From positions 1 through 64,000 of the forward strand of contig JAEOUG010000027.1 of the NCBI GenBank assembly GCA_016839445.1: DNA of 64,000 nt. Direction: 5' to 3'. The notes beneath the pieces are model-generated. The model searched no databases. It saw only the letters and a list, made by a program, of their open reading frames with translations, and was not told where the DNA came from. A program made the position numbers and the translations under genes. The first letter of the stretch is position 1. Each line of letters begins with the position of its first letter. This DNA is from Candidatus Thorarchaeota archaeon (GTDB lineage: Archaea > Asgardarchaeota > Thorarchaeia > Thorarchaeales > Thorarchaeaceae). Below are positions 1-64,000 of the stretch, piece by piece.

Positions 1-2
1 AG

Positions 3-473
3 GTTTCAGAATCAAGAACCACGATGACGCAGACAGTCTACCCGAACGATGTCAACAACAACGGCACGCTGTACGGCGGTAGGCTCCTGAACTGGATAGA
101 CACACTCGGAGGCATAGTCGCGAAGCGCCACAGTCGCAGTGCCATCGTCACCGCCTCAATAGACTCTCTGAACTTCCTCAGTCCCGCAAGACAGCAGGAC
201 ATCGTCATGCTTGAAGGCTGGGTCAACTACGTTGGGAGAACCTCTATGGAGATTGAAGTAAGGGTCGAGGCTGAAGACCCAGTCACTGCTGAGAAGACCA
301 AGAAGTGCCGGGCGTTCCTGACCTATGTCGCAATGGACAAGAGCGGAACTCCGACTGAGGTCCCAAGACTATTACTTGAAAACGACACTGAGAGGATGAG
401 ATTCGAGGCTGCAAAAGAGCGTAGAGCCGAACGCCTGCGCAGGAAGCATCTGGAACCCGATGTTTGGCAATAG
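3..473 (+). CDS. Acyl-CoA thioesterase (hotdog fold, YciA-like), possibly 5'-truncated by the window edge
   Basis: Motifs VYPNDVNNNGTLYGGRLL and YVGRTSMEIEV; the frame is open upstream of ATG 24 to the edge. Confidence 0.9.
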   Translation, partial: VSESRTTMTQTVYPNDVNNNGTLYGGRLLNWIDTLGGIVAKRHSRSAIVTASIDSLNFLSPARQQDIVMLEGWVNYVGRTSMEIEVRVEAEDPVTAEKTKKCRAFLTYVAMDKSGTPTEVPRLLLENDTERMRFEAAKERRAERLRRKHLEPDVWQ

Positions 474-498
474 CTGAAGGCCCTAGACCAGATACAGG

Positions 499-1203
499 TC
501 ACAGCCAGAGCCGTTTCTTCACTGTTGCTTTCTCTTCATCGCTCAAATCACTAAAGCCCTCAAGCTTCTCCTCAGGGATGCCCCAAAGGTCCTCCTCCAT
601 GCACTCGAAGTGGTGCCACTTCCATGTGAGATGGTCCTGGAAATAGGTGGGCTCGCCAAACCTCAGGGTGTCCTTGTCAATCTTGGCGCCACAGGTCCTA
701 CACGAAGCTCGACCTGACTTCGCTGTCTCGATGCGCCAGTTATCAGTGGGATTGAACTTCCTTCGGCCTGCCGTTTCAAGTGTGTCCAAGAAATCCAATA
801 CGTTTCCACCCACGGTCTTTGAAGTGAGTTTGATTGTGAACTTGTCGTAGTCAGACGCAGCGTACTCAAGGTCGACGTTGCCATTCGAGTACTCCTTCTT
901 CTTGTCAACCCCTGGAGGATATGACCCCCGAGATCTCATGTATTTGAGAATCTGCTCGGCAAGAATCTCACTTGCTGCCCTCTTCCCATCAATCTCTTCG
1001 ACTTTGCCCTTCCTGGCAACCCAGTACTCAGTCACAACCACCGTGACGCCCGTATCCAGAGTCTCTCGTCCTTTTGTCAAAACAACGGAGCCAACTGGGA
1101 CTTTACCGTGTATCTTCGGCATGTCAAAAGTCGATGGATCAATGTAGTAGCCCCAATCGGTTTCATACTCGATGAAATCTGCCAATACATGCACCTCAGA
1201 CAT
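499..1203 (-). CDS. Protein with an unknown N-terminal domain and a C-terminal PARP-type zinc finger
   Basis: RIETAKSGRASCRTC...WHHFEC matches the zf-PARP C-x2-C...H-x2-C pattern with the AKSGRA signature. Confidence 0.85.
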   Translation of the reverse strand: MSEVHVLADFIEYETDWGYYIDPSTFDMPKIHGKVPVGSVVLTKGRETLDTGVTVVVTEYWVARKGKVEEIDGKRAASEILAEQILKYMRSRGSYPPGVDKKKEYSNGNVDLEYAASDYDKFTIKLTSKTVGGNVLDFLDTLETAGRRKFNPTDNWRIETAKSGRASCRTCGAKIDKDTLRFGEPTYFQDHLTWKWHHFECMEEDLWGIPEEKLEGFSDLSDEEKATVKKRLWL

Positions 1204-1244
1204 GCTTTGCGGACTTCTTCTTATAAATGGCTACAACGGGCCGC

Positions 1245-2975
1245 CTATCCGCCAGACATCAATATCATGGACATAAGTGTGGTCCGAAGGTCCTCTTCTG
1301 ACTGGAATCCAGCCAGCTCGCTTTTCCCAATCCTAATCGTGGGCAACGCAGGGAGGTCTCCCTCCTTCACCCCTGATTCTGGATCGTCTACATTCACAAT
1401 CTGAACAGCAGATGATCCTATTCCAATATCCCTTAGCACCGCCTGAAGGCTTTCAAGGACAGGATTGCAGAAGACACAGTGCTCGCTCTTGTAGTAGAGG
1501 ATTGGAGGAATAGCAATCTCCTCTTTCCAGACGGGAAGCAAAAGGACAAACCGACTACCTTTGCTTGGCTTGCCTTTGACTCTGTCTTCAACCCATATCT
1601 CTCCGCCGAGGTCAGAAATGTAGCGGTCGACAACGGTAAGGCCAAGGCCACTCCCCTGCAGCTGGTCCTGTCCTGCGCCATCTCGTCTGAATATGTCAGA
1701 CTTGAGCTCGTCTCTGATGCCGGGGCTTCTGTCAAGAATCTCGATGCGAATCGTTTCGCCAGACTCGTCAAGCGAGGCCTTGAGGTCTATTTGCACTACA
1801 TCACTTGTGTCAGCACTCGCAGAGTGATGGATGATGTTGAAGAACGCATACCAGATGAATGCATGCCCCGACACTTCGAGAGGCTTCTTGGGGACATCAG
1901 TCTTCACCTTGATTGTCTTCCAGGCGAAGTCTCTGGTGATCTCTCGAACGGCTTTGTCGAAGTGTGGCTTAAGCGGGGTCTTGGTCTTCTCAGGGGGCTC
2001 CTGATCAAGAGAGATGAGGACTCCCATGTTCGCTATCATTCTTGCCGCGCGCCTGAGACTCCAAGCAGTCTCGCTCACGAGGTTCTTTAGACGCTCTGGA
2101 AGGTCAATTGAGATTGTGAGGTCCTCGAGGGCGAACAGAATGTTCTGGTTGACGAGATTGAGGTCCTGTGTCATTACTTCCATGTAGAGATTGGCACGCT
2201 GACTCTCTGCTCGAAGACGCTCCTCCATGTTCCTCCTTCGTGTGACATCGACAGCGGTGAGGCCTATCTCAGTTGGAAGTCCAGCACCGCTACTGAAGGG
2301 TCTCGACGAGATGCTCGCCCAGATCCTTCTTCCATCCTGACACTCCATCTCCAGCTCGAGGTTGGTGACCATCTTTCCGCGCACTGCCTCGCGCACAATG
2401 TCACTTGCGGGATCGTAGGTCATCTCCGACTTCGGCATGAACTCGGATAGGCTCCTTCCTACTATCTCGCCACGACCGCAGCCGAGTAACTCCTCTGCCG
2501 CATTGTTGACCTGCTCAATGACTCCTTCTCTATTCAGGGTGAAATAGGCAACAGGAGACATATCATATAGAGTGGCGAACCTGTTCTCAAGCTCAGTGAC
2601 TGCAGACTCCAAAGCCATGCTGCCTGTGAGGTTCCTAATTGATGCAAGAACAGCCTTCTCTCCTTTGACTTCCACTACCGTGGGGTTGATTTCGACCTGT
2701 ATGGCTTGACCAGTGCCGGACATCAACCGGGTGTTGAACTTCTCAACCTCCTCACCAGTGACGAAGGACTCAATCATCTTTGCGTCCTTTCGTCGGGAAG
2801 CGGCGTCCACAAGATCCTCGAACTCGGTATCGATTACGTCTCCCACAGAAAACCCGAGCATATCTGTGAATGCGGTGTTGCATGCAGAAATCGCCTCATC
2901 TCTGATCAGGACAACACCGTCGCGTGAGATTTCCATGATCTTCTTCAGGAAATCGTCAGTAGATATCCCGGGCAT
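1245..2975 (-). CDS. PAS-PAS histidine-kinase-like protein with a C-terminal thioredoxin-like CxxC domain
   Basis: Two PAS domains; DRSPGI and GSGLGL boxes; H-box reads MTQDLN; C-terminal HCVFC...ALPTI. Confidence 0.85.
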   Translation of the reverse strand: MPGISTDDFLKKIMEISRDGVVLIRDEAISACNTAFTDMLGFSVGDVIDTEFEDLVDAASRRKDAKMIESFVTGEEVEKFNTRLMSGTGQAIQVEINPTVVEVKGEKAVLASIRNLTGSMALESAVTELENRFATLYDMSPVAYFTLNREGVIEQVNNAAEELLGCGRGEIVGRSLSEFMPKSEMTYDPASDIVREAVRGKMVTNLELEMECQDGRRIWASISSRPFSSGAGLPTEIGLTAVDVTRRRNMEERLRAESQRANLYMEVMTQDLNLVNQNILFALEDLTISIDLPERLKNLVSETAWSLRRAARMIANMGVLISLDQEPPEKTKTPLKPHFDKAVREITRDFAWKTIKVKTDVPKKPLEVSGHAFIWYAFFNIIHHSASADTSDVVQIDLKASLDESGETIRIEILDRSPGIRDELKSDIFRRDGAGQDQLQGSGLGLTVVDRYISDLGGEIWVEDRVKGKPSKGSRFVLLLPVWKEEIAIPPILYYKSEHCVFCNPVLESLQAVLRDIGIGSSAVQIVNVDDPESGVKEGDLPALPTIRIGKSELAGFQSEEDLRTTLMSMILMSGG

Positions 2976-3032
2976 CTTGAACCATCGTCAACTAGAGCAT
3001 GTCGTATTCATACATAAAGGAATTTGGCGAGT

Positions 3033-4325
3033 CTAGACCACTTCTTTGCGAGTATCAAGACTGGTGATGTTTCTGAGGATTGGCACCAATAGGACAACAC
3101 AGAACAGAGCTAGAACTCCTGATATGTTCCAGACAAGTCGAAGGCTTCCAGTCTGCTCCCATACGATTGCCCCAAACGCTTGGGCGGCCATCGAAACAAT
3201 GCCCATCAAGAGATCGTATGTTCCGAGCGCTCGACCCTTGGTCTCTTCACTGACAACCAGTACGATGATGCTGCGTTCTGCTCCAATCCAAAGCACGAAG
3301 GGCACTGCCCACAGGAGATTGATGAGATACATCTGAACCACTCCTGCGCCGAGTCCAAACCAGACGAAGATGAGGGCGTTCCCCACAACTCCTGCCATCA
3401 GAGCTCGTTTGAGATTCTTGTCCGTCAGTGAACTGGCCGGGTACATGATTAGTGCTGTCACGAAGGAGAAGAGACTCCATGTCAGACCGTAGGTGACACG
3501 GTCCACAGCCCAAGGCCCAACAGAGAGGTTTCCGAGATACGGGACCGAGCTTGACCAAGCAAAGAAGAAGACCACCATCCCGAGAGCAAGAAGCCAGAAC
3601 TCGTTTCCCAGGCCGCGTATGGCGATCTTAGGCCCCATCCGTGCTTTCTGGATGACTTCTGCTCCTAGCGACTCCTTGACAAGTATCATTGCTGACACAA
3701 AGGCAAACAATGATAGGATAGCTCCGACGAAATGAAGGTCAGAGGATTGGTAGCCCGCGCTGAAGGCGAATGTCCCGAAGAACGGACCAAGAGCATCGAA
3801 GAACCAGAGGGGCATCATCACCATCATCATCCGTCTCGCCGGGTTCAGACCTCCATCAGAGGCGATCTCATCTGCGGGCATTGCTCTTGACATCAGTCGG
3901 ACCGCGCTCATTCCGAACCAGACAAGTCCGTACTGAATAGCTACTAGCGGCCAGAGAGGAATGTAGGATAGCAGGAGAAGGCCGACGGTAGTAGGAATGA
4001 GACCTAGGGCGATTGTCTTCCGACGCCCGATGAAGTCGGCGATATACCCTGCAGAGATACTACCGATCAAGCCGGCCAGAGTAGCGACTGAGAAGACCAA
4101 TCCAAGCTGCCATGGCTCAAGAAAGCCCTCAAGGAAGATGCCAAACTCCCACTTCCACAAGGCTACAGATATCTGTGAGATGCCCATGACTGCAGCAAGC
4201 CGCCAGAGATTAGCGCTAAGCCCCAAGAAGCCTCTCTTGGACTGCCTAGGCGCATCTAATCCATTGAGACTGCCACTCGTGGCTTCGTCGATCACCGGGA
4301 CACCTCGATGGCACGGTGACCTCAA
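3033..4325 (-). CDS. MFS transporter
   Basis: About 12 hydrophobic segments; motif A GYIADFIGRRK; start codon uncertain. Confidence 0.85.
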   Translation of the reverse strand: MRSPCHRGVPVIDEATSGSLNGLDAPRQSKRGFLGLSANLWRLAAVMGISQISVALWKWEFGIFLEGFLEPWQLGLVFSVATLAGLIGSISAGYIADFIGRRKTIALGLIPTTVGLLLLSYIPLWPLVAIQYGLVWFGMSAVRLMSRAMPADEIASDGGLNPARRMMMVMMPLWFFDALGPFFGTFAFSAGYQSSDLHFVGAILSLFAFVSAMILVKESLGAEVIQKARMGPKIAIRGLGNEFWLLALGMVVFFFAWSSSVPYLGNLSVGPWAVDRVTYGLTWSLFSFVTALIMYPASSLTDKNLKRALMAGVVGNALIFVWFGLGAGVVQMYLINLLWAVPFVLWIGAERSIIVLVVSEETKGRALGTYDLLMGIVSMAAQAFGAIVWEQTGSLRLVWNISGVLALFCVVLLVPILRNITSLDTRKEVV

Positions 4326-4375
4326 ATCCTGCTTAAGTTGCTACCGATGTATGCGCGGTGAATTGCATAGCCAAG

Positions 4376-4411
4376 CGAAAAAGAAGCGGATGGAGAGGAC
4401 TGACCTCTCCA
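4376..4411 (-). terminator. Hairpin plus U-tract downstream of SSB paralogue 1
   Basis: TGGAGAGG-5nt-CCTCTCCA (4391-4411) followed on the minus strand by CTTCTTTTT. Confidence 0.55.
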
Positions 4412-4438
4412 AAGGATTGAGTTGATTTCTAGGAGGGT

Positions 4439-4930
4439 CTAGTAGCCACCTCGACGATCTCGACCGTAGCCTCCGTAACCGCCTTCACGGCGATCTCGCC
4501 CACGATCTCTTCCGCCGTAGTCGCCACCCCTATCGTACCGACGAGGTCGGTACTCACGCTCGTGCTCTGCTTCGGACATGTCCACCTCGTTGTTGACTTC
4601 GCCAATTGCCGCCTCTGCAGCGGCAATCTCGCCGTACCTGCCTATGTTCAGGCGAAGATGTCCCTGGAACAGGCCGGTGTAGCCGTTGGTCAATGTGTAG
4701 GTAGAGTCGACCTCAAACTTCTCAATCATATCGTCCCAAAGTGGCACAACCACAGTCCCTGTAGAGTCTCCAACTCTAGCGTCAAGAACACGATGATTTT
4801 CGTTATCCTTCCGCGAGAAGACTTCACGAGCCTCGCCCATCTCAATCACCTTGAAGGTGATAGTGATGTTCTTCATGCGAGGCTTCAGTTCAGCAACTGT
4901 GGCAAGAACGGGCTCACGTTCATAACTCAT
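4439..4930 (-). CDS. ssb: Single-OB-fold ssDNA/RNA-binding protein (archaeal SSB/RPA-like) with an RGG/Tyr-rich tail, paralogue 1
   Basis: OB motifs VGDSTG, VPLWD, NGYTGLFQGHLRLNIGRYG; tail RGGDYGGRDRGRDRREGGYGGYG. Confidence 0.85.
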   Translation of the reverse strand: MSYEREPVLATVAELKPRMKNITITFKVIEMGEAREVFSRKDNENHRVLDARVGDSTGTVVVPLWDDMIEKFEVDSTYTLTNGYTGLFQGHLRLNIGRYGEIAAAEAAIGEVNNEVDMSEAEHEREYRPRRYDRGGDYGGRDRGRDRREGGYGGYGRDRRGGY

Positions 4931-5068
4931 TGTAGCTCACATCAGTGCGTTTGCAGGGATTCGATAACTAGGGCGTAAGACAGAACAAGTACCGATATCG
5001 ATAGGCAAGATCTGGTTGAGCCTCTGGTTGAGTTCCTGCGGGTTTCTGACACCCTCGAGTCCTTATAA
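4931..5068 (-). promoter_or_regulatory. TATA box and long conserved structured 5' leader of SSB paralogue 1
   Basis: TTATAAGG (5061-5068 on minus strand), followed by ordered motifs shared with 60773-60922. Confidence 0.65.
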
Positions 5069-5151
5069 TCTTGTTTCCGGAGGGGAATCAGCCGACTTCA
5101 AGATGGCACTCTGCAGTGCCCCTATTGCGTAGCTCACCAGTTCCTGGTTCA

Positions 5152-6345
5152 CTAGTTGATGATGAGGCTCTCAATGTCTCGTGGATACTTGGTCAGAACC
5201 TCGATACCGTCCTCGGTCACTACGAAGGTGTCAGAATGCCTGAAGCCTCCAAGGCCTCTCTCGTAGATGCCAGGCTCACAGGAGAAGATCATTCCAGGCT
5301 CAAGCACATCTTCAGAGCCGATGTCCAAGAATGGGCGCTCGTGCCCCTCCATCCCAAGTCCATGTCCTGTGTGGTGTCTAACGAGATTGGATACACCGTG
5401 CTTCTTGAATGCATCTCGGGATGCTCTATCCACATCTGAGCAATAGACACCGGGGCCAGCCGTCTCAAGAGCTGCATTCTGGGCTGCCATCATCGCCTCG
5501 AAGAGCTCCTTCTGTCGACGGGATGGATCGCCCATGAACATCGTGCGCTCAAGCTCAGAGTGAACTCCATAAACATCGGAAGAGGCTCCCGTAACCAGAG
5601 TGTCACCCTTGCTGAAGACAAGCCCACGAGAGAGAGCGTGCGGGAAGAATGAATTTGGGCCAATCTGACCCCGGTAGAGAGCTATTGCAGGAAACATCGA
5701 GAAGCCAGTAGGGTGGTAGTCATCTCCAAGCTCAGTCACCATGTCATGAGAGCCCATGGTGCTCGCCTTGATGGTCACGTCAATCTCGTTTGCCCCCACC
5801 TCGGTCAGTTCTTGGAGATACTTGTGTGCCCTGTCAGCCCACTTGGCAGACTCCTTCATCAGCTCGATCTCTTCAGGCTCTTTGATGACACGCATGTCCA
5901 TCACGGTTTCTGGAAGCAAGTTGAACTTGAGACCGGTGACATCCTCTAGAGACTCGCCCTTGTAGCCCCAGTACGATGGAGCACCGGGGGCTTCTGAAGC
6001 CACTCGACCCGGGGATAGAGCTAGCTCCTTCAGCAAGATGCGGCGTAGGTGCTGCATTGGGTGCTGCTCATCAGGGAACTCAAAGTAGCTGTAGACGTTC
6101 TCGACAAACGGAACCTGATGCTCTACGTGGTCAATCTCAAGAGAGGGCACGAAGAAGGAGACCTCACCCTTGTGGATGATGAGTATTATTGGCCTCTCAG
6201 TCGGTATGAAAGAGAGACCAGTGAGATAGAAGATGTTCGTGGACTTGAACACGAGAAAGGTCTCAAGGTTCAGCTCCTCTAGCTTCTCTACCAGCCTCTG
6301 AAGTCGCTTCTTGTGATGATCTGGTGTGAGGTGAGTTCGTGTCAT
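5152..6345 (-). CDS. Xaa-Pro peptidase (M24B family)
   Basis: Creatinase-like N-terminal domain; HHTGHGLGMEGHE, EPGIY, GFRHSD; start placed at MTRTH. Confidence 0.9.
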   Translation of the reverse strand: MTRTHLTPDHHKKRLQRLVEKLEELNLETFLVFKSTNIFYLTGLSFIPTERPIILIIHKGEVSFFVPSLEIDHVEHQVPFVENVYSYFEFPDEQHPMQHLRRILLKELALSPGRVASEAPGAPSYWGYKGESLEDVTGLKFNLLPETVMDMRVIKEPEEIELMKESAKWADRAHKYLQELTEVGANEIDVTIKASTMGSHDMVTELGDDYHPTGFSMFPAIALYRGQIGPNSFFPHALSRGLVFSKGDTLVTGASSDVYGVHSELERTMFMGDPSRRQKELFEAMMAAQNAALETAGPGVYCSDVDRASRDAFKKHGVSNLVRHHTGHGLGMEGHERPFLDIGSEDVLEPGMIFSCEPGIYERGLGGFRHSDTFVVTEDGIEVLTKYPRDIESLIIN

Positions 6346-6486
6346 GAAGGACACCGTGAATCCGTGTGTCCAAGCTCGCAATAAGCATTCTCCATTGCAG
6401 AGCTGTACATGACGTGGGGAACTTCTGGGCAGTTTGTCCCGCAGTCCCTGGGAGCCACAGCCCAAATCTGGCGCTGAACCGATGAC

Positions 6487-6542
6487 TTATATGGAAACGG
6501 AACGTTTTAATGAATACGGAACGTTGCAGTCAAATCGGAACG
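6487..6542 (+). promoter_or_regulatory. TATA box followed by three CGGAACG direct repeats at a 19-nt period (putative operator)
   Basis: TTATAT at 6487-6492; CGGAACG at 6498, 6517 and 6536. Confidence 0.55.
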
Positions 6543-6770
6543 ACCTGGCTGCAGCGGGGTATTCGCAGAGGTACAACATGATGGGAGAAGCACGCCGGGA
6601 AAACTCGCAGAAGCGCAGTCCACCACAGCTTGCGAAGCCTCGCCATTCCAGCATCACTCCTGCTAGGCAATGGTGTTTTGGTACATCTCCATCGCTCTCT
6701 CTCTCCTGGGTGGTCTCTGACAAGGAGGCCACCCCCCTCTGCAGACAAGAACGCCTATACCCGGGAGCCG

Positions 6771-7718
6771 ATGTCGATGAGTTGGCCTGAAAACTACCCT
6801 GAATCAGAAAGCGAAGCGAAGATAACGCCACCGCAGAAGGCAGGCATTCTGGAAGATGTCAAGCATGGATTCAAGCTTCTAGGAAAGAACCTGCTCTCCT
6901 ACTTCCTCGCAATCATAGGAATCATCTTACTCGCAGTCACGATCATGCTTGGGATTATCGTGGCAGTGGGAATCTACATGCTATGGACAGTGGGTCTGGG
7001 AGAGACCTATGGTATCGTTCTATGGATGATAGATGTGATAACCGTGACACAAGGGATGTCACTTGTCGCGCTTGTGGTGTTTCTCATCGCACCCCTCCTA
7101 GGTCCGCTCTTCGTAGCGCTGGGTGCGATCTACGGCCTGTCAAGAGAGGTTGTTGAGAGCTCTGCAACATCTGCATCTTCAGCGTTCTCATGGTACAGGA
7201 AGAGGACCTTCTCGCTCATTGGCGGTGGAATGGTCCATTTCCTAGTGACTCTCATTCCCGTGATAGGCGCATTCCTGACTTTATCATACCCGTTGTGGAG
7301 TCCACCTACTGACACAGAGCTAGCGCTCATACTACTCCTCCTGTGCGCATGGGTTCTTCTGATTAACGGAATGCTTTCAATGACATTCCCAGGAATCATC
7401 GACGGGCTCTCAGCAGTGAGAGCAGCGGGCCGCTCCGTCAAGCTGACCTGCTGGGCACCTCGGAGAGTACTTGGCGTCTGGGGAACGTATATGCTGATGA
7501 TAGGTGGGCTCTTGGCGCCTCTAGTACTTGGAGAGCTCTATCCAGGAGCCATCCCGATTCCTGAGGAGTCGCTGGCTCACTACGGACAGGGAGCTCTCGC
7601 CCTCATTCTCTTCATAGTCCTGCCCGCACTGACGATATCCCTGACACGAGTATATCTCATACTCGGTGCGAAGTATGAAGACACATACGAGTACGAGAAG
7701 GGGGCCCCTGAGAAATGA
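6771..7718 (+). CDS. Multi-pass membrane protein
   Basis: About 6 TM segments; start placed at MSMSWP; overlaps the next gene (ATGA). Confidence 0.75.
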   Translation: MSMSWPENYPESESEAKITPPQKAGILEDVKHGFKLLGKNLLSYFLAIIGIILLAVTIMLGIIVAVGIYMLWTVGLGETYGIVLWMIDVITVTQGMSLVALVVFLIAPLLGPLFVALGAIYGLSREVVESSATSASSAFSWYRKRTFSLIGGGMVHFLVTLIPVIGAFLTLSYPLWSPPTDTELALILLLLCAWVLLINGMLSMTFPGIIDGLSAVRAAGRSVKLTCWAPRRVLGVWGTYMLMIGGLLAPLVLGELYPGAIPIPEESLAHYGQGALALILFIVLPALTISLTRVYLILGAKYEDTYEYEKGAPEK

Positions 7719-8353
7719 GTCCACGCGGCTCTTTCGAACCAAAGGAGTTTGCCGTCATCACCAACATGAGTATGATAAAGCTCCTATTGGAAAGCAGCCG
7801 AAGGGAGATTGTCTTCAGGTATCTGGTGGCAAGAGAGATGACGGTGAAGCAACTCGCTGACGCTATGAACAAGACTCCAGGGAATATCCTTCATCACGTG
7901 AACAAGCTGAAGAAAGCGGGAATCATCAGACAGGTGAGGACAAAGGAAACACCTACAGGGATAGTGGAACGTTACTACCGGGCCACTGCGAAGGACTTCA
8001 GACTGGGAATCAGCGAGGTCCTGAAACCAGCTGGTGAGCCTACCAGAGTCGAGCAAGATCGGGCAAAGGCCGCAATTCTGGGACTATCTACAGTTGGCGT
8101 GTCCGCCTCAGAAGAAGACGCAGAAGCGGCGAGGGAACTCCTAGAGAAGATCTATGCCATCGAAGATGAAGTCTCGAGTATTGTGGACAAGAGAGAGAAC
8201 ATAGCCTTTCAGCGACTCCCTCCGTCGACAAGGACAGACGTCACTCAGGCAATCACTCGGTTCCTGCTGTCGAAGAACGGGCGATATAGAGAGCTAGTTC
8301 AGAAATGGAATGACTTCATGAGCACCCACTTGAACGGGGGACAGAAGAGATGA
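7715..8353 (+). CDS. ArsR-like winged-HTH transcriptional regulator
   Basis: SRREIVFRYL...MTVKQLADAM...ILHHVNKLKKAGII...VERYYRATA. Confidence 0.85.
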   Translation: MSPRGSFEPKEFAVITNMSMIKLLLESSRREIVFRYLVAREMTVKQLADAMNKTPGNILHHVNKLKKAGIIRQVRTKETPTGIVERYYRATAKDFRLGISEVLKPAGEPTRVEQDRAKAAILGLSTVGVSASEEDAEAARELLEKIYAIEDEVSSIVDKRENIAFQRLPPSTRTDVTQAITRFLLSKNGRYRELVQKWNDFMSTHLNGGQKR

Positions 8354-9273
8354 GCATTGAGTTCGCATTGACATTGGCCAAGGCAGCGGCACTCGCGGTA
8401 GCTCTGCCGGTCTTGGTTCTAGTCGTCACTTACGTGATTGTGCCTAGACTTCGTGAGAAACGGTCAGGAGGACTGCTGAGGTATCTCTCGTATCTAATCA
8501 TACCTCCAACTCTAGGAGTCTCGGAAACACGTTCCTCCGAGCTTCCTGCCGAGAGCGGTTCGACACCATCGTGGAGGCGAGACAAAGTGAGGCTCTACTT
8601 CTACTATCTCGGAGTTGTCCTCTTTGTCGTTAGCTTTGCAGTCGCTGAGTTGTATGAGGTCTTGCTTGATCTTCTCCTGCCAGTCAGCCAGGGCAGCACC
8701 GGAGAATTCAGAGTCGTGTATAGCCTCGTATTCCAGAATTTGTTCGCCGGAGGATGGGTCGGATCTTTGCCATGGTTTGGGTTGGTCACGTACCATGAAA
8801 CCTGGGATTGGATCTTCTTCACCTCCGCATTCACAGACAACCCCAGCTTCCTGCTTTCAATCTCGACAAGTCTGACTCTGCTCTCCTTTGTTGTGGGGCT
8901 TGTCTATCTTGCACCCCTCGCCCTCCCGAGAGTAAGGAAGGCATTCGTTCCCTCGATGTTCTTCTTTATGACTGGAAGTGCCATTTTGGCGAAGAGCGCT
9001 TCGAGCTGCCTTGCCTATGCTGTTGCTCTGGCATTCTTTGGTGTGCAATTGGAGTACGGGTCGATGACAGCCACTGGAAGCATGATACTGGGACTCTATG
9101 AGCTGATTGCAGTGATGCTTCCCATAGTCCTGCTCATGCTCGCGTTCACCTTGATACTTGGCCGTCGGCTGTGGCGGACTTACTTCGCTGACACCAAGTC
9201 TAGGAGATGGTTTACGGGTTACATGGCCGTCAGCTTCTGGCTGGGGGTCATCCTTACAGCAGTAATGGTGTGA
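8350..9273 (+). CDS. Multi-pass membrane protein
   Basis: About 7 hydrophobic segments; translationally coupled to the regulator. Confidence 0.75.
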   Translation: MSIEFALTLAKAAALAVALPVLVLVVTYVIVPRLREKRSGGLLRYLSYLIIPPTLGVSETRSSELPAESGSTPSWRRDKVRLYFYYLGVVLFVVSFAVAELYEVLLDLLLPVSQGSTGEFRVVYSLVFQNLFAGGWVGSLPWFGLVTYHETWDWIFFTSAFTDNPSFLLSISTSLTLLSFVVGLVYLAPLALPRVRKAFVPSMFFFMTGSAILAKSASSCLAYAVALAFFGVQLEYGSMTATGSMILGLYELIAVMLPIVLLMLAFTLILGRRLWRTYFADTKSRRWFTGYMAVSFWLGVILTAVMV

Positions 9274-9278
9274 CATCA

Positions 9279-10481
9279 ATGGTGTGCAGAAAGATACTCT
9301 CCATACTCATTCTGATGGGATTCCTCCTCTTGCCAGGAGCAACGACAACGGCTCAAGGAGAAGCAACGCCTGCGAGCGTTGCCCGCGAATACTGGCCGAC
9401 GGAGCAGTGGTTGAATACGACTCCTGAAGAGCAGGGAATGAACTTCGATGACCTGGACCGGATTGATGAAGTAATCACAGAAGAGGGCATAGAGATCGAC
9501 TCAGCAGTTGTGGTCAAGAACGGATACATAGTCTACGAGAAGTACTATGGGTACTGGAGCCAATACATGGTCCATACCATCCAATCATGTACGAAGAGCT
9601 TCATGTCAGCCCTCATCGGCGTCGCGATAGACAAGGGATACATCGACAATGTAAGCCAACCGATTCTTGATTTCTTCCCTGGCTACATAATCGATAATTG
9701 GGACCCTCGGAAGGAGAACATAACTCTCTTCCACTGCCTGACCATGTCAACCGGCCTGGAGTTTCATGAAGTGGACATTCCCTATGAAGATCCTGAGAAT
9801 GATCTATTTGCTATGTACAGAAGCGGCGACATGTGGCAATACGTCCTAGACTGCCCGATGCAAAATGACCCTGGTGAGCATTGGTCCTACAACTCTGGTG
9901 GCATAGAGCTCCTAGGAGGGGCGATAGAGCACGCCACTGGGTATGAGGTTGCAGATTTCGCCGAGCAGTTCTTGTTCGACCCTATTGGCATCGACTATTT
10001 CCAGTGGTGGCGCGAGCCAAACAGTAACCAGTATGGATGCGGTGGCGGACTTCGCCTAACACCACGAGATATGGCACGCTTCGGTTTCCTCTATCTCAAC
10101 AACGGGACATGGAATGATACGCAAGTCATCTCATCAGAATGGGTAGAAGCATCAACGCAGATGTACTACGATACTGGTGCATGGTACGAGTACGGCATGA
10201 CCTGGTGGGGAGTACCAGGATATGAATTCTATGAGGCAACAGGCCACTACGAGCAGAAGATCTACGTGCTACCTGAAGAAGACATCGTGGTGGTGTTCAC
10301 GGGCGACGTTCAGGATGAGGACTGGCACCCTACGGATTGGTTTGTGATGGAGTGTGTGTTATCGTCGGCGGCGGGTAACTCATTCTGGCCAGGGCCAGCG
10401 ACGGTCATTGGTCTGTCCATCCTTCTAGCACTAGTCCTACCTGCTCCAATTGTCTATGGCAGACATAGACTGATGCAATAG
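9279..10481 (+). CDS. Secreted, membrane-anchored serine hydrolase (beta-lactamase class C / AmpC-like family)
   Basis: Signal peptide; SxxK (SCTK), YNS, LTPRDMARFG; C-terminal TM. Confidence 0.9.
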   Translation: MVCRKILSILILMGFLLLPGATTTAQGEATPASVAREYWPTEQWLNTTPEEQGMNFDDLDRIDEVITEEGIEIDSAVVVKNGYIVYEKYYGYWSQYMVHTIQSCTKSFMSALIGVAIDKGYIDNVSQPILDFFPGYIIDNWDPRKENITLFHCLTMSTGLEFHEVDIPYEDPENDLFAMYRSGDMWQYVLDCPMQNDPGEHWSYNSGGIELLGGAIEHATGYEVADFAEQFLFDPIGIDYFQWWREPNSNQYGCGGGLRLTPRDMARFGFLYLNNGTWNDTQVISSEWVEASTQMYYDTGAWYEYGMTWWGVPGYEFYEATGHYEQKIYVLPEEDIVVVFTGDVQDEDWHPTDWFVMECVLSSAAGNSFWPGPATVIGLSILLALVLPAPIVYGRHRLMQ

Positions 10482-10543
10482 GTTCCCACCGACGCTGCTG
10501 CCCCTGAATTGAGAAAGGCACACATTCAGCGGCAGTAGAGGAA

Positions 10544-10993
10544 CTAGAAGCGCTGCGCTCCCCAGGGACCCTTGTATTCGAGTATGAAGATGATGGCTGC
10601 CACAATGCCCAGAATGCCACCTAGGATTCCGGGGACGAGTCCAACGAATAGCTCTGTTCCAATAAGCTCAGCTCCAATCAGGAGGACAAGGATGATTGAA
10701 ACAACTCCACCTGCGATTCCGAAACAGGGTGCGCACTGCATGCTTTGACCCGAGTCTTTGTACTCCCTGACGGTCGAGTGCCCTCCTACCTCATATTCTC
10801 TATTCACAACGTAGATGTCAGAGAGCTTCCCGACCCAAGCTATACCAGCCCCGATGAACATGATGATAACAAATGCCACACCGAGAATTGCCCCGTTGAT
10901 ATCGCTAAAGACTGCGAGGCTGACTACCATCTGTACGACGAACATCAATGCTGAGAGTACGTAGATGAATGCTGCTTTCTTTGATCCAGCCAT
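10544..10993 (-). CDS. Small 4-TM membrane protein
   Basis: Four hydrophobic helices; a CAPC motif in the loop region. Confidence 0.7.
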   Translation of the reverse strand: MAGSKKAAFIYVLSALMFVVQMVVSLAVFSDINGAILGVAFVIIMFIGAGIAWVGKLSDIYVVNREYEVGGHSTVREYKDSGQSMQCAPCFGIAGGVVSIILVLLIGAELIGTELFVGLVPGILGGILGIVAAIIFILEYKGPWGAQRF

Positions 10994-11089
10994 GTAACAG
11001 ACCTCAATCTCGGCAGGACCGAAGCACGATATATGTGCTCAGGCACAGAAAAGCGAGCCCTTATCACGTCATTCAACGTAGGTATGGAT

Positions 11090-11314
11090 ATGAGCGATGA
11101 GCCCTGCCCGGAGTGTGGCAGCAAGGAGAAGCAGGTGAGGTACAATAAGTGGCATGTGAAAGAGGTCTACTGCGCAGAGTGCCATTCTTGCCTGAACAGC
11201 GACGAGGTTCAGGAACGTACCCGCCTTGCCGAGCAGGCTGCAAAGGATGGCAGACTGAACGAGTTCTGGGAGGGCAGAAATCACCCACTTGACACCTCAG
11301 AAAGAAAGGAGTGA
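11090..11314 (+). CDS. Small zinc-ribbon protein
   Basis: CPECG...YCAEC; start could be 11084 or 11090. Confidence 0.7.
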   Translation: MSDEPCPECGSKEKQVRYNKWHVKEVYCAECHSCLNSDEVQERTRLAEQAAKDGRLNEFWEGRNHPLDTSERKE

Positions 11315-11446
11315 ATCCTTGGTTAGCGCTCCATACTACTTCTCGCCATGTACGTGGTTGCGAACACTGATATGTCGCATTACGCAACCAATGGCCCACA
11401 CCAGGAAGCATCTGGCCTTGCAGAGATTCGACTGGAGGAGAAGCTA

Positions 11447-12874
11447 TTGATAGATGATCTGAAGAAATGCGTGAGAATCGGCGAGAGCCTCGGAGCTGAC
11501 TTCGTTGAAGCTAGGTATGAAGACCTCAGCTTGAGGACTCTTGAGCGCACTGACGAAACCTGGAAGGAGATACAGGTGAAGTCAAGGATGGGGTTCGCCA
11601 TAACAAGCTACGTCGATGGAGTCACTGGGTTCTCCTTCACTCCCAGCTCTGAAATCTCGGAGCTGAGAAGCGCCGCCGAGCGGTCCTACACCATGGCGAA
11701 GGCCTCAGCGGTAGCGGCCAAACTGAAGCTACCCTTCGAGGCTGAACCACCAGTCAAGTCCAAGGGCTCTGATACAGCGGAGGTGAAGATACACCCCCGC
11801 GAAGTCTCGCTGGAAGAGAAGACAGAACTCGTGAATCGAATAGTTGAGGCCTCAAGGCAGCATGGAGAGAACGTGAGGAACATCCGAGGTCTCTACGGAG
11901 AACTCCATGGAAGCAAGATGCTTGTCAACTCAGACGGTTCTGAGATTGACTGGAGCTTCCTGGTCGTGGACTTGAGGTGTATGGTCGTGTCCGCCACGAT
12001 TGCTGGAAACATGGTCCTTGGCGTGGACGGCAAGGGAGGCACGTACGGTCTCGAGATATTCAAGACCGATGAGTTCAGCCCCGAAACTATGGGAGCGAAT
12101 GCAGGAACCAGAGCGAAGGAGCAACTCGAAGCCAAACCCTGCCCGGCCGGCAAGTTCAGAACGCTGATTGATGAGACCCTGGTTGGAGTCCTTGCGCATG
12201 AGTCATTTGGGCACTTAAGCGAGGCTGATTTCGTTGTACGGGAGACCTCGCCCCTGACGGGTAAGATCGGGAAGAACATCGGAAGTGAGCAGACCACAAT
12301 CATTGATGGGGGCAGGATTGATGTCAAGGAGACTGGAGGACTCTGGTTGCCCTACGACGACCAAGGCACTCCCACGGGCAAGACGACTATCCTAGAGAAA
12401 GGAGTCCTCAAGCACTACTTGCATAATCGTGGAACGGCCGCCAAGCTTGGGCAGAAACCTACAGGAAACGCACGAGCCGTAAGCTTCGTCTTCCCTCCGA
12501 TTCCCAGAATGACGAACACGTACTTCGCACCCGGAAACCTTGCTGGAGAAGACGAGGCTACAGAAGTGCTAGGCAATGGAATCTACGCAGTCCAAACACA
12601 GGGGGGTCAAGTACAGAGCGACGGATCCTTCCTATTCAAGGCCATTCGCGGATACGTCGTAGAGAAGGGAGAGATCAAGCATCCTATTCGGGAGGTCTCT
12701 CTCTCAGGCAACATCCTGAGTCTCTTGAAGCACGTTGAGGCTGGCACGAGGAAGGTCATTATCAGATCCGGGTACTTCGGTGGGTGCGGCAAGGGGGACC
12801 AATCCCCACTTCCAACAGGGATTGGCGGGCCCATGCTTGTTGTAGATGAGGTAACATTTGGAGGTGCTGCCTAA
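11447..12874 (+). CDS. tldD: TldD metalloprotease subunit
   Basis: HESFGHLSEAD, PYDDQG, PIPRMTNT, CGKG; TTG start after GGAGG. Confidence 0.92.
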   Translation: MIDDLKKCVRIGESLGADFVEARYEDLSLRTLERTDETWKEIQVKSRMGFAITSYVDGVTGFSFTPSSEISELRSAAERSYTMAKASAVAAKLKLPFEAEPPVKSKGSDTAEVKIHPREVSLEEKTELVNRIVEASRQHGENVRNIRGLYGELHGSKMLVNSDGSEIDWSFLVVDLRCMVVSATIAGNMVLGVDGKGGTYGLEIFKTDEFSPETMGANAGTRAKEQLEAKPCPAGKFRTLIDETLVGVLAHESFGHLSEADFVVRETSPLTGKIGKNIGSEQTTIIDGGRIDVKETGGLWLPYDDQGTPTGKTTILEKGVLKHYLHNRGTAAKLGQKPTGNARAVSFVFPPIPRMTNTYFAPGNLAGEDEATEVLGNGIYAVQTQGGQVQSDGSFLFKAIRGYVVEKGEIKHPIREVSLSGNILSLLKHVEAGTRKVIIRSGYFGGCGKGDQSPLPTGIGGPMLVVDEVTFGGAA

Positions 12875-14268
12875 TGGAGTTCGATGATGCAAAGGATGCG
12901 CTTCTCGCGGGAGCGGACACAGCTCTCAAGTATGCACGCGCCCTAGAGAAGAGTGCAGAGTTTGAAATCTTCGTCAGCTATGAGAGCGCTGCAGAGGCCT
13001 CGATACGTCAAGGAATCGTTACTGCCAAGGACGGCCCTCTTGCGGGGAACGCGGTCAGAGTAGCACTGGGGAGGAGAGTCGGGTTTGCCTGTGGGACTGG
13101 AGTAGATTCTGAGAGGCTGAAGCATAGCGTCAGAGAAGCCCTCGAAGTTGTGAGAGCCGTTGATGTGGAGGACTCACGCTTCGTATCTTTCTGCGATCCT
13201 AAGAAGCCAGGAAAGGAGTCGAGTTTCAGCAAGGAAATCCTCGAGCTTCAGACTGAGGACCTGATACGCGACGCTGAGTCCCTGGTCCAAGACGCATCAA
13301 GCGTGGACGAACGCATCGGATCGGTTTCAGGGGCAGCTTCCCGCGTCTGGGGAGCATACGCCGTGGGTAACACCAGAGGCGTCATGGCCGCGACAAGGTA
13401 CGGATACTGCGATTGCAGTGCGTCCGTTCAGGCGGTCAGTGGTGAGGAACGGCGCGGAGGAGCGGACTTCGATGTGGCTGTAGACAGAAAATACATGACA
13501 GACGGAATAGGCAGGAATGCCTCGGAGGAGGCGCTCAGCCTCCTGGGAGCCAAGAAGCTCGATCTGACCGAGAAGATGGTGACAGTCTGGACGTACATAC
13601 CGGCAGCGACATACATTCTAGCAGGCCTGGCAAGGTCAGTGCTAGGCAACTCGATCGTTGAGAAGACATCTCCGCTATGTGACAGGATGGGTGACAGGAT
13701 AGGGCCTTCGACCCTCAACATAACCGACAACGGACAGAGCACAACAGGACTGGGCACAAACACCATTGATGGAGAGGGTGTCCCCCAGAGAACCACTCCT
13801 CTAATCGAAAACGGGATTCTGAAGAGCTTCCTCTTTGATCAATACTATGGGAACGCCTTCGACACAGAATCGACGGGCAACTCTGACAGGACTGGTGGAC
13901 CATTCCGAGACAGCACTCCATACGAGACTGCTCCCTCAGTATCTGCGAAGTGGCTAGAGATCAGTCCAGGCGCAAAGAGCGAGGAACAGGTAATATCAGA
14001 GATTGACGGGCGTGCAGTTCTCATCAAGAACTTCCCTCTTGGGATATTCCACACTGAAGTAGCGACGGGCGAGTTCTCGGTGGTGGCAAACTCGGCGTAT
14101 CTGGTAGAAAGAGGAGAAGTGAAGCATTCCATAGAGCCTGTGTCGATATCGGGCAACTTCTATGAGGGACTCAAGAACCTCGTGGCAATAGCCTCGAATG
14201 TCCGAGCCCTCCCATGGAACATTGCCGCACCTACACTTGTCTTCGACGGCTTCAGCGTGACGAGCTAG
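12874..14268 (+). CDS. tldE: TldE/PmbA subunit
   Basis: IDGEGVP, LIENGIL, TGEFS, no HExxH; coupled to tldD. Confidence 0.9.
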   Translation: MEFDDAKDALLAGADTALKYARALEKSAEFEIFVSYESAAEASIRQGIVTAKDGPLAGNAVRVALGRRVGFACGTGVDSERLKHSVREALEVVRAVDVEDSRFVSFCDPKKPGKESSFSKEILELQTEDLIRDAESLVQDASSVDERIGSVSGAASRVWGAYAVGNTRGVMAATRYGYCDCSASVQAVSGEERRGGADFDVAVDRKYMTDGIGRNASEEALSLLGAKKLDLTEKMVTVWTYIPAATYILAGLARSVLGNSIVEKTSPLCDRMGDRIGPSTLNITDNGQSTTGLGTNTIDGEGVPQRTTPLIENGILKSFLFDQYYGNAFDTESTGNSDRTGGPFRDSTPYETAPSVSAKWLEISPGAKSEEQVISEIDGRAVLIKNFPLGIFHTEVATGEFSVVANSAYLVERGEVKHSIEPVSISGNFYEGLKNLVAIASNVRALPWNIAAPTLVFDGFSVTS

Positions 14269-14401
14269 GCGGGCCTCCTAGGTGCATGGGAACGACGCTC
14301 CACTAGGCATTCTAAACCCAAGTCCTTTGCTTCAACTGCTGACAATCCTTTTCAACAAGGTACGACAGTATATTGTCAAGCAGAAAAGGAGGAATCAAAG
14401 G

Positions 14402-14617
14402 ATGACAGAAGAGAGTGTCTACAAATACATCGAACTCACCGGCGTAAGTGCGAAGAGCTGGGAGCAAGCAATGGAGAATGCGATAAACAAAGCCGCAGTA
14501 AGTCTGAGAGATCTCAGAGTGGCGGAAGTAATCCGCCAAGATGTTAGGCTTGAGAACAACAGGATTGCAGAGTATCGAGTTCGAATTAAACTGAGCTTCA
14601 AGTACGAGAAGGAGTAG
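14402..14617 (+). CDS. Dodecin (flavin-binding)
   Basis: SVYKYIELTGVSAKSWEQA...YRVRIKLSF. Confidence 0.92.
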   Translation: MTEESVYKYIELTGVSAKSWEQAMENAINKAAVSLRDLRVAEVIRQDVRLENNRIAEYRVRIKLSFKYEKE

Positions 14618-14648
14618 AAGGCGGACCTTCTACTCTTCCAGTCTTTTT
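14612..14648 (+). terminator. Perfect 10-bp hairpin plus U-rich tract after dodecin
   Basis: GAGTAGAAGG-CGGA-CCTTCTACTC, then TTCCAGTCTTTTT. Confidence 0.65.
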
Positions 14649-14675
14649 CAGTTTCAGCGCTGAGTAATCGGGACT

Positions 14676-15344
14676 TTAGAATGGACGGTGGCTGAAGAGC
14701 TGCACCTTGGCAACGTCCTGTGTGACTTGCTTGTGCCTCTTGGCTTCTTTCTGTCCAGGAGTCTTGACGGCCTCGTCCATACCAAGCTTGAGGTCTTCCT
14801 TGGTCACGTTGAGTTTGATAACATCAGTAATCGTTTCTATGGTGTCACCAGGGACAACAACATCGACATCGCTCTTCATGCCAAGGCCCTCTAGCAGTTC
14901 CTCGATGAAGCCGCCTCCAACGATGAGAGAAGCGGCGCCCTCCACATCGAAGTCGACATCGACTGCTCGACCAATCTTGGCGCCATCCTTGTCAATTATG
15001 TCCATCTTTCGGAACTCGGAGAGTCTTATTTCTTCATCACTGATTGCACAATCGTCAAGCGTCGTCTTCAAGCTGTTGACAGACGTATTCAAGCTGACCT
15101 TCGCGTCTATCTTCTCTATTAGTGAAGCATCAAAGATCGGGTCCTTATCTGGTCGGGCACCAATCGATTCCATAAGCTCCTCCCATGCGGAGCCCCCAAG
15201 TATGAACTGCGTGAGTTTCAGCTGTCCGTCAAAAACGAACGTCATGTCGCTGATGCTGCCGATCTTCTTACCGGTAGAATCCAGCACATCCGATTTCATC
15301 AAATCCCTGCAGCAGATTGACTTTGCCACCTTCAAGAGTGCCAC
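14676..15344 (-). CDS. Tandem PRC-barrel domain protein
   Basis: Two repeats: DVLDSTGKKIGSISDMTF and DIIDKDGAKIGRAVDVDFD, each followed by xxGG. Confidence 0.85.
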   Translation of the reverse strand: MALLKVAKSICCRDLMKSDVLDSTGKKIGSISDMTFVFDGQLKLTQFILGGSAWEELMESIGARPDKDPIFDASLIEKIDAKVSLNTSVNSLKTTLDDCAISDEEIRLSEFRKMDIIDKDGAKIGRAVDVDFDVEGAASLIVGGGFIEELLEGLGMKSDVDVVVPGDTIETITDVIKLNVTKEDLKLGMDEAVKTPGQKEAKRHKQVTQDVAKVQLFSHRPF

Positions 15345-15472
15345 CTGACATGGACCTGATTACAACAGTCAGTTAAAGGCTTCGGAAGGCACTCAGTCAC
15401 ATGGCTGCTATTCTTCGAAGAATACGTTAAACGTCGCTTTGATATATTTCTACGACGATGTATTACTGGTGA

Positions 15473-16105
15473 ATGAGGTTGGGTTCGAGCGTTTCCTCAA
15501 TACCGGATTGGCAGGTGCCCGGGAGAGTTCTGGTGCGACCCCTCGAGGCCTACAGCCATCTGAGGAATATGCCAGTGAAGAAGAGCATTCTCTACATCAT
15601 GGTTCTTGGGATGATCACTTCTGTCGCTTCAGGTCTGCTCTCCTCCCTGGGATACGTAGACTACCAGAATCCAAGTAATTGCGGCGGAAGTGCGCAAATC
15701 TTCGCACACTGGCTCACGTATTCTTGGCTAGGCGAAACATCTTGGCCACAGGCCACTGTGGTCTTTGTCATTGCCAACGAAGCGGGTTACCTGATACTCG
15801 CGGCTCTGTCCGGGCCACTCCTTGCTGGTCTTGCAGTGCTTCTCACGAAGCAGAGTATTGCAGACCTTCTACCTCCGGCGATGGCAGCGGTCTGCTATGG
15901 CATGACCCCAGGGCTCTTGCTCGGATGGATACCGAACCCGTTCTTTGCGATTGGCATCATGGCGTTGATCTATCAGGTTCTGGCCCTATGGAAGATGCTC
16001 GAGCTCACGGGAAGACAAGCAGTCGTGCTGGGAATCCTGTGGCTGGTTCTTCTGGGCGTAGTGCAAGATGCATCATCACTTGTCTTTCAGACCATGTTCG
16101 GGTGA
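15473..16105 (+). CDS. Yip1-domain membrane protein
   Basis: VLVRPLEAYSHL N-terminal signature; AVCYGMTP; about 5 TMs. Confidence 0.65.
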   Translation: MRLGSSVSSIPDWQVPGRVLVRPLEAYSHLRNMPVKKSILYIMVLGMITSVASGLLSSLGYVDYQNPSNCGGSAQIFAHWLTYSWLGETSWPQATVVFVIANEAGYLILAALSGPLLAGLAVLLTKQSIADLLPPAMAAVCYGMTPGLLLGWIPNPFFAIGIMALIYQVLALWKMLELTGRQAVVLGILWLVLLGVVQDASSLVFQTMFG

Positions 16106-16161
16106 GAAACAGGCGCCAGGCTCCATGCAAGATTTAAGGTGCCGTTTCAAACGCAGACCCC

Positions 16162-17376
16162 ATGAGTGAGATTGTTGTTGTCTCAGCATGCCGCAGTGCA
16201 ATCGGTACGTTCGGAGGCTCATTGAAGGACCTTCAAGCCCCTGAGTTGGCTGCTCAAGTCATCAGGGAATGTATTGAACGAGCCGGAATTGATGCATCTG
16301 CTATCGGAGACGTCAGGTTCGGCAACTGCATCGAACCCCCGAAGGCACTGAACTTGGCCAGGGTCTCCGCACTGCTCGCAGGGATACCTTGGACTGTGCC
16401 TGCAGTCACAATCAATAGAGTCTGTACGTCAGCAATGGAGGCCATCATAAGCGGAGCTCTCCAGATTGAGACCGGTTTCACAGACGTGGTCCTTGCAGGT
16501 GGCGTTGAAGCGATGAGCAACGTTCCCTACTGCTTGGAGACTGCAAGGTGGGGCCAGCGACTCTTTGATGGCGTACTCCTTGATGCATTGACGACGGGCC
16601 TTCACGCAGGAAGTCACTTCTTCCCCCACCCTGAAACAGGCAAGGAGTACATCATGGGGGAAACTGCTGAGTTCCTGAATGAGAAACATGGTTTCACACG
16701 CGAAGAACAGGACATCGTTGCACTTCGATCGCACAACAACGCTGAGCGAGCAACCAAGGAAGGAGACTTCGCTGAGGAAATCGTCCCCATAGAAGTCAAG
16801 GGGAGGAAGGGAGACACAACACTCGTAGACAAAGATGAGCACTTCAGACCAGGACTGACGATGGAGGACTTGACCAAGCTGAGACCTGCATTCCGAAAAG
16901 ACGGGACCGTGACAGCAGGCAACTCCAGCGGCATCAACGACGGCGCGGCTGCCATAGTCCTCATGTCGAGGGAGAAGGCGGATGAGCTTGGCATAAAACC
17001 CATCGCTAAGCTGATAGGGTACGGCATGGGATGCAGTGAGCCCCACCTCATGGGCGAGTCCCCCATTGCGGCAGTAACCAATCTCATTGACCGGACAGGA
17101 GAGAGGTTCGATGATTGGGATCTGGTGGAGCTGAACGAGGCCTTCGCGAGCCAGTACCTTGCAGTTGAGAAGGGTCTGAAGAGCATAGGATTCGACCGAG
17201 AGAAGACCAACGTCAACGGCTCCGGAATCGGCTTGGGCCATCCTGTTGGCTGTACAGGAGCAAGAATCGTAGTGACACTACTACATTCCCTCAAGAAGCG
17301 TGGCCTGCATCGGGGAATGGCGACCCTGTGCGGAGGCGGAGGAGTCAGCACGGCTACATCATGGGAGTTATGCTAG
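16162..17376 (+). CDS. Acetyl-CoA C-acyltransferase (thiolase)
   Basis: NRVCTS, NEAFA, GHPVG, LCGGGG. Confidence 0.95.
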   Translation: MSEIVVVSACRSAIGTFGGSLKDLQAPELAAQVIRECIERAGIDASAIGDVRFGNCIEPPKALNLARVSALLAGIPWTVPAVTINRVCTSAMEAIISGALQIETGFTDVVLAGGVEAMSNVPYCLETARWGQRLFDGVLLDALTTGLHAGSHFFPHPETGKEYIMGETAEFLNEKHGFTREEQDIVALRSHNNAERATKEGDFAEEIVPIEVKGRKGDTTLVDKDEHFRPGLTMEDLTKLRPAFRKDGTVTAGNSSGINDGAAAIVLMSREKADELGIKPIAKLIGYGMGCSEPHLMGESPIAAVTNLIDRTGERFDDWDLVELNEAFASQYLAVEKGLKSIGFDREKTNVNGSGIGLGHPVGCTGARIVVTLLHSLKKRGLHRGMATLCGGGGVSTATSWELC

Positions 17377-17379
17377 AAG

Positions 17380-18093
17380 GTGAATCGGATGTCGCGCGCT
17401 GCCGTGAACTCCGAGAACCTCACTCGCCATCTTTCATCCCTGAGAGACCTCAGGAAGACGGCCAGTGAGGAGGAGTGGCTGCAGACTGGTTGGGGTTTCC
17501 TCGAGACCATGGGGCTTGGCGAGTTCTATGGATGCGACATTGACCTTCTGCCAATCATCGAAGGAATCCCTGCGGGATCGGAGTTTGTGGATGTCCGGTG
17601 CTATTTGCAGCATACGCTTGTGGAGGTCCTCCTAGACCATCTTGAAGACGGCGGCAGCACAATCCTTCTGAACACCAAGAAGATGATAGGGACTCCTGCA
17701 GAGGCGCTCATTCCGAAAATAGAGGATCTCCGGAAGAAGGAGATCCGTGGCATCCCAGTCCACATTGAAGGGCGCGAGTTAGTGATCTACAACCTGTACA
17801 TGGAGGAAATCGGCACGGAGATTGAGCCCACAGGAAAAGACCCTGTTCTCCTAGAAGCACTCTGGCGCACTGCTCATGGCAGCAGGCTGCTCTCCAAACT
17901 AGGTGTAGGAATGAGAGCAGACCTGCAGGCTCTGAAAAGGATTGAGAGAGCAATCAACAGGCTTGGAGGCCGCCTAGTACTCTCAACAGATGGTGCTGGA
18001 GACGGCAGGGCCTCAGGCAGCCGGATGTCATCAGCAATGCAATCACTCCTCAAGAAACACTCGCCTGTAGAGTTCCACGGCGATGACGCCTAG
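17380..18093 (+). CDS. Hypothetical protein
   Basis: Long ORF starting 3 nt after the thiolase stop; no recognised motif. Confidence 0.7.
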   Translation: MNRMSRAAVNSENLTRHLSSLRDLRKTASEEEWLQTGWGFLETMGLGEFYGCDIDLLPIIEGIPAGSEFVDVRCYLQHTLVEVLLDHLEDGGSTILLNTKKMIGTPAEALIPKIEDLRKKEIRGIPVHIEGRELVIYNLYMEEIGTEIEPTGKDPVLLEALWRTAHGSRLLSKLGVGMRADLQALKRIERAINRLGGRLVLSTDGAGDGRASGSRMSSAMQSLLKKHSPVEFHGDDA

Positions 18094-18263
18094 GTCCAAG
18101 AATCCATCTTCTTCAATCCGTCAGATGTTTCAGAAAGCTATCAAGTTTCCCGCCAATGTATATAAGTTTGCCTAACAAAGCATCTAGTAGACAAAGGTTT
18201 TTTAAGAAGATGGATTGTATGCCAAACCAACTTGCTTGTTGCCACCAGCTTGAGGAGAGCAAA

Positions 18264-19202
18264 TTGAAAGTCAAATACACTAAGTGGGAAGACGAGAAAG
18301 GCCTCGAGGAGATACAAGCGAAGATCTACACTGAGGCATCAGGGCTTCCTGCAAGACCAGACGAAATTCGACACCGAAACAACGACCGCGGAGCCGATTC
18401 AACGCTCTATGCTTTGACCGAAGATGGTAAGCCGCTGGCTTACGTAACATCCTATCGATATGACGATGGTACAGATAGGGCGGGCATCGGATATCCGTGG
18501 ACGATGAAAGACTGCCCCAAGGAAGCACAGGAGAAAATCTTCGAGGACCTTCTGGGACACCTGAAGTCACAGGATGACATCAAGGAGATACGGACCTCTG
18601 TCACTCTGAGTTCAAAGATCAGGGATGAGCAAATCAAGTTCTTGGAGGAGAAGGGGTTCACCGAGGTTGAACGTGCTTATCGCTACACGTTAGACCTGCC
18701 AATCGATGAAGCCAGTACGATGAAGCTTGATTCCAGGGCGAAGGATCTCAAGAGCAGGGAAGCGACGCTTGAAGACGTTGACACACTGATTGAGGTGACT
18801 CGGTCCGATCCTCAGGTCCGGAATGCCTTTCCCTCTGACGAAGCCTTTAGGGAGTACTTCACCGACAGAGTACTCAGGGACGGTCACTGTGTGATTCTCT
18901 TTGAGGGGAGCAAAGCTGTCGCTGCCAGTGCGCCTCTGAAGCTCCAGCCTGACGGACGTGCCGTCACAGGAGACGAAGAGAGGACCATAATGCGCTTCAC
19001 CGCTGTGCGTCCAGGACATGAGTATGCATGGAAGCGACTCGTTTCTGAGATAGCTAAGAATGCCAAGAAGGCAGGATGGGAAGGGACACCACTCAGAGTT
19101 GGCTACGGTTTCACAGCGGACGGAGTCGTTGCCCAAGGTATCGCAGACCTAAGGCCCGAATTGGAGCCTTACTCCATCGTTTACAGATACGAGAAGGAGT
19201 AG
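18264..19202 (+). CDS. Tandem GNAT-fold protein
   Basis: Two GNAT-like halves (FLEEKGF; SREATLEDVDTL...TAVRPGH); TTG start after GAGGAG. Confidence 0.7.
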   Translation: MKVKYTKWEDEKGLEEIQAKIYTEASGLPARPDEIRHRNNDRGADSTLYALTEDGKPLAYVTSYRYDDGTDRAGIGYPWTMKDCPKEAQEKIFEDLLGHLKSQDDIKEIRTSVTLSSKIRDEQIKFLEEKGFTEVERAYRYTLDLPIDEASTMKLDSRAKDLKSREATLEDVDTLIEVTRSDPQVRNAFPSDEAFREYFTDRVLRDGHCVILFEGSKAVAASAPLKLQPDGRAVTGDEERTIMRFTAVRPGHEYAWKRLVSEIAKNAKKAGWEGTPLRVGYGFTADGVVAQGIADLRPELEPYSIVYRYEKE

Positions 19203-19230
19203 AAGGGGAAACAAGGAGGAGAGCAGACCA

Positions 19231-19845
19231 ATGTCAGGTCCAACTGACACAAGGGTTCTCGGCATAGTTGGGAGCCCGCGGAAAGATGGGAACACAGAGG
19301 CACTGGTCGATGCGGTGTTGGAGGGAGCCATTGGAGCAGGGGCCCTAGCGGAGAAGAAACTGCTGGGGTCCCTAACCATAGGCCCCTGCAAGGCCTGCAA
19401 CGGGTGTCAGAAGACACATGAGTGCGTCCAGCAAGACGACATGGTTGAACTCCTCCCTCTCATGAGAGACAGCGAGATCTGGGTGCTCGGCACACCAGTC
19501 TACTGGTGGGGGCCAACGTCTCAGTTCAAGGCCTTCGTGGACAGGTGGTATGGAGTGGACCCCAGAATCTTCAGAGGAAAGAGGATCATCGCGGCGGTTC
19601 CCATGGGAGGAGGAAATGAGCACTACGCTAGACATGTCATCGGAATGATTGAGGATATCTGCAACTACCTAGGTATGGAGTTGATTGCCTCAATAATCAC
19701 GCCAGGCATGAATGGGAAGGATTCAGTAAGACAAAGCAGACTTCATATCGATGCTGCCAGGGACGTTGGAGCTAGCACCGTTCGTAGTATCCATGAAAGA
19801 GACCCCTCTCTACATCGCGCTGCTAATCAGCCAGTAGGGAGCTAA
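19231..19845 (+). CDS. Iron-sulfur flavoprotein / NADPH-dependent FMN reductase family
   Basis: GSPRKDGNT, CKACNGC...C, GTPVYW. Confidence 0.9.
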   Translation: MSGPTDTRVLGIVGSPRKDGNTEALVDAVLEGAIGAGALAEKKLLGSLTIGPCKACNGCQKTHECVQQDDMVELLPLMRDSEIWVLGTPVYWWGPTSQFKAFVDRWYGVDPRIFRGKRIIAAVPMGGGNEHYARHVIGMIEDICNYLGMELIASIITPGMNGKDSVRQSRLHIDAARDVGASTVRSIHERDPSLHRAANQPVGS

Positions 19846-19858
19846 GAGCAGCCATCAC

Positions 19859-20590
19859 CTAACGTGTGAATATTAGAGGTAGCAGAGATGTCACGAGCAG
19901 CATTGAAACTACTAGTGCGTAGAAAGCTAAGAAGATAGCGACATACCTTAGCGGCCTCCCTCTCGCCAATCCTTGCGGCCAATGAACTCTGGATTCCACT
20001 TTCACAGGTAGCATGAAGGGGACACGTCGGGAGTAGTCGCTGTAGTCCTCTCCAAACAGGCGTTCCAGCTTGGCCTCTTCGTAGTCTGCTGTCACAACGA
20101 GAATGAGCGCCATCAGGCTCCAAGAGAGAATATCACCAGGTCTAACGCCAATCCAGTACTGCGAGTAGATGTTGGGCTTCAGCACAACCGAGAGTAAGAT
20201 CATTATGATGCCAAGATGCTGCGGATGACGAACCCGAGCATAGGGCCCAGATGTGATCAAGCAGTTCTCGGGCGCCTTCCGTATGCGTGACATCTCGATG
20301 AGTCCTCCAAGAAACAGGGCGGAGCCAACGCAGACCAGCAATAACGAAGTGACTCTCGAAAATGCAACCAGTATTGTGTCATATTGGACAATGATGAAGC
20401 CATGCCACAGATCCCCAAATGGAAAGATGTAGGCTGCGAAACTCCATGACAAGTACCAGGCAGGCAGAAGCCACATCATCGGCGTTATGATTCCAGCCAC
20501 AACAGGAAGGTAAAGCACCACGGCCGCTGCCGCTTGTCCGAATCCTCTCAGAATATCCTTGATTCCTAGCATCTTCTTCACCATATCCAA
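19859..20590 (-). CDS. Isoprenylcysteine carboxyl methyltransferase (ICMT/PEMT) family membrane protein
   Basis: LITSGPYARVRHPQHLG; EEAKLERLFGEDYSDY. Confidence 0.85.
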   Translation of the reverse strand: MDMVKKMLGIKDILRGFGQAAAAVVLYLPVVAGIITPMMWLLPAWYLSWSFAAYIFPFGDLWHGFIIVQYDTILVAFSRVTSLLLVCVGSALFLGGLIEMSRIRKAPENCLITSGPYARVRHPQHLGIIMILLSVVLKPNIYSQYWIGVRPGDILSWSLMALILVVTADYEEAKLERLFGEDYSDYSRRVPFMLPVKVESRVHWPQGLARGRPLRYVAIFLAFYALVVSMLLVTSLLPLIFTR

Positions 20591-22080
20591 AAGACGAGAA
20601 GCTGCATGATTAGAGTCTGCAGGAAGACTATGCCCAGCAGTCTTGCTCTGTCTTGAAGAGTCACAGCCCTCGCTTCAAGGTAGGCCGCAACTGGCATGAG
20701 GAGGATTGGCAGGATGAACATACAGATTCTTGCGGTCTCTCCCTTCTTTGGCGCACCCGCCAGAAACAACAGAAGGAGAGCAAGGAGGGCTGCGAGGACC
20801 AGATTGCGAGTCCGCGTGGAGTCGTGTTCGCTGCCGAATGGCTCCCCCATTGCTGAGAAGCCTCTGAATGCCAGAACAGAAAGAACAGGCCCAAAGAAGA
20901 CGGCAATATCCAATACATTCTCGGCCCTTGTGACGAAGTAACTTAGAGGGTCGGTAAGGAGGAGGAATCCAGAGGGATTCTCAAGGCTGCTCGCATATAG
21001 GAGAGCGTCTAGATAGCTGAAACCCAGGAACACATTGAGAGCCACATAGACTAGTCCTACTATGAGTGTTGCGATCACGAAGATGCGCGACTGGATGGCG
21101 AATCTCTTGAGGCGCTGAAGAAGCCGTTCGCGATTGTGAGGATGTCTGCACTGAAGAACCTCGAAGAGAAACAGAAACAGAAACGAATACACAAACATGA
21201 AGCTCATGAAGGTCCCTATGAACAGGAAGAGGGTACTCCCAGCAACCCTGACTATGTTGTTCTCGTGCAGATAGCTATACAGAAGACCACAGAAGGCTGT
21301 GGCTACCAGAGCATAGACGTTGGCCAAGTAATACACCTGCACTGCCGGTAAGAGAAGGAAGAGGAAGGAAACGTACGCAGACAGCTCCCGATTGAAGATC
21401 CTACTGAAGACTCCTCGAATGAAGAAGACTGAGAGGACTGAGCTGACCACAAGGATAGCTATGGAAACGAGTCCTGCGTTTCCGAGAAGAGAATAGAGGA
21501 AGTAGATGGCCAGTGTAGCACCAGGAGGCTGGGTCTGCGCGTGTAGCGATAAGTCCGGCTGGAGGATGCTGTAGTTGCTGATGAACGAAAACGGATTCGT
21601 GATAGCTATAGCGTCTGTGAGAATCTCAGAGGCGCCACCTATTGGTGAAAAGACTCCCAGCTCCCATCCATGGCTGAGATTGGTTAGAAATGCCACGAGG
21701 GTTCCGACAGCTAGAGTTGTGAGAATTCCCATTTTGACGAACCCTGCTTCCCTCATCCTTCGTGCAGCCAAGGCGACAATGAGACCAGCTGTCACTGCTA
21801 CACCGATGCCAAGAGCGGATGGAAGCATCAGTTGTCCCCACAGAGGCCAGAGAGACTCAAACCCCATCATTCCAGGCAAGAAGCCAATGTTTCCGGGCGG
21901 AAGACCTCCTTCTGGTGGCATAGGCGGCGATCTGATTGCAGTCAGAAGCGTGGGAATATGGTAAAGCAGAGCGACAGCTGCGATTGCCAGCCCGACCAGA
22001 AGATAGCTACGGACGTGCCCCTTGTCAAAGATCCTGGCAGTTGCCTGCTCTGAGTCTAGTCCAGAGATAAGCTCACTCAT
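20578..22080 (-). CDS. Polytopic membrane protein, GT-C glycosyltransferase-like
   Basis: About 12 TMs; HAQTQPPG loop and GETARI motif. Confidence 0.6.
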   Translation of the reverse strand: MSELISGLDSEQATARIFDKGHVRSYLLVGLAIAAVALLYHIPTLLTAIRSPPMPPEGGLPPGNIGFLPGMMGFESLWPLWGQLMLPSALGIGVAVTAGLIVALAARRMREAGFVKMGILTTLAVGTLVAFLTNLSHGWELGVFSPIGGASEILTDAIAITNPFSFISNYSILQPDLSLHAQTQPPGATLAIYFLYSLLGNAGLVSIAILVVSSVLSVFFIRGVFSRIFNRELSAYVSFLFLLLPAVQVYYLANVYALVATAFCGLLYSYLHENNIVRVAGSTLFLFIGTFMSFMFVYSFLFLFLFEVLQCRHPHNRERLLQRLKRFAIQSRIFVIATLIVGLVYVALNVFLGFSYLDALLYASSLENPSGFLLLTDPLSYFVTRAENVLDIAVFFGPVLSVLAFRGFSAMGEPFGSEHDSTRTRNLVLAALLALLLLFLAGAPKKGETARICMFILPILLMPVAAYLEARAVTLQDRARLLGIVFLQTLIMQLLVFWIW

Positions 22081-22158
22081 TGTATGGCTAGACCAGAGCT
22101 CACGCATTATAACCGTAGGCCGAAGTGGTGCCCCATTTGCACCCAAATCTCGCCAGCT

Positions 22159-22590
22159 TCACTCAAGACTTAGATCTAGGAGGACCAGGAGGGCTACTGT
22201 GGCGAATGCATCTGGGAGAATCGTGAAAGGTCCCAGTCCCTCAATGTAGTACCCAAACAGTACATGGAGAAGCGGGTTCGAGAAGAGCGCATAAAGCCCA
22301 AGGACTAGGACTGCAAGCATTAGCCCAGAGGTGAATTTCGACCTAATCGAACGATACAGACCGATGTAGGCAAGAAGGAGAGAGGTTACCAAGACCAAGT
22401 TCACAAATGACAACATAGTCTTCACTGACACAAGGATGGCCATGATATCTGCAGGAATTGGGGGAGGCTCCCGTCTCAGAGGAGGAAGGATCATGCCCGC
22501 AAGAATGTAGCCCAGGACTGCTGCAATCACAATGGCAACGACAGTTGTCGCCAGCCATCGATTCTTACTTGTCATTGTCATCCGTTTCAC
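22159..22590 (-). CDS. 4-TM membrane protein, partner of the upstream wHTH gene
   Basis: YRSIRSKFTSGL..NP..GP..LP pattern; overlaps the wHTH gene. Confidence 0.75.
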   Translation of the reverse strand: MKRMTMTSKNRWLATTVVAIVIAAVLGYILAGMILPPLRREPPPIPADIMAILVSVKTMLSFVNLVLVTSLLLAYIGLYRSIRSKFTSGLMLAVLVLGLYALFSNPLLHVLFGYYIEGLGPFTILPDAFATVALLVLLDLSLE

Positions 22591-22885
22591 GTGTCTCCTT
22601 TATTCCTGTTTGCCCAATTTGCTCCCAAATCTCCTCCAACTCGTCGTAGTTATCCTCAAGGTCTCTCGAGAGGAAGTACATCATACCGTAGCACTCGCCC
22701 TGAGTAACGACGACACCGTTCTTCGCGAGTATGTCTAGATGATGGCGCACTGTCTTGTAGTCGAGTTCGAGAATCTCGGTGAGCTGGTTGGCATTGTATG
22801 GTCGGCCCTTCAGTACTGCGATAATCCGGGCTCGGTTCACTCCCCCCCGGGTACCTGCCAGCAACCACCACAAGAGCCGCTTCAT
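22565..22885 (-). CDS. Archaeal ArsR-like winged-HTH regulator
   Basis: LLWWLLAGTRGGVNRARII...NANQL...DYKTVRHHL. Confidence 0.9.
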   Translation of the reverse strand: MKRLLWWLLAGTRGGVNRARIIAVLKGRPYNANQLTEILELDYKTVRHHLDILAKNGVVVTQGECYGMMYFLSRDLEDNYDELEEIWEQIGQTGIKETRETDDNDK

Positions 22886-23007
22886 CGACCATTCGACCTT
22901 CTTCTGGATTGCGGGACTGACATATGAATGCTGAGTATGGCTGCGGTGAAACACGTAATGCTCACATTTGTAATAGATGGCTAGCGAAGGGGCATAGGTG
23001 TGTCCAG

Positions 23008-24051
23008 ATGGAACAAGACGATTTCTCAGAAAAGGTGGGCCTTCCACCAGGGACTGTTGTCCATACAGGCGAGGACAAGGCGGAAGAAGTCGTCATCAAG
23101 GTAATGGAGTTCCACAAGGGGCAGATGAGGGAGTATATCGCAGACTGCATTGAGGACTGCAAACCGCCCGATGTCGCAGGCGCCCTGAAGTGGGTCCATG
23201 TCATCGGAGTGCACAACGTGGGGATTGTGCAGAAAGTCTGCGAATATTACAATGTACATCCTCTGATTGTGGAGGACATTCCGAGTGTTGGTCAGAGACC
23301 TAAGATAGAGGGCCTGAGTTCTGGTGTGTACATAGTCCTCCGGGCATATGACATGGACATGGAGTCCGACATCATAACCTCTGAACAGGTGTCCATTGTC
23401 TTTGGGAAGGACTTCGTTCTATCGTTCCAACAGAGCTCCGCAGGGATCTTCGAGCCAATAAGAGAGAGGGCGCGGCGTCCCAAGGAGCAGATGAGGACGA
23501 ACGGACCGGACTACCTGACGTACGCCCTCCTTGACCTAATCATAGACCGATACTTCGTCGTCCTAGAGCACGTTGGGGACATCATAGAGGACCTAGAAGA
23601 CGATCTGATTGAGCACGGTACTGCCGACATGCTGAACCGTATCTACTACATCAAGAGGTCGCTCCTGACATTTCGCCGCCACATCTGGCCGCTCAGGGAG
23701 GTTGCCTTGAAGCTCCAGCGAGACTTCTCAGCTCATGTCAAGCCCTCGACCCACATCTACCTCAGGGACCTCTATGACCACATAATCCGGGTCACTGATC
23801 TTGTCGAGACCTATCGGGAGTCCATCACAGGCATGCTTGACATCTACCTCTCCAGCGTATCGAATCGCATGAACGAAGTGATGAAGGTCCTCACTGTTGT
23901 CTCGACAATCTTCATTCCCCTCACGCTCATGTCGAGTCTCTACGGCATGAACTGGCCGTGGTTCCCAGGAACAGATTACGGAGTACTGGGTGTCAGTATC
24001 GCGCTAACCGTCATCCTGCTTGGTGGATTCCGGATGATGAAGTGGATCTGA
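23008..24051 (+). CDS. corA: Magnesium/cobalt transporter CorA
   Basis: GLPPGT, QRPKIE, MNEVMKVLT, YGMN. Confidence 0.95.
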   Translation: MEQDDFSEKVGLPPGTVVHTGEDKAEEVVIKVMEFHKGQMREYIADCIEDCKPPDVAGALKWVHVIGVHNVGIVQKVCEYYNVHPLIVEDIPSVGQRPKIEGLSSGVYIVLRAYDMDMESDIITSEQVSIVFGKDFVLSFQQSSAGIFEPIRERARRPKEQMRTNGPDYLTYALLDLIIDRYFVVLEHVGDIIEDLEDDLIEHGTADMLNRIYYIKRSLLTFRRHIWPLREVALKLQRDFSAHVKPSTHIYLRDLYDHIIRVTDLVETYRESITGMLDIYLSSVSNRMNEVMKVLTVVSTIFIPLTLMSSLYGMNWPWFPGTDYGVLGVSIALTVILLGGFRMMKWI

Positions 24052-24065
24052 ACCGCCAGCCGAGG

Positions 24066-25004
24066 CTACACCGCAATGACGACAAGGACAACACCAGCGA
24101 CTGTCATCAGCGCCCCCACCAGAGACTTTGGGGAGTAGCCCTCCTTCAGCACAAGTATCGAGATGGGCAGCGCGAAGAGCGGAGACGTTGAACCCATCAG
24201 AGCCGCCACCGCTGCTCCTACAAGCTTCACAGCGTACGTATACAGAAGGGAACCTACGGTCATCCCGAGCATGCCCGCAGCCACGATGATCTTTGCGGCC
24301 CTTCTGCTCGGAGTTGGCATGCCTCGCAGAACTGCGCCGGCAACGATGGGAACGTAGAGCCCTGAGCCAACAACCATCCTGACGAAGTTTGCATCGATCG
24401 GGTCGATGCCCTCTACGCCCCTCTGAAGTAGGACACTGCCCGTGGCCCAGCAGAGAGCGGCCAGTAGCGAGAATCCAAGCCCATACCAGTCTGTGGATGG
24501 CTCCTCTTCCGGTCCGGGTTCATCGCACGGAGCTGATACGCAGTTGCGGGGAGCCGGGATACCAGCCTGAGAACGCGAGATGAGAATGACGCCGACTACA
24601 GCAATGACGACCCCCAGAATCCTGCTCACAATGATCTCCTCGCCCACGAACATGACTGCAATGAAGTAGGTAAGAATAGGGTACGTGCTTGTGATGGGGA
24701 AGGCTTTCGAGACCCCTACTCTCTCCTGACCTATGAGATAGACTAGGTCCCCAATCACGAGTCCTACCGTGACTGACCCCGCAAGAAACAGGAGGGATTC
24801 GAGGGGCATGTAGAAGGCCCCAGTTCTGAATGGCAGAAACGCGACGAGAGCCATGGCTACCATGGCCACCCACATCTTGATCGACGAGATCGCAAGGGGT
24901 GTGGCCGCCTTGCTTTGTGACTGATAGACATTCGTCGATACGGCCCAGAGAAATGCCGTGAACAGACCTATTGCGCTGCCAAGAATGAGCTCAGAAGACT
25001 GCAT
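24066..25004 (-). CDS. DMT/EamA family transporter
   Basis: Two EamA repeats; 10 TMs; VLKE motif. Confidence 0.9.
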   Translation of the reverse strand: MQSSELILGSAIGLFTAFLWAVSTNVYQSQSKAATPLAISSIKMWVAMVAMALVAFLPFRTGAFYMPLESLLFLAGSVTVGLVIGDLVYLIGQERVGVSKAFPITSTYPILTYFIAVMFVGEEIIVSRILGVVIAVVGVILISRSQAGIPAPRNCVSAPCDEPGPEEEPSTDWYGLGFSLLAALCWATGSVLLQRGVEGIDPIDANFVRMVVGSGLYVPIVAGAVLRGMPTPSRRAAKIIVAAGMLGMTVGSLLYTYAVKLVGAAVAALMGSTSPLFALPISILVLKEGYSPKSLVGALMTVAGVVLVVIAV

Positions 25005-25193
25005 TGGGACCTCACGCGCCCAATCCCGCTTAAGTATTCGATTGAATGGCACAACCCAGCGCCTCTAGACGTGGCCTCGAGGAAGAGCGTTACCTCTGTT
25101 GCTCTTAGGAGTCTGTTAACCTACGTATTTACTACTATTCTCCGATATGTTTAATATCAGCGGCTCTGATAGGAATGGTGTGGGTAGGCACCT

Positions 25194-26636
25194 ATGGAGA
25201 AAAGCAGCAAAGGTCCCGAGGTCGCAAGTACCGTCTATCTGTACTCCGCCGATATGGCAGACGTTATTTCATCATTGGCCAGTGCAACGCGCCTCGAAAT
25301 ACTAGCCAAGCTCCTCACCGGACGAGCCGAGTTCCAAGCTCTTGTGGAGACCTCAGGTCTCAGCAAGGCCGCCCTGGCAAAGCACTTGAGAATCCTTCAG
25401 AAGGCGGGGCTGGTCAGGAAAGTGGAGCGAGGTCTCTACGAGATTACAGAAGACGGCGAGCAGCTACTACACGGCATCTCATCCATTTACAGGGACTCAG
25501 TGAAGAGACAGCAACAGGATCTGGCAAAGAGAGCGAGGCTCTACTCACGAACAGACATCAGGGAGAGTGAAGCAATGAGCAAGTTTGTACTAGATAACCA
25601 GGCTCTGTATCAACCAGCTTGGATTTCGTATCTCTCAATGGCGACGGGAATCCTGAAGTCATTGGGTCTTGAAGTTGACACTGTGGATGTTGGCGGATAC
25701 ACAGGCTACGCATTCCATCTCAATACTGCGCGCAGCTCGACCTGCCCATCAGCCCCGACCGTAGCAGACTTCCCTAGGTTCGCCGAGGGGCTGGAGTCCT
25801 TTGGTTGGAGAGTCGAACAAGAATGGGACGGCTTCGACTATGGATTCCCGATGAATGAGAGAGGAAAAGCGCGCGCCAGAGCCCACTTGGGTCTGCTGAA
25901 ACACACCCTGATTGAGAGCAATAGACCCATTGGAATCTGGGGTCCACACATTCCCGAGTTCGCCATCATGAATGGCTACGATGGTGATAGCTACCTTATT
26001 AGCTCCTTCAGGAGGCTAGAGCAGCTCGATGACGTGCCCGTGAAGTACTCCGACTTCATGGCGCCTGGTGGGCTGTTCAAGCTCGTCTTCAAAGAGAAGA
26101 CGAAGGCCCGAAGCAAGAGAGAGATAGACAGGAGTGCGCTTGAGAGAGGGCTCAGAATAGCCAGAGGGTTTGGAGAGTCAGAGGCTGAGACACACAAAGG
26201 CTACGCGTCGGGTTTGGAGATGTTCGACGTCCTAGCAGATATTCTAGAGAAGGGAATTGTCCCGGAATCCGAGAGCAGCATATCATCGGGAGCTGCTGTT
26301 GAAGGGCCATTGCTCATCTACCACGGCAACTCATACACTGCAGCATGCAACCAGGAAACACTAGCACTAGCAGGGGAGTTTCTCGAGAGACTGGCCAAGG
26401 CGTACAAGAAGGAGCCCTTCTACAAGGAACTACACAAGGCTGGAGAGGAGTACGAGAAGGCCGCCGCAATCATGCAGGATTTCACGAAGCTCTTCCCCTT
26501 CAGCACCCAGAAGGACTACGACCCCTCCGAGTTCCCTGAGGACAAGAAGGTGAAGGGAGCGGAACTCCTGCGATCTGCAAAGCCTCATGTCCTCGCGGCC
26601 TTGGAGGGCATCGAGCAGGCTCTGAGGAAGTGGTAG
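25194..26636 (+). CDS. ArsR-type wHTH fused to a large C-terminal domain (BtrH-N/papain-like by pattern)
   Basis: RLEILAKL...LAKHLRILQKAGLV...YEIT; C-terminal GGYTGYAF and WGPHIPEFAIMNGYD. Confidence 0.75.
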   Translation: MEKSSKGPEVASTVYLYSADMADVISSLASATRLEILAKLLTGRAEFQALVETSGLSKAALAKHLRILQKAGLVRKVERGLYEITEDGEQLLHGISSIYRDSVKRQQQDLAKRARLYSRTDIRESEAMSKFVLDNQALYQPAWISYLSMATGILKSLGLEVDTVDVGGYTGYAFHLNTARSSTCPSAPTVADFPRFAEGLESFGWRVEQEWDGFDYGFPMNERGKARARAHLGLLKHTLIESNRPIGIWGPHIPEFAIMNGYDGDSYLISSFRRLEQLDDVPVKYSDFMAPGGLFKLVFKEKTKARSKREIDRSALERGLRIARGFGESEAETHKGYASGLEMFDVLADILEKGIVPESESSISSGAAVEGPLLIYHGNSYTAACNQETLALAGEFLERLAKAYKKEPFYKELHKAGEEYEKAAAIMQDFTKLFPFSTQKDYDPSEFPEDKKVKGAELLRSAKPHVLAALEGIEQALRKW

Positions 26637-26699
26637 CGCCACATCAGATTTCCAAAGGGTAAAATACCGCCCGTGTAGGGGTAACGCTCGAGGCGTCCA

Positions 26700-27269
26700 T
26701 TGGTGAAACTTGAGACTGAGCGGCTCATTATCCGAAGATTCGAAAGCGGGGATTGGGTGCGACTTCGTGAGATTGCTTTGGCCTACGAATCGAGCGGACT
26801 GGCCATCTATGACCATGGACCGTGGCCTGTAGTCCCGGCAGAATACGAGAAAATAGTGAAGCACTGGTCCGAGGGGGACAATTGCGTAGCAGTCCAGCTT
26901 AAAGACCAACCAGGATTGATAGGCTTCATATCCAGAGGAAAAGAGAGTGAGAAGGAGTATGAACTAGGATACAACTTCCACCCAGATTCGAGAGGTCGAG
27001 GATATGCATTCGAGGCATGTCAGGCAGTGCTCTGCCACCTCTTCAACGATCTAGGTGCAGAGAGAGTCAAGGCGGGAACCGCTGAGGCAAACACACGGTC
27101 GAGAAACCTGCTGGAGAAGCTTGGCTTTAGATTTCTGAAGGAGAGCACGGTCTCGTTCAGAAAGGATCTGGAAGGGAATCCAATCGAATTCACGGGACTT
27201 GACTTCGAGTTGACACGCGATGAATGGAGAGGTCTCCAAGGGAGTCAATCGGGTTCGACCGGAGAGTGA
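26700..27269 (+). CDS. RimJ/RimL-type GNAT acetyltransferase
   Basis: LETERLIIR, ELGY, RGRGYA, NTRSRNLLEKLGF. Confidence 0.9.
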   Translation: MVKLETERLIIRRFESGDWVRLREIALAYESSGLAIYDHGPWPVVPAEYEKIVKHWSEGDNCVAVQLKDQPGLIGFISRGKESEKEYELGYNFHPDSRGRGYAFEACQAVLCHLFNDLGAERVKAGTAEANTRSRNLLEKLGFRFLKESTVSFRKDLEGNPIEFTGLDFELTRDEWRGLQGSQSGSTGE

Positions 27270-27279
27270 GGAACCAGGG

Positions 27280-27966
27280 ATGAGTGAGACTGCGATAGTA
27301 GAGTCTATACACAGGAACCTGAAATCATCAAGCAACCCAGTCCGTAAAGAGAAGATTGGTGAGTATCTGAAGACATCCCGGCTCTCCTTCATCGGTGTTG
27401 AGTTGCCGGAGATTCATAGGATCGTGAAGGAGCATATCAAGTCACTCAGAATCGAAGAGCTCCCCCCGTTGATGCGTAGGCTATGGTCCATAGAGGCCTT
27501 CGAGACCCGGCTGTGCGCCATAGACATGATGAAGGTGTTCGCTAGGAAGGCTCCTGTGAAAGAGGCTCTGAGTCTCGTTGACGCTTGGATTGACGACCTC
27601 GACACATGGGGCCTCAGCGATCCTCTCTGCCAGCCATGCATCGGGATTCTCCTAGAGAGGGAACCCACCACAGAGAGCACTCTGAGGAGATGGCGAGACT
27701 CAGACAACTTCTGGAGAAGACGCTGCTCGGTCCTACCATACCTTTACCTCTGCCTTAAGGCGAACTACAAGACTGAATACGATGCGAAGATACTCGAAGC
27801 TGTAGAGTATCATATCGGTGACGAGGAGTTCTTTGTTGGAAAGGCAGCGGGGTGGGTGCTCAGAGAACTAAGCAAGAGGAATGCGAGTCTAGTGAGAACG
27901 TTCATCGAGAAGAAGAAGACTCGAATGACCAAGCTCGTGTTGCGAGAGAGCTCGAAGAAGATATAG
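27280..27966 (+). CDS. DNA alkylation repair protein (AlkD-like HEAT repeat)
   Basis: IGVELPEI, DTWGLSD, NFWRRR, EFFVGKAAGWVLRE. Confidence 0.88.
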   Translation: MSETAIVESIHRNLKSSSNPVRKEKIGEYLKTSRLSFIGVELPEIHRIVKEHIKSLRIEELPPLMRRLWSIEAFETRLCAIDMMKVFARKAPVKEALSLVDAWIDDLDTWGLSDPLCQPCIGILLEREPTTESTLRRWRDSDNFWRRRCSVLPYLYLCLKANYKTEYDAKILEAVEYHIGDEEFFVGKAAGWVLRELSKRNASLVRTFIEKKKTRMTKLVLRESSKKI

Positions 27967-28131
27967 CTCATGGGACTGCAATATAGTGTGCATAATCACA
28001 CTTTGAATAGTCTGAAATACTAGGGGATACTGAAATATGATTCAATTGAAGCGTGGCACGGGAGAGTTTCAAAACCTAGCCTGAGACCTCGCCACTCTGC
28101 TCTCGCGTGGTTGCGGAGAGGAGATTGCATT

Positions 28132-31100
28132 ATGTTACTTCTGGGGAAGAACCAGGGCAGAGTTCTAGCCCTTCTTCTTGGGTGCCTGATGATGTTGGCG
28201 CCGGTTGCTGGACTGATTGGTTTGAGCTTCTCGCCGGAATCTGAAGGTATTACGAACGCAATTCCAGAGAGGGAGATGCCAACCCTAGCTCTGGATGACC
28301 CGCCATTGCGGATGACAGCATCCTTGGCTTATGATTCGGAATCAGACAGAATCATATTTTTCGGAGGGACAGTGCAGAATCTCGATGTCGGTCTCACTGA
28401 CACCTGGAGCTACGATTATGGCACGAATACCTGGACAAACATGTCCCCCGCAAGCAACCCGCCAGCATGTGAGTTTTACTCCATTGCGTATCACTCTGGT
28501 GAAGACAAAGTGGTCCTCTTCGGAGGCCATGTCAGTGGCACCTCCGGGAATTGGCTGAACCACAACGAAACATGGGTTTACGACTATAACACAAACACGT
28601 GGACCGATATGGACCCGGTCTTGGCTCCCCCGGCTATGTCAGGCGGAGCAATGGACTATGACAGCGAGTCAGATCTCATTGTACTGCATGGAGGCTGGCC
28701 AGATGGAGGCGTTACGGAAGTCCTGTCCGAGACTTGGACGTATGACCTGACAACTAACACCTGGACGAATGTTACGACCTCCAACGAACCGTCGCCGCGT
28801 ACGTGGGGTGCGATGGCTTACGACAGCGGCTCAGATCTCATGGTGTTCTTTGGGGGATTCCAGTATCAGCCAGAGTGGCTCACTCTGGACGACACCTGGA
28901 CCTTCGACACCGACACAAACACATGGACTGAGATTGACACAGTAGGTCCTGAGATTGTAGGAGAACTAGTGTATCACACCGCATCTGACAAGATCATCTT
29001 CTACGGTGGCGCTGCCGATGTAAGTGAACTCATCGAAGACCTTCGTTCTGAAACCTGGGTCTACGACACAGACACTGAAGCCTGGGAGAAGATGACTCTC
29101 GATGTAGCGCCACCCGTTAGGGCTCGAGGTGAGTTGGCATATGACATCGAATCCAACAGAGTGATTCTCTTTTCGGGGGTGTGGGACGGAGGATGGGAAA
29201 CAGAAGTTGTCCTCGGTGACTGCTGGTCCTACGACCTGGGAAACAACCTTTGGAACAATGTGGACTGGGACTGGCAAGAGGTAACGCCTGCCGAGTCTCC
29301 GGGATTGAGGTGTGGTTCACCGCTTGTATATGACATCGAATCAGACCGAATGGTGATCTTCAGCGGATGGCCGAATCTTCACGCAGACGGAGCCAGATAC
29401 AACGACACATGGACCTACGATGTCAACACCAACACTTGGACCAACATGTCACCTGAAGTTTTGCCAACTGGACGTGGAGGCCACGCCATGGCCTATCATG
29501 AAGCTGAGGATGTCATGGTTATGTTCGGCGGATCCATCGGTTACCAGGTAGACGATGAGAAGTACGTAGCCGACACGTGGACCTATGATTTGAACTCGAA
29601 CACCTGGACGAACATGTCGCCTGCAAGTAGTCCAACTCGGCGCACCTTCACTACTATGGCCTACGACAATGATTCGGAAATCATCGTCCTGTTTGGAGGG
29701 TTCATGACAGACCATGGAGCGAGTCATGAAACGTGGGAGTACAACCTCACGGCGAATATTTGGACCAACACCACTACATCTACGCACCCCGATAAGAGAT
29801 TCTTCGGAAGCCTCTTCTATGATTACACAGACAATCGAATGCTTCTTGCTGGCGGTGTGAGCTGGGAGGGAATGCTGTACGACATATGGGAGTACGACGT
29901 AACGACTCACACTTGGTCGGAGATTGTCCCTGCGAATGACCCTCCAACCTTTGCCTTTGTGGCGACATACGACCTAGAATCAGAACTGGTCATTGCCTAT
30001 GGTGGTCCAACGAACATGGAAGAAGACATCTTCGTTGAGGAAACATGGAGTTTCAACTTCACGTCGAACACATGGAACAACACATTCTCACCAAACAGCC
30101 CGAGTGGGCGCAGTAGACACTTCCTCGCGTATGACATTGAGTCTGATCTGACCGTGCTCTACGGCGGAGCACTTCCTGATGGGAGTGAGGGAGAAGCACT
30201 CGGAGACACCCGGATATACGACTACAGGGTCAATGAAGTAGTCCTGAAACCTCCGCCCCCGGAGGGGCTCGCAGTGACACAGGGCACGAATAGCCTCGCG
30301 CTGTCGTGGACCCCGCCGTCCGGCGCGGAGGGCTTTGAGATCACTGGGTACAGAATCTACAGAGGTGACGAGGTCGGTGAGTATGAAGTCATTGCCGAAG
30401 TCGGATCCGTCACAACATACACAGACTTGACGACAGGGTTCGATATCACGTACTACTACGTTGTCACAACACTGGCTTCGACAGGAGAATCTGAGTTCTC
30501 CGACCCTGACGAGGGTTCGCTCTCCTTTTCGCTATATGATGATGGCATCTACACGTTCATCGCATATGGAGACACGAGAGCCAGTGACGAGACCGCCGTG
30601 GCCGCTATCCATGATGACTTGGTCAGCAGATACATTCAGCTCTCTGACCCAGAAATGGTGATACACAGTGGCGACATGGTCCTTGCGGGCGGAGAGGAGT
30701 ATCAGTGGACGCTCTTCGATGCCTCGATTCAGGCGTTGTGGGATTGGGATCCCGACCTCGAGTTCTTTGGTGCTGCGGGGAACCACGAGTTGTATACAGA
30801 CGTCTATGGAGTGAATGACGAGGACCTCAGCACCTATCAGAACTTCTTTGATTTCTCATCTGTCGTCGATGAACCTGGCGAAACTGAGCTATACTACTCC
30901 TTTGACCGACATGGAGTCCACTTCATCATATTGAACACAGTCATGGACTGGGACGATGACGCATACACCTGTCCCACAGCACAGATGGAGTGGCTCGAGG
31001 CAGACCTAGCCAAAGGCAGTGAGGTGATTGTGGTCGTCACTCACTACCCACCGTTCTCTGTCCTCGAGAACAGGCCGGACAGGCTTGATCAGGCAGAGAG

Positions 31101-31494
31101 CATAAGGGACACCTTCCATGACCTCTTCGTAGAGCATGGAGTGGACCTTGTCTTCACCGGACACAACCACTACTACTATCACACATCCTTGGACGGAATC
31201 CAATACGTCACCTCAGCAGGGGGAGGCGCACCTCTCTACAGCATCCAGAAGTCAGGCACAGACTGGAAAGCCGGCGACGTTGGTTTCAGCGAGTACCACT
31301 ACTGTGAATGTAAAATCAACCCTGCAATAGGCAGGCTGACTATCAATGTGGTTCTCATGAACGGGTCTATCGCCGAGTCGTTCTATCTGACCATTCCATC
31401 AGCCGGTTTCCCAATCGGTCTCACCCTCGTAGTTGTCGGAGGTGCTGTAGCTGCTGTCCTCGTTGTGATGGTAGTCTACAAACGGAGGAGATAG
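28132..31494 (+). CDS. Cell-surface Kelch-repeat (two propellers) + FN3 + metallophosphoesterase protein with a C-terminal TM
   Basis: About 12 repeats of AYDxESDxxxxFGG...TWxYDxxTNTW; FN3 LSWTPP..YRIYR; GD, GDMV, GNHE, GHNH; terminal TM then KRRR. Confidence 0.9.
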   Translation: MLLLGKNQGRVLALLLGCLMMLAPVAGLIGLSFSPESEGITNAIPEREMPTLALDDPPLRMTASLAYDSESDRIIFFGGTVQNLDVGLTDTWSYDYGTNTWTNMSPASNPPACEFYSIAYHSGEDKVVLFGGHVSGTSGNWLNHNETWVYDYNTNTWTDMDPVLAPPAMSGGAMDYDSESDLIVLHGGWPDGGVTEVLSETWTYDLTTNTWTNVTTSNEPSPRTWGAMAYDSGSDLMVFFGGFQYQPEWLTLDDTWTFDTDTNTWTEIDTVGPEIVGELVYHTASDKIIFYGGAADVSELIEDLRSETWVYDTDTEAWEKMTLDVAPPVRARGELAYDIESNRVILFSGVWDGGWETEVVLGDCWSYDLGNNLWNNVDWDWQEVTPAESPGLRCGSPLVYDIESDRMVIFSGWPNLHADGARYNDTWTYDVNTNTWTNMSPEVLPTGRGGHAMAYHEAEDVMVMFGGSIGYQVDDEKYVADTWTYDLNSNTWTNMSPASSPTRRTFTTMAYDNDSEIIVLFGGFMTDHGASHETWEYNLTANIWTNTTTSTHPDKRFFGSLFYDYTDNRMLLAGGVSWEGMLYDIWEYDVTTHTWSEIVPANDPPTFAFVATYDLESELVIAYGGPTNMEEDIFVEETWSFNFTSNTWNNTFSPNSPSGRSRHFLAYDIESDLTVLYGGALPDGSEGEALGDTRIYDYRVNEVVLKPPPPEGLAVTQGTNSLALSWTPPSGAEGFEITGYRIYRGDEVGEYEVIAEVGSVTTYTDLTTGFDITYYYVVTTLASTGESEFSDPDEGSLSFSLYDDGIYTFIAYGDTRASDETAVAAIHDDLVSRYIQLSDPEMVIHSGDMVLAGGEEYQWTLFDASIQALWDWDPDLEFFGAAGNHELYTDVYGVNDEDLSTYQNFFDFSSVVDEPGETELYYSFDRHGVHFIILNTVMDWDDDAYTCPTAQMEWLEADLAKGSEVIVVVTHYPPFSVLENRPDRLDQAESIRDTFHDLFVEHGVDLVFTGHNHYYYHTSLDGIQYVTSAGGGAPLYSIQKSGTDWKAGDVGFSEYHYCECKINPAIGRLTINVVLMNGSIAESFYLTIPSAGFPIGLTLVVVGGAVAAVLVVMVVYKRRR

Positions 31495-31512
31495 TGCAGA
31501 ACGCAGCGCGAA

Positions 31513-31854
31513 TCACTTCGGAGGTAAGTGCGAGGCATAGGTGACGGACAACGACAAGAGCCGACGCCGAACGTCTGCCTGAGAAAAGACTGAGTCAGGG
31601 ACAGTGATGTACTCCCTCATCGCTCGTCCCTCCTTCGGTTCGAACTGGGAGACCTCGTCAAACTCAGTGAAGACTCCCTCCTGATCCTCTGCAGGCAACC
31701 TCAGGAAGACTGTGTCCTCGAAGACACCAGCAAACATTTGGCCGTTAATGAAAAGCGCGTACTGTCCGAACATCTTCCGGCGCTCGAACTTGACACCCTT
31801 GAGCGACTCCTCAAGGAGATCCAGTAGATCCTGCGAGGGTTTGCTCCACTTCAT
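31513..31854 (-). CDS. TfoX/Sxy N-terminal domain protein
   Basis: RKMFG..LFINGQMFAG...F.P.GR.MREY. Confidence 0.85.
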   Translation of the reverse strand: MKWSKPSQDLLDLLEESLKGVKFERRKMFGQYALFINGQMFAGVFEDTVFLRLPAEDQEGVFTEFDEVSQFEPKEGRAMREYITVPDSVFSQADVRRRLLSLSVTYASHLPPK

Positions 31855-31923
31855 GAATTAGAAGGGGCCCGTGATTCTGATAAGAGTTGCACTCGGGCAA
31901 ACACACACTATAGGGGAGCCGAA

Positions 31924-32907
31924 TCACCGAAGCAAGTCCCCGTCGAACCCCTCCTCAACTGTGATGCCTTCGTCGTTGAGAAAATCCATAAGACGGTCGT
32001 AAGCAGGGGTCTGGACTTCTGACTCGACCAGCAGCTCCTGGAATTCGGTCGCCAGATGTTGCATTTCAGCCCTAGCAACTCCTGCGTGGCCACCAAGACT
32101 GATCTCACTCTCGCGAGTGCACATCATCTTTTCGAACATTCTCTTCAAGTACCAACTGGGCATCCTCGCAAGGAGACCGAATTTCCTCGGCTCAATGCGT
32201 ATTCTCAGATTCCTCATGGCCTGGATTGTTTCCTTGAGGGCACGTATCGTAAGCTTGAGCAGGGCCGGTGTCCTCGCTAGTCTACAGGTGTCCGTGTTTG
32301 CTCCATATACCCCTCCAGCAAGTGGCAAGATGAGCGCAAGGTGGCATTTCAGCCAGCCATCGATGCTATTGGGGTGTATCACTTGGAATTCAGAGTGCTC
32401 AAGGAAAGCGGTCACCTCCTCCAAACGTGGACGGGCCCCATCAGTCAGTGCTCCAATCCATACCGGTGGTACTGCAGCCTTGCCGATTCGGATGTGATCT
32501 TTCTCACGGTATCCAGAAACACCAAAGAAACCGAGAAGCATCTGATCAGCGTTGATGTGCATCTCGTAGTCGCGGATACCCGTCCCGTTGTTCCCAAGAA
32601 AGACGACTGTCGCGTCACCGATTGATTTTCCGAGTATCTCAGAGAATGCCTTCGCCTGCTGCTTCTGCATGATTACGATATAGAGATCGTAGCCCTCAAT
32701 TGACGATGAGTCAGCAACCATCTGTACATGATGGATCCGTATCTCGTCAGACGGATGAACAGCGATGCGTGCGCCGTTTCGTATGTAGTCTTCTAGCCTT
32801 GCCCCACGAGCTAGGAGCGATACTTCTACTCCCCTCTCGTGAAGGTGACTCGCACAGTAGCTGCCTTGGATACCTGCGCCACAAACCAACACTCTCATTT
32901 GTATCAC
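31924..32907 (-). CDS. Ketopantoate reductase family (PanE/ApbA)
   Basis: GAGIQGS Rossmann motif; LARGAR; WLKCH. Confidence 0.85.
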   Translation of the reverse strand: MIQMRVLVCGAGIQGSYCASHLHERGVEVSLLARGARLEDYIRNGARIAVHPSDEIRIHHVQMVADSSSIEGYDLYIVIMQKQQAKAFSEILGKSIGDATVVFLGNNGTGIRDYEMHINADQMLLGFFGVSGYREKDHIRIGKAAVPPVWIGALTDGARPRLEEVTAFLEHSEFQVIHPNSIDGWLKCHLALILPLAGGVYGANTDTCRLARTPALLKLTIRALKETIQAMRNLRIRIEPRKFGLLARMPSWYLKRMFEKMMCTRESEISLGGHAGVARAEMQHLATEFQELLVESEVQTPAYDRLMDFLNDEGITVEEGFDGDLLR

Positions 32908-32915
32908 CCACGGAA

Positions 32916-32954
32916 AAGTTAGATGAATCTAAATAAGTTAGATGAGTCTAACTT
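32916..32954. promoter_or_regulatory. Tandem palindromic operator
   Basis: AAGTTAGA-TGAA-TCTAAATA and the perfect AAGTTAGA-TGAG-TCTAACTT, 19 nt apart, directly upstream of the panE-like start. Confidence 0.7.
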
Positions 32955-32957
32955 GAT

Positions 32958-33617
32958 TTAGGCTTTTGGGTCACTCAGAACGCTAAGGAGATACTCCCAA
33001 GTGTGTGTCTTCATGCCCACTTCCCTGAATCGTGCTAGATCATCAGTAGTGTCAAGGTCAAGGAATGTGTCCGGGGAGGCCCACTCCCTGAACTGAAGTC
33101 CCCTCGAGTATGAAGCCTCCTGGTGCCGGGAGAAACTGCCGGGCCCAAAGGACGGATCTATCACATCGGAAGGTACTCGAAGGAGAAGATTCGTGCCACC
33201 ATTCCTGGACCGCGCGGCTACGACAACCTTTCCTCCGGATTCCTCAGCAGCCTCGATCACACCGGAGATCGATGACTCTCTGAGAAGGGGCACATCGACT
33301 GGCAGAATCAGGACTGAGTGTGAATCATGTCGCTCAATCAGTGTTCTTGTAGCCAGCATAAGTGCGGCATTGAGCCCAGCAGGACTCTTTTCAAGAATGG
33401 TTTCAAGGCCTATCGAGGAAGCGAATCCCAGGACCTGTGGATCAGGCGAAACCACAGTTGCGGTCTCGACAGCGTCATGACTAAGAAGCACAGTCGAAAC
33501 GTCATGTAGCATGCTAAGCACAAGCTGGGATATCTGGGACCGCAAGAGAGTGGACTCCAAACGCGACTTGGCAACCTTCAGTGAGGCCACTGGAATAATA
33601 GCATGGGTCTCTAGCAT
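32958..33617 (-). CDS. cofC: 2-phospho-L-lactate/PEP guanylyltransferase
   Basis: IIPV..AKSRL, DVPLL, GGTNLL, DLDTTDDL; adjacent to cofD. Confidence 0.9.
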   Translation of the reverse strand: MLETHAIIPVASLKVAKSRLESTLLRSQISQLVLSMLHDVSTVLLSHDAVETATVVSPDPQVLGFASSIGLETILEKSPAGLNAALMLATRTLIERHDSHSVLILPVDVPLLRESSISGVIEAAEESGGKVVVAARSRNGGTNLLLRVPSDVIDPSFGPGSFSRHQEASYSRGLQFREWASPDTFLDLDTTDDLARFREVGMKTHTWEYLLSVLSDPKA

Positions 33618-33625
33618 GGCTCTGC

Positions 33626-34576
33626 TTACCTACCATGGATTGAGAGGACAATCCTCGCAAGATCCATCTTGTCCTCCAAAGTCTTCATTATCGTATTAGT
33701 AACAACTGTCTTCAGACCTAGACCTTCAATCTGAGCTTCGAGGGCCCTGTCCTGAGCGTCCAGGACATAGTGCGACAGGAACCGCCTGTAGTGGTGTGCT
33801 ACTCCAAATGCAGTAGCCTCAAGGCCCAGGGATTTCATGAACTTGACCGTAGGACCCTTGATGGCCTCTCCCCCAACTAGGGGTGAAACCGCCACAACAG
33901 GGCACTTCACGTCCTCAAGGGCACTGGCAATTTGCTTCACACTCAATATTGGACCAATTGAGGCGATGGGATTACTGGGGCATACGACTACGAGGTCGGC
34001 AGAGGAAATCGCGTCCAATACGCCGTCGGCAGGACTGGCGGTATCTGCTCCAACGTACATGACTTCCTTGATTTCAGCTTCACATCTCATCCGCACAAAG
34101 AACTCCTCGAAATGTACCAGAGAACCGGTTCCCAATCTCACATGGGTGCGGACTGAGTCATCAGTCATGGGTATGAGCTGAACATCGTTAAGCCCAACGT
34201 ACTCACAGAGCTCTGAGGTCACCTCAGAGAGCTTCTTGCCCTCCCTCAGACGGCTCGTTCTCAGGACATGCGTGGCTAGGTCCTGATCTCCAAGACTGAA
34301 CCACCTGTCCTGCCTGTAGAATCTGCCCAGTGCCTCTAGGAACCTGAACGTGTCATCTGCGATGCCCCAGCCCTTCTCAGTGTCTACCAGTCCAGCAAGG
34401 GTATACATCACTATGTCTACATCAGGTGATATGTGCAGGCCAAAGAGGTCTATGTCATCCCCCGTGTTGCACACGACAGTGAGTTCATGGTCGCCAAGAA
34501 CCCTGTGTAGTCCTAGGGCAAGCTTTGCGCCGCCAATGCCTCCACAGAGTGCAACAACCTTCACCTCTGCAATCAC
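33626..34576 (-). CDS. cofD: 2-phospho-L-lactate transferase
   Basis: GGIGGAKL, NTGDD, SPDVD, LGDQDLATH, CPSNP. Confidence 0.95.
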   Translation of the reverse strand: MIAEVKVVALCGGIGGAKLALGLHRVLGDHELTVVCNTGDDIDLFGLHISPDVDIVMYTLAGLVDTEKGWGIADDTFRFLEALGRFYRQDRWFSLGDQDLATHVLRTSRLREGKKLSEVTSELCEYVGLNDVQLIPMTDDSVRTHVRLGTGSLVHFEEFFVRMRCEAEIKEVMYVGADTASPADGVLDAISSADLVVVCPSNPIASIGPILSVKQIASALEDVKCPVVAVSPLVGGEAIKGPTVKFMKSLGLEATAFGVAHHYRRFLSHYVLDAQDRALEAQIEGLGLKTVVTNTIMKTLEDKMDLARIVLSIHGR

Positions 34577-34600
34577 CCTGTACTCAGCAGCATGGCTCTC

Positions 34601-35212
34601 TTATAACATCTGCACAATCTCTTCGAGCGGTTTCCTTTGTGGCATCTCAGGAGGGACTGATGTGTGGCCCAACAGAATGAAGGCCTGTGGTTCAACATCA
34701 TCCCCAAGCTCTAGAGTCTCAACAATGGCCCTCTTAGTGAACAGGGGCGCACAGAGCCAGCACGATGCTAGGCCCTCTGCACAGGCAGCCAGTAGAGCAT
34801 TCTGAATCGCCGCCGCAGTACTTTGAACTGCCATTGTGTGTTCGTGGAGATTGCGTTCATCATCACTGTACTTCCACATGTCCTTCATTGTCAACGCGGC
34901 AAGAATCAGAACTGGAGCCGACATCAGTAGCTTCCGAGAACGAGAGACCGTTTCCTCTGCCGGTTCCTGAGCCCCACCGTCGTCAAGCAGGTCTCGAAGA
35001 TACTCCTCTGACATCCTGTTCACCATCTGCGTCCTCACATCACCCTTCGGTATTACGAAGAACCTGGCAGGCTGCGAGTTGTGAGCCGAAGGTGCCAGCG
35101 TCGCGACCTCCAGAACCTTCCTTATGGACGCAAGGTCAACCGGTTTCTCCTCAAAGACCCTTACGCTACGCCGTGATGACACTACATCATAGAAATCGCG
35201 CATCATAGTCAC
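34601..35212 (-). CDS. Nitroreductase-fold protein, FbiB C-terminal/FbiE-like (dehydro-F420 reductase candidate)
   Basis: RRSVR, APSAHNSQP, MAVQS..AIQN.LLA..AEGL.SCW.CAPLF; directly upstream of cofD. Confidence 0.75.
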   Translation of the reverse strand: MTMMRDFYDVVSSRRSVRVFEEKPVDLASIRKVLEVATLAPSAHNSQPARFFVIPKGDVRTQMVNRMSEEYLRDLLDDGGAQEPAEETVSRSRKLLMSAPVLILAALTMKDMWKYSDDERNLHEHTMAVQSTAAAIQNALLAACAEGLASCWLCAPLFTKRAIVETLELGDDVEPQAFILLGHTSVPPEMPQRKPLEEIVQML

Positions 35213-35230
35213 TTCTCCTGCTGGATACTG

Positions 35231-36067
35231 CTAGAGCTTCTGACAGCTGGGGCAGTAGTATATCGCACCGCCCAGATAGCTCTCCTTCACTATCTTTGTG
35301 TTGCAGACATCACAGGGTGTTCCTGCGGTCTTGCTGTGTAGTGCTCTCCGGTAACCTCCAGATGCACCATACAGATCCACTTCACAGTCACGTCCGCCGA
35401 GATCAATCATCTTCTGTAGCTCGCGACAAGACACCTCGTAGAGCTTCTTAATCTGAGTTTCAGAGAGTTCTGACATCTCCTGCTTGGGATGGATACCTGA
35501 GTGGTAGAAGATGTCTTGGATGACTCCGTTGCCGACTCCATTCAGTCCCGGCTCGCTGACAAAGAACTTCTTGGCACTGAACTTCTGTCCTTCGGGCAAA
35601 CCCGTGATCAGATCCCTGAAGGCCTCCAGTGTGAAGTCCTTTGAGAGAGGTGTCAGCTTGTCCTTCGAGATGTGGGGGTGCTCTCCGAGGTTCTTCCGCT
35701 CCAGAAGTCTTGTCTCACCCCACCCAGATATGGTGACAGATAGGTAGTCATCATCCTCGAACCTGAGGAGTAGCTGGTGTTTCTTTGGCAGACTAGTCGA
35801 ATCCTTGTGGTAGAGAATCCTCTCTCCTCCACATCCCAAGCTCAGTACATAATCCGGTAAGATCTCAGTCAGGATGATATTCCCGTTAGACCAGCTCTTG
35901 CCTATCTTCCGGCCAGACACGATTCTGCTGAACTCCTTGTCAGAGTGCTTCCCTACAAAGGCGAATTTGTGGGGGCTCTCGTTTCTCACGGCAGTCCGGA
36001 TCGTTTTCCCTTTGAGGGCCTTGTTCATCTGCTCGGCAAACACAACGGCCTCTGGCAGTTCTATCAT
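35231..36067 (-). CDS. Fpg/Nei-family DNA glycosylase-like protein (atypical N-terminus)
   Basis: MIELPE start; H2TH GVGN..QDI; C-terminal CDVC...CPSCQ zinc finger. Confidence 0.85.
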   Translation of the reverse strand: MIELPEAVVFAEQMNKALKGKTIRTAVRNESPHKFAFVGKHSDKEFSRIVSGRKIGKSWSNGNIILTEILPDYVLSLGCGGERILYHKDSTSLPKKHQLLLRFEDDDYLSVTISGWGETRLLERKNLGEHPHISKDKLTPLSKDFTLEAFRDLITGLPEGQKFSAKKFFVSEPGLNGVGNGVIQDIFYHSGIHPKQEMSELSETQIKKLYEVSCRELQKMIDLGGRDCEVDLYGASGGYRRALHSKTAGTPCDVCNTKIVKESYLGGAIYYCPSCQKL

Positions 36068-36187
36068 CTTTCAGCACACTCGTTTCTATATTGCGCCTTT
36101 GAAACAGGTCGACTTCCTGATAAAATCGATGCACCGCTTGAGCAAATGTCGTGTGAAACGAACATGACATCACGGATATGAGCAACA

Positions 36188-36226
36188 TGAAAAAGAGAGG
36201 GAAGAAGCCCGCAAGAACGGGCTTCT
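36188..36226 (-). terminator. Hairpin plus U-tract after the surface protein gene
   Basis: AGAAGCCCG-6nt-CGGGCTTCT (36203-36226), then CTCTCTTTTT on the minus strand. Confidence 0.65.
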
Positions 36227-36235
36227 CGTCTATTT

Positions 36236-38710
36236 CTAGGACTTGGGCCTTCGCTGCTTGTAGAACAAGAGCCCAACAATGAGGATGACAGCAGCTGCGG
36301 CTCCAGCAACAACCAGCAACAGCGGGAACTGGCTGGGGGGTGGAAGCACATGGACCGTCACCTCATCCATCGCAGAGTAGCCGTTGTTGTCGTACACCAC
36401 GATCTGGAAGACATATGTTCCACGGGTCAAACCGTCGAGGTCATAGACTACCAGCTCTCCGGACCAGGCTATGTTGACTACCTCGGAGGCATCCTGGTAG
36501 ATAACGTACCTGACCGGGAGCGGGCTCTCTGGATTCCAGGCTATCTCGAACCCAGTTTCGCCTTCCACGAACTCGATGTCAGCAGGCTGATCGATGGTCG
36601 GCCTTATCATGAAGGCAATCTCGTTGATGAACAACTCGTAGTTGTCAGCATAGGTTGAGTTGTCGGTGTCATCGAGATACTCAGAGATGGCAAACAGATT
36701 GCACAGTGCGTTCCCACCGACGCTCAGGACTATGCCGGCCTGACTGCTGTTGTAGGTGGACGTTGCTCCTGCCAAGGCTGTGGCATTGTCCAGAAGGTCT
36801 ACATTTACGAAGTCCGTCGTGAATAGGTCATGACTGGACTCGATTGTAGCTGCACCGTATTCAACAGGCACATTGAACACTGAGTGCCCCTCATCCCACA
36901 GATATATGTCCATAGGACCACTGGTGACATAGCTGTCGGTGCTGTTCCATCCAAGGTAGTTCCACATCGTGTTGTAGGAGCTCGACCTGAAGTACCAGTC
37001 CCTCCAAATCAGCTTGCCGCCTCCCTCCAAGTGACTTCTGATTAGAGTATGTGAGCCAGTAGGTGTGTAGTAGTTTGCATCGATGACCACCAGGCTCCAT
37101 GACTGCATTGACAGACACTCGTTGAACACGGCCAGATTATTGGTCATGAAGTAATCAAGGCCAAGCTCGTTGAGAGCCAGAGCCGCTGGTGACCTGTAGA
37201 AGGTGTAGTCGATTCCAAGTGAACCAGGACCGTCGGTGTAGAGGAGGATATCGGAGCCTCCTGAACAGAGCCAGTTGGCGATACTCTCGGCTAGATCAAC
37301 ATTGTCCTCATAGTCAATGTAGTTGCCGATGAAGTTGATGTCTCCCGCGAGAATCACTCGCCCTTGTCCGACTTCTTGTGCCACTAGCAACTCTTCGTCG
37401 GGTGCATCTAGCCAAATCAGAGTGAAGGCATCGCCCCAAGACTCGACTAAGGATCCTCCACTGAATTCTGCAGATGCCACACCCTCAGTTGCTGGATGAA
37501 GAGTCACGTTTGTGGTGACCTGTTCTAGACTGAAGTCAGTCGTGGTTATGTTCATGTCATAGCCTGCAAGAATCTGCCGGACGTTCTGATTCTGATCTGC
37601 AAATGACTGCCACTCGCCAGCCAGCAGCAGACCACCGCCCTCAGAAACCCACTGGTGAATTGCATTGATTTCGGTAGATGTGTACGCTTCATCAGGAGCA
37701 TTGATGTACAGCATGTCGTATTGCCTGAGGAAAGCCAGTGTCAATGGTCCATCATCAGGATACGCCTTGTCGCAGGTGAATCTGTTTCTCACCCAGTAAT
37801 CCCGCAGCGCAAAGTAGCGTCCTTCACCCGAGTAGCCGGTCGGGTCACCTGCATCAACCGCGTAATACGGGGTGTGTGTCAGGTCAAACAGGACTCGGCC
37901 CTTGGGTCGCATCGCCAGCCAGTCAACCGCTTTAGTCAGCAAATCTGCATCAGGATTGCGGTCGGGATTGTCATCGCCGAATATCTGGACCACTCGTCCA
38001 CCCTGATACTCAGGATCTCGGGCCACGCCGTTCGCCCAATACGTGCCGTCCTGTGCAAGTGTCAAGGTCGTGTACTCAGACGCAGTGGAACATGTCAGCA
38101 GCAAGCTTGTGTTGTAGGCAGCCCAATCGAAGGTGTTTGTGATGGTGGCCCCGACCTCATAGTCCTTAGTCACAGGGTGGCGGTTCGCGATAGTCTGGTA
38201 CGTTGCCCAGACATAGTTCCAATCCTCGCCGTAGTCGTTGGTCCCTTCAGTGTCAGGAACCATGATTCCGAAGTAGTTGATGTAGTTGATTGCCCCATCT
38301 ATGCTTAGTATGCCGCCTCCCCCCAGCCAGTACTGCTTCACGAGCGACGTGATGTTCTCACGAGGGCTGTTGTCAAACATGACGAAGACATCATAGTCAG
38401 CCACCTTCAGGTCGTGGTTCAGAATGTCCTGAAAGGTGAGCGTCACCACTTCATAACCAGCAGCCTCAAGCATCAGCGCAATAGCAGTGATGTTTGTGCT
38501 AGGCATTCCGCCGTGTCCGTAGGCAGGCAGGGTACCATTCGGCTCATCATATATGGCCACACGGATGTCCCGAGGAACTTGTCCTGCGAGTAGGGAGTCA
38601 ACCTGAACCGATTCTGATTGCCCCTCGTTGACATCGCTTGTGGTCACTGGAACGAAGAAAGTCCCAGCAATGAGGAGCACAAGCAATGGTAGGATGTAAG
38701 TCCTTTTCAT
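36236..38710 (-). CDS. Large secreted, membrane-anchored protein with repeated GATase-like (DUF4350-type) domains and an Ig-like stalk
   Basis: Signal peptide; three GGG.L-type motifs (WLGGGGIL, WVSEGGGLL, LEGGGKLI); GRVILAGD; C-terminal TM plus basic tail. Confidence 0.8.
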   Translation of the reverse strand: MKRTYILPLLVLLIAGTFFVPVTTSDVNEGQSESVQVDSLLAGQVPRDIRVAIYDEPNGTLPAYGHGGMPSTNITAIALMLEAAGYEVVTLTFQDILNHDLKVADYDVFVMFDNSPRENITSLVKQYWLGGGGILSIDGAINYINYFGIMVPDTEGTNDYGEDWNYVWATYQTIANRHPVTKDYEVGATITNTFDWAAYNTSLLLTCSTASEYTTLTLAQDGTYWANGVARDPEYQGGRVVQIFGDDNPDRNPDADLLTKAVDWLAMRPKGRVLFDLTHTPYYAVDAGDPTGYSGEGRYFALRDYWVRNRFTCDKAYPDDGPLTLAFLRQYDMLYINAPDEAYTSTEINAIHQWVSEGGGLLLAGEWQSFADQNQNVRQILAGYDMNITTTDFSLEQVTTNVTLHPATEGVASAEFSGGSLVESWGDAFTLIWLDAPDEELLVAQEVGQGRVILAGDINFIGNYIDYEDNVDLAESIANWLCSGGSDILLYTDGPGSLGIDYTFYRSPAALALNELGLDYFMTNNLAVFNECLSMQSWSLVVIDANYYTPTGSHTLIRSHLEGGGKLIWRDWYFRSSSYNTMWNYLGWNSTDSYVTSGPMDIYLWDEGHSVFNVPVEYGAATIESSHDLFTTDFVNVDLLDNATALAGATSTYNSSQAGIVLSVGGNALCNLFAISEYLDDTDNSTYADNYELFINEIAFMIRPTIDQPADIEFVEGETGFEIAWNPESPLPVRYVIYQDASEVVNIAWSGELVVYDLDGLTRGTYVFQIVVYDNNGYSAMDEVTVHVLPPPSQFPLLLVVAGAAAAVILIVGLLFYKQRRPKS

Positions 38711-38896
38711 TCTCTTATCTCCCGAGCGATTCACAGCATGCACTGAATTCCGTCAAGAAGAGTATGGCGCGCGTGTAGAACCGCATCAATTGTACTGACT
38801 GCGTCAGAGCAGGCGCATATAATACTTCTACGTAGTCTCTCCGCCTCGGTCCCGCTCGACCAAAAGGGATATGACAACTTCTATGGCACTTCGCCT

Positions 38897-39565
38897 ATGG
38901 CAAGCTCCGCAGTCAGAAAGGCAATCTACGTTATCGCATTCTATGGGGTCTATTTCAACATCTTTCTGCTTCTGCTCGTACCTTCTATTTACAGCACCAT
39001 CCTGTACGTTTCGTTTCTGGTGGTCTACTACGGAGTTGGCATAATCGACACTGCCGTCAGGCCAGTAACAGAGGAAGACAAGGGGGTCGACAAGTACACT
39101 CGGTACCTTCTCATCTTCTGGCTTCTGCACCCGTTCATATTCACCCTGATGTTCTACGAGAACGCCTACTTCACACAGCTGTATCTTGCTCCGCAGACGG
39201 CCTCAATACTAGCCTGGACGGGACTACTCGTCTATGCGGCTGGAGGACTGATTTCAATAGCCAGTAGGATTCAGCTAGGGAGGCATGGGAGCGGTAGGCT
39301 TGTGCTCCAACAGAATCACGGCTTGGTCACATCTGGCCTCTACACGCGCGTGCGCCACCCCATGTACACAGGAGGATTGATTGGCAGTATCGCCTTCGGC
39401 ATGGTGTTCCGTAGCCTCTTCGTGATGGTTCTAGACGTCGCTGTCTACTTCGTGATATTCCGCCAGCGAATGCAGAGAGAGGAGGAACTCATGGAACAGG
39501 AGTTCGGAGAGGAGTACTTGGACTACAAGAGAAAGACAAGACGTCTTCTTCCGGGCGTCTATTAG
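38897..39565 (+). CDS. ICMT family membrane methyltransferase
   Basis: LVTSGLYTRVRHPMYTG; REEELMEQEFGEEYLDY. Confidence 0.9.
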   Translation: MASSAVRKAIYVIAFYGVYFNIFLLLLVPSIYSTILYVSFLVVYYGVGIIDTAVRPVTEEDKGVDKYTRYLLIFWLLHPFIFTLMFYENAYFTQLYLAPQTASILAWTGLLVYAAGGLISIASRIQLGRHGSGRLVLQQNHGLVTSGLYTRVRHPMYTGGLIGSIAFGMVFRSLFVMVLDVAVYFVIFRQRMQREEELMEQEFGEEYLDYKRKTRRLLPGVY

Positions 39566-39594
39566 CTTGATGTCAGCATAGAACATAGGAGTGC

Positions 39595-39873
39595 ATGGTC
39601 GTAATGGCAGCATATCCAGAGAATCGAAAGGAGTGGGAGGCGTGGCTGGAAACACAGCTTGGCGTGCGGCAAAGTGATGGGAGGAGGCTGTTCCTGAGCG
39701 GCAGATTCCCGATTACAGATCTTGTCGAGTCTTGGCGTCGTGAGTTCACTCCAGAGAGAGGATACAGCCCTGATTTCGTACCGGCACTAATTCGCAACCA
39801 GAAAGGGTTTCTAAAATGGGTCCTTGGGAACGGCCCAGAGCCCAACTGGGCCCGTGATGATAACACTCAGTAG
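39595..39873 (+). CDS. Hypothetical protein
   Basis: 92-aa ORF with a GGAG upstream that fills the gap between genes. Confidence 0.55.
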   Translation: MVVMAAYPENRKEWEAWLETQLGVRQSDGRRLFLSGRFPITDLVESWRREFTPERGYSPDFVPALIRNQKGFLKWVLGNGPEPNWARDDNTQ

Positions 39874-39919
39874 AGTCATCTCATGAGAAGCAGCAAGAGC
39901 GCACCAATCGCTGTCGGTC

Positions 39920-40528
39920 TCAGAGCGTGATCTCAGTTCCCGCGGTGTATGCTGCATCCAAGGCGCCAGTGGCCCACAGCTGGTATCGGTACGTGCCGTG
40001 AACTACACCGTTCGCTGCGACAGTGGCATTACCAAAGACATAGATTGAGGGGATTCCGTTTCCTCCCGAGGTCAGAATCAGAGCAACAGGCTTGCCCTGG
40101 AAGTCGACGCGCTCCAGGTAGCCTAGCATGGCCACATGGGGTTGTCCTCCGTTGGTGGGACTTCCGAGCACAATCAAGTCATAACCCGTTACATTGGTGG
40201 GAGTCTGGGACGAAGTTGTGGTGATGTTGACACGCCAGTCTGAGTCCACTAGGCCTCGGACGAAGGCATTCACGATGTCCTCGTTCCAGCTTGTGACTCC
40301 TGGTCTGAACACGACAAAGACAGTGCCTGTGGCTCCTGCGGGGTTCAGAGTCTGCACATCTCGTATAGTCGCACGGCCGTTGTAAGCAACAACCGCGACG
40401 CTAGTGACAACGAGAGATGCGACAATCACGACGAGCACAATGCTGCAGAGACGTCTCCTCCTCATGGGCTCATCTGGTTTCACCATGACTAATGAATCTT
40501 CAGTCCTTCTTCCATGATCCATAGACAT
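39920..40528 (-). CDS. Membrane-anchored flavodoxin-like protein
   Basis: N-terminal TM after RRRR; YDLIVLGSPT and FQGKPVALILTSGG; the true start may be near 40465. Confidence 0.7.
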   Translation of the reverse strand: MSMDHGRRTEDSLVMVKPDEPMRRRRLCSIVLVVIVASLVVTSVAVVAYNGRATIRDVQTLNPAGATGTVFVVFRPGVTSWNEDIVNAFVRGLVDSDWRVNITTTSSQTPTNVTGYDLIVLGSPTNGGQPHVAMLGYLERVDFQGKPVALILTSGGNGIPSIYVFGNATVAANGVVHGTYRYQLWATGALDAAYTAGTEITL

Positions 40529-41027
40529 ACCAAGTGCGGAACCCGAGGAGTATCACCGTATAGACAAGAACGATGAGGAGGACTCCGCCGTACACAATCT
40601 CCAATGGGAAGAGAAGGGTTACTCCGACCGCGCCAATGAGGAAAATGCCATAGTATTTCCCCACGGGGTCATAGGTCGGTTCTTCTGAAGTGGACGTCGC
40701 AAGGAACAAGGTGAACATGAGAAGGAAGAGAGCCAAGATCCAGATGGGGTAGATATGCGTCAGCACAAAAGCTGCGAAGGAGAACATCACAAGCACGAAG
40801 TCAGCCAGAGGGTCCAGATACGCCTCTATCTTTGATGAAGCAGTGGTGCCCAGCCTTCGTGCGAGCATGCCATCCACTAAGTCTGAGCCAAAGGCAACCG
40901 TGTACAGAATAACAGAAGCCTCGAAGTAGTCTGAAAGGAGTGTGTAGAAGAAGGCAGGTGCAATGCAGAGTCGAACTAGGACTACCACGTACGGGAGCTT
41001 CTGCACTCTGCTCTGATCTTGGCCCAA
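40500..41027 (-). CDS. CDP-alcohol phosphatidyltransferase family
   Basis: SDLVDGMLARR...LDPLAD. Confidence 0.85.
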   Translation of the reverse strand: MGQDQSRVQKLPYVVVLVRLCIAPAFFYTLLSDYFEASVILYTVAFGSDLVDGMLARRLGTTASSKIEAYLDPLADFVLVMFSFAAFVLTHIYPIWILALFLLMFTLFLATSTSEEPTYDPVGKYYGIFLIGAVGVTLLFPLEIVYGGVLLIVLVYTVILLGFRTWYVYGSWKKD

Positions 41028-41157
41028 TTCGCCAGCTCCAGATTGACTACGGTCATGTCATCCTTAAGAATCAGTCACCTATCATGGCTCGCAACTCGTG
41101 GTCTCCGAGAAACGCAAATATGGCTGTGCTTCTTCATGCTACCGCAGACGTGAGTCA

Positions 41158-44100
41158 ATGGAAATCAAGGTCAGAGGAGCAAAGGAGCACAATCTGAAGT
41201 CTGTGGACGTCGACATAGGTGACGGACTGACAGTAGTCACTGGGATATCAGGTTCAGGCAAAACATCGCTTGTCTTTGATACCATGTACCACGAGGCAAG
41301 ACGGAGGTTCTTGGACGTCTTCAGGTCAGGTAGCTCGACAGTCCGTATGCCCCCAGCAGATGTGAAATCGGTGAGTGGCATAGGACCTACAATCGCAATC
41401 GAGCAGAATGTCCTCAACCTCAATCCTATGTCAAGCTTGGCAACAGCTTCCGGACTACATCCATTCCTCAGGCTTCTCTACTCAAGATTCGGCACAAGGC
41501 TCTGTCTTGGGTGCGGTAACAAGCTAAGTGTGCTTCGGGAGGATGAGGTTGTGTCGCTCCTGAGGCAGGACGCAGAAGACAGGGACCTTGAGGTATTTGC
41601 GCCACTCGTAACAGCTGTGAAGGGAAGTCATCGGACGCTGCTGGACCTTCTCGAGAATCAGTTTGGCCGCTCGGCCCTCATCGTAGATGGAAAGCCATAT
41701 GACAGCTCTCCTCTCGACCCGAAGAAGGCCCATGATATCAGAGTGAGAATAGGCGCGCTCGGCCCCAGGTCCAGGATTGCGGATTTCAGAGAGGCAATAG
41801 AAATCTCATCTGTGCTGGGGGCGAACGCGGTGTCGCTCAAGTCAGGAAGCGAAACGAGGGAGTATGCCCTCAGCAACCTCTGTGTGCATTGCGGGAAGTG
41901 GGCTCGAGAAGTCGAACCAAAACACTTCAGGATGGACTGTCCCTACTGCAGGGGCAAGGGCTGCGAGCGATGCTCAGACACTGGGGTTCATCCTCTGGCT
42001 GCATCTGTCAGGTGGGAGGGCAAGACACTCAAGGAACTCCTCGCCCTGACGGTCGAAGAAGCAAGAGACCTCCTCGATGCGTCTCATTTGCCCCCAACTG
42101 CGGCGCGTCTTGTATCAGAGATCGCCAAGAGGCTTCATGCTCTCAGCACAGTGGGTTTAGGCTACCTCCAGCTCGATAGATCCTCTCCCAGTCTTTCGCG
42201 CGGTGAATCGCAGCGAGTCCGACTTGCCGTCTCTCTGACCAGTCGGCTCGAAGACATTGTGCACGTCTTGGACGAACCGACAATTGGCCAGCATCCACAT
42301 GATGTGGCGAACCTGATGCCGTCATTTAGGAGACTGCTTGGACCAGTGGTCTTCGTAGAGCACGATAGACTGGCTGCTTCCTATGCAGACACCGCAGTTG
42401 ACCTCGGGCCGGGAGCGGGACACGCAGGCGGAGAGGTTACGTTTCAAGGGACCCCTGCTGAGCTATGGCGAAGCGACACAACGACTGGACGATACTTCAG
42501 CCTGAGAGAGCGTGTTCCCAGATTCGAGCAACGCGATTACCCGGATGAGTTCATCACCATCAGGTCAGCCTCCCGACACAATCTGAAGGGGATTGATGTG
42601 CGAATCCCCCTGAAACGTCTGACTGTGATTACGGGAACGAGCGGGTCAGGCAAGAGCACCCTGGTTGAGCATGTCCTGGTTCCCTCTCTGCAGAAGAGCA
42701 AGCCGATAGGATGCAAGGCACTAGAAGGCAGAAAGGTCAAGCCAATCATGGTGGACCAGAAACCCGTGGGGAAAAATCCCAGGTCGAACCCAGGAACCTA
42801 CACAAAGCTCTCCGACATGGTTCGAGACCTCTATTCGTCTGAGACTGGCCTATCGGCGTCACACTTCTCATTTAACCGACCTGAAGGGGCATGCACTGGC
42901 TGCAAGGGCATGGGCTCAGTTGAGGTGAAGATGCGGTACCTTCCATCCATCTGGATAACGTGCTCCGACTGCAATGGTCGTAGGTTCAAGGACGAGGTCC
43001 TCGAGTCGCGGGTCAAGTTCGGAGACCACGAGCTGAGTATTGCGGACTTCTATGACCTCTCCATAGGTGAGGTCCGGGATCTACTACGGGACGACAAACG
43101 GCTTCCCGAAGGCAAGAGGAAGGCATCCACGAACATCTTGGATGCACTGAGCACGATTGGACTTGGCTACCTGAAACTGGGCCAGAAATCCCCAAGTCTC
43201 TCGGGAGGAGAATCTCAGAGGATCAAGCTGGCCAAGTTCCTCGGCAAGAAGTCGCTGTCGTCAAGAGTGATAGTACTCGATGAGCCAAGTTCCGGTCTCC
43301 ACGCCGCTGACTTGAGCGGCCTCCTGAAGGTCCTCCACAAGTTGGTTGAGCAAGGAGCGACAGTAGTGGTTGTGGAACACAATACAGACGTGATTCGGTC
43401 TGCGGATTGGGTCGTGGACCTCGGGCCACAGGGAGGGCCAAACGGCGGAGAGGTCCTATACTGTGGCCCAGCCTCTGGTCTTGCTGATGTTGAGGAGTCT
43501 CTAACCGCTCAGGCTCTGGCAGAGGAGGAGAAGCTCAGACCAAGAGGCAGGCCCAAGAGGTCTAACGCCCTCGCTGATGTGATCCGTATCAAGAATGCCA
43601 CCGCGAACAATCTGAAGTCGGTGAGCGTAGACATCAAGAAAGGAAAGATGACAGTGGTCACTGGCCCGTCGGGATCAGGGAAGTCATCATTGATTCGCGA
43701 CGTTCTCCAAGCAGAGGCGGACAGACGCTTTCTGGAGTCGCTGTCGATCTATGAACGACAGGGCATGTCAGAGGGGCCAGAAGCACCCGTTGACACCATA
43801 ACCGGGCTGGGGGTCTCTCTGGCGGTCTCAACCCGAAGAAGAAGAGGAGCTGGATGGTGGGCAGTCTACGAAAGGCGAGCGACTGTAGGAACGGTATCGG
43901 AGGTCTCTAATCAGATAGACGTCCTGTTTGCTGCTCTGGCCAAGAGGGCGTGTCTAGAGTGCGGCGCCGAGATGAAACGGAAGGACAAATGGATTTGTGA
44001 GAAGTGCGGAAGCACTGACACCCTCGATACACCACGAGCCTTCTCCCCTTCAACGTACTATGCCGCCTGCAACGAGTGCAGCGGAGTTGGTTCCAAGAAC

Positions 44101-46047
44101 CAGCCAGTCGTCGAGAAGCTCATCATTGCCCCCGAGAAGCCAATCTGCAAGGGCGCGATGTACTCTCCAGGATACTTCCCGGCGAAGTACTTCTGTGAGC
44201 CAACGAGTGCGGCCTCAGGAAGACTGATTGCTTTGGGGCACAAGTTTGGGTTCGACCCTCAGACGACTCCCTGGCGTGAGATCAGTGAGGAGGGGAAGAG
44301 AGCCTTTCTCTTTGGGGATGATGAGAAGCTTGAGTACACGTACCTTGGTACTCATCGAGGGAAGAGAGCAGAAGTCACAGCAAGGAGTCGCTGGTCGGGC
44401 TTCTTCCGACTGGTAGGCGACTGGGACGTTGGCCAGACCTTCACGGACCGCGTAGCATGCGAAGTATGTGGAGGGACCGGCCTCAAACCGAAGTACCTCA
44501 GTTATAGGATTGCAGGACATGATGTCCACCGTTTGAAGAACAAGACAGTGTCGGCGCTTCTCCAGATTCTAAGAGAGGTAAGGGCCCCTGAAGATGACGT
44601 CTTCTTCGCAGCCGAGAATCTGAGGAGGGCCCTCACGAAGCTGGAGTTTCTCGAGCAGGTCGGTCTCGGATACATCCACCTGAACCAACCGTCTCTATCA
44701 CTCTCTGCAGGAGAAGCTCAGAGAGTGATTCTTGCAGGAATCCTCGGCAGCGGCTTGACCGCTCTGACCGTACTCCTAGACGAGCCTTCTAGAGGCATGC
44801 ACCCATCCGAGGTCGGTGGTCTGGTAAGGGCTCTTGAAGCACTCAGAGACGAAGGCAACACACCCATAGTGGTTGAGCACGACCCTGTGGTGATCCGCGC
44901 GGCCGACGAGCTTATAGACATGGGGCCGGGAGCAGGTGCGGGAGGCGGAAGGGTTGTGGCAATGGGAAGCCCTGAGAGCGTTGCCAAGGCGGCCACGGTC
45001 ACCGGGAGGTGGCTTCGAGGGGAGCGTACCATAGACTACTCGACTGCTATACGAAAACCGGACTTATGGATGACAATCAATGGAGCCAGAGGAAACAATC
45101 TCCAGAACATTACGATAAGGATTCCTTTGGGGGTTCTTGTTGGGTTCTGCGGGGTCTCTGGATCAGGGAAGAGCACACTCATCGTAGACACACTAGCAAG
45201 AGCTCTATCACCCAAGGAGTTCACAACAAGTGTGGCCTACGAGGAAACCGAACCTGAAGCACACGACTCGATTGAGAATGCACCTGAGAGGGTGATTGCC
45301 CTCGACCAGGGCAGGAAGGGAGTTGGGTCTCCAGGCCAGTGGTTGGGAATACTCAGTGGACTTGAGGCAATCTACGCCAGTAGTGCGGATGCAGCGGCCC
45401 TTGGTCTGACCAAGAAAGCTCTCAGCAAGCAGTGTAGCGTGTGCGGGGGTTCAGGGCAAGTACGCACCGAGCTCGGTTTCCTCCCAAGCGTCTATACGCC
45501 ATGCGAGGCCTGTGACGCTAGTGGGAGGTCTCATGAGGCCTGGGGCGTGAGAGTGAAAGGATATGCATTGCCGGAACTCAACAGTCTGACCCTCAGACAG
45601 ATTCACGACCTGTTCAAAGACGATGAGCGGCTTCGGAACATCCTGCAATCTGCACTAGATGTGGGTCTTGGCTATCTTGTCCTCAGACAGCCCTCTTGGG
45701 CGCTCTCAGGAGGGGAGATTCAGAGGCTCAAGATCGCCAAGGAACTTGCGAAGAAGAGCACAGAGACCTCGCTCTTCATTCTTGACGAGCCCACAGTGGG
45801 GCAGAGCCTCGAAGATGTAGCACGACTGATTCACGTGCTGCGTCGGCTTGTTGCAGAAGGACACAGCGTCATCGTCATTGAGCACCATCCCCAACTTCTT
45901 GCAGCATGCGACTGGCTGATTGAGCTTGGCCCGAAGGGAGGGCCTGAAGGCGGCAGAGTAATAGCACAGGCGGAGCCTTCAGCGATTGCGAGGATGACCA
46001 CGCCGACTGCTCCGTTCATCAGAGACGCACTGGAGGGGATGATATGA
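41158..46047 (+). CDS. uvrA: Double-length (tandem) UvrA-like ABC ATPase
   Basis: Four Walker A motifs (GISGSGKT, GTSGSGKS, GPSGSGKS, GVSGSGKS), four LSxGExQR signatures, four LDEP, many CxxC. Confidence 0.92.
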   Translation: MEIKVRGAKEHNLKSVDVDIGDGLTVVTGISGSGKTSLVFDTMYHEARRRFLDVFRSGSSTVRMPPADVKSVSGIGPTIAIEQNVLNLNPMSSLATASGLHPFLRLLYSRFGTRLCLGCGNKLSVLREDEVVSLLRQDAEDRDLEVFAPLVTAVKGSHRTLLDLLENQFGRSALIVDGKPYDSSPLDPKKAHDIRVRIGALGPRSRIADFREAIEISSVLGANAVSLKSGSETREYALSNLCVHCGKWAREVEPKHFRMDCPYCRGKGCERCSDTGVHPLAASVRWEGKTLKELLALTVEEARDLLDASHLPPTAARLVSEIAKRLHALSTVGLGYLQLDRSSPSLSRGESQRVRLAVSLTSRLEDIVHVLDEPTIGQHPHDVANLMPSFRRLLGPVVFVEHDRLAASYADTAVDLGPGAGHAGGEVTFQGTPAELWRSDTTTGRYFSLRERVPRFEQRDYPDEFITIRSASRHNLKGIDVRIPLKRLTVITGTSGSGKSTLVEHVLVPSLQKSKPIGCKALEGRKVKPIMVDQKPVGKNPRSNPGTYTKLSDMVRDLYSSETGLSASHFSFNRPEGACTGCKGMGSVEVKMRYLPSIWITCSDCNGRRFKDEVLESRVKFGDHELSIADFYDLSIGEVRDLLRDDKRLPEGKRKASTNILDALSTIGLGYLKLGQKSPSLSGGESQRIKLAKFLGKKSLSSRVIVLDEPSSGLHAADLSGLLKVLHKLVEQGATVVVVEHNTDVIRSADWVVDLGPQGGPNGGEVLYCGPASGLADVEESLTAQALAEEEKLRPRGRPKRSNALADVIRIKNATANNLKSVSVDIKKGKMTVVTGPSGSGKSSLIRDVLQAEADRRFLESLSIYERQGMSEGPEAPVDTITGLGVSLAVSTRRRRGAGWWAVYERRATVGTVSEVSNQIDVLFAALAKRACLECGAEMKRKDKWICEKCGSTDTLDTPRAFSPSTYYAACNECSGVGSKNQPVVEKLIIAPEKPICKGAMYSPGYFPAKYFCEPTSAASGRLIALGHKFGFDPQTTPWREISEEGKRAFLFGDDEKLEYTYLGTHRGKRAEVTARSRWSGFFRLVGDWDVGQTFTDRVACEVCGGTGLKPKYLSYRIAGHDVHRLKNKTVSALLQILREVRAPEDDVFFAAENLRRALTKLEFLEQVGLGYIHLNQPSLSLSAGEAQRVILAGILGSGLTALTVLLDEPSRGMHPSEVGGLVRALEALRDEGNTPIVVEHDPVVIRAADELIDMGPGAGAGGGRVVAMGSPESVAKAATVTGRWLRGERTIDYSTAIRKPDLWMTINGARGNNLQNITIRIPLGVLVGFCGVSGSGKSTLIVDTLARALSPKEFTTSVAYEETEPEAHDSIENAPERVIALDQGRKGVGSPGQWLGILSGLEAIYASSADAAALGLTKKALSKQCSVCGGSGQVRTELGFLPSVYTPCEACDASGRSHEAWGVRVKGYALPELNSLTLRQIHDLFKDDERLRNILQSALDVGLGYLVLRQPSWALSGGEIQRLKIAKELAKKSTETSLFILDEPTVGQSLEDVARLIHVLRRLVAEGHSVIVIEHHPQLLAACDWLIELGPKGGPEGGRVIAQAEPSAIARMTTPTAPFIRDALEGMI

Positions 46048-47078
46048 CCTGGGGACCGCTCCTTCTCGCAGATAGGTCAGCCAACCTCCGTTACCTCGTT
46101 CTTGCCGAGCTTCTGGGCAAGGCCGCGGAGGAAGAGGCGATGGAGTTGAGTGCTCTACGTGAAGAAGACCCCATTGTGAAATCCCTTCTTGCATTGCAGG
46201 GCGAGGGAGGCAAATGGAAACAGCTTGACCAGGCGGGATTCACAATCGGAGGCGCAGTCAGGGGGACTTCGGCAGCCCTCATGCGTCTCGGGTATCTGGG
46301 ATTCACAGCAAGCAATCCAGCAGTCAAGAGAGGAGCGGAGTATCTCTTCTCAAAGCAGCGAAAGGATGGTTCATGGCCACTGCCCGAGCGAGTATCGGAC
46401 TTCGAGTTCACGAAAGGCCCCTACACAATGACTCCAGTCCAGACCTCTGTGCCACTCCTTGCCCTAGCCATGTGCGGCTTTGCCGAAGACCCCCGTTCCG
46501 AGAGAGGTTATGAGTGGCTCGTGGAAACTAGGCTTGAAGACGGAACCTGGCCAGCCGGGAAGGTTGATGAGGTATTCGTGCGAATCGCAGGGTACCGAAG
46601 GCTGCCCCGTTCCGAGTGGGGTTGCAGAACGAACACAACCCAAGCGCTGCTCTGCTTCGCCCACCACAGGAAGAGGGCAAAGGAGAATGAAGCTCGCCGG
46701 GCCCTTGATCACTTGCTCTCCAGAGAAACTCGTGACAGGGGCAACCTGGGATTCAATGTTGCCCGATACTTGGGCTTCGAACCCTTCAGAGGAGCGCTCA
46801 CGTATCATGCCAGATTCGACCCAGCCCTTGTGTTGAGCATCTGCTCGAAGGTGGGGGCCAACAGATCTGACAAGCGAGTCGAGGAACTCATAGAGTGGCT
46901 GCTTCAACAGCAGGGGCCATACGGTCTCTGGGACTACGAGCCCAACCCTGAAGTGTCTCGCTGGGTGACCTTTGATGTCCTCCGGTCTCTTCAAGGGATT
47001 GACGATAGCACTCACTGGTTTTCTGCGAAGACGCGCGAGAAGTTCAGGGCCTATCCTCCGAAGAAGAAGAGGTTCTAG
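46044..47078 (+). CDS. Prenyltransferase/terpene-cyclase-like alpha/alpha toroid protein
   Basis: QW-like repeats: LLALQGEGGKW, LFSKQRKDGSW, LVETRLEDGTW, LLQQQGPYGLW; ATGA overlap with uvrA. Confidence 0.75.
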   Translation: MTWGPLLLADRSANLRYLVLAELLGKAAEEEAMELSALREEDPIVKSLLALQGEGGKWKQLDQAGFTIGGAVRGTSAALMRLGYLGFTASNPAVKRGAEYLFSKQRKDGSWPLPERVSDFEFTKGPYTMTPVQTSVPLLALAMCGFAEDPRSERGYEWLVETRLEDGTWPAGKVDEVFVRIAGYRRLPRSEWGCRTNTTQALLCFAHHRKRAKENEARRALDHLLSRETRDRGNLGFNVARYLGFEPFRGALTYHARFDPALVLSICSKVGANRSDKRVEELIEWLLQQQGPYGLWDYEPNPEVSRWVTFDVLRSLQGIDDSTHWFSAKTREKFRAYPPKKKRF

Positions 47079-47152
47079 TGACTTGAATCGGGCGTTGGGT
47101 CCAGAGGCCCTCACGCCTTCAGTGGATTGTGCCCTCTCGGAAAGAAGCAAGG

Positions 47153-47593
47153 CTATTTCGCACTCGACCTCGCAATGATGGTTAGAATGAGGCCAATGGC
47201 CCAAGCAGAGTGAGAGACCAGCCAAGTAAGAACGAGCAGAGCTGCAACACCGCCCATCAGATACGTACCGACTATGACGAAAATCAGGCTGAACAGACCG
47301 AACCCTGTAGCAATCGCGATGACCAGTTTCCCAGCACGCACATGGGATGTTGTCAGAAGATAGCCACCGATGATGACTGCAAGGCCACCAGACCACGCGA
47401 TGACGAATAGGACGAGGAGAATAACGTCAATGACTGGATACAGAGATGCGAGCTGAGGAATGGCATGGAAGAAGACGTAGAGCATGACTACTGTGCCAAT
47501 ACCATAGTTGTAGCTGGAGAAGATCAGTAGAAGTCCACCAATGATACAGAGGGCAAACGGCGTTTGATTCTTCATAGACTTCCTCTCTACCAT
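47153..47593 (-). CDS. Small 4-TM membrane protein
   Basis: Hydrophobic from MKNQTP onward; start at 47593 or 47575. Confidence 0.7.
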   Translation of the reverse strand: MVERKSMKNQTPFALCIIGGLLLIFSSYNYGIGTVVMLYVFFHAIPQLASLYPVIDVILLVLFVIAWSGGLAVIIGGYLLTTSHVRAGKLVIAIATGFGLFSLIFVIVGTYLMGGVAALLVLTWLVSHSAWAIGLILTIIARSSAK

Positions 47594-47724
47594 GACGGTA
47601 CTTGAACGTGCTATTGTGTCTTGCCCATAGAGGACGACCTTGCGCAGACCCGTCTTGGCCCAAAGACACAAGACGTATGTTGCTGCACCATTGTCCAGCC
47701 TTCGAAGATCACTGAGGGAGAGAA

Positions 47725-48471
47725 TTGGTATCAAGACTTGAGGAACTAATGCGAATTCGGCAAGAGGTAGATGCGACCGCAGATGAGATTCCTGCTGATA
47801 CACGGAAGGAGTTCTGGAAACTTGTGCGGTCCATCAAACGTGAACAGGAGCCAAACATCGAAGAGGTCAAGCTTGCCACAGAGATTCGCAACATTCTCTT
47901 CTCAATTGATAGGAGCGGTGTATATAGGATAGGCCCATGGCTAGGGACTCAGACTGTAGGGGCCGCCGTTGCAGCCTGCCTGTTTCTGTATGGACTGTCT
48001 ATTCCAGTAGACTGGCTCGCACTTCTGTCTTGGTCACTGTCTGAGGTCTTTGCCGTCGTCCTGAGATTCCTGGGCCTATTCCTCATTGTAGCACTTCTCT
48101 ACCCCTATGGCAGGCTTATCGCAAGCAGGCTCACGGGAATCCGGGTTGACGGGATGTGCTTTGACGAGTATAAGGAGCCGACTATCAAGATCGATTACGA
48201 GACATTCCTCCTTGCGTCGCCGCCAAAGAGGAAGTGGTTCTTCTTCTTCTCAGGGCTGTGGACACTCATTTTGTCACTCTCTACTGGTTTCATCGGTTTC
48301 GTTCTTGCAGGTGACATTCTGGGATTCACATTTGGCGCATTCCTTGTCGTGTTCTATGCGTTTACCCTGACCTCTGGGACCACGTCACACTCGCGCGGCG
48401 AGATGGCGCATTACAACCGAGAAAAGCGAATCGAGAGAGCATGGAAGAAGAAACGCGAGCAGAAGCAGTAG
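47725..48471 (+). CDS. Membrane protein
   Basis: Charged N-terminal helix, 4 TMs, PTIKIDYETFL loop. Confidence 0.7.
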   Translation: MVSRLEELMRIRQEVDATADEIPADTRKEFWKLVRSIKREQEPNIEEVKLATEIRNILFSIDRSGVYRIGPWLGTQTVGAAVAACLFLYGLSIPVDWLALLSWSLSEVFAVVLRFLGLFLIVALLYPYGRLIASRLTGIRVDGMCFDEYKEPTIKIDYETFLLASPPKRKWFFFFSGLWTLILSLSTGFIGFVLAGDILGFTFGAFLVVFYAFTLTSGTTSHSRGEMAHYNREKRIERAWKKKREQKQ

Positions 48472-48590
48472 ATGACCATCTCTTCACGAATCTAGGTCAC
48501 ATCTCGCGACCCTCACTTGTGACCCCAACAAGTGGCTTCGGGTTATATACTGAGCAACCGGGGTCTACTAGTATCTGGAGTCAGATTGAG

Positions 48591-50117
48591 ATGAGCAGAA
48601 CTTCCTCATTCATGGGATTCACTGACGCCGACGAGAAAGCCATGCATCTTGGCCGTGTGCTCATGATCCTTCTACCTACTGCCAACATCATCTTCACTCT
48701 CAGCTCGACGTTCTACACCATCTTTGTAGCGGAGGCTCTGGGTGGTGGTAGTTTCATCGAGGGATTGGGAATGCTAGGTGTCCTAGTTGCCATTGAGATG
48801 GTTGTTCAGACCGCATTGGACTACCCTTCGGGAGCACTTGGGGATTGGTTGGGCCAGCGGTACGTCATCGCAGTGGGCAACATGCTCTACGGTGTCGTGT
48901 TCTTCATGATATCCTTCGTCGATCGCTTCACGCCCTTCTGGTACCTCGTTCTCATCTACGTCATTCAGGGTGTGGCCCAATCCCAGATTAGTGGAGCTTG
49001 GAGCGCTTGGTTTGACAACAACTACAGAGTAGCCATGCCGGCGGACACAGAACGCAAGCAGTATGGCGTCTTCTGGGGCCGTATGGGGATGATTAGTCAG
49101 ATTGCGTCAACGGCGGCACTAATCCCGGGAAGCCTTCTAGCAGCTGCCTTCCAGCGTCCGTTTGTCTTCCGCTTAGAGGCAATAGGGGCAGTCTTCTTCG
49201 CTATGCTTGTGATGCGCTACATCAGAGACTTCCCTGAGGTGGAAGCCATGCGTGAAGAGAAGCCCACCCTTAGCCAGTACACAGGTCTGCTCAAGGAGGG
49301 TCTCTCCTACATGTGGAGAACTCCCTTCGTGAAGTGGCTTGTCCTGGGATCAATGCTGACTGCCAGCTCGATGAGCGTATGGGGCAACCTCATCCTCTTT
49401 CCGCTCTACTACTCGTATCTGATCACAGACGTTGCGGTAGCCTCCTATCGCACAATCCTGTTTGCGCCAGGAGTCTTCGCAAACGAGAGGTCAGGTGTAT
49501 GGTCGCAGCGCTTTGATGCGAAGAAGTGGATACCGAGATTCAGGATACTTCAGGCATGCAGTGTTGTCTTCTTCATTGTAGTGGCGGCACTCATGTTCTT
49601 CTTCCCTCCAGTCGGAGAGGATGTGGCACAGATGGTCAGAGTGATGTGGCCCTTCACGAGCATAGTGCTCATCGAACTTCCGATGCAACACATTCTGCCA
49701 GCCATTATCCTCTTCACTCTGTTCACTATAACGCTGTTCTTCAATGGATTCGCCGAAATCCTCACCCAGAGAGTACTGCTGGATGCGATCCCTGACAGGA
49801 ACCGTAACTCCCTGTACTCGTTGCAGCCGACAATACTCCTCATCTTCTCCGCGCCTCAGATTGCACTACTCGGATGGCTAATTCCAGCAATAGGATTCCC
49901 TGCAACACTTCTGATTTGCTCGGGTGTTTCGATGGCAGGCGTTGTGATAATCAGATACGCGCTTGACCAGGAGAGACCTCAGATTCAGCGAGTGGGTCCA
50001 CAGGCCGAAGGCAGCGAGGCCGGAAGCCCTGATGGACTGAATGCAGACCTGTCGGAAGAAGAAGTGCGGGAGGACGTCGAGAGAGTAATCGCGCCGGGTG
50101 TAGAATTGGCAGACTGA
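48591..50117 (+). CDS. MFS transporter
   Basis: DYPSGALGDWLGQR, SGAWSAW; about 12 TMs. Confidence 0.88.
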   Translation: MSRTSSFMGFTDADEKAMHLGRVLMILLPTANIIFTLSSTFYTIFVAEALGGGSFIEGLGMLGVLVAIEMVVQTALDYPSGALGDWLGQRYVIAVGNMLYGVVFFMISFVDRFTPFWYLVLIYVIQGVAQSQISGAWSAWFDNNYRVAMPADTERKQYGVFWGRMGMISQIASTAALIPGSLLAAAFQRPFVFRLEAIGAVFFAMLVMRYIRDFPEVEAMREEKPTLSQYTGLLKEGLSYMWRTPFVKWLVLGSMLTASSMSVWGNLILFPLYYSYLITDVAVASYRTILFAPGVFANERSGVWSQRFDAKKWIPRFRILQACSVVFFIVVAALMFFFPPVGEDVAQMVRVMWPFTSIVLIELPMQHILPAIILFTLFTITLFFNGFAEILTQRVLLDAIPDRNRNSLYSLQPTILLIFSAPQIALLGWLIPAIGFPATLLICSGVSMAGVVIIRYALDQERPQIQRVGPQAEGSEAGSPDGLNADLSEEEVREDVERVIAPGVELAD

Positions 50118-50263
50118 CCCAGCTAATCAGAGAGGGATCTGATTCCGAGCCTCGTTTCGGCTGTCCCTCGTCATAGTGAGGAGTGGGATAGCAACCACTC
50201 CTCCCATTGTGAGGAAAATTGCTCTGAAATCGCACCTTAATTACGAATGGTGGCTGGTTTCTC

Positions 50264-51310
50264 GTGCAAGAGGTTCACAAGGTGACAGTGTCATACAAGA
50301 AGATAGACGACACACTAGTGCTCATGCACCAGTTCCACGGTCGAATTGGAGACCTACCTGAGATCTTCGGCAGACTTGAAGCAGAGGCGGGAGATGCCAA
50401 GAGTGGGCATCCTGTAGTTGTACATCATTGGCCTCTGACAGATGAAGAAGGCCGCACTATGGATGTCTGCATCCCATTGGCACACAAGATCGAATCTGAC
50501 GAATACGAGGTGACTACACTGGAGGGCGGCATGGCGGCCACGGCCGTTCACAAGGGGCCCTATGCATCGATCAGCGAAACATATCAGAAACTCATCCCAG
50601 AGATATATCGGCACGGACACCCGGTGCAGGAGAACGGTCGGGAGGCTTACATCTGCTTGGACCTTGAGAACCCCGAGAACACAATTGTCGAAATCCAAGC
50701 CATGCTTGTGAGCTTTGAAGAGAAGTTCGCCACGAACCTACAGAGGGTTCTTGGAGAGGTGGATTCCGAACAGGTCATTGCCAAGATGTCAGACCTGGAG
50801 ATGGAAACGAATCAGCCACAACGATCTGCTGTTATTGCGGAGGCCCTCAAGAAGCTTGACGAAGTGGCTACGGACGACCAGAAGTACGAAATCCTCTCTC
50901 CCTGCGGACACCAGTTTCCCAAAGAGCTGATAGAAGACATGCGAAAGCTGTACCTAGAAACTAACAGCATCGACCATGTCATTGAAGCAATGAGGAATGG
51001 ACACGCATTCTATCCGAAACTTCGACGCGAGGGCAATGTCATCTATGACAGAAAGGGACCAGCCAGAAGAGAGGCGTTCGAGAAAGCTGAAACACGAGAA
51101 GAGAAGATGCGAGCGACATGCTTCTGTCCACTCTTGAAGGACGTCTGGGACGAGATGCCGTGGACATTCTGCTACTGCGCCGCCGGTTGGCCCAAACGAC
51201 TTCTTGAAGGCATTCTGCAGCAGCCTGTCAGAGTGGAAGTCAACAGAGCCCTCACAAAGGGCGATGACTACTGCGAGTTCGCGATTCATCTGCCGGACGG
51301 CGTGACGTAG
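50264..51310 (+). CDS. GyrI-like ligand-binding domain fused to a Cys-rich V4R/DUF6144-like domain
   Basis: HKGPYASISETY, REAYI; C-terminal CFCP, CYCAAGW, GDDYCEF. Confidence 0.8.
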   Translation: MQEVHKVTVSYKKIDDTLVLMHQFHGRIGDLPEIFGRLEAEAGDAKSGHPVVVHHWPLTDEEGRTMDVCIPLAHKIESDEYEVTTLEGGMAATAVHKGPYASISETYQKLIPEIYRHGHPVQENGREAYICLDLENPENTIVEIQAMLVSFEEKFATNLQRVLGEVDSEQVIAKMSDLEMETNQPQRSAVIAEALKKLDEVATDDQKYEILSPCGHQFPKELIEDMRKLYLETNSIDHVIEAMRNGHAFYPKLRREGNVIYDRKGPARREAFEKAETREEKMRATCFCPLLKDVWDEMPWTFCYCAAGWPKRLLEGILQQPVRVEVNRALTKGDDYCEFAIHLPDGVT

Positions 51311-51312
51311 GC

Positions 51313-51738
51313 CTACGACTTCATCAGCGTGACGAGAGCCTCACCCACAAGCACGGTCTTGCCATCCTGGTTGACACATGAGGTTGCGAGAGTGACTCGC
51401 CTCTTCTCGTCATTCAGGTTGGATACCTCTACGCGTGCTGTGATTGTATCGCCTATTCGTACAGGCCCCAGGAACTTCATGCTCTGGCTCATGTATATCG
51501 TGCCTGCACCTGGAAGGTGCATGCCGATGGCCGCACTGATGTAGGAGGCTGTCAATATGCCGTGTGCGATACGACCCTCAAACATCGTTGTCTTCGCCCA
51601 GTCCTCATCGAAGTGTAGCGGATTGTAGTCTCCACTGAGGTCTCCGAACGTCTGGATATCTTTCTCAGTCACAGTGTGGACAACCTCTGCAGATTGCCCG
51701 AGCTGAAGATCTTCGTATTTCGTCAGTTTCATTCTCAA
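51313..51738 (-). CDS. MaoC/PhaJ-like (R)-enoyl-CoA hydratase
   Basis: SGDYNPLH, RIAHG, PGAG, FLGPVRIGD. Confidence 0.92.
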   Translation of the reverse strand: MRMKLTKYEDLQLGQSAEVVHTVTEKDIQTFGDLSGDYNPLHFDEDWAKTTMFEGRIAHGILTASYISAAIGMHLPGAGTIYMSQSMKFLGPVRIGDTITARVEVSNLNDEKRRVTLATSCVNQDGKTVLVGEALVTLMKS

Positions 51739-52764
51739 TCACTCCTGGGGGCCCCACTTGATAGCCATCGCATTCCATGACCACCCGATGCCTGCTGCAG
51801 TCAGGACCACAAGGTCACCTTCCTTGATCTTGCCGTCCTTGAGACCTTCTTCTATGGATACGATTGCATCATTCTGGCCCATATGACCCCACTCCTCGAA
51901 GTAGGTTGATTGCTTGTAGGGATCCACACCGAGCTCGTTTGCCACGAACTCAAAGGCGCTCCTCTTCATGCGAATGAGTCCTAGATAGTCTATGTCCTTC
52001 CTTGAGTAGCCACTGCGCTCCAGAGCCTCATCAACGACCTTGAGGAAGTTCTGCATCGACAGCTTGTCTAATCGCTCCTTGAGACCCTCAGGGTCAGTGA
52101 CATCGAGATAGATGAGCTCCTTCTCGATTGCTTCGCAGGAGATCGGCATGACAGTGCCACCAGCGGGAACGTATACATCCTCCGAGAAGCGTCCGTCTGA
52201 GATTACGCTACCCTCGAGAACCACATTTCGCGGATAGTCAGCGCGGAGAATCATCGCGACACCGCTTGCTGCAAGATCGTGCATGAAGCGGGTCCGGATG
52301 TTCTTGTAGTTGATCAGATCGCTGTTTCGATAGCCGCTGCCAATCAGTACTCGCTTGTACCCGTGGGCTTCCATCAGTGCTTTCGCCAGAATCATGGCAA
52401 CTACAATGGTGCCGCACCGCTGGTTCACATCGAAGGCCCAAGCGTTCGTGGCGCCAACCTCTTGCTGGAACTTGATTCCGTAGGTCTGCATCGGACGCTC
52501 AGCATAGACTTCTCCCGCCCAGATCACAACGTCGATGTCCTTTGCAGGGTCAATGCCGGCGCGCTCAATAGCAATCTTCGCGGCTCGCACGCCCATGGCA
52601 ACCGTATGGTCGTCTGGGCCCGGGACTGCCTTGCTCTTGAGCCCCATCTTTGTGATGAGAATCTCCTCTGGTGTTCCCGAGTGCTCCGAGATGTAGGCGG
52701 CTGTGTGTCGCTCCTTGGGAATGTACACTCCGATGGATTCTACTCCAATCTTCGTCTTGCTCAT
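51739..52764 (-). CDS. 3-oxoacyl-ACP synthase III (FabH)-like condensing enzyme
   Basis: AFDVNQRCG, MKRS, GHMGQND, AAGIGWSW. Confidence 0.88.
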   Translation of the reverse strand: MSKTKIGVESIGVYIPKERHTAAYISEHSGTPEEILITKMGLKSKAVPGPDDHTVAMGVRAAKIAIERAGIDPAKDIDVVIWAGEVYAERPMQTYGIKFQQEVGATNAWAFDVNQRCGTIVVAMILAKALMEAHGYKRVLIGSGYRNSDLINYKNIRTRFMHDLAASGVAMILRADYPRNVVLEGSVISDGRFSEDVYVPAGGTVMPISCEAIEKELIYLDVTDPEGLKERLDKLSMQNFLKVVDEALERSGYSRKDIDYLGLIRMKRSAFEFVANELGVDPYKQSTYFEEWGHMGQNDAIVSIEEGLKDGKIKEGDLVVLTAAGIGWSWNAMAIKWGPQE

Positions 52765-54302
52765 TGCTTGTCCTCCTTCTCAAGTTCTCTCTTCAGTATC
52801 TTTCCAGCAGCACTCTTCGGAAGCTCGTCACGGAATTCGTAGTGCTTGGGGATCTTGTATCTCGCCAGTTTCCCTTCCAGATAAGAGAGTATCTCCCCCT
52901 CTGTGAGTTCCATGTTAGGTTTTGTCACAATGAAGGCCTTGCCAACTTCACCCCACTTCTCGTGCGGAACGCCGACCACCGCTGCCTCTAGGACAGCAGG
53001 GTGCTTGAAGAGCAGCTCCTCAATCTCGGTGGGGTAGACGTTCTCTCCCCCCGAGATGAACATATCCTTCTTCCTGCCCACTATGTAATGGAAGCCCTCT
53101 TCATCCTTCATCGCTAAGTCGCCCGTGTGAACCCAGCCGTCTTCCTCAATGGCATTGGCCGTTTCCCCAGGTTCATCCCAGTATCCTGAGAAGATGTGCG
53201 GCCCACGCAGCATGAGCTCACCAACCTCTCCCGGTGCAACTTCATTGAGGTCGTCATCTGCAATCTTCATATCGCAGTGAAATACCGGAAATCCGACAGC
53301 TGTGGGCTTGCGCTTCACCTCACTCTCAGGCAAGTAGAAGTTGTTCGGTCCGACCTCTGTGAGACCGTATCCCATCTTCAGAATCTTGTCGCGAGCCCAG
53401 TACCTCTCCATGATGGCCACCGGGCACGGCGCCCCACCACTAATGAACACGCGCACACTGCTGAAGTCTGCCTTACTGAACTCTGGTGACTGCGCCATCA
53501 TGTTGAACATGGTGGGAACTCCAATCACAATGGTGCAGCGCTCATCACGAATGACTCGCAGGGTTTCTTCAACACTGAAGTCACCCATGATGATAGACAT
53601 CGCGCCCAGATGGTAGAAGGGGACGAGGAGTACATTGATGCCACCCGTATGAAACAACGGGAACAGCAGAGGCTGAATATCATCGGGGCGAAGCTCCCAT
53701 GAAACTATGGTGTTCACCGAGTTCCAGAAGACCAGTCCATGAGACAGGACTGCTCCTTTTGGCAGGCCTGTTGTGCCACCTGTGAAGACTATCAGATAGG
53801 GATCGTCAAATGTGAGGGAGGGCCGCTCTACAGCCGCCACAGACTTCAGCCTTCTTAGTGATGCCATATCCTTGTCGCCATCTACCCCCTTCTCACCCAT
53901 GACGAATGTGTCCCTCTTTCCAACCGAATCGCGGAAAGCCTCGAACTCGCTCGACGTGCTGGGATCGTAGAAGAAGACCTTTGGATCCGTCTTGTCTATC
54001 AGATAGTCTACTTCTCTTGGAGTGAGTCGAGTGTTGAACGGTACAAGGATGCTACCTATCTTGCCGCATGCGAAGAGGAGGTCAAGGAAGTCGAACCGGT
54101 TCTTGGCATACACTCCCACACGATCACCTTTCGACACACCCAAGTCGAGCAGAGCACGCGCCATGCCATTGGCTCGCTCGTCCATTGATAGGAAGGTGTA
54201 TCTAGCGCCACTCAGGTTGTCGACAATGGCTTCCTTCTTGGGTGTCAGGAGGGCGCGTCTTCCCGTCCAATCACCTATCCAAGACCAGTCGTTCCATTTC
54301 AT
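52761..54302 (-). CDS. Long-chain acyl-CoA ligase (AMP-binding)
   Basis: FTGGTTGLPKG, GYGLTE, TGD, GRKKD, ISGGENVYP. Confidence 0.95.
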   Translation of the reverse strand: MKWNDWSWIGDWTGRRALLTPKKEAIVDNLSGARYTFLSMDERANGMARALLDLGVSKGDRVGVYAKNRFDFLDLLFACGKIGSILVPFNTRLTPREVDYLIDKTDPKVFFYDPSTSSEFEAFRDSVGKRDTFVMGEKGVDGDKDMASLRRLKSVAAVERPSLTFDDPYLIVFTGGTTGLPKGAVLSHGLVFWNSVNTIVSWELRPDDIQPLLFPLFHTGGINVLLVPFYHLGAMSIIMGDFSVEETLRVIRDERCTIVIGVPTMFNMMAQSPEFSKADFSSVRVFISGGAPCPVAIMERYWARDKILKMGYGLTEVGPNNFYLPESEVKRKPTAVGFPVFHCDMKIADDDLNEVAPGEVGELMLRGPHIFSGYWDEPGETANAIEEDGWVHTGDLAMKDEEGFHYIVGRKKDMFISGGENVYPTEIEELLFKHPAVLEAAVVGVPHEKWGEVGKAFIVTKPNMELTEGEILSYLEGKLARYKIPKHYEFRDELPKSAAGKILKRELEKEDKQ

Positions 54303-54422
54303 TCGGGTGCACCGAAGTCAGATTGACTATCGTTGGTATTAGTCTTACTCCTCGAAAACACGTGTTTCCACGGAGAAACGAACTTATCAATCCAGAGTGA
54401 TATGCAGTGATGTGTGTTCAGC

Positions 54423-55232
54423 ATGCCAAGTGCGAGAGGGACTGTCACCATTGTAGACGCGCAACCCGAGGATGCCCCATTACTGGCGGAGATATCTAAA
54501 CGTGCATTTGAGTCAGACATCGAAGTCGGAGCGAGTGCGAAGGGAGGCCCCCAGGGGTATGACTCGAAGACCGCACACAGACGAGATGTCGAGAGCGACT
54601 ACCTTGACTACATCAAGATACTCTTCAACGGAGAGCTTGTCGGAGGAATGAGGGTATTTCGGGCAAACGACGCGGGGCAGTACGACATCTGGGGAGTGTT
54701 CGTTGACCCAGAATACCACAGAAGAGGCATCGCATCAAGAGCATTCCGCCTAGTGATGGACAGGTATCCAGAAGCCAAGATATGGACTCTTGACACTCCC
54801 GAGTGGAATGTCAGAACAAGGAGATTCTACCAAGACAAGCTGGGGTTTGCGAAGAGAGGCATTCTGCGATGGGAGCAGGATTTCGATCTAATATACTACG
54901 AGCTTCTCGTTGATGAAACCTATGAGCATCCCTTGACTCCCCTTGCCGAGTTGGTCGATGGACTCAAGGGGCTTGCAGTAGAAGGATTGGTCACCTCTGT
55001 TGGGAACATCAAGAAGGTCTATTCGAAGCGGGACGGCAAGAACCACATGGTGGCAGAAGCCGGACTGCAGGACGGTACGGGCACCGCAACACTAACGCTT
55101 TGGGATGACTTCATTCGGCAAGTGAGAAAGGGAGAGAGAGTCCGGATTGAGAGAGCGTACACTTCAATGTACGACAAGGAGCTCTTCCTCAATGTCAGCA
55201 GATATGGGAGATTGGTCATACTGACTGAGTGA
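54423..55232 (+). CDS. GNAT acetyltransferase fused to an SSB-like OB fold
   Basis: FVDPEYHRRGIA, NVRTRRFY..LGF; C-terminal LQDGTG..LTLWD...LNVSRYG. Confidence 0.85.
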   Translation: MPSARGTVTIVDAQPEDAPLLAEISKRAFESDIEVGASAKGGPQGYDSKTAHRRDVESDYLDYIKILFNGELVGGMRVFRANDAGQYDIWGVFVDPEYHRRGIASRAFRLVMDRYPEAKIWTLDTPEWNVRTRRFYQDKLGFAKRGILRWEQDFDLIYYELLVDETYEHPLTPLAELVDGLKGLAVEGLVTSVGNIKKVYSKRDGKNHMVAEAGLQDGTGTATLTLWDDFIRQVRKGERVRIERAYTSMYDKELFLNVSRYGRLVILTE

Positions 55233-55238
55233 AAGAAC

Positions 55239-57479
55239 TCAATTGGCGTGCACAGGTATCTGTACTATGTATGTAGTCTTGCCTTGGTCAGTGGTGTCGG
55301 ATACAATCAGTGTCCCCCGGAAATGCTCCAAGATCCTGCGAGCGGCGATGACACCCAGACTGCTCCGGCCCCGTACACCGCGATCCAGACGGTCTGGGAT
55401 GGCCTCGATGGGGACTCCTGAAGTCCGTATCGTCACCGCCCAATAGTCATCCTCCACCTGATCTACCAATCTTATCTCTGCCTTGATGGAAACCTTCTCA
55501 ATCCCTTTCTCCAGCGCGATATACAGGATGTTCAGAAACGCGTGGACGAGATGTTGGTCTGCCAAAACCGGACAGTCTGCACGTTCTGGATCGAATTCGA
55601 CAACAACGTTCTCAGAACCGACCTTCTTCGTGAAGTAGTCCAGGGCCGCCACGAACGCGGCTACCAAGTTAACTGGCTCAAGGTCAGCCGTGCGCACGCG
55701 ATCGGTTTCAGTGAGTAGACGAACGTTCTGAATCAGCCGCTCAGCGAAGGAGATGATCTGGCGCCCATCAGCTGCAACTCGAGCCCGCCTGCCAGCAGGT
55801 AGGTCTGTTGAACCGAGAAGCTCGAGAGATGTCATGAGCATCTGATTGTAGTTGGTGACGTCATGCATCAATAGGTCAGCAAAGAGGCTTGAGCGCTCGT
55901 ACAGCTCATTGGATTCATTCAACGCCTTGACGTACAGCCAAGCCAAGATTGGTGGTCCCGCTATTATTCCCATAAGAAGGAGAATCTCAGACACCCACCA
56001 ACCAAGAGTCCAGACTGCGTAGTAGCTCTTCAACACGCTCGGGAGAATCCAGATAGCCAACAAGAGAGCCATGTACAGTGAAGCAGACGTTTCGCCCTTA
56101 GGCCGCTTCGCCAGTAGGAGAATGACATAGGTGAAGGCGAGCATGACAGCCAGACTCAGTACTAGAAGAGCTGCCTCACCAAGTAGGCTGTCGATGTATG
56201 AGGGATTCGTGAGAAGGAAAAGCTGATTCACGGACTCCCCGATTATCGACAGCAAGACACACACACTGAAGGCCGCAAGCATCCTCGTCGTCGAAACCTC
56301 GCGTTTTGGTGGAGATTTCTCATATCTGGCAGCCACATGCAGCAGAACCAAGGTGAGGATGGCCCCCACAATGTAGAGGGCAGTCGGCTCTCCCAGAATC
56401 AGGAACGATGGAGAAACGAAGCTGATCAGAAGAACGACAGAGAGGGATGCCCATAGGCCGAAGATCAGCACCAAGGGGTAGTAAGTCCAAGAGGGCCTAT
56501 ATTTCGAGTAGAGGAACAGCAGAATCGCCATCATCGCAGAAAGAGAGCCGGCTCCAATGTGTATGATGGAGTATGCGAGAAGATTGGCCGCTGGTGGGAT
56601 AAAGCTCAGCCCAGAAGACTCTATTCCAATGGTGATAAGGAGGGGCAGATAGAAGACGAAGACGAGACCGAGGATTAGGCCGTATGCTTGCTGTCTTCCA
56701 TGTCCCATCCTACGTAGATAGGGGGTCCCAGTACCCAGAGATAGAACCACAAATGATGCCATCATCACTGTTTCTGAGAACTCCCAGCCGAATAAGCCAA
56801 ATGTGTGGTAAAGACTGAGCATCAGGACTGAGATCATGAGCATCAGAACACCACTAGCGAAGTATCCTCTGTCCAGAGGCAACTCCTGCGTTCTCATTCG
56901 TGGGAGAAGAAACAGGACCACTAGGAAAAGCATCTCGGCGATGAGTAGCTGAATCCAGATGAAAGCCGTCAACGTGGCCGTGGAAAGAACAGGAAGAACT
57001 GCGAACCATATTATGCCACGCAGGGCAAGCGGCACCATTAGGAAGAGGAGTGCGAATAGCATCGCCCTGCTTGCATGCTCCACGAGCGGCCTTCGTGAAT
57101 AGCACAGCGACAATGCCAAGAGCATGCCTGCCAAGAGCATCATCTCCGCGAGGTCTGCAGCTGTGTTCAACGAAGTATGCTCCACTTCAGGGGCTGGAAG
57201 AAGGAGAAGATTTGTGACCGCCTTTCCGATATGGATGACCACGGGAAAGGCAAAGACAGCAGAGGCAACAAGATGAGAACGAAGTCTAGCGCTTCTGAAA
57301 CTGAGAACTCCGACGACCAGTGGAATAGATATCCAGTATGCAAGCAGGCAGTTGACGCTGACTCTTGTTGCAGGTGAATACGAAACCAAACCTCCTGGCC
57401 CGATTGCCAGTAAGGAACCAATGGTTGCAGAAGGTACGAGCACTAGTACCTTGAGCAAGGCTCGGTGGCTTGGCTTCAT
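55239..57479 (-). CDS. Polytopic membrane sensor with a HisKA H-box and a degenerate ATPase domain
   Basis: About 14 TMs; LLMHDVTNYNQ; AFLNIL; G boxes eroded. Confidence 0.75.
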   Translation of the reverse strand: MKPSHRALLKVLVLVPSATIGSLLAIGPGGLVSYSPATRVSVNCLLAYWISIPLVVGVLSFRSARLRSHLVASAVFAFPVVIHIGKAVTNLLLLPAPEVEHTSLNTAADLAEMMLLAGMLLALSLCYSRRPLVEHASRAMLFALLFLMVPLALRGIIWFAVLPVLSTATLTAFIWIQLLIAEMLFLVVLFLLPRMRTQELPLDRGYFASGVLMLMISVLMLSLYHTFGLFGWEFSETVMMASFVVLSLGTGTPYLRRMGHGRQQAYGLILGLVFVFYLPLLITIGIESSGLSFIPPAANLLAYSIIHIGAGSLSAMMAILLFLYSKYRPSWTYYPLVLIFGLWASLSVVLLISFVSPSFLILGEPTALYIVGAILTLVLLHVAARYEKSPPKREVSTTRMLAAFSVCVLLSIIGESVNQLFLLTNPSYIDSLLGEAALLVLSLAVMLAFTYVILLLAKRPKGETSASLYMALLLAIWILPSVLKSYYAVWTLGWWVSEILLLMGIIAGPPILAWLYVKALNESNELYERSSLFADLLMHDVTNYNQMLMTSLELLGSTDLPAGRRARVAADGRQIISFAERLIQNVRLLTETDRVRTADLEPVNLVAAFVAALDYFTKKVGSENVVVEFDPERADCPVLADQHLVHAFLNILYIALEKGIEKVSIKAEIRLVDQVEDDYWAVTIRTSGVPIEAIPDRLDRGVRGRSSLGVIAARRILEHFRGTLIVSDTTDQGKTTYIVQIPVHAN

Positions 57480-57612
57480 TGTCACTCCTCGAGGATTGTT
57501 ATGGAGTATAGAGAAAAGCATTCCTTGACTATATGTCTGCTTGTCGTTCATACACAATTGGCCATGGCGATGGCCGAAAAGCACTATAAGTAGACGGCTA
57601 GCCAGCAGAAGT

Positions 57613-58824
57613 ATGATTGAGGTTCGTGAAGCCAGAGAAGAAGACAGAAACTCCGCAGTCAGACTGATGTGGAAGGCATTTGATGCAGCATCCAACCTTG
57701 ACGACGTCAGGAGCCAGGATTGGATTAACCGATGGAACTCGCCAAAGACTAATGATTGGGCCTATGTTGCCACAGATGACGGGAGAGTGGTGGCAAACCT
57801 TGCCTTCTTCGCCACAAAGGCGGAGGACCAGACAATCAGAGGCCGGCCACTCCGATTTGCGGGTGTTTGGGCGGTCGCAACAGACCCTGCCTACAGAAGG
57901 AGAGGGCTAGTCAGGAGGCTCTTCGAGGAGTCGCTGCCGAGGATGAGAGAGGAAGGTGCGAGTCTCTCGATACTTGATCCGTTCTACCGACCCTTCTACG
58001 AGAAGTTCGGATATGCCCTGGCAGAAACACGAATGAAGCATACTCTGAAACGAGACCAGATTCGCGTAGGCCCGAAGAGAACAGACGTGGTGGCAAGAGA
58101 GGCAACAAGCGAGGACTTCCCGGCGCTTCATGACATTGAAACAAGCATGGCAAGGTTCGGATCCCGCTTCTACACAAATCCTTCAACCTTCGACTACTTC
58201 ATCAAGAGTGGCCATCTCCACATACTTGAAGACTCCTCAGGCCCAGTCGCCACCATATGGTTCCGGTTCGCCAGAGGAGACAACTACGCCCAAGGTGAAC
58301 CGGGCTACAGCATCACAGCAGGCTGTACTAGATACAAGTCCGATGATGTGTTCCCGTCCATCGTGGAGCTAGTGAGGAACTACTCGGTCAATGCCAGCAA
58401 AGTGACATGGTGGACAGATCCAGACGCTCCCGTCAGACATTACCTTGCAGACATACATACATCACAGACACAGGCGATTGGCTCAATGATGATGAGGGTC
58501 GTGGATTTCGAGGATTACTGTCAGAGCATTGCCATTCCTGAAAGCGCTAGTGAAGGCGTGACCATGGAGCTGAGTGATGACCACTGCCCGTGGAATAATG
58601 GAACCTACAGACTAGTACCGACGGACGGAAGGCTTGAGGCCCAGAGGAGCGACAAAGAACCAGACATCAAGCTCACAGCGTTTCATCTATCTGAACTCAT
58701 TGGAGGGCAAACGCCTCCCACACTCTTGAGGTCACTTGGTAGTATCGTCTGCAGTCAGGGTACTGCTCGGAGGTTGGACTCAATCTTTCCTCCAGACAAC
58801 TTCGTTTCATATGTGAGGTTCTAG
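57613..58824 (+). CDS. Eis-like acetyltransferase (GNAT-GNAT-SCP2)
   Basis: VATDPAYRRRGL, FYEKFGY, MMRVVD, DDHCPWNNG, terminal Phe. Confidence 0.9.
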   Translation: MIEVREAREEDRNSAVRLMWKAFDAASNLDDVRSQDWINRWNSPKTNDWAYVATDDGRVVANLAFFATKAEDQTIRGRPLRFAGVWAVATDPAYRRRGLVRRLFEESLPRMREEGASLSILDPFYRPFYEKFGYALAETRMKHTLKRDQIRVGPKRTDVVAREATSEDFPALHDIETSMARFGSRFYTNPSTFDYFIKSGHLHILEDSSGPVATIWFRFARGDNYAQGEPGYSITAGCTRYKSDDVFPSIVELVRNYSVNASKVTWWTDPDAPVRHYLADIHTSQTQAIGSMMMRVVDFEDYCQSIAIPESASEGVTMELSDDHCPWNNGTYRLVPTDGRLEAQRSDKEPDIKLTAFHLSELIGGQTPPTLLRSLGSIVCSQGTARRLDSIFPPDNFVSYVRF

Positions 58825-58836
58825 CACGGCCATTGA

Positions 58837-60057
58837 CTAGAAGAACGTGGGACCTCCCTCGTACTGGTGTTTGGGCGGTTCCATGTTTGCTGTTTGGTCG
58901 GCTGAGAGAATCTCGACAAGCTTGTACTTGCTTGATCCAAGACCCATTTTCTCACCATACTGGGCCACGCGGTATGGGTCCTTCATGGGGCCATGAATCA
59001 GCTGGAATGGATGCAGCCTAGCTGAGAGATTCGGATTGACTCGCATGTACTTCTCGGGAATTCTAGCCAAGACGTCTCTGTTCAATCCAACCTTCCTGAT
59101 GAGGTCAAGACTTGCCGTGTCTACTGCTACTATGTCCCGACTGGCCGCGATTCCCACATCATCTATGACTGACGGCATAGCCATACCCATGCAGTCGCAA
59201 AAGGGTGTGATGTCAAGCATGAAGTTGATGTGGAAAACCTTGGAGCTCTCAAAGCTGTCGAGAATGATCTTGGCTGCCGCGGCCATGATCTCCTGAAACG
59301 CATCGAAGTTCTCCTGCTTCACTGTCCAGCCAGTTAGTCCTCCATCTGCATCCTCGCAGAGCTTCTTGCCGCCGTGGCACTGGTCGCAGTCATAGAACAT
59401 GAGAGATGCTTTCTCAGTAGTTTCATTCCATTGAGGCGCGTTCCTGGGACAAGCCGCCTTGATCGTCTCCAGGTGCTCCTTGGTCATCTTGGACTCGTCG
59501 AAGTACTTATCGCGATGCACAATGCCATGAATTGTCTGCCAGCGTGTGGGACCGCTGTAGCCGCCCAGAGCGATGTTCTTGAAGGCACCCCCGTAACCAC
59601 AGGATCCATGTCCCTTTGAGTGTGTCAGATTGATGAGAACGTCAGCATCTAGCAGAACACCGGCAGCGTTCAGGCTTGTGATGCCCTCCACTTCGACCTT
59701 CTTCTTCTTCACGTACTTGTCTTTCACGCCAGCAACAGGGATAATAGGACATCCACAGGTCTCAGCAGTGTAACCCCTCTCAGCCGCTTGATAGACAGCT
59801 GTTGGGTTGTCAGTAACAAAGGGGAAGGCCCCCTGTTCCTTGATAGCCTCCACAATCCTGCGCACGAAGAAGACAGGGACAGTCTGATATCCGTCATTGA
59901 AGCCCAGGTGCATCTTGACGGCCACCTTGTCCCTTTTCTCAATCGTGCTGAAGTCCAGCATTTCGAGTATCTTGTCCAGCTTTTCGCTCATGTTGGCGAA
60001 TCTAGAAGTCACTCCAGAAATCAACGAACCGTAGTATACCTCAGGAACACTAGCCAT
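58837..60057 (-). CDS. DUF362 Fe-S domain protein
   Basis: VAVKMHLG, THSKGH...GGAFKNIALG, DITPFCDC, ASRDIVAVD. Confidence 0.88.
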   Translation of the reverse strand: MASVPEVYYGSLISGVTSRFANMSEKLDKILEMLDFSTIEKRDKVAVKMHLGFNDGYQTVPVFFVRRIVEAIKEQGAFPFVTDNPTAVYQAAERGYTAETCGCPIIPVAGVKDKYVKKKKVEVEGITSLNAAGVLLDADVLINLTHSKGHGSCGYGGAFKNIALGGYSGPTRWQTIHGIVHRDKYFDESKMTKEHLETIKAACPRNAPQWNETTEKASLMFYDCDQCHGGKKLCEDADGGLTGWTVKQENFDAFQEIMAAAAKIILDSFESSKVFHINFMLDITPFCDCMGMAMPSVIDDVGIAASRDIVAVDTASLDLIRKVGLNRDVLARIPEKYMRVNPNLSARLHPFQLIHGPMKDPYRVAQYGEKMGLGSSKYKLVEILSADQTANMEPPKHQYEGGPTFF

Positions 60058-60143
60058 CTCTCATTGCCTCACTGCTGCTTTGGGGAGATGAGGAAGTATC
60101 TGTGGACTATATGAGATTGTCCATTCACGAACGTTAAGCGATT

Positions 60144-60184
60144 AAGAAAAACAAGAGGCACGAGTAGCCTGCTGGCCACTCGTG
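60144..60184 (-). terminator. Hairpin plus U-tract downstream of SSB paralogue 2
   Basis: Minus strand CACGAGTGGCC-AGCA-GGCTACTCGTG, then TTGTTTTTCTT. Confidence 0.65.
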
Positions 60185-60202
60185 TATGTGTGCTGGAACG
60201 AA

Positions 60203-60772
60203 TTAGTATCTTCTGCGTCTATCACGACCACCGTAGCCGCCACTGCGACCACGATCACGGTCACGGCCGCCGTAGCCACCGCCACCGCCACCGCCGCCGT
60301 CACGGTAGCCACCGCCACCGCCACCGCCGCCTCTGCTGCCGCCATAGCTTCCGCCGCCACCTCTTCGGCCGCCGAAACCACCGCGTCTGCGTGTGTCCTC
60401 GTGCTCCTCTGCGCTCATGTCGTTCTCCATGTTGACTTCCTCGATGGCTTCCTCAGCCTGGCTGAGCTCACCATACTTGCCAACATTAAGACGGAGATTT
60501 CCGCGGAAGAGACCGGTGTATCCATTACGCAAGGTGTAGGTACCACCTTCTTCAACGCTGTCAATAGCCTCATCCCAGAGGGGAACCGCGACACAACCTG
60601 TCGTGTCTCCGACAATGGCATCAAGTACTCGATGCGACGTGTTGTCATTTCTAGAGGTAACCTCGCGTTCCTCGCCCTTCTCGACCACCTTGAAGGTGAT
60701 GATCAAGTTCTTCATTCGTGGCTTCAACTCAGCCACAGTAGCCTCAATTGGCTCTCTTTCTTCGTAGCTCAT
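60203..60772 (-). CDS. ssb: Single-OB-fold SSB/RPA-like protein with a Gly/RGG-rich tail, paralogue 2
   Basis: N-terminus MSYEEREPIEATVAELKPRMKN is nearly identical to 4439-4930; long G/R/Y tail. Confidence 0.88.
   Translation of the reverse strand: MSYEEREPIEATVAELKPRMKNLIITFKVVEKGEEREVTSRNDNTSHRVLDAIVGDTTGCVAVPLWDEAIDSVEEGGTYTLRNGYTGLFRGNLRLNVGKYGELSQAEEAIEEVNMENDMSAEEHEDTRRRGGFGGRRGGGGSYGGSRGGGGGGGGYRDGGGGGGGGYGGRDRDRGRSGGYGGRDRRRRY
60272..60331. repeat. 27-nt direct repeat (33-nt period) encoding the poly-Gly-Tyr tail
   Basis: GTAGCCACCGCCACCGCCACCGCCGCC at 60272 and 60305. Confidence 0.8.
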
Positions 60773-60922
60773 TGTGTTTTCTCTCACTTTGAGTTTGCAG
60801 GTGCTCAAAACTAGCGATTCTTCGTGGACTCTGCGAATCGGGATATGGTTCCACTCACGCGATCTAGAAAGGACCTCTTGCTTGGTATGCCTGCAGGATT
60901 TCCTCAATTACAATGCCTTAAG
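60773..60922 (-). promoter_or_regulatory. TATA-like box and long conserved structured 5' leader of SSB paralogue 2
   Basis: CTTAAGG (60916-60922), followed by the same ordered motifs as 4931-5068. Confidence 0.65.
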
Positions 60923-61125
60923 AACTTGTGTAAGGAGCCATAAGAGGCCAAAACTGCAACCACTGACAGCGAGAAGAACACGCACGACCTAACCAGATTT
61001 CTTAATTAGCCCACGTGCAAGACCAATGCCAAGTTCGCGTGGTCTGAATCAACGTTAGGTACTGGTGACTTGGTATACGTCAGTTCTATCTGTTGACTCG
61101 GCCTCGCAGAGGGAGGTATAGGAAC

Positions 61126-63684
61126 TTGCGCGCCAAATCGGCAATAAAAGAGAAAATCCTGTGTTCACTCCTCATTGCCCTACTTGTTGCTAGCTTTGGA
61201 AGTACCGTGGCAATCAGGAGTTCGGTACCAGTGGCCCAAGCATTGCCAGACCGTGTAGATCAGGGCACGACAGCTGCGGGCCTAGATCTCTATGTTGATG
61301 AAGAACTAACATGCTTCATAGAGGACTGGCCGGACACGGCCACCAGTGCAGGCGTCGAAAACGTTGCCAACATAGTTGGAGAACCTGACGGCCTGATGAT
61401 GAATATGGTTGCGAGTACAACCTTCGAGTATGCCTTACTGAAGGTAAACGGCTCCATCATGAGCGACTACATGTGGTTGAGAGGGTGTGTCGATACAGGT
61501 GGCGCTCACACGACACTGATGGTATACAGCTGGATGGACCCGTATACCGAGCCTGACCTTTCAAAGGTCTATGAGTCTAGCCCTGAGATTCGCCAGGAGT
61601 GGAATTGGCTGGCCTATCTCGTCACACCGGAAGGTGATTTCCTCGTTGAGTATTCAAACACCTCAATCGAGTACATCCTGCTTGTGGGTCTATCTGATGC
61701 GCCCGGACTTGGTACGTGGCATAGCTTCGACGCCATCGAGATTCATGGATACACGAATGTCATGGCAGACGAGGAGAACAATGGCATACCTGATATCTGG
61801 GAGTATCCGCAAGTAGTGATGAACGAGTCATCGGTCGAAGTGGACCTCTTCGGTCACACGTGGGGGGTCATGGGTCTCGTTGGAGTAGCCGCAGAGGGTA
61901 GCACAAACCTCGATTTCCTCACGCCCTTCATCAAACTGGGCGTTGTAGACCCCGAGGATGTTGATGAGTCCCACTTCTATGTGATATGCCAGTGTGAACT
62001 CACGACGGACTGGAACGGAACAGAAGATGAGGACCGATGGTTCTACTACGAGTTCCTGGAGTCATATGACCTGATGAACTGGACGTATATTCAGGGCAAC
62101 GCCACCATAAGAGACGCAGTTGATGATGCGTTTGGGAAGTACTTGGGCATCGACGGTAGGATTCGCACATACCATGTCATAGACTACACAGTTGATGGGA
62201 CCTTCGACCCACACGATTACTATGGCTCGCAGGGTCAGATCAATGCGGAGTACAATACACTGGATGTGAAGACAAACACACCCAGCACAGCTCAGGAGAA
62301 GTTCGACCTTGACGTCAGCATAGTGCTCGACATCGTCGAGAACGTGATGGACGCGGTGATGGTCGGTGGCGACATGACGAAGCAGTTCATGAGCAAGCTA
62401 ATCGGGTTCATTCAGGGTAAGATGCTTGATGGCATCGGCAAGGAACTCCTTGAGAAGATTACGAAGAAGGCTCTCAAGACAGCTCTGAAAGCAATCATAT
62501 CGTTCACGACAATCAAGGACATCGTGGTTAAAGGTTCAAAGATCCTAGAGAAGCTCGGAGTCACACTTCCCGACTGGCTCAGGAAGGCCCGTGACTTCGT
62601 GGAGAGCATACCCTTCATAGACCCGCCAGTTGAAATCTGGAGAGTCAGACTGACCTTTGTCAATGAAACGACAGGACTACCTATTCTTGGCTATGACTAC
62701 ATCAACAATGTGACAATAGACACGCACCCGCAGGGGATATACTTCGGGGACACCTACAGCGCCCAGGTGATCATTTCATCTAGGGACATATTCCCCGTCA
62801 TAGGTAGAATCCAATCAGTGAACGGATCACGAACCCTGACTGGCAACCTGTACGTTGAGGACTTCGGCCTGCTAGAGGCCACCAGAGCTCGGTCATCCTT
62901 GGAGCCGGGTGAGGCTGCTCACGGCCGCATGTATACCATACCACCAGACGGATCTGTTGTCATTAGCCAGTGCCAGATATCGGTTGCTTCCAGTCTCCCC
63001 TCTACCGTGGAGATAGGAGGGCAGTTCAACGTCTCTCTGTCCGTAAGCGATGAGAACGGGACGCTAATGTCCGACGTCGCGCTCTTGCGGGCGGCGATTA
63101 ACAACATGCCCAATGAGATGGTTGAGCTACCTGCAACCCCGGAGGTCGATGGAACATTCACCCTCATGGTGGACACTGGAACACTCGGTGTGTCACCAGA
63201 CGACCACATGATTGCAGCTCTCTACAAGCCAGCTACTATGTTCCATGACTACTGGAACTTCACCTTCGTGCTTGACGACACCGTGGCACCCACAATACAG
63301 AATGTGACTGCCACGTTCAGTGAAGACGGAAGCACCGTCATCTTCAGCGCGAGGGTGACCGACTACGACCTCAACATCAGCAGTGTGATGCTGAAGACCA
63401 TCGATGGCTCCACGGACCCGCTGCTTGCCGTGACACACACAATGACATACAACGGAAGTCACTTCGTCGCCAATCTAGCATCTTCGGAATTCAGTGCCAA
63501 TATGATCTACTACCGAGTTCAGGCATCTGACAATTCCGGGAACGATGCCCAGTCGGCTCTTGCATCAATAAGACGGGGTGGGCTTTCTGAGCTCGGACCT
63601 CTTACCATTGCAATAGCAGCTGGAGTCGGGATTATAGCCGTGGCAGGGATTGGTTTCTACATGATGAGACGTCCAGGACGGTAG
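61126..63684 (+). CDS. Large secreted, C-terminally anchored surface protein
   Basis: Signal peptide; acidic beta-rich domains; DTVAPTI Ig-like stalk; terminal TM then RRPGR; TTG start after GGAGG. Confidence 0.8.
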   Translation: MRAKSAIKEKILCSLLIALLVASFGSTVAIRSSVPVAQALPDRVDQGTTAAGLDLYVDEELTCFIEDWPDTATSAGVENVANIVGEPDGLMMNMVASTTFEYALLKVNGSIMSDYMWLRGCVDTGGAHTTLMVYSWMDPYTEPDLSKVYESSPEIRQEWNWLAYLVTPEGDFLVEYSNTSIEYILLVGLSDAPGLGTWHSFDAIEIHGYTNVMADEENNGIPDIWEYPQVVMNESSVEVDLFGHTWGVMGLVGVAAEGSTNLDFLTPFIKLGVVDPEDVDESHFYVICQCELTTDWNGTEDEDRWFYYEFLESYDLMNWTYIQGNATIRDAVDDAFGKYLGIDGRIRTYHVIDYTVDGTFDPHDYYGSQGQINAEYNTLDVKTNTPSTAQEKFDLDVSIVLDIVENVMDAVMVGGDMTKQFMSKLIGFIQGKMLDGIGKELLEKITKKALKTALKAIISFTTIKDIVVKGSKILEKLGVTLPDWLRKARDFVESIPFIDPPVEIWRVRLTFVNETTGLPILGYDYINNVTIDTHPQGIYFGDTYSAQVIISSRDIFPVIGRIQSVNGSRTLTGNLYVEDFGLLEATRARSSLEPGEAAHGRMYTIPPDGSVVISQCQISVASSLPSTVEIGGQFNVSLSVSDENGTLMSDVALLRAAINNMPNEMVELPATPEVDGTFTLMVDTGTLGVSPDDHMIAALYKPATMFHDYWNFTFVLDDTVAPTIQNVTATFSEDGSTVIFSARVTDYDLNISSVMLKTIDGSTDPLLAVTHTMTYNGSHFVANLASSEFSANMIYYRVQASDNSGNDAQSALASIRRGGLSELGPLTIAIAAGVGIIAVAGIGFYMMRRPGR

Positions 63685-63706
63685 ATCAAGGCATCCAGAA
63701 CACCCA

Positions 63707-63747
63707 GGACAAGGGGCATGTATCGTCTCTTGTCCCCTTCTCTTTCT
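63707..63747 (+). terminator. Hairpin plus pyrimidine tract between convergent genes
   Basis: GGACAAGGGGC-7nt-GTCTCTTGTCC, then CCTTCTCTTTCT. Confidence 0.55.
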
Positions 63748-63783
63748 GGTCACCTTTGAAGCCGATGATCCGCAGCTCCGCGT

Positions 63784-63999
63784 TTATTCAATGCGAGATT
63801 TCATTCCATCGTACTCTCGGGCACGGTCTTCAACATCATTGTCAATCAGGTAGCGGGCATAATCAAGATAGTCAAACCAGTCGACTGCCTCAACAAGCCC
63901 CTGCTTTGTCAAGCCATACTGCAAGAAGCCCCACATGGAGAAGAAGAATATGAGCATGAACTTCATCCCTGCCAGTCTTAGACGATGCTTGGCAGTACT
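63784..63999 (-). CDS. 3' end of a hypothetical gene running off the window
   Basis: The frame is open to the window edge and ends with TAA at 63784. Confidence 0.5.
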   Translation of the reverse strand, partial: STAKHRLRLAGMKFMLIFFFSMWGFLQYGLTKQGLVEAVDWFDYLDYARYLIDNDVEDRAREYDGMKSRIE

Positions 64000-64000
64000 A

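Follow-up and report, generated by a model that had tools for sequence, protein, structure and literature searches.

The window, by which the whole analysed stretch of 64,000 nt is meant, carries two genes for SSB-like OB-fold/RGG proteins on its minus strand, CDS 4439-4930 (copy 1) and CDS 60203-60772 (copy 2). Among solved structures, human SOSS-B1/hSSB1 and the Sulfolobus SSB are closest to the OB domain of copy 1 (E ~1e-11). The same genome holds two further close paralogues, a tail-less one outside the window (G000:C164:81003-81371) and one on contig C119. The upstream neighbour of copy 1 is an M24 peptidase gene and that of copy 2 encodes a divergent large membrane or surface protein. 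As the neighbouring genes differ between the copies, the sequence that is shared upstream belongs to the SSB-like genes themselves.

An order of motifs common to both upstream regions had been proposed in a sequence-only reading of this DNA, and upon re-reading the minus strand all of these motifs were located. Both regions contain a TATA-like box, GCAGG 27 bp further on, CUAGUU(U/A)U, CCUGC, a small hairpin, a purine-rich SD-like block, and ACAAUG. The motif distances given earlier for copy 1/copy 2 (26/26, 14/16, 12/13, 43/52, and 17/16 nt) were right to within 1-3 nt: a start-to-start recount gave 27/27 from the TAAGG-aligned TATA hexamer to GCAGG, 14/16 from GCAGG to AGAGG, 12/13 from AGAGG to AGATC, 42/51 from AGATC to CTAGTT, 14/13 from CTAGTT to CCTGC, and 17/14 from CCTGC to GTGAG. 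The features are listed below in the order in which they occur on the minus strand; motifs for which no basis is given were read from the letters, and the helices (P1 to P5), alignments (A3 to A6), and models (R1 and R2) are described further on.

Copy 1
5061..5076, minus strand: promoter, consisting of an A-rich stretch and TATA-like TTATAAGG (TATA hexamer 27 nt from GCAGG)
5061-5068, minus strand: TATA-like TTATAAGG
5035-5046, minus strand: GCAGG-bearing motif GAAACCCGCAGG
4931..5039, minus strand: leader, predicted 5' UTR of 109 nt; a diverged, weak member with a middle part that is not alignable (R2 local match)
5035..5039, minus strand: P1 5' strand GCAGG, with the predicted TSS at G5039 (sequence, MFE, promoter spacing)
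5021-5025, minus strand: AGAGG
5009-5013, minus strand: AGATC
4964..4971, minus strand: CUAGUUAU, a degenerate form of the CUAGUUUUG block (sequence, model match)
4966-4971, minus strand: CTAGTT
4949-4957, minus strand: CCTGC-bearing motif CCTGCAAAC
4953..4957, minus strand: P1 3' strand CCUGC (pairs with 5035-5039 in the MFE)
4938..4949, minus strand: P5 hairpin CGCA-CUGA-UGUG, overlapping SD-like GUGAG at 4936-4940 (MFE; weak, -2.8 kcal/mol, z 0.0)
4936-4940, minus strand: GTGAG
4928-4933, minus strand: ACAATG
4439..4930, minus strand: CDS of 163 aa, SSB-like OB fold and RG/RD-rich tail (PF21473, E 2.7e-12)

Copy 2
60916..60930, minus strand: promoter, consisting of an A-rich BRE-like stretch and TATA-like TTCTTAAGG (27 nt from the start of TTAAGG to the G of GCAGG)
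60916-60922, minus strand: CTTAAGG
60890-60902, minus strand: GCAGG-bearing motif GAAATCCTGCAGG
60773..60894, minus strand: leader, predicted 5' UTR of 122 nt; a solid member of the family model (R1 and R2 scores)
60890..60894, minus strand: P1 5' strand GCAGG, with the predicted TSS at G60894 (sequence, MFE, promoter spacing, family pairing)
60880..60883, minus strand: P2 5' strand AAGC (MFE pairing with GUUU of the U-tract block; P2 85 % paired in A6)
60874-60878, minus strand: AGAGG
60866..60872, minus strand: P3 5' strand CCUUUCU, the pyrimidine block (folds, CM alignment)
60861-60865, minus strand: AGATC
60818..60824, minus strand: P3 3' strand CGAAGAA, the purine block (folds, CM alignment; two P3 pairs rank 28 and 52 of 8385 column pairs in corrected mutual information)
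60806..60814, minus strand: CUAGUUUUG block, which supplies the P2 3' strand and is conserved better than any other block of the leader (columns almost without variation in A3, A4, and A6)
60809-60814, minus strand: CTAGTT
60793-60801, minus strand: CCTGC-bearing motif CCTGCAAAC
60797..60801, minus strand: P1 3' strand CCUGC (pairs with 60890-60894 in the MFE; helix 91-92 % paired across the family)
60783..60793, minus strand: P5 hairpin CUCA-AAG-UGAG, overlapping SD-like GUGAGAG at 60781-60787 (MFE of the 3' segment)
60783-60787, minus strand: GTGAG
60770-60775, minus strand: ACAATG
60203..60772, minus strand: CDS of 189 aa from the conserved ATG, SSB-like OB fold and Gly/Arg-rich (RGG) tail (PF21473, E 1.2e-14; ORF table)

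An N-terminal extension of the protein into this region was rejected, as an in-frame stop codon is located just before the ATG of copy 1, although the frame of copy 2 is open from a TTG at 60907. A direct repeat, CTCAACCAGA, is present in the interior of copy 1 at 5023-5032 and 5011-5020.

Promoter geometry and the predicted transcript start

Related upstream regions were taken from collected loci, in which 73 protein matches yielded 61 unique upstream regions; one region that was too short and the loci of distant homologues (L004-L010, L035-L039) were left out. A TATA-like hexamer was present 26-31 nt upstream of a [G/A]CAG(G) anchor in 60 of the 61 unique leaders (the exception being L048), with a spacing to GCAGG of exactly 27 nt in 36/60, using a TATA pattern that was hand-built from the same sequences and that also helped to choose the anchor where several candidates existed. 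In an independent check of the region 22-36 nt upstream of the ATG, such a hexamer was found in none of the 61 leaders and a W6 run in only one of the 61. Archaeal TATA boxes are centred near -26/-27. With the spacing observed here, the TSS is thus predicted at the G of GCAGG, which promoter geometry would place at G5039 for copy 1 and G60894 for copy 2 and not near 5046 and 60902, where it had been expected earlier. The same geometry argues for a long leader with a predicted length of 105-138 nt. An upstream open reading frame or leader peptide was rejected: an upstream ATG is lacking in 25/60 leaders, and the commonest ATG column is occupied in 8/60. Just upstream of BRE/TATA, a palindrome, TGT(A/G)CACA, is conserved in the genus.

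Architecture of the leader and evidence for pairing

A set of sequence blocks is common to 60 unique leaders of relatives (Thorarchaeota MAGs). Among the islands of conservation that had been proposed from the two copies, GCAGG, CUAGUUUUG, CCUGC, and ACAAUG are kept in the family, whereas the family alignment shows no conservation of AGAGG or AGATC. Folding of individual leaders produced a recurring irregular rod made up of P1, P2, P2b, P3, and a variable tip. P1, which closes the rod, is formed by GCAGG[U] and (A)CCUGC, the 3' strand lying ~25 nt before the AUG. P2 joins AAGC to the GUUU within the CUAGUUUUG block, which is nearly invariant; a divergent subgroup uses AAGACGAG with CUCGUUUU. 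P2b is a short GCG/CGC helix that is only 73-74 % paired. In P3, a pyrimidine block such as CUUUCU pairs with AGAAG(G), or GUCUCC with GGA(U)GAC in the divergent subgroup. The rod is followed by the hairpin P5 and then by a purine-rich GAG(A/U)GA(U) block located 6-10 nt before the AUG. The U-tract AGUUUUG resembles an Sm site, at which SmAP/Lsm proteins might bind. A by-eye reading of the alignment revealed no consistent K-turn, C/D-box, or BHB-intron signature, and an alternative pairing between the pyrimidine block and the SD-like block was dismissed for want of support in the divergent subgroup.

The closing stem between GCAGG and CCTGC had been predicted from the two copies, and it is indeed paired in the unconstrained MFE structure of both leaders. 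In A3, a structure-blind MAFFT alignment of the 60 leaders, P1 was 91 % and P5 80 % paired, and pairing fell to 30-41 % when the partners were slid by 1-3 columns. The stem's sequence varies at its edges: the closing pair is G-C in 37, G-U in 17, A-U in 5, and something else in 1 of the 60 leaders, and the fourth pair is G-C in 49 and G-U in 10. The CAG/CUG core never varies and is therefore silent on covariation either way, so that the covariation sought in this helix is seen in its edge pairs and not in its core. The G-U pairs always have the G on the 5' strand and the U on the 3' strand, an orientation that fits a sense RNA and not duplex DNA. When the three core pairs of P1 were enforced, the MFE energy remained unchanged in 56/60 leaders (exceptions: L013b, L021a, L027, and L044).

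P5 has the clearest independent support among the helices. It was the MFE hairpin in all 12 isolated 3' segments that were folded, with stems that are unrelated in sequence: CGCA/UGUG in copy 1, CUCA/UGAG in copy 2, and UCGC/GCGA, ACUC/GAGU, CUCG/CGAG, and a long UUAUGC/GCAUAA variant. In the same 12/12 segments its 3' arm overlaps or abuts the SD-like GAG(A/U)GA, leaving the AUG free. The stem energies range from -1.8 to -10.6 kcal/mol, with the window copies, at -1.8 and -2.8, being very weak. The anti-SD was taken from a family member, the 16S rRNA of the genome itself being assembled in its 5' part only. The 16S rRNA of this family member ends in GGATCACCTC, so that blocks of the GUGAU type can pair with the anti-SD; as the GAGAGA forms match this end less well, the block is termed SD-like only.

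The folding energies of the leaders are modest. Compared with dinucleotide shuffles, the mean z-score over the 60 leaders was -1.09; 13/60 were below -2, most of them from one subgroup (-2.4 to -3.7). With z-scores of -0.15 for copy 1 and -0.6 for copy 2, the energies of the window copies are unexceptional. RNAalifold recovered P1 alone on A6, and P1 with a 3-bp P5 on the first alignment of 30 sequences. A greedy search for the longest helix between the 5' and 3' parts picked G-U-rich alternatives involving the U-tract in many leaders and was too noisy. Both arms of the CGATTC/GAATCG hairpin that had been suggested inside copy 2 are present, but the hairpin is not used in the copy 2 MFE structure; its GAATCG 3' arm abuts the conserved GAAGA block.

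A covariance model, R1, was made from 18 seed leaders, copy 2 among them, and 22 hand-assigned pairs, and was rebuilt from 84 matches to give R2. In the CM alignments A5 (62 distinct rows) and A6 (83 distinct rows), which were fitted to the model and lean towards it, 87.6 % and 85.3 % of the cells were paired, respectively, vs 36-49 % with partners slid by 1-3 columns. Changes on both sides occurred in 16/22 pairs in A5 and in 18/22 in A6, against 9.0±1.4 and 11.5±1.4 in shuffles. In both alignments, all 500 shuffles stayed short of the observed value in each of five measures. By APC-corrected mutual information in A6, six of the 22 proposed pairs rank 3, 7, 28, 29, 30, and 52 of 8385 column pairs; at least one top-ranked pair comes from each of P2, P2b, P3, and P5. 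The support for P2, P2b, and P3 comes from these model-fitted alignments.

Copy 2 is a solid member of the leader family: it scored 72.7 bits with R1 (E 3e-10) and 70.5 bits with R2, and the match, at 60770-60895, extends over the full model. Copy 1 has diverged and is a weak member. Its best R2 match, obtained in a filter-free search of 401 nt, covers 4928-5040 on the minus strand at full model length (16.6 bits, E 9e-4), and it was not recovered by R1 or R2 at the scale of the own genome. Copy 1 retains the promoter spacing, P1, a degenerate U-tract block, P5, and ACAAUG, and its interior has diverged.

Distribution and association with SSB-like genes

Within the own genome, R1 and R2 match at two places only, both before SSB-like genes, namely copy 2 and a third copy outside the window (G000:C164:81387-81517) that scores better than copy 1 (43.8 bits with R1 and 76.3 bits with R2). 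The large model searches used stricter filters, which may lose weak matches, and with these R2 was found in 70/86 genomes and 14/16 genera of the Thorarchaeota family. In an even sample of the phylum, it matched in 20/151 genomes, all within that family (R1: 19/151), and in 0/124 of the sampled genomes outside the family, though SSB-like genes exist there. A lack of conservation of the motifs in orthologues had been named as a way to refute the element; instead, GCAGG, CUAGUUUUG, CCUGC, the SD-proximal hairpin, and ACAAUG are conserved over 14/16 genera. Long leaders that the models did not recognise precede the SSB-like genes of genus g17 (L129-L131) and those outside the family (L027, L035-L039).

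All 50 matches that were inspected, i.e., 30/30 fetched loci (some overlapping) and the 20/20 weakest among the R2 matches listed, are found immediately 5' of an SSB-like ORF, and the model ends at the ATG of this ORF. Genomes of the same genus have 2-7 SSB-like homologues each, and at least one was present in 23/24. The leader precedes both RGG-tailed and tail-less paralogues. The suggestion that the two copies share a selected element holds beyond chance, as it recurs in 60 unique leaders and the model matches occur only before SSB-like genes.

The element had not been recognised as a known family, in agreement with Rfam 15, which gave no match in the whole window at gathering score, cspA thermoregulator included. 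At E<=1, the sole match in five loci that hold the leader was an unrelated, weak snoU83B elsewhere in L001. The leader is conserved, exclusively associated with SSB-like genes, and covarying in its pairing.

Possible function of the leader

We think that the leader is a post-transcriptional control module common to all paralogues, a function that we infer from these properties; it probably controls the amount of the nucleic-acid-binding proteins that these genes encode. As a tentative first choice, we regard it as a conserved, partly folded 5' leader specific to the SSB-like genes of one Thorarchaeota family that could well serve protein feedback, with or without an input from temperature. Transcription would start at the first base of P1, tucking the 5' end of the mRNA itself into the helix that closes the rod, and P5, the second small hairpin, would touch the ribosome-binding region. 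Free single-strand-binding, RNA-melting proteins may bind the U-tract or unpaired stretches, both in the leader of their own mRNA and in those of the paralogues. The bound protein would remodel P1-P3 and P5 and thereby tune the translation and/or the mRNA life of every paralogue. Temperature could plausibly serve as a second input by acting on the same weak structure, the stability of the fold being marginal. The OB domain encoded behind the leader is of the Sulfolobus SSB/hSSB1 type. According to PMC10684826, a crenarchaeal SSB (of Saccharolobus) melts dsRNA and complements the loss of csp in E. coli, and its level increases 1.8-fold when the temperature is lowered from 75 to 55 °C. The authors describe the regulation of this SSB as unknown and point to the thermoswitches in csp 5' UTRs.

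A constitutive stability or translation element, in which P1 and the rod block 5'-end-dependent decay or boost initiation with neither a switch nor a role for protein, is somewhat unlikely. Bacterial mRNAs such as ompA are stabilised by stems at their 5' terminus; here P1 begins with the predicted +1 nucleotide and is also the best supported helix and the sole one that RNAalifold recovers on A6. However, if the leader were a generic stabiliser, it ought to occur before other highly expressed genes as well, and the 50/50 inspected matches and the two in the own genome precede SSB-like genes. For the same reason, a generic element of highly expressed genes was rejected. Moreover, a cap-like stem does not need a strongly conserved U-tract and P5.

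We consider it unlikely that the leader is a protein-independent RNA thermometer of the cspA kind, the marginal fold of which would shift with temperature and alter access to SD/AUG or mRNA half-life. No alternative conserved fold was found, Rfam cspA was not matched, and the P5 hairpins of the window copies are very weak (-1.8 and -2.8 kcal/mol). What speaks for it, besides the marginal stability of the fold and the overlap of P5 with the SD-like block, is the lack of a cold-shock-domain gene in the own genome and in all but 4/86 family genomes. In addition, PMC10684826 describes the homologous crenarchaeal SSB as cold-induced and Csp-like and bacterial csp genes as using 5' UTR thermoswitches.

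Conservation at the DNA level only, with a promoter, an initiator, and a transcription-factor operator, and with GCAGG/CCTGC as two half-sites and not an RNA helix, is quite improbable. GCAGG does lie at a fixed distance from TATA as an initiator would, the invariant CAG/CTG core could equally be an initiator element or protein site, and the conserved TGT(A/G)CACA palindrome is located just upstream of BRE/TATA. Against this, the changes in P1 keep RNA pairing, including strand-specific G-U in 17/60 and 10/60 leaders at two pairs, and the P5 hairpin is kept while the sequence of its stem is replaced. Pairs of P2, P3, and P5 also stand at the top of the mutual-information list, and conserved blocks run right up to the AUG. 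A small-ligand riboswitch, which the multi-helix leader with its invariant single-stranded blocks might bring to mind, is hardly plausible and the least likely of the proposed functions, as the leader stands only before genes for one nucleic-acid-binding protein family (50/50 inspected matches, never metabolic or transport genes), variation is greatest in the interior of the rod, with no conserved junction core, the conserved blocks being helix strands and the U-tract, and Rfam gave no match.

The leader is best read, by analogy, as a functional counterpart of the 5' UTRs of cspA-type genes and of the operator of T4 gene 32. It would be a member of neither, as there is no corresponding Rfam match and no homology. 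The csp leaders carry conserved boxes at their extreme 5' end and next to the SD, and CspA is thought to feed back on them. As in the cspA, cspB, cspG, and cspI 5' UTRs of E. coli, a leader of more than 100 nt, predicted in the present case, is common to paralogues of a small OB-fold RNA-melting protein, and conserved boxes are located at the extreme 5' end and beside the SD. The two protein families are also functionally equivalent in that the crenarchaeal SSB makes up for csp loss in E. coli, as reported in PMC10684826. Unlike cspA, the leader has no sequence or structure match in Rfam terms, an archaeal promoter, and a different fold, and unlike Csp the encoded protein has an OB fold of the SSB/hSSB1 type (PF21473) and not a cold-shock domain.

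The T4 gene 32 operator consists of a 5' pseudoknot followed by an unstructured A/U-rich tract. In the leader, by contrast, a long rod closed by the predicted 5' end of the transcript is combined with a small SD-proximal hairpin, and there is no homology. The two are alike in that the mRNA of an SSB has a structured 5' element followed by sequence leading to the ribosome site, which T4 uses for feedback; according to PMC535899, T4 gp32, an SSB, is an mRNA-specific autogenous translational repressor. A third comparison is with archaeal L7Ae, which PMC5539422 describes as an RNA-binding protein believed to control translation by way of a structured 5' UTR motif. Like the L7Ae k-turn leaders, the gene of an archaeal RNA-binding protein would here have a structured 5' UTR (a predicted one); unlike them, it carries no k-turn signature (3-nt bulge, tandem G-A pairs) in the by-eye reading of the alignment.

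The relation to cold-shock-domain proteins can be followed across the family. Genes for these are absent from the own genome (89.8 % complete) and are present in 4/86 genomes of the family, namely in 3/3 of genus g17 and in one genome with 9 % contamination. None of the three g17 genomes has a model match, this being one of the two genera that lack matches, and each has a single SSB-like gene behind a different long leader. Such a pattern would fit functional replacement; coming from a single clade, it is a hint and not a correlation.

To our knowledge, few cis-regulatory RNA structures have been catalogued for archaea. For Asgard archaea, none was found in Rfam 15 or in a literature search, and the latter yielded no description of the leader reported here. 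The leader does not extend beyond one family of uncultured archaea, and its mechanism is one that we infer. In practical terms, it marks the true start codons of a multi-copy SSB-like gene family in which open upstream frames invite mis-annotation. It is possible, albeit rather doubtful, that Thorarchaeota without cold-shock-domain proteins run a Csp-like circuit made of other components, in which all paralogues of an expanded group of RNA chaperones of the SSB-type OB-fold/RGG kind are wired together via one structured leader that would sense the free chaperone pool and, owing to its marginal stability, also temperature, by melting of the rod that the 5' end of the mRNA itself closes. In PMC10684826, the up-regulation of archaeal SSB-type RNA chaperones in the cold is stated as an open question. 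The leader offers a concrete candidate for such cold control of SSB-type chaperones, in a lineage related to the one studied there.

A tail-less paralogue and tandem copies

The highest score of the second covariance model of the leader (R2) among the leaders of the organism's own genome (G000) was obtained outside the window, directly in front of a third SSB-like paralogue:

G000:C164:81387-81517 (-), also L075:1501-1631 and L003:1885-2015: leader, 76.3 bits
C164:81003-81371: third SSB-like paralogue, tail-less

Use of the family leader thus extends to paralogues that lack the RGG tail.

Tandem arrangement of SSB-like paralogues is frequent, with a spacing of about 800 nt, and each of the genes carries its own full promoter and leader. 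Examples are:

G004:C17:26584-27985
G014:C7:95796-97176
G002:C45:23681-25126
G009:C89:658-2149

Variation in leader and promoter

A direct repeat, CTCAACCAGA-GG-CTCAACCAGA (window 5011-5032, -), lies inside the copy 1 leader at the place that is taken by helices P2 and P3 in relatives, and may be the route by which the interior of this leader diverged. The SD-proximal hairpin P5 varies as well: in one subgroup, the 4-bp hairpin gives way to a far stronger one (-8 to -10.6 kcal/mol), whose 6-bp stem, UUAUGC/GCAUAA, has UCA/UGA on its two sides.

L087, L108, L109, L110, L115, L116, 3' 45 nt of each leader: UUAUGC/GCAUAA variant of P5

In genus-level promoters, a conserved palindrome, TGT(A/G)CACA, is located directly upstream of the BRE/TATA elements (...CCACTGTACACAAGTTCTTAAGG). 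It could be a transcription factor site common to the SSB-like paralogues.

L018, L020, L012 (examples among relatives), just upstream of the TATA box: palindrome
Window ~60925-60932: palindrome, partial

Annotation of start codons and a 16S rRNA gene

The frame of copy 2 is open 5' of the conserved ATG (window 60773-60907, -), yielding 234 aa from the TTG at 60907 versus 189 aa from the ATG, and frames open upstream in relatives reach 316 aa. Because of this, gene callers may annotate false N-terminal extensions that mask the leader.

In the 16S rRNA gene of the relative G100, ...GTATCCGTAGCGG and the terminal GGATCACCTC are separated by an unrelated segment of some 85-100 nt that contains hairpin-like repeats (L106 ~1415-1500, -) and has the appearance of an intron or insertion in the rRNA gene.

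Cold-shock-domain genes in genus g17

No match was obtained when the three genomes of genus g17 (G052, G062, and G121) were searched with the leader model. Each has a single SSB-like gene (loci L129-L131), and all three carry two to three cold-shock-domain (CSD) genes. Elsewhere in the family, CSD genes occur in one g23 genome only (G183, with 9 % contamination). CSD genes and SSB-like genes with their leader may replace one another, although the pattern comes from a single clade.
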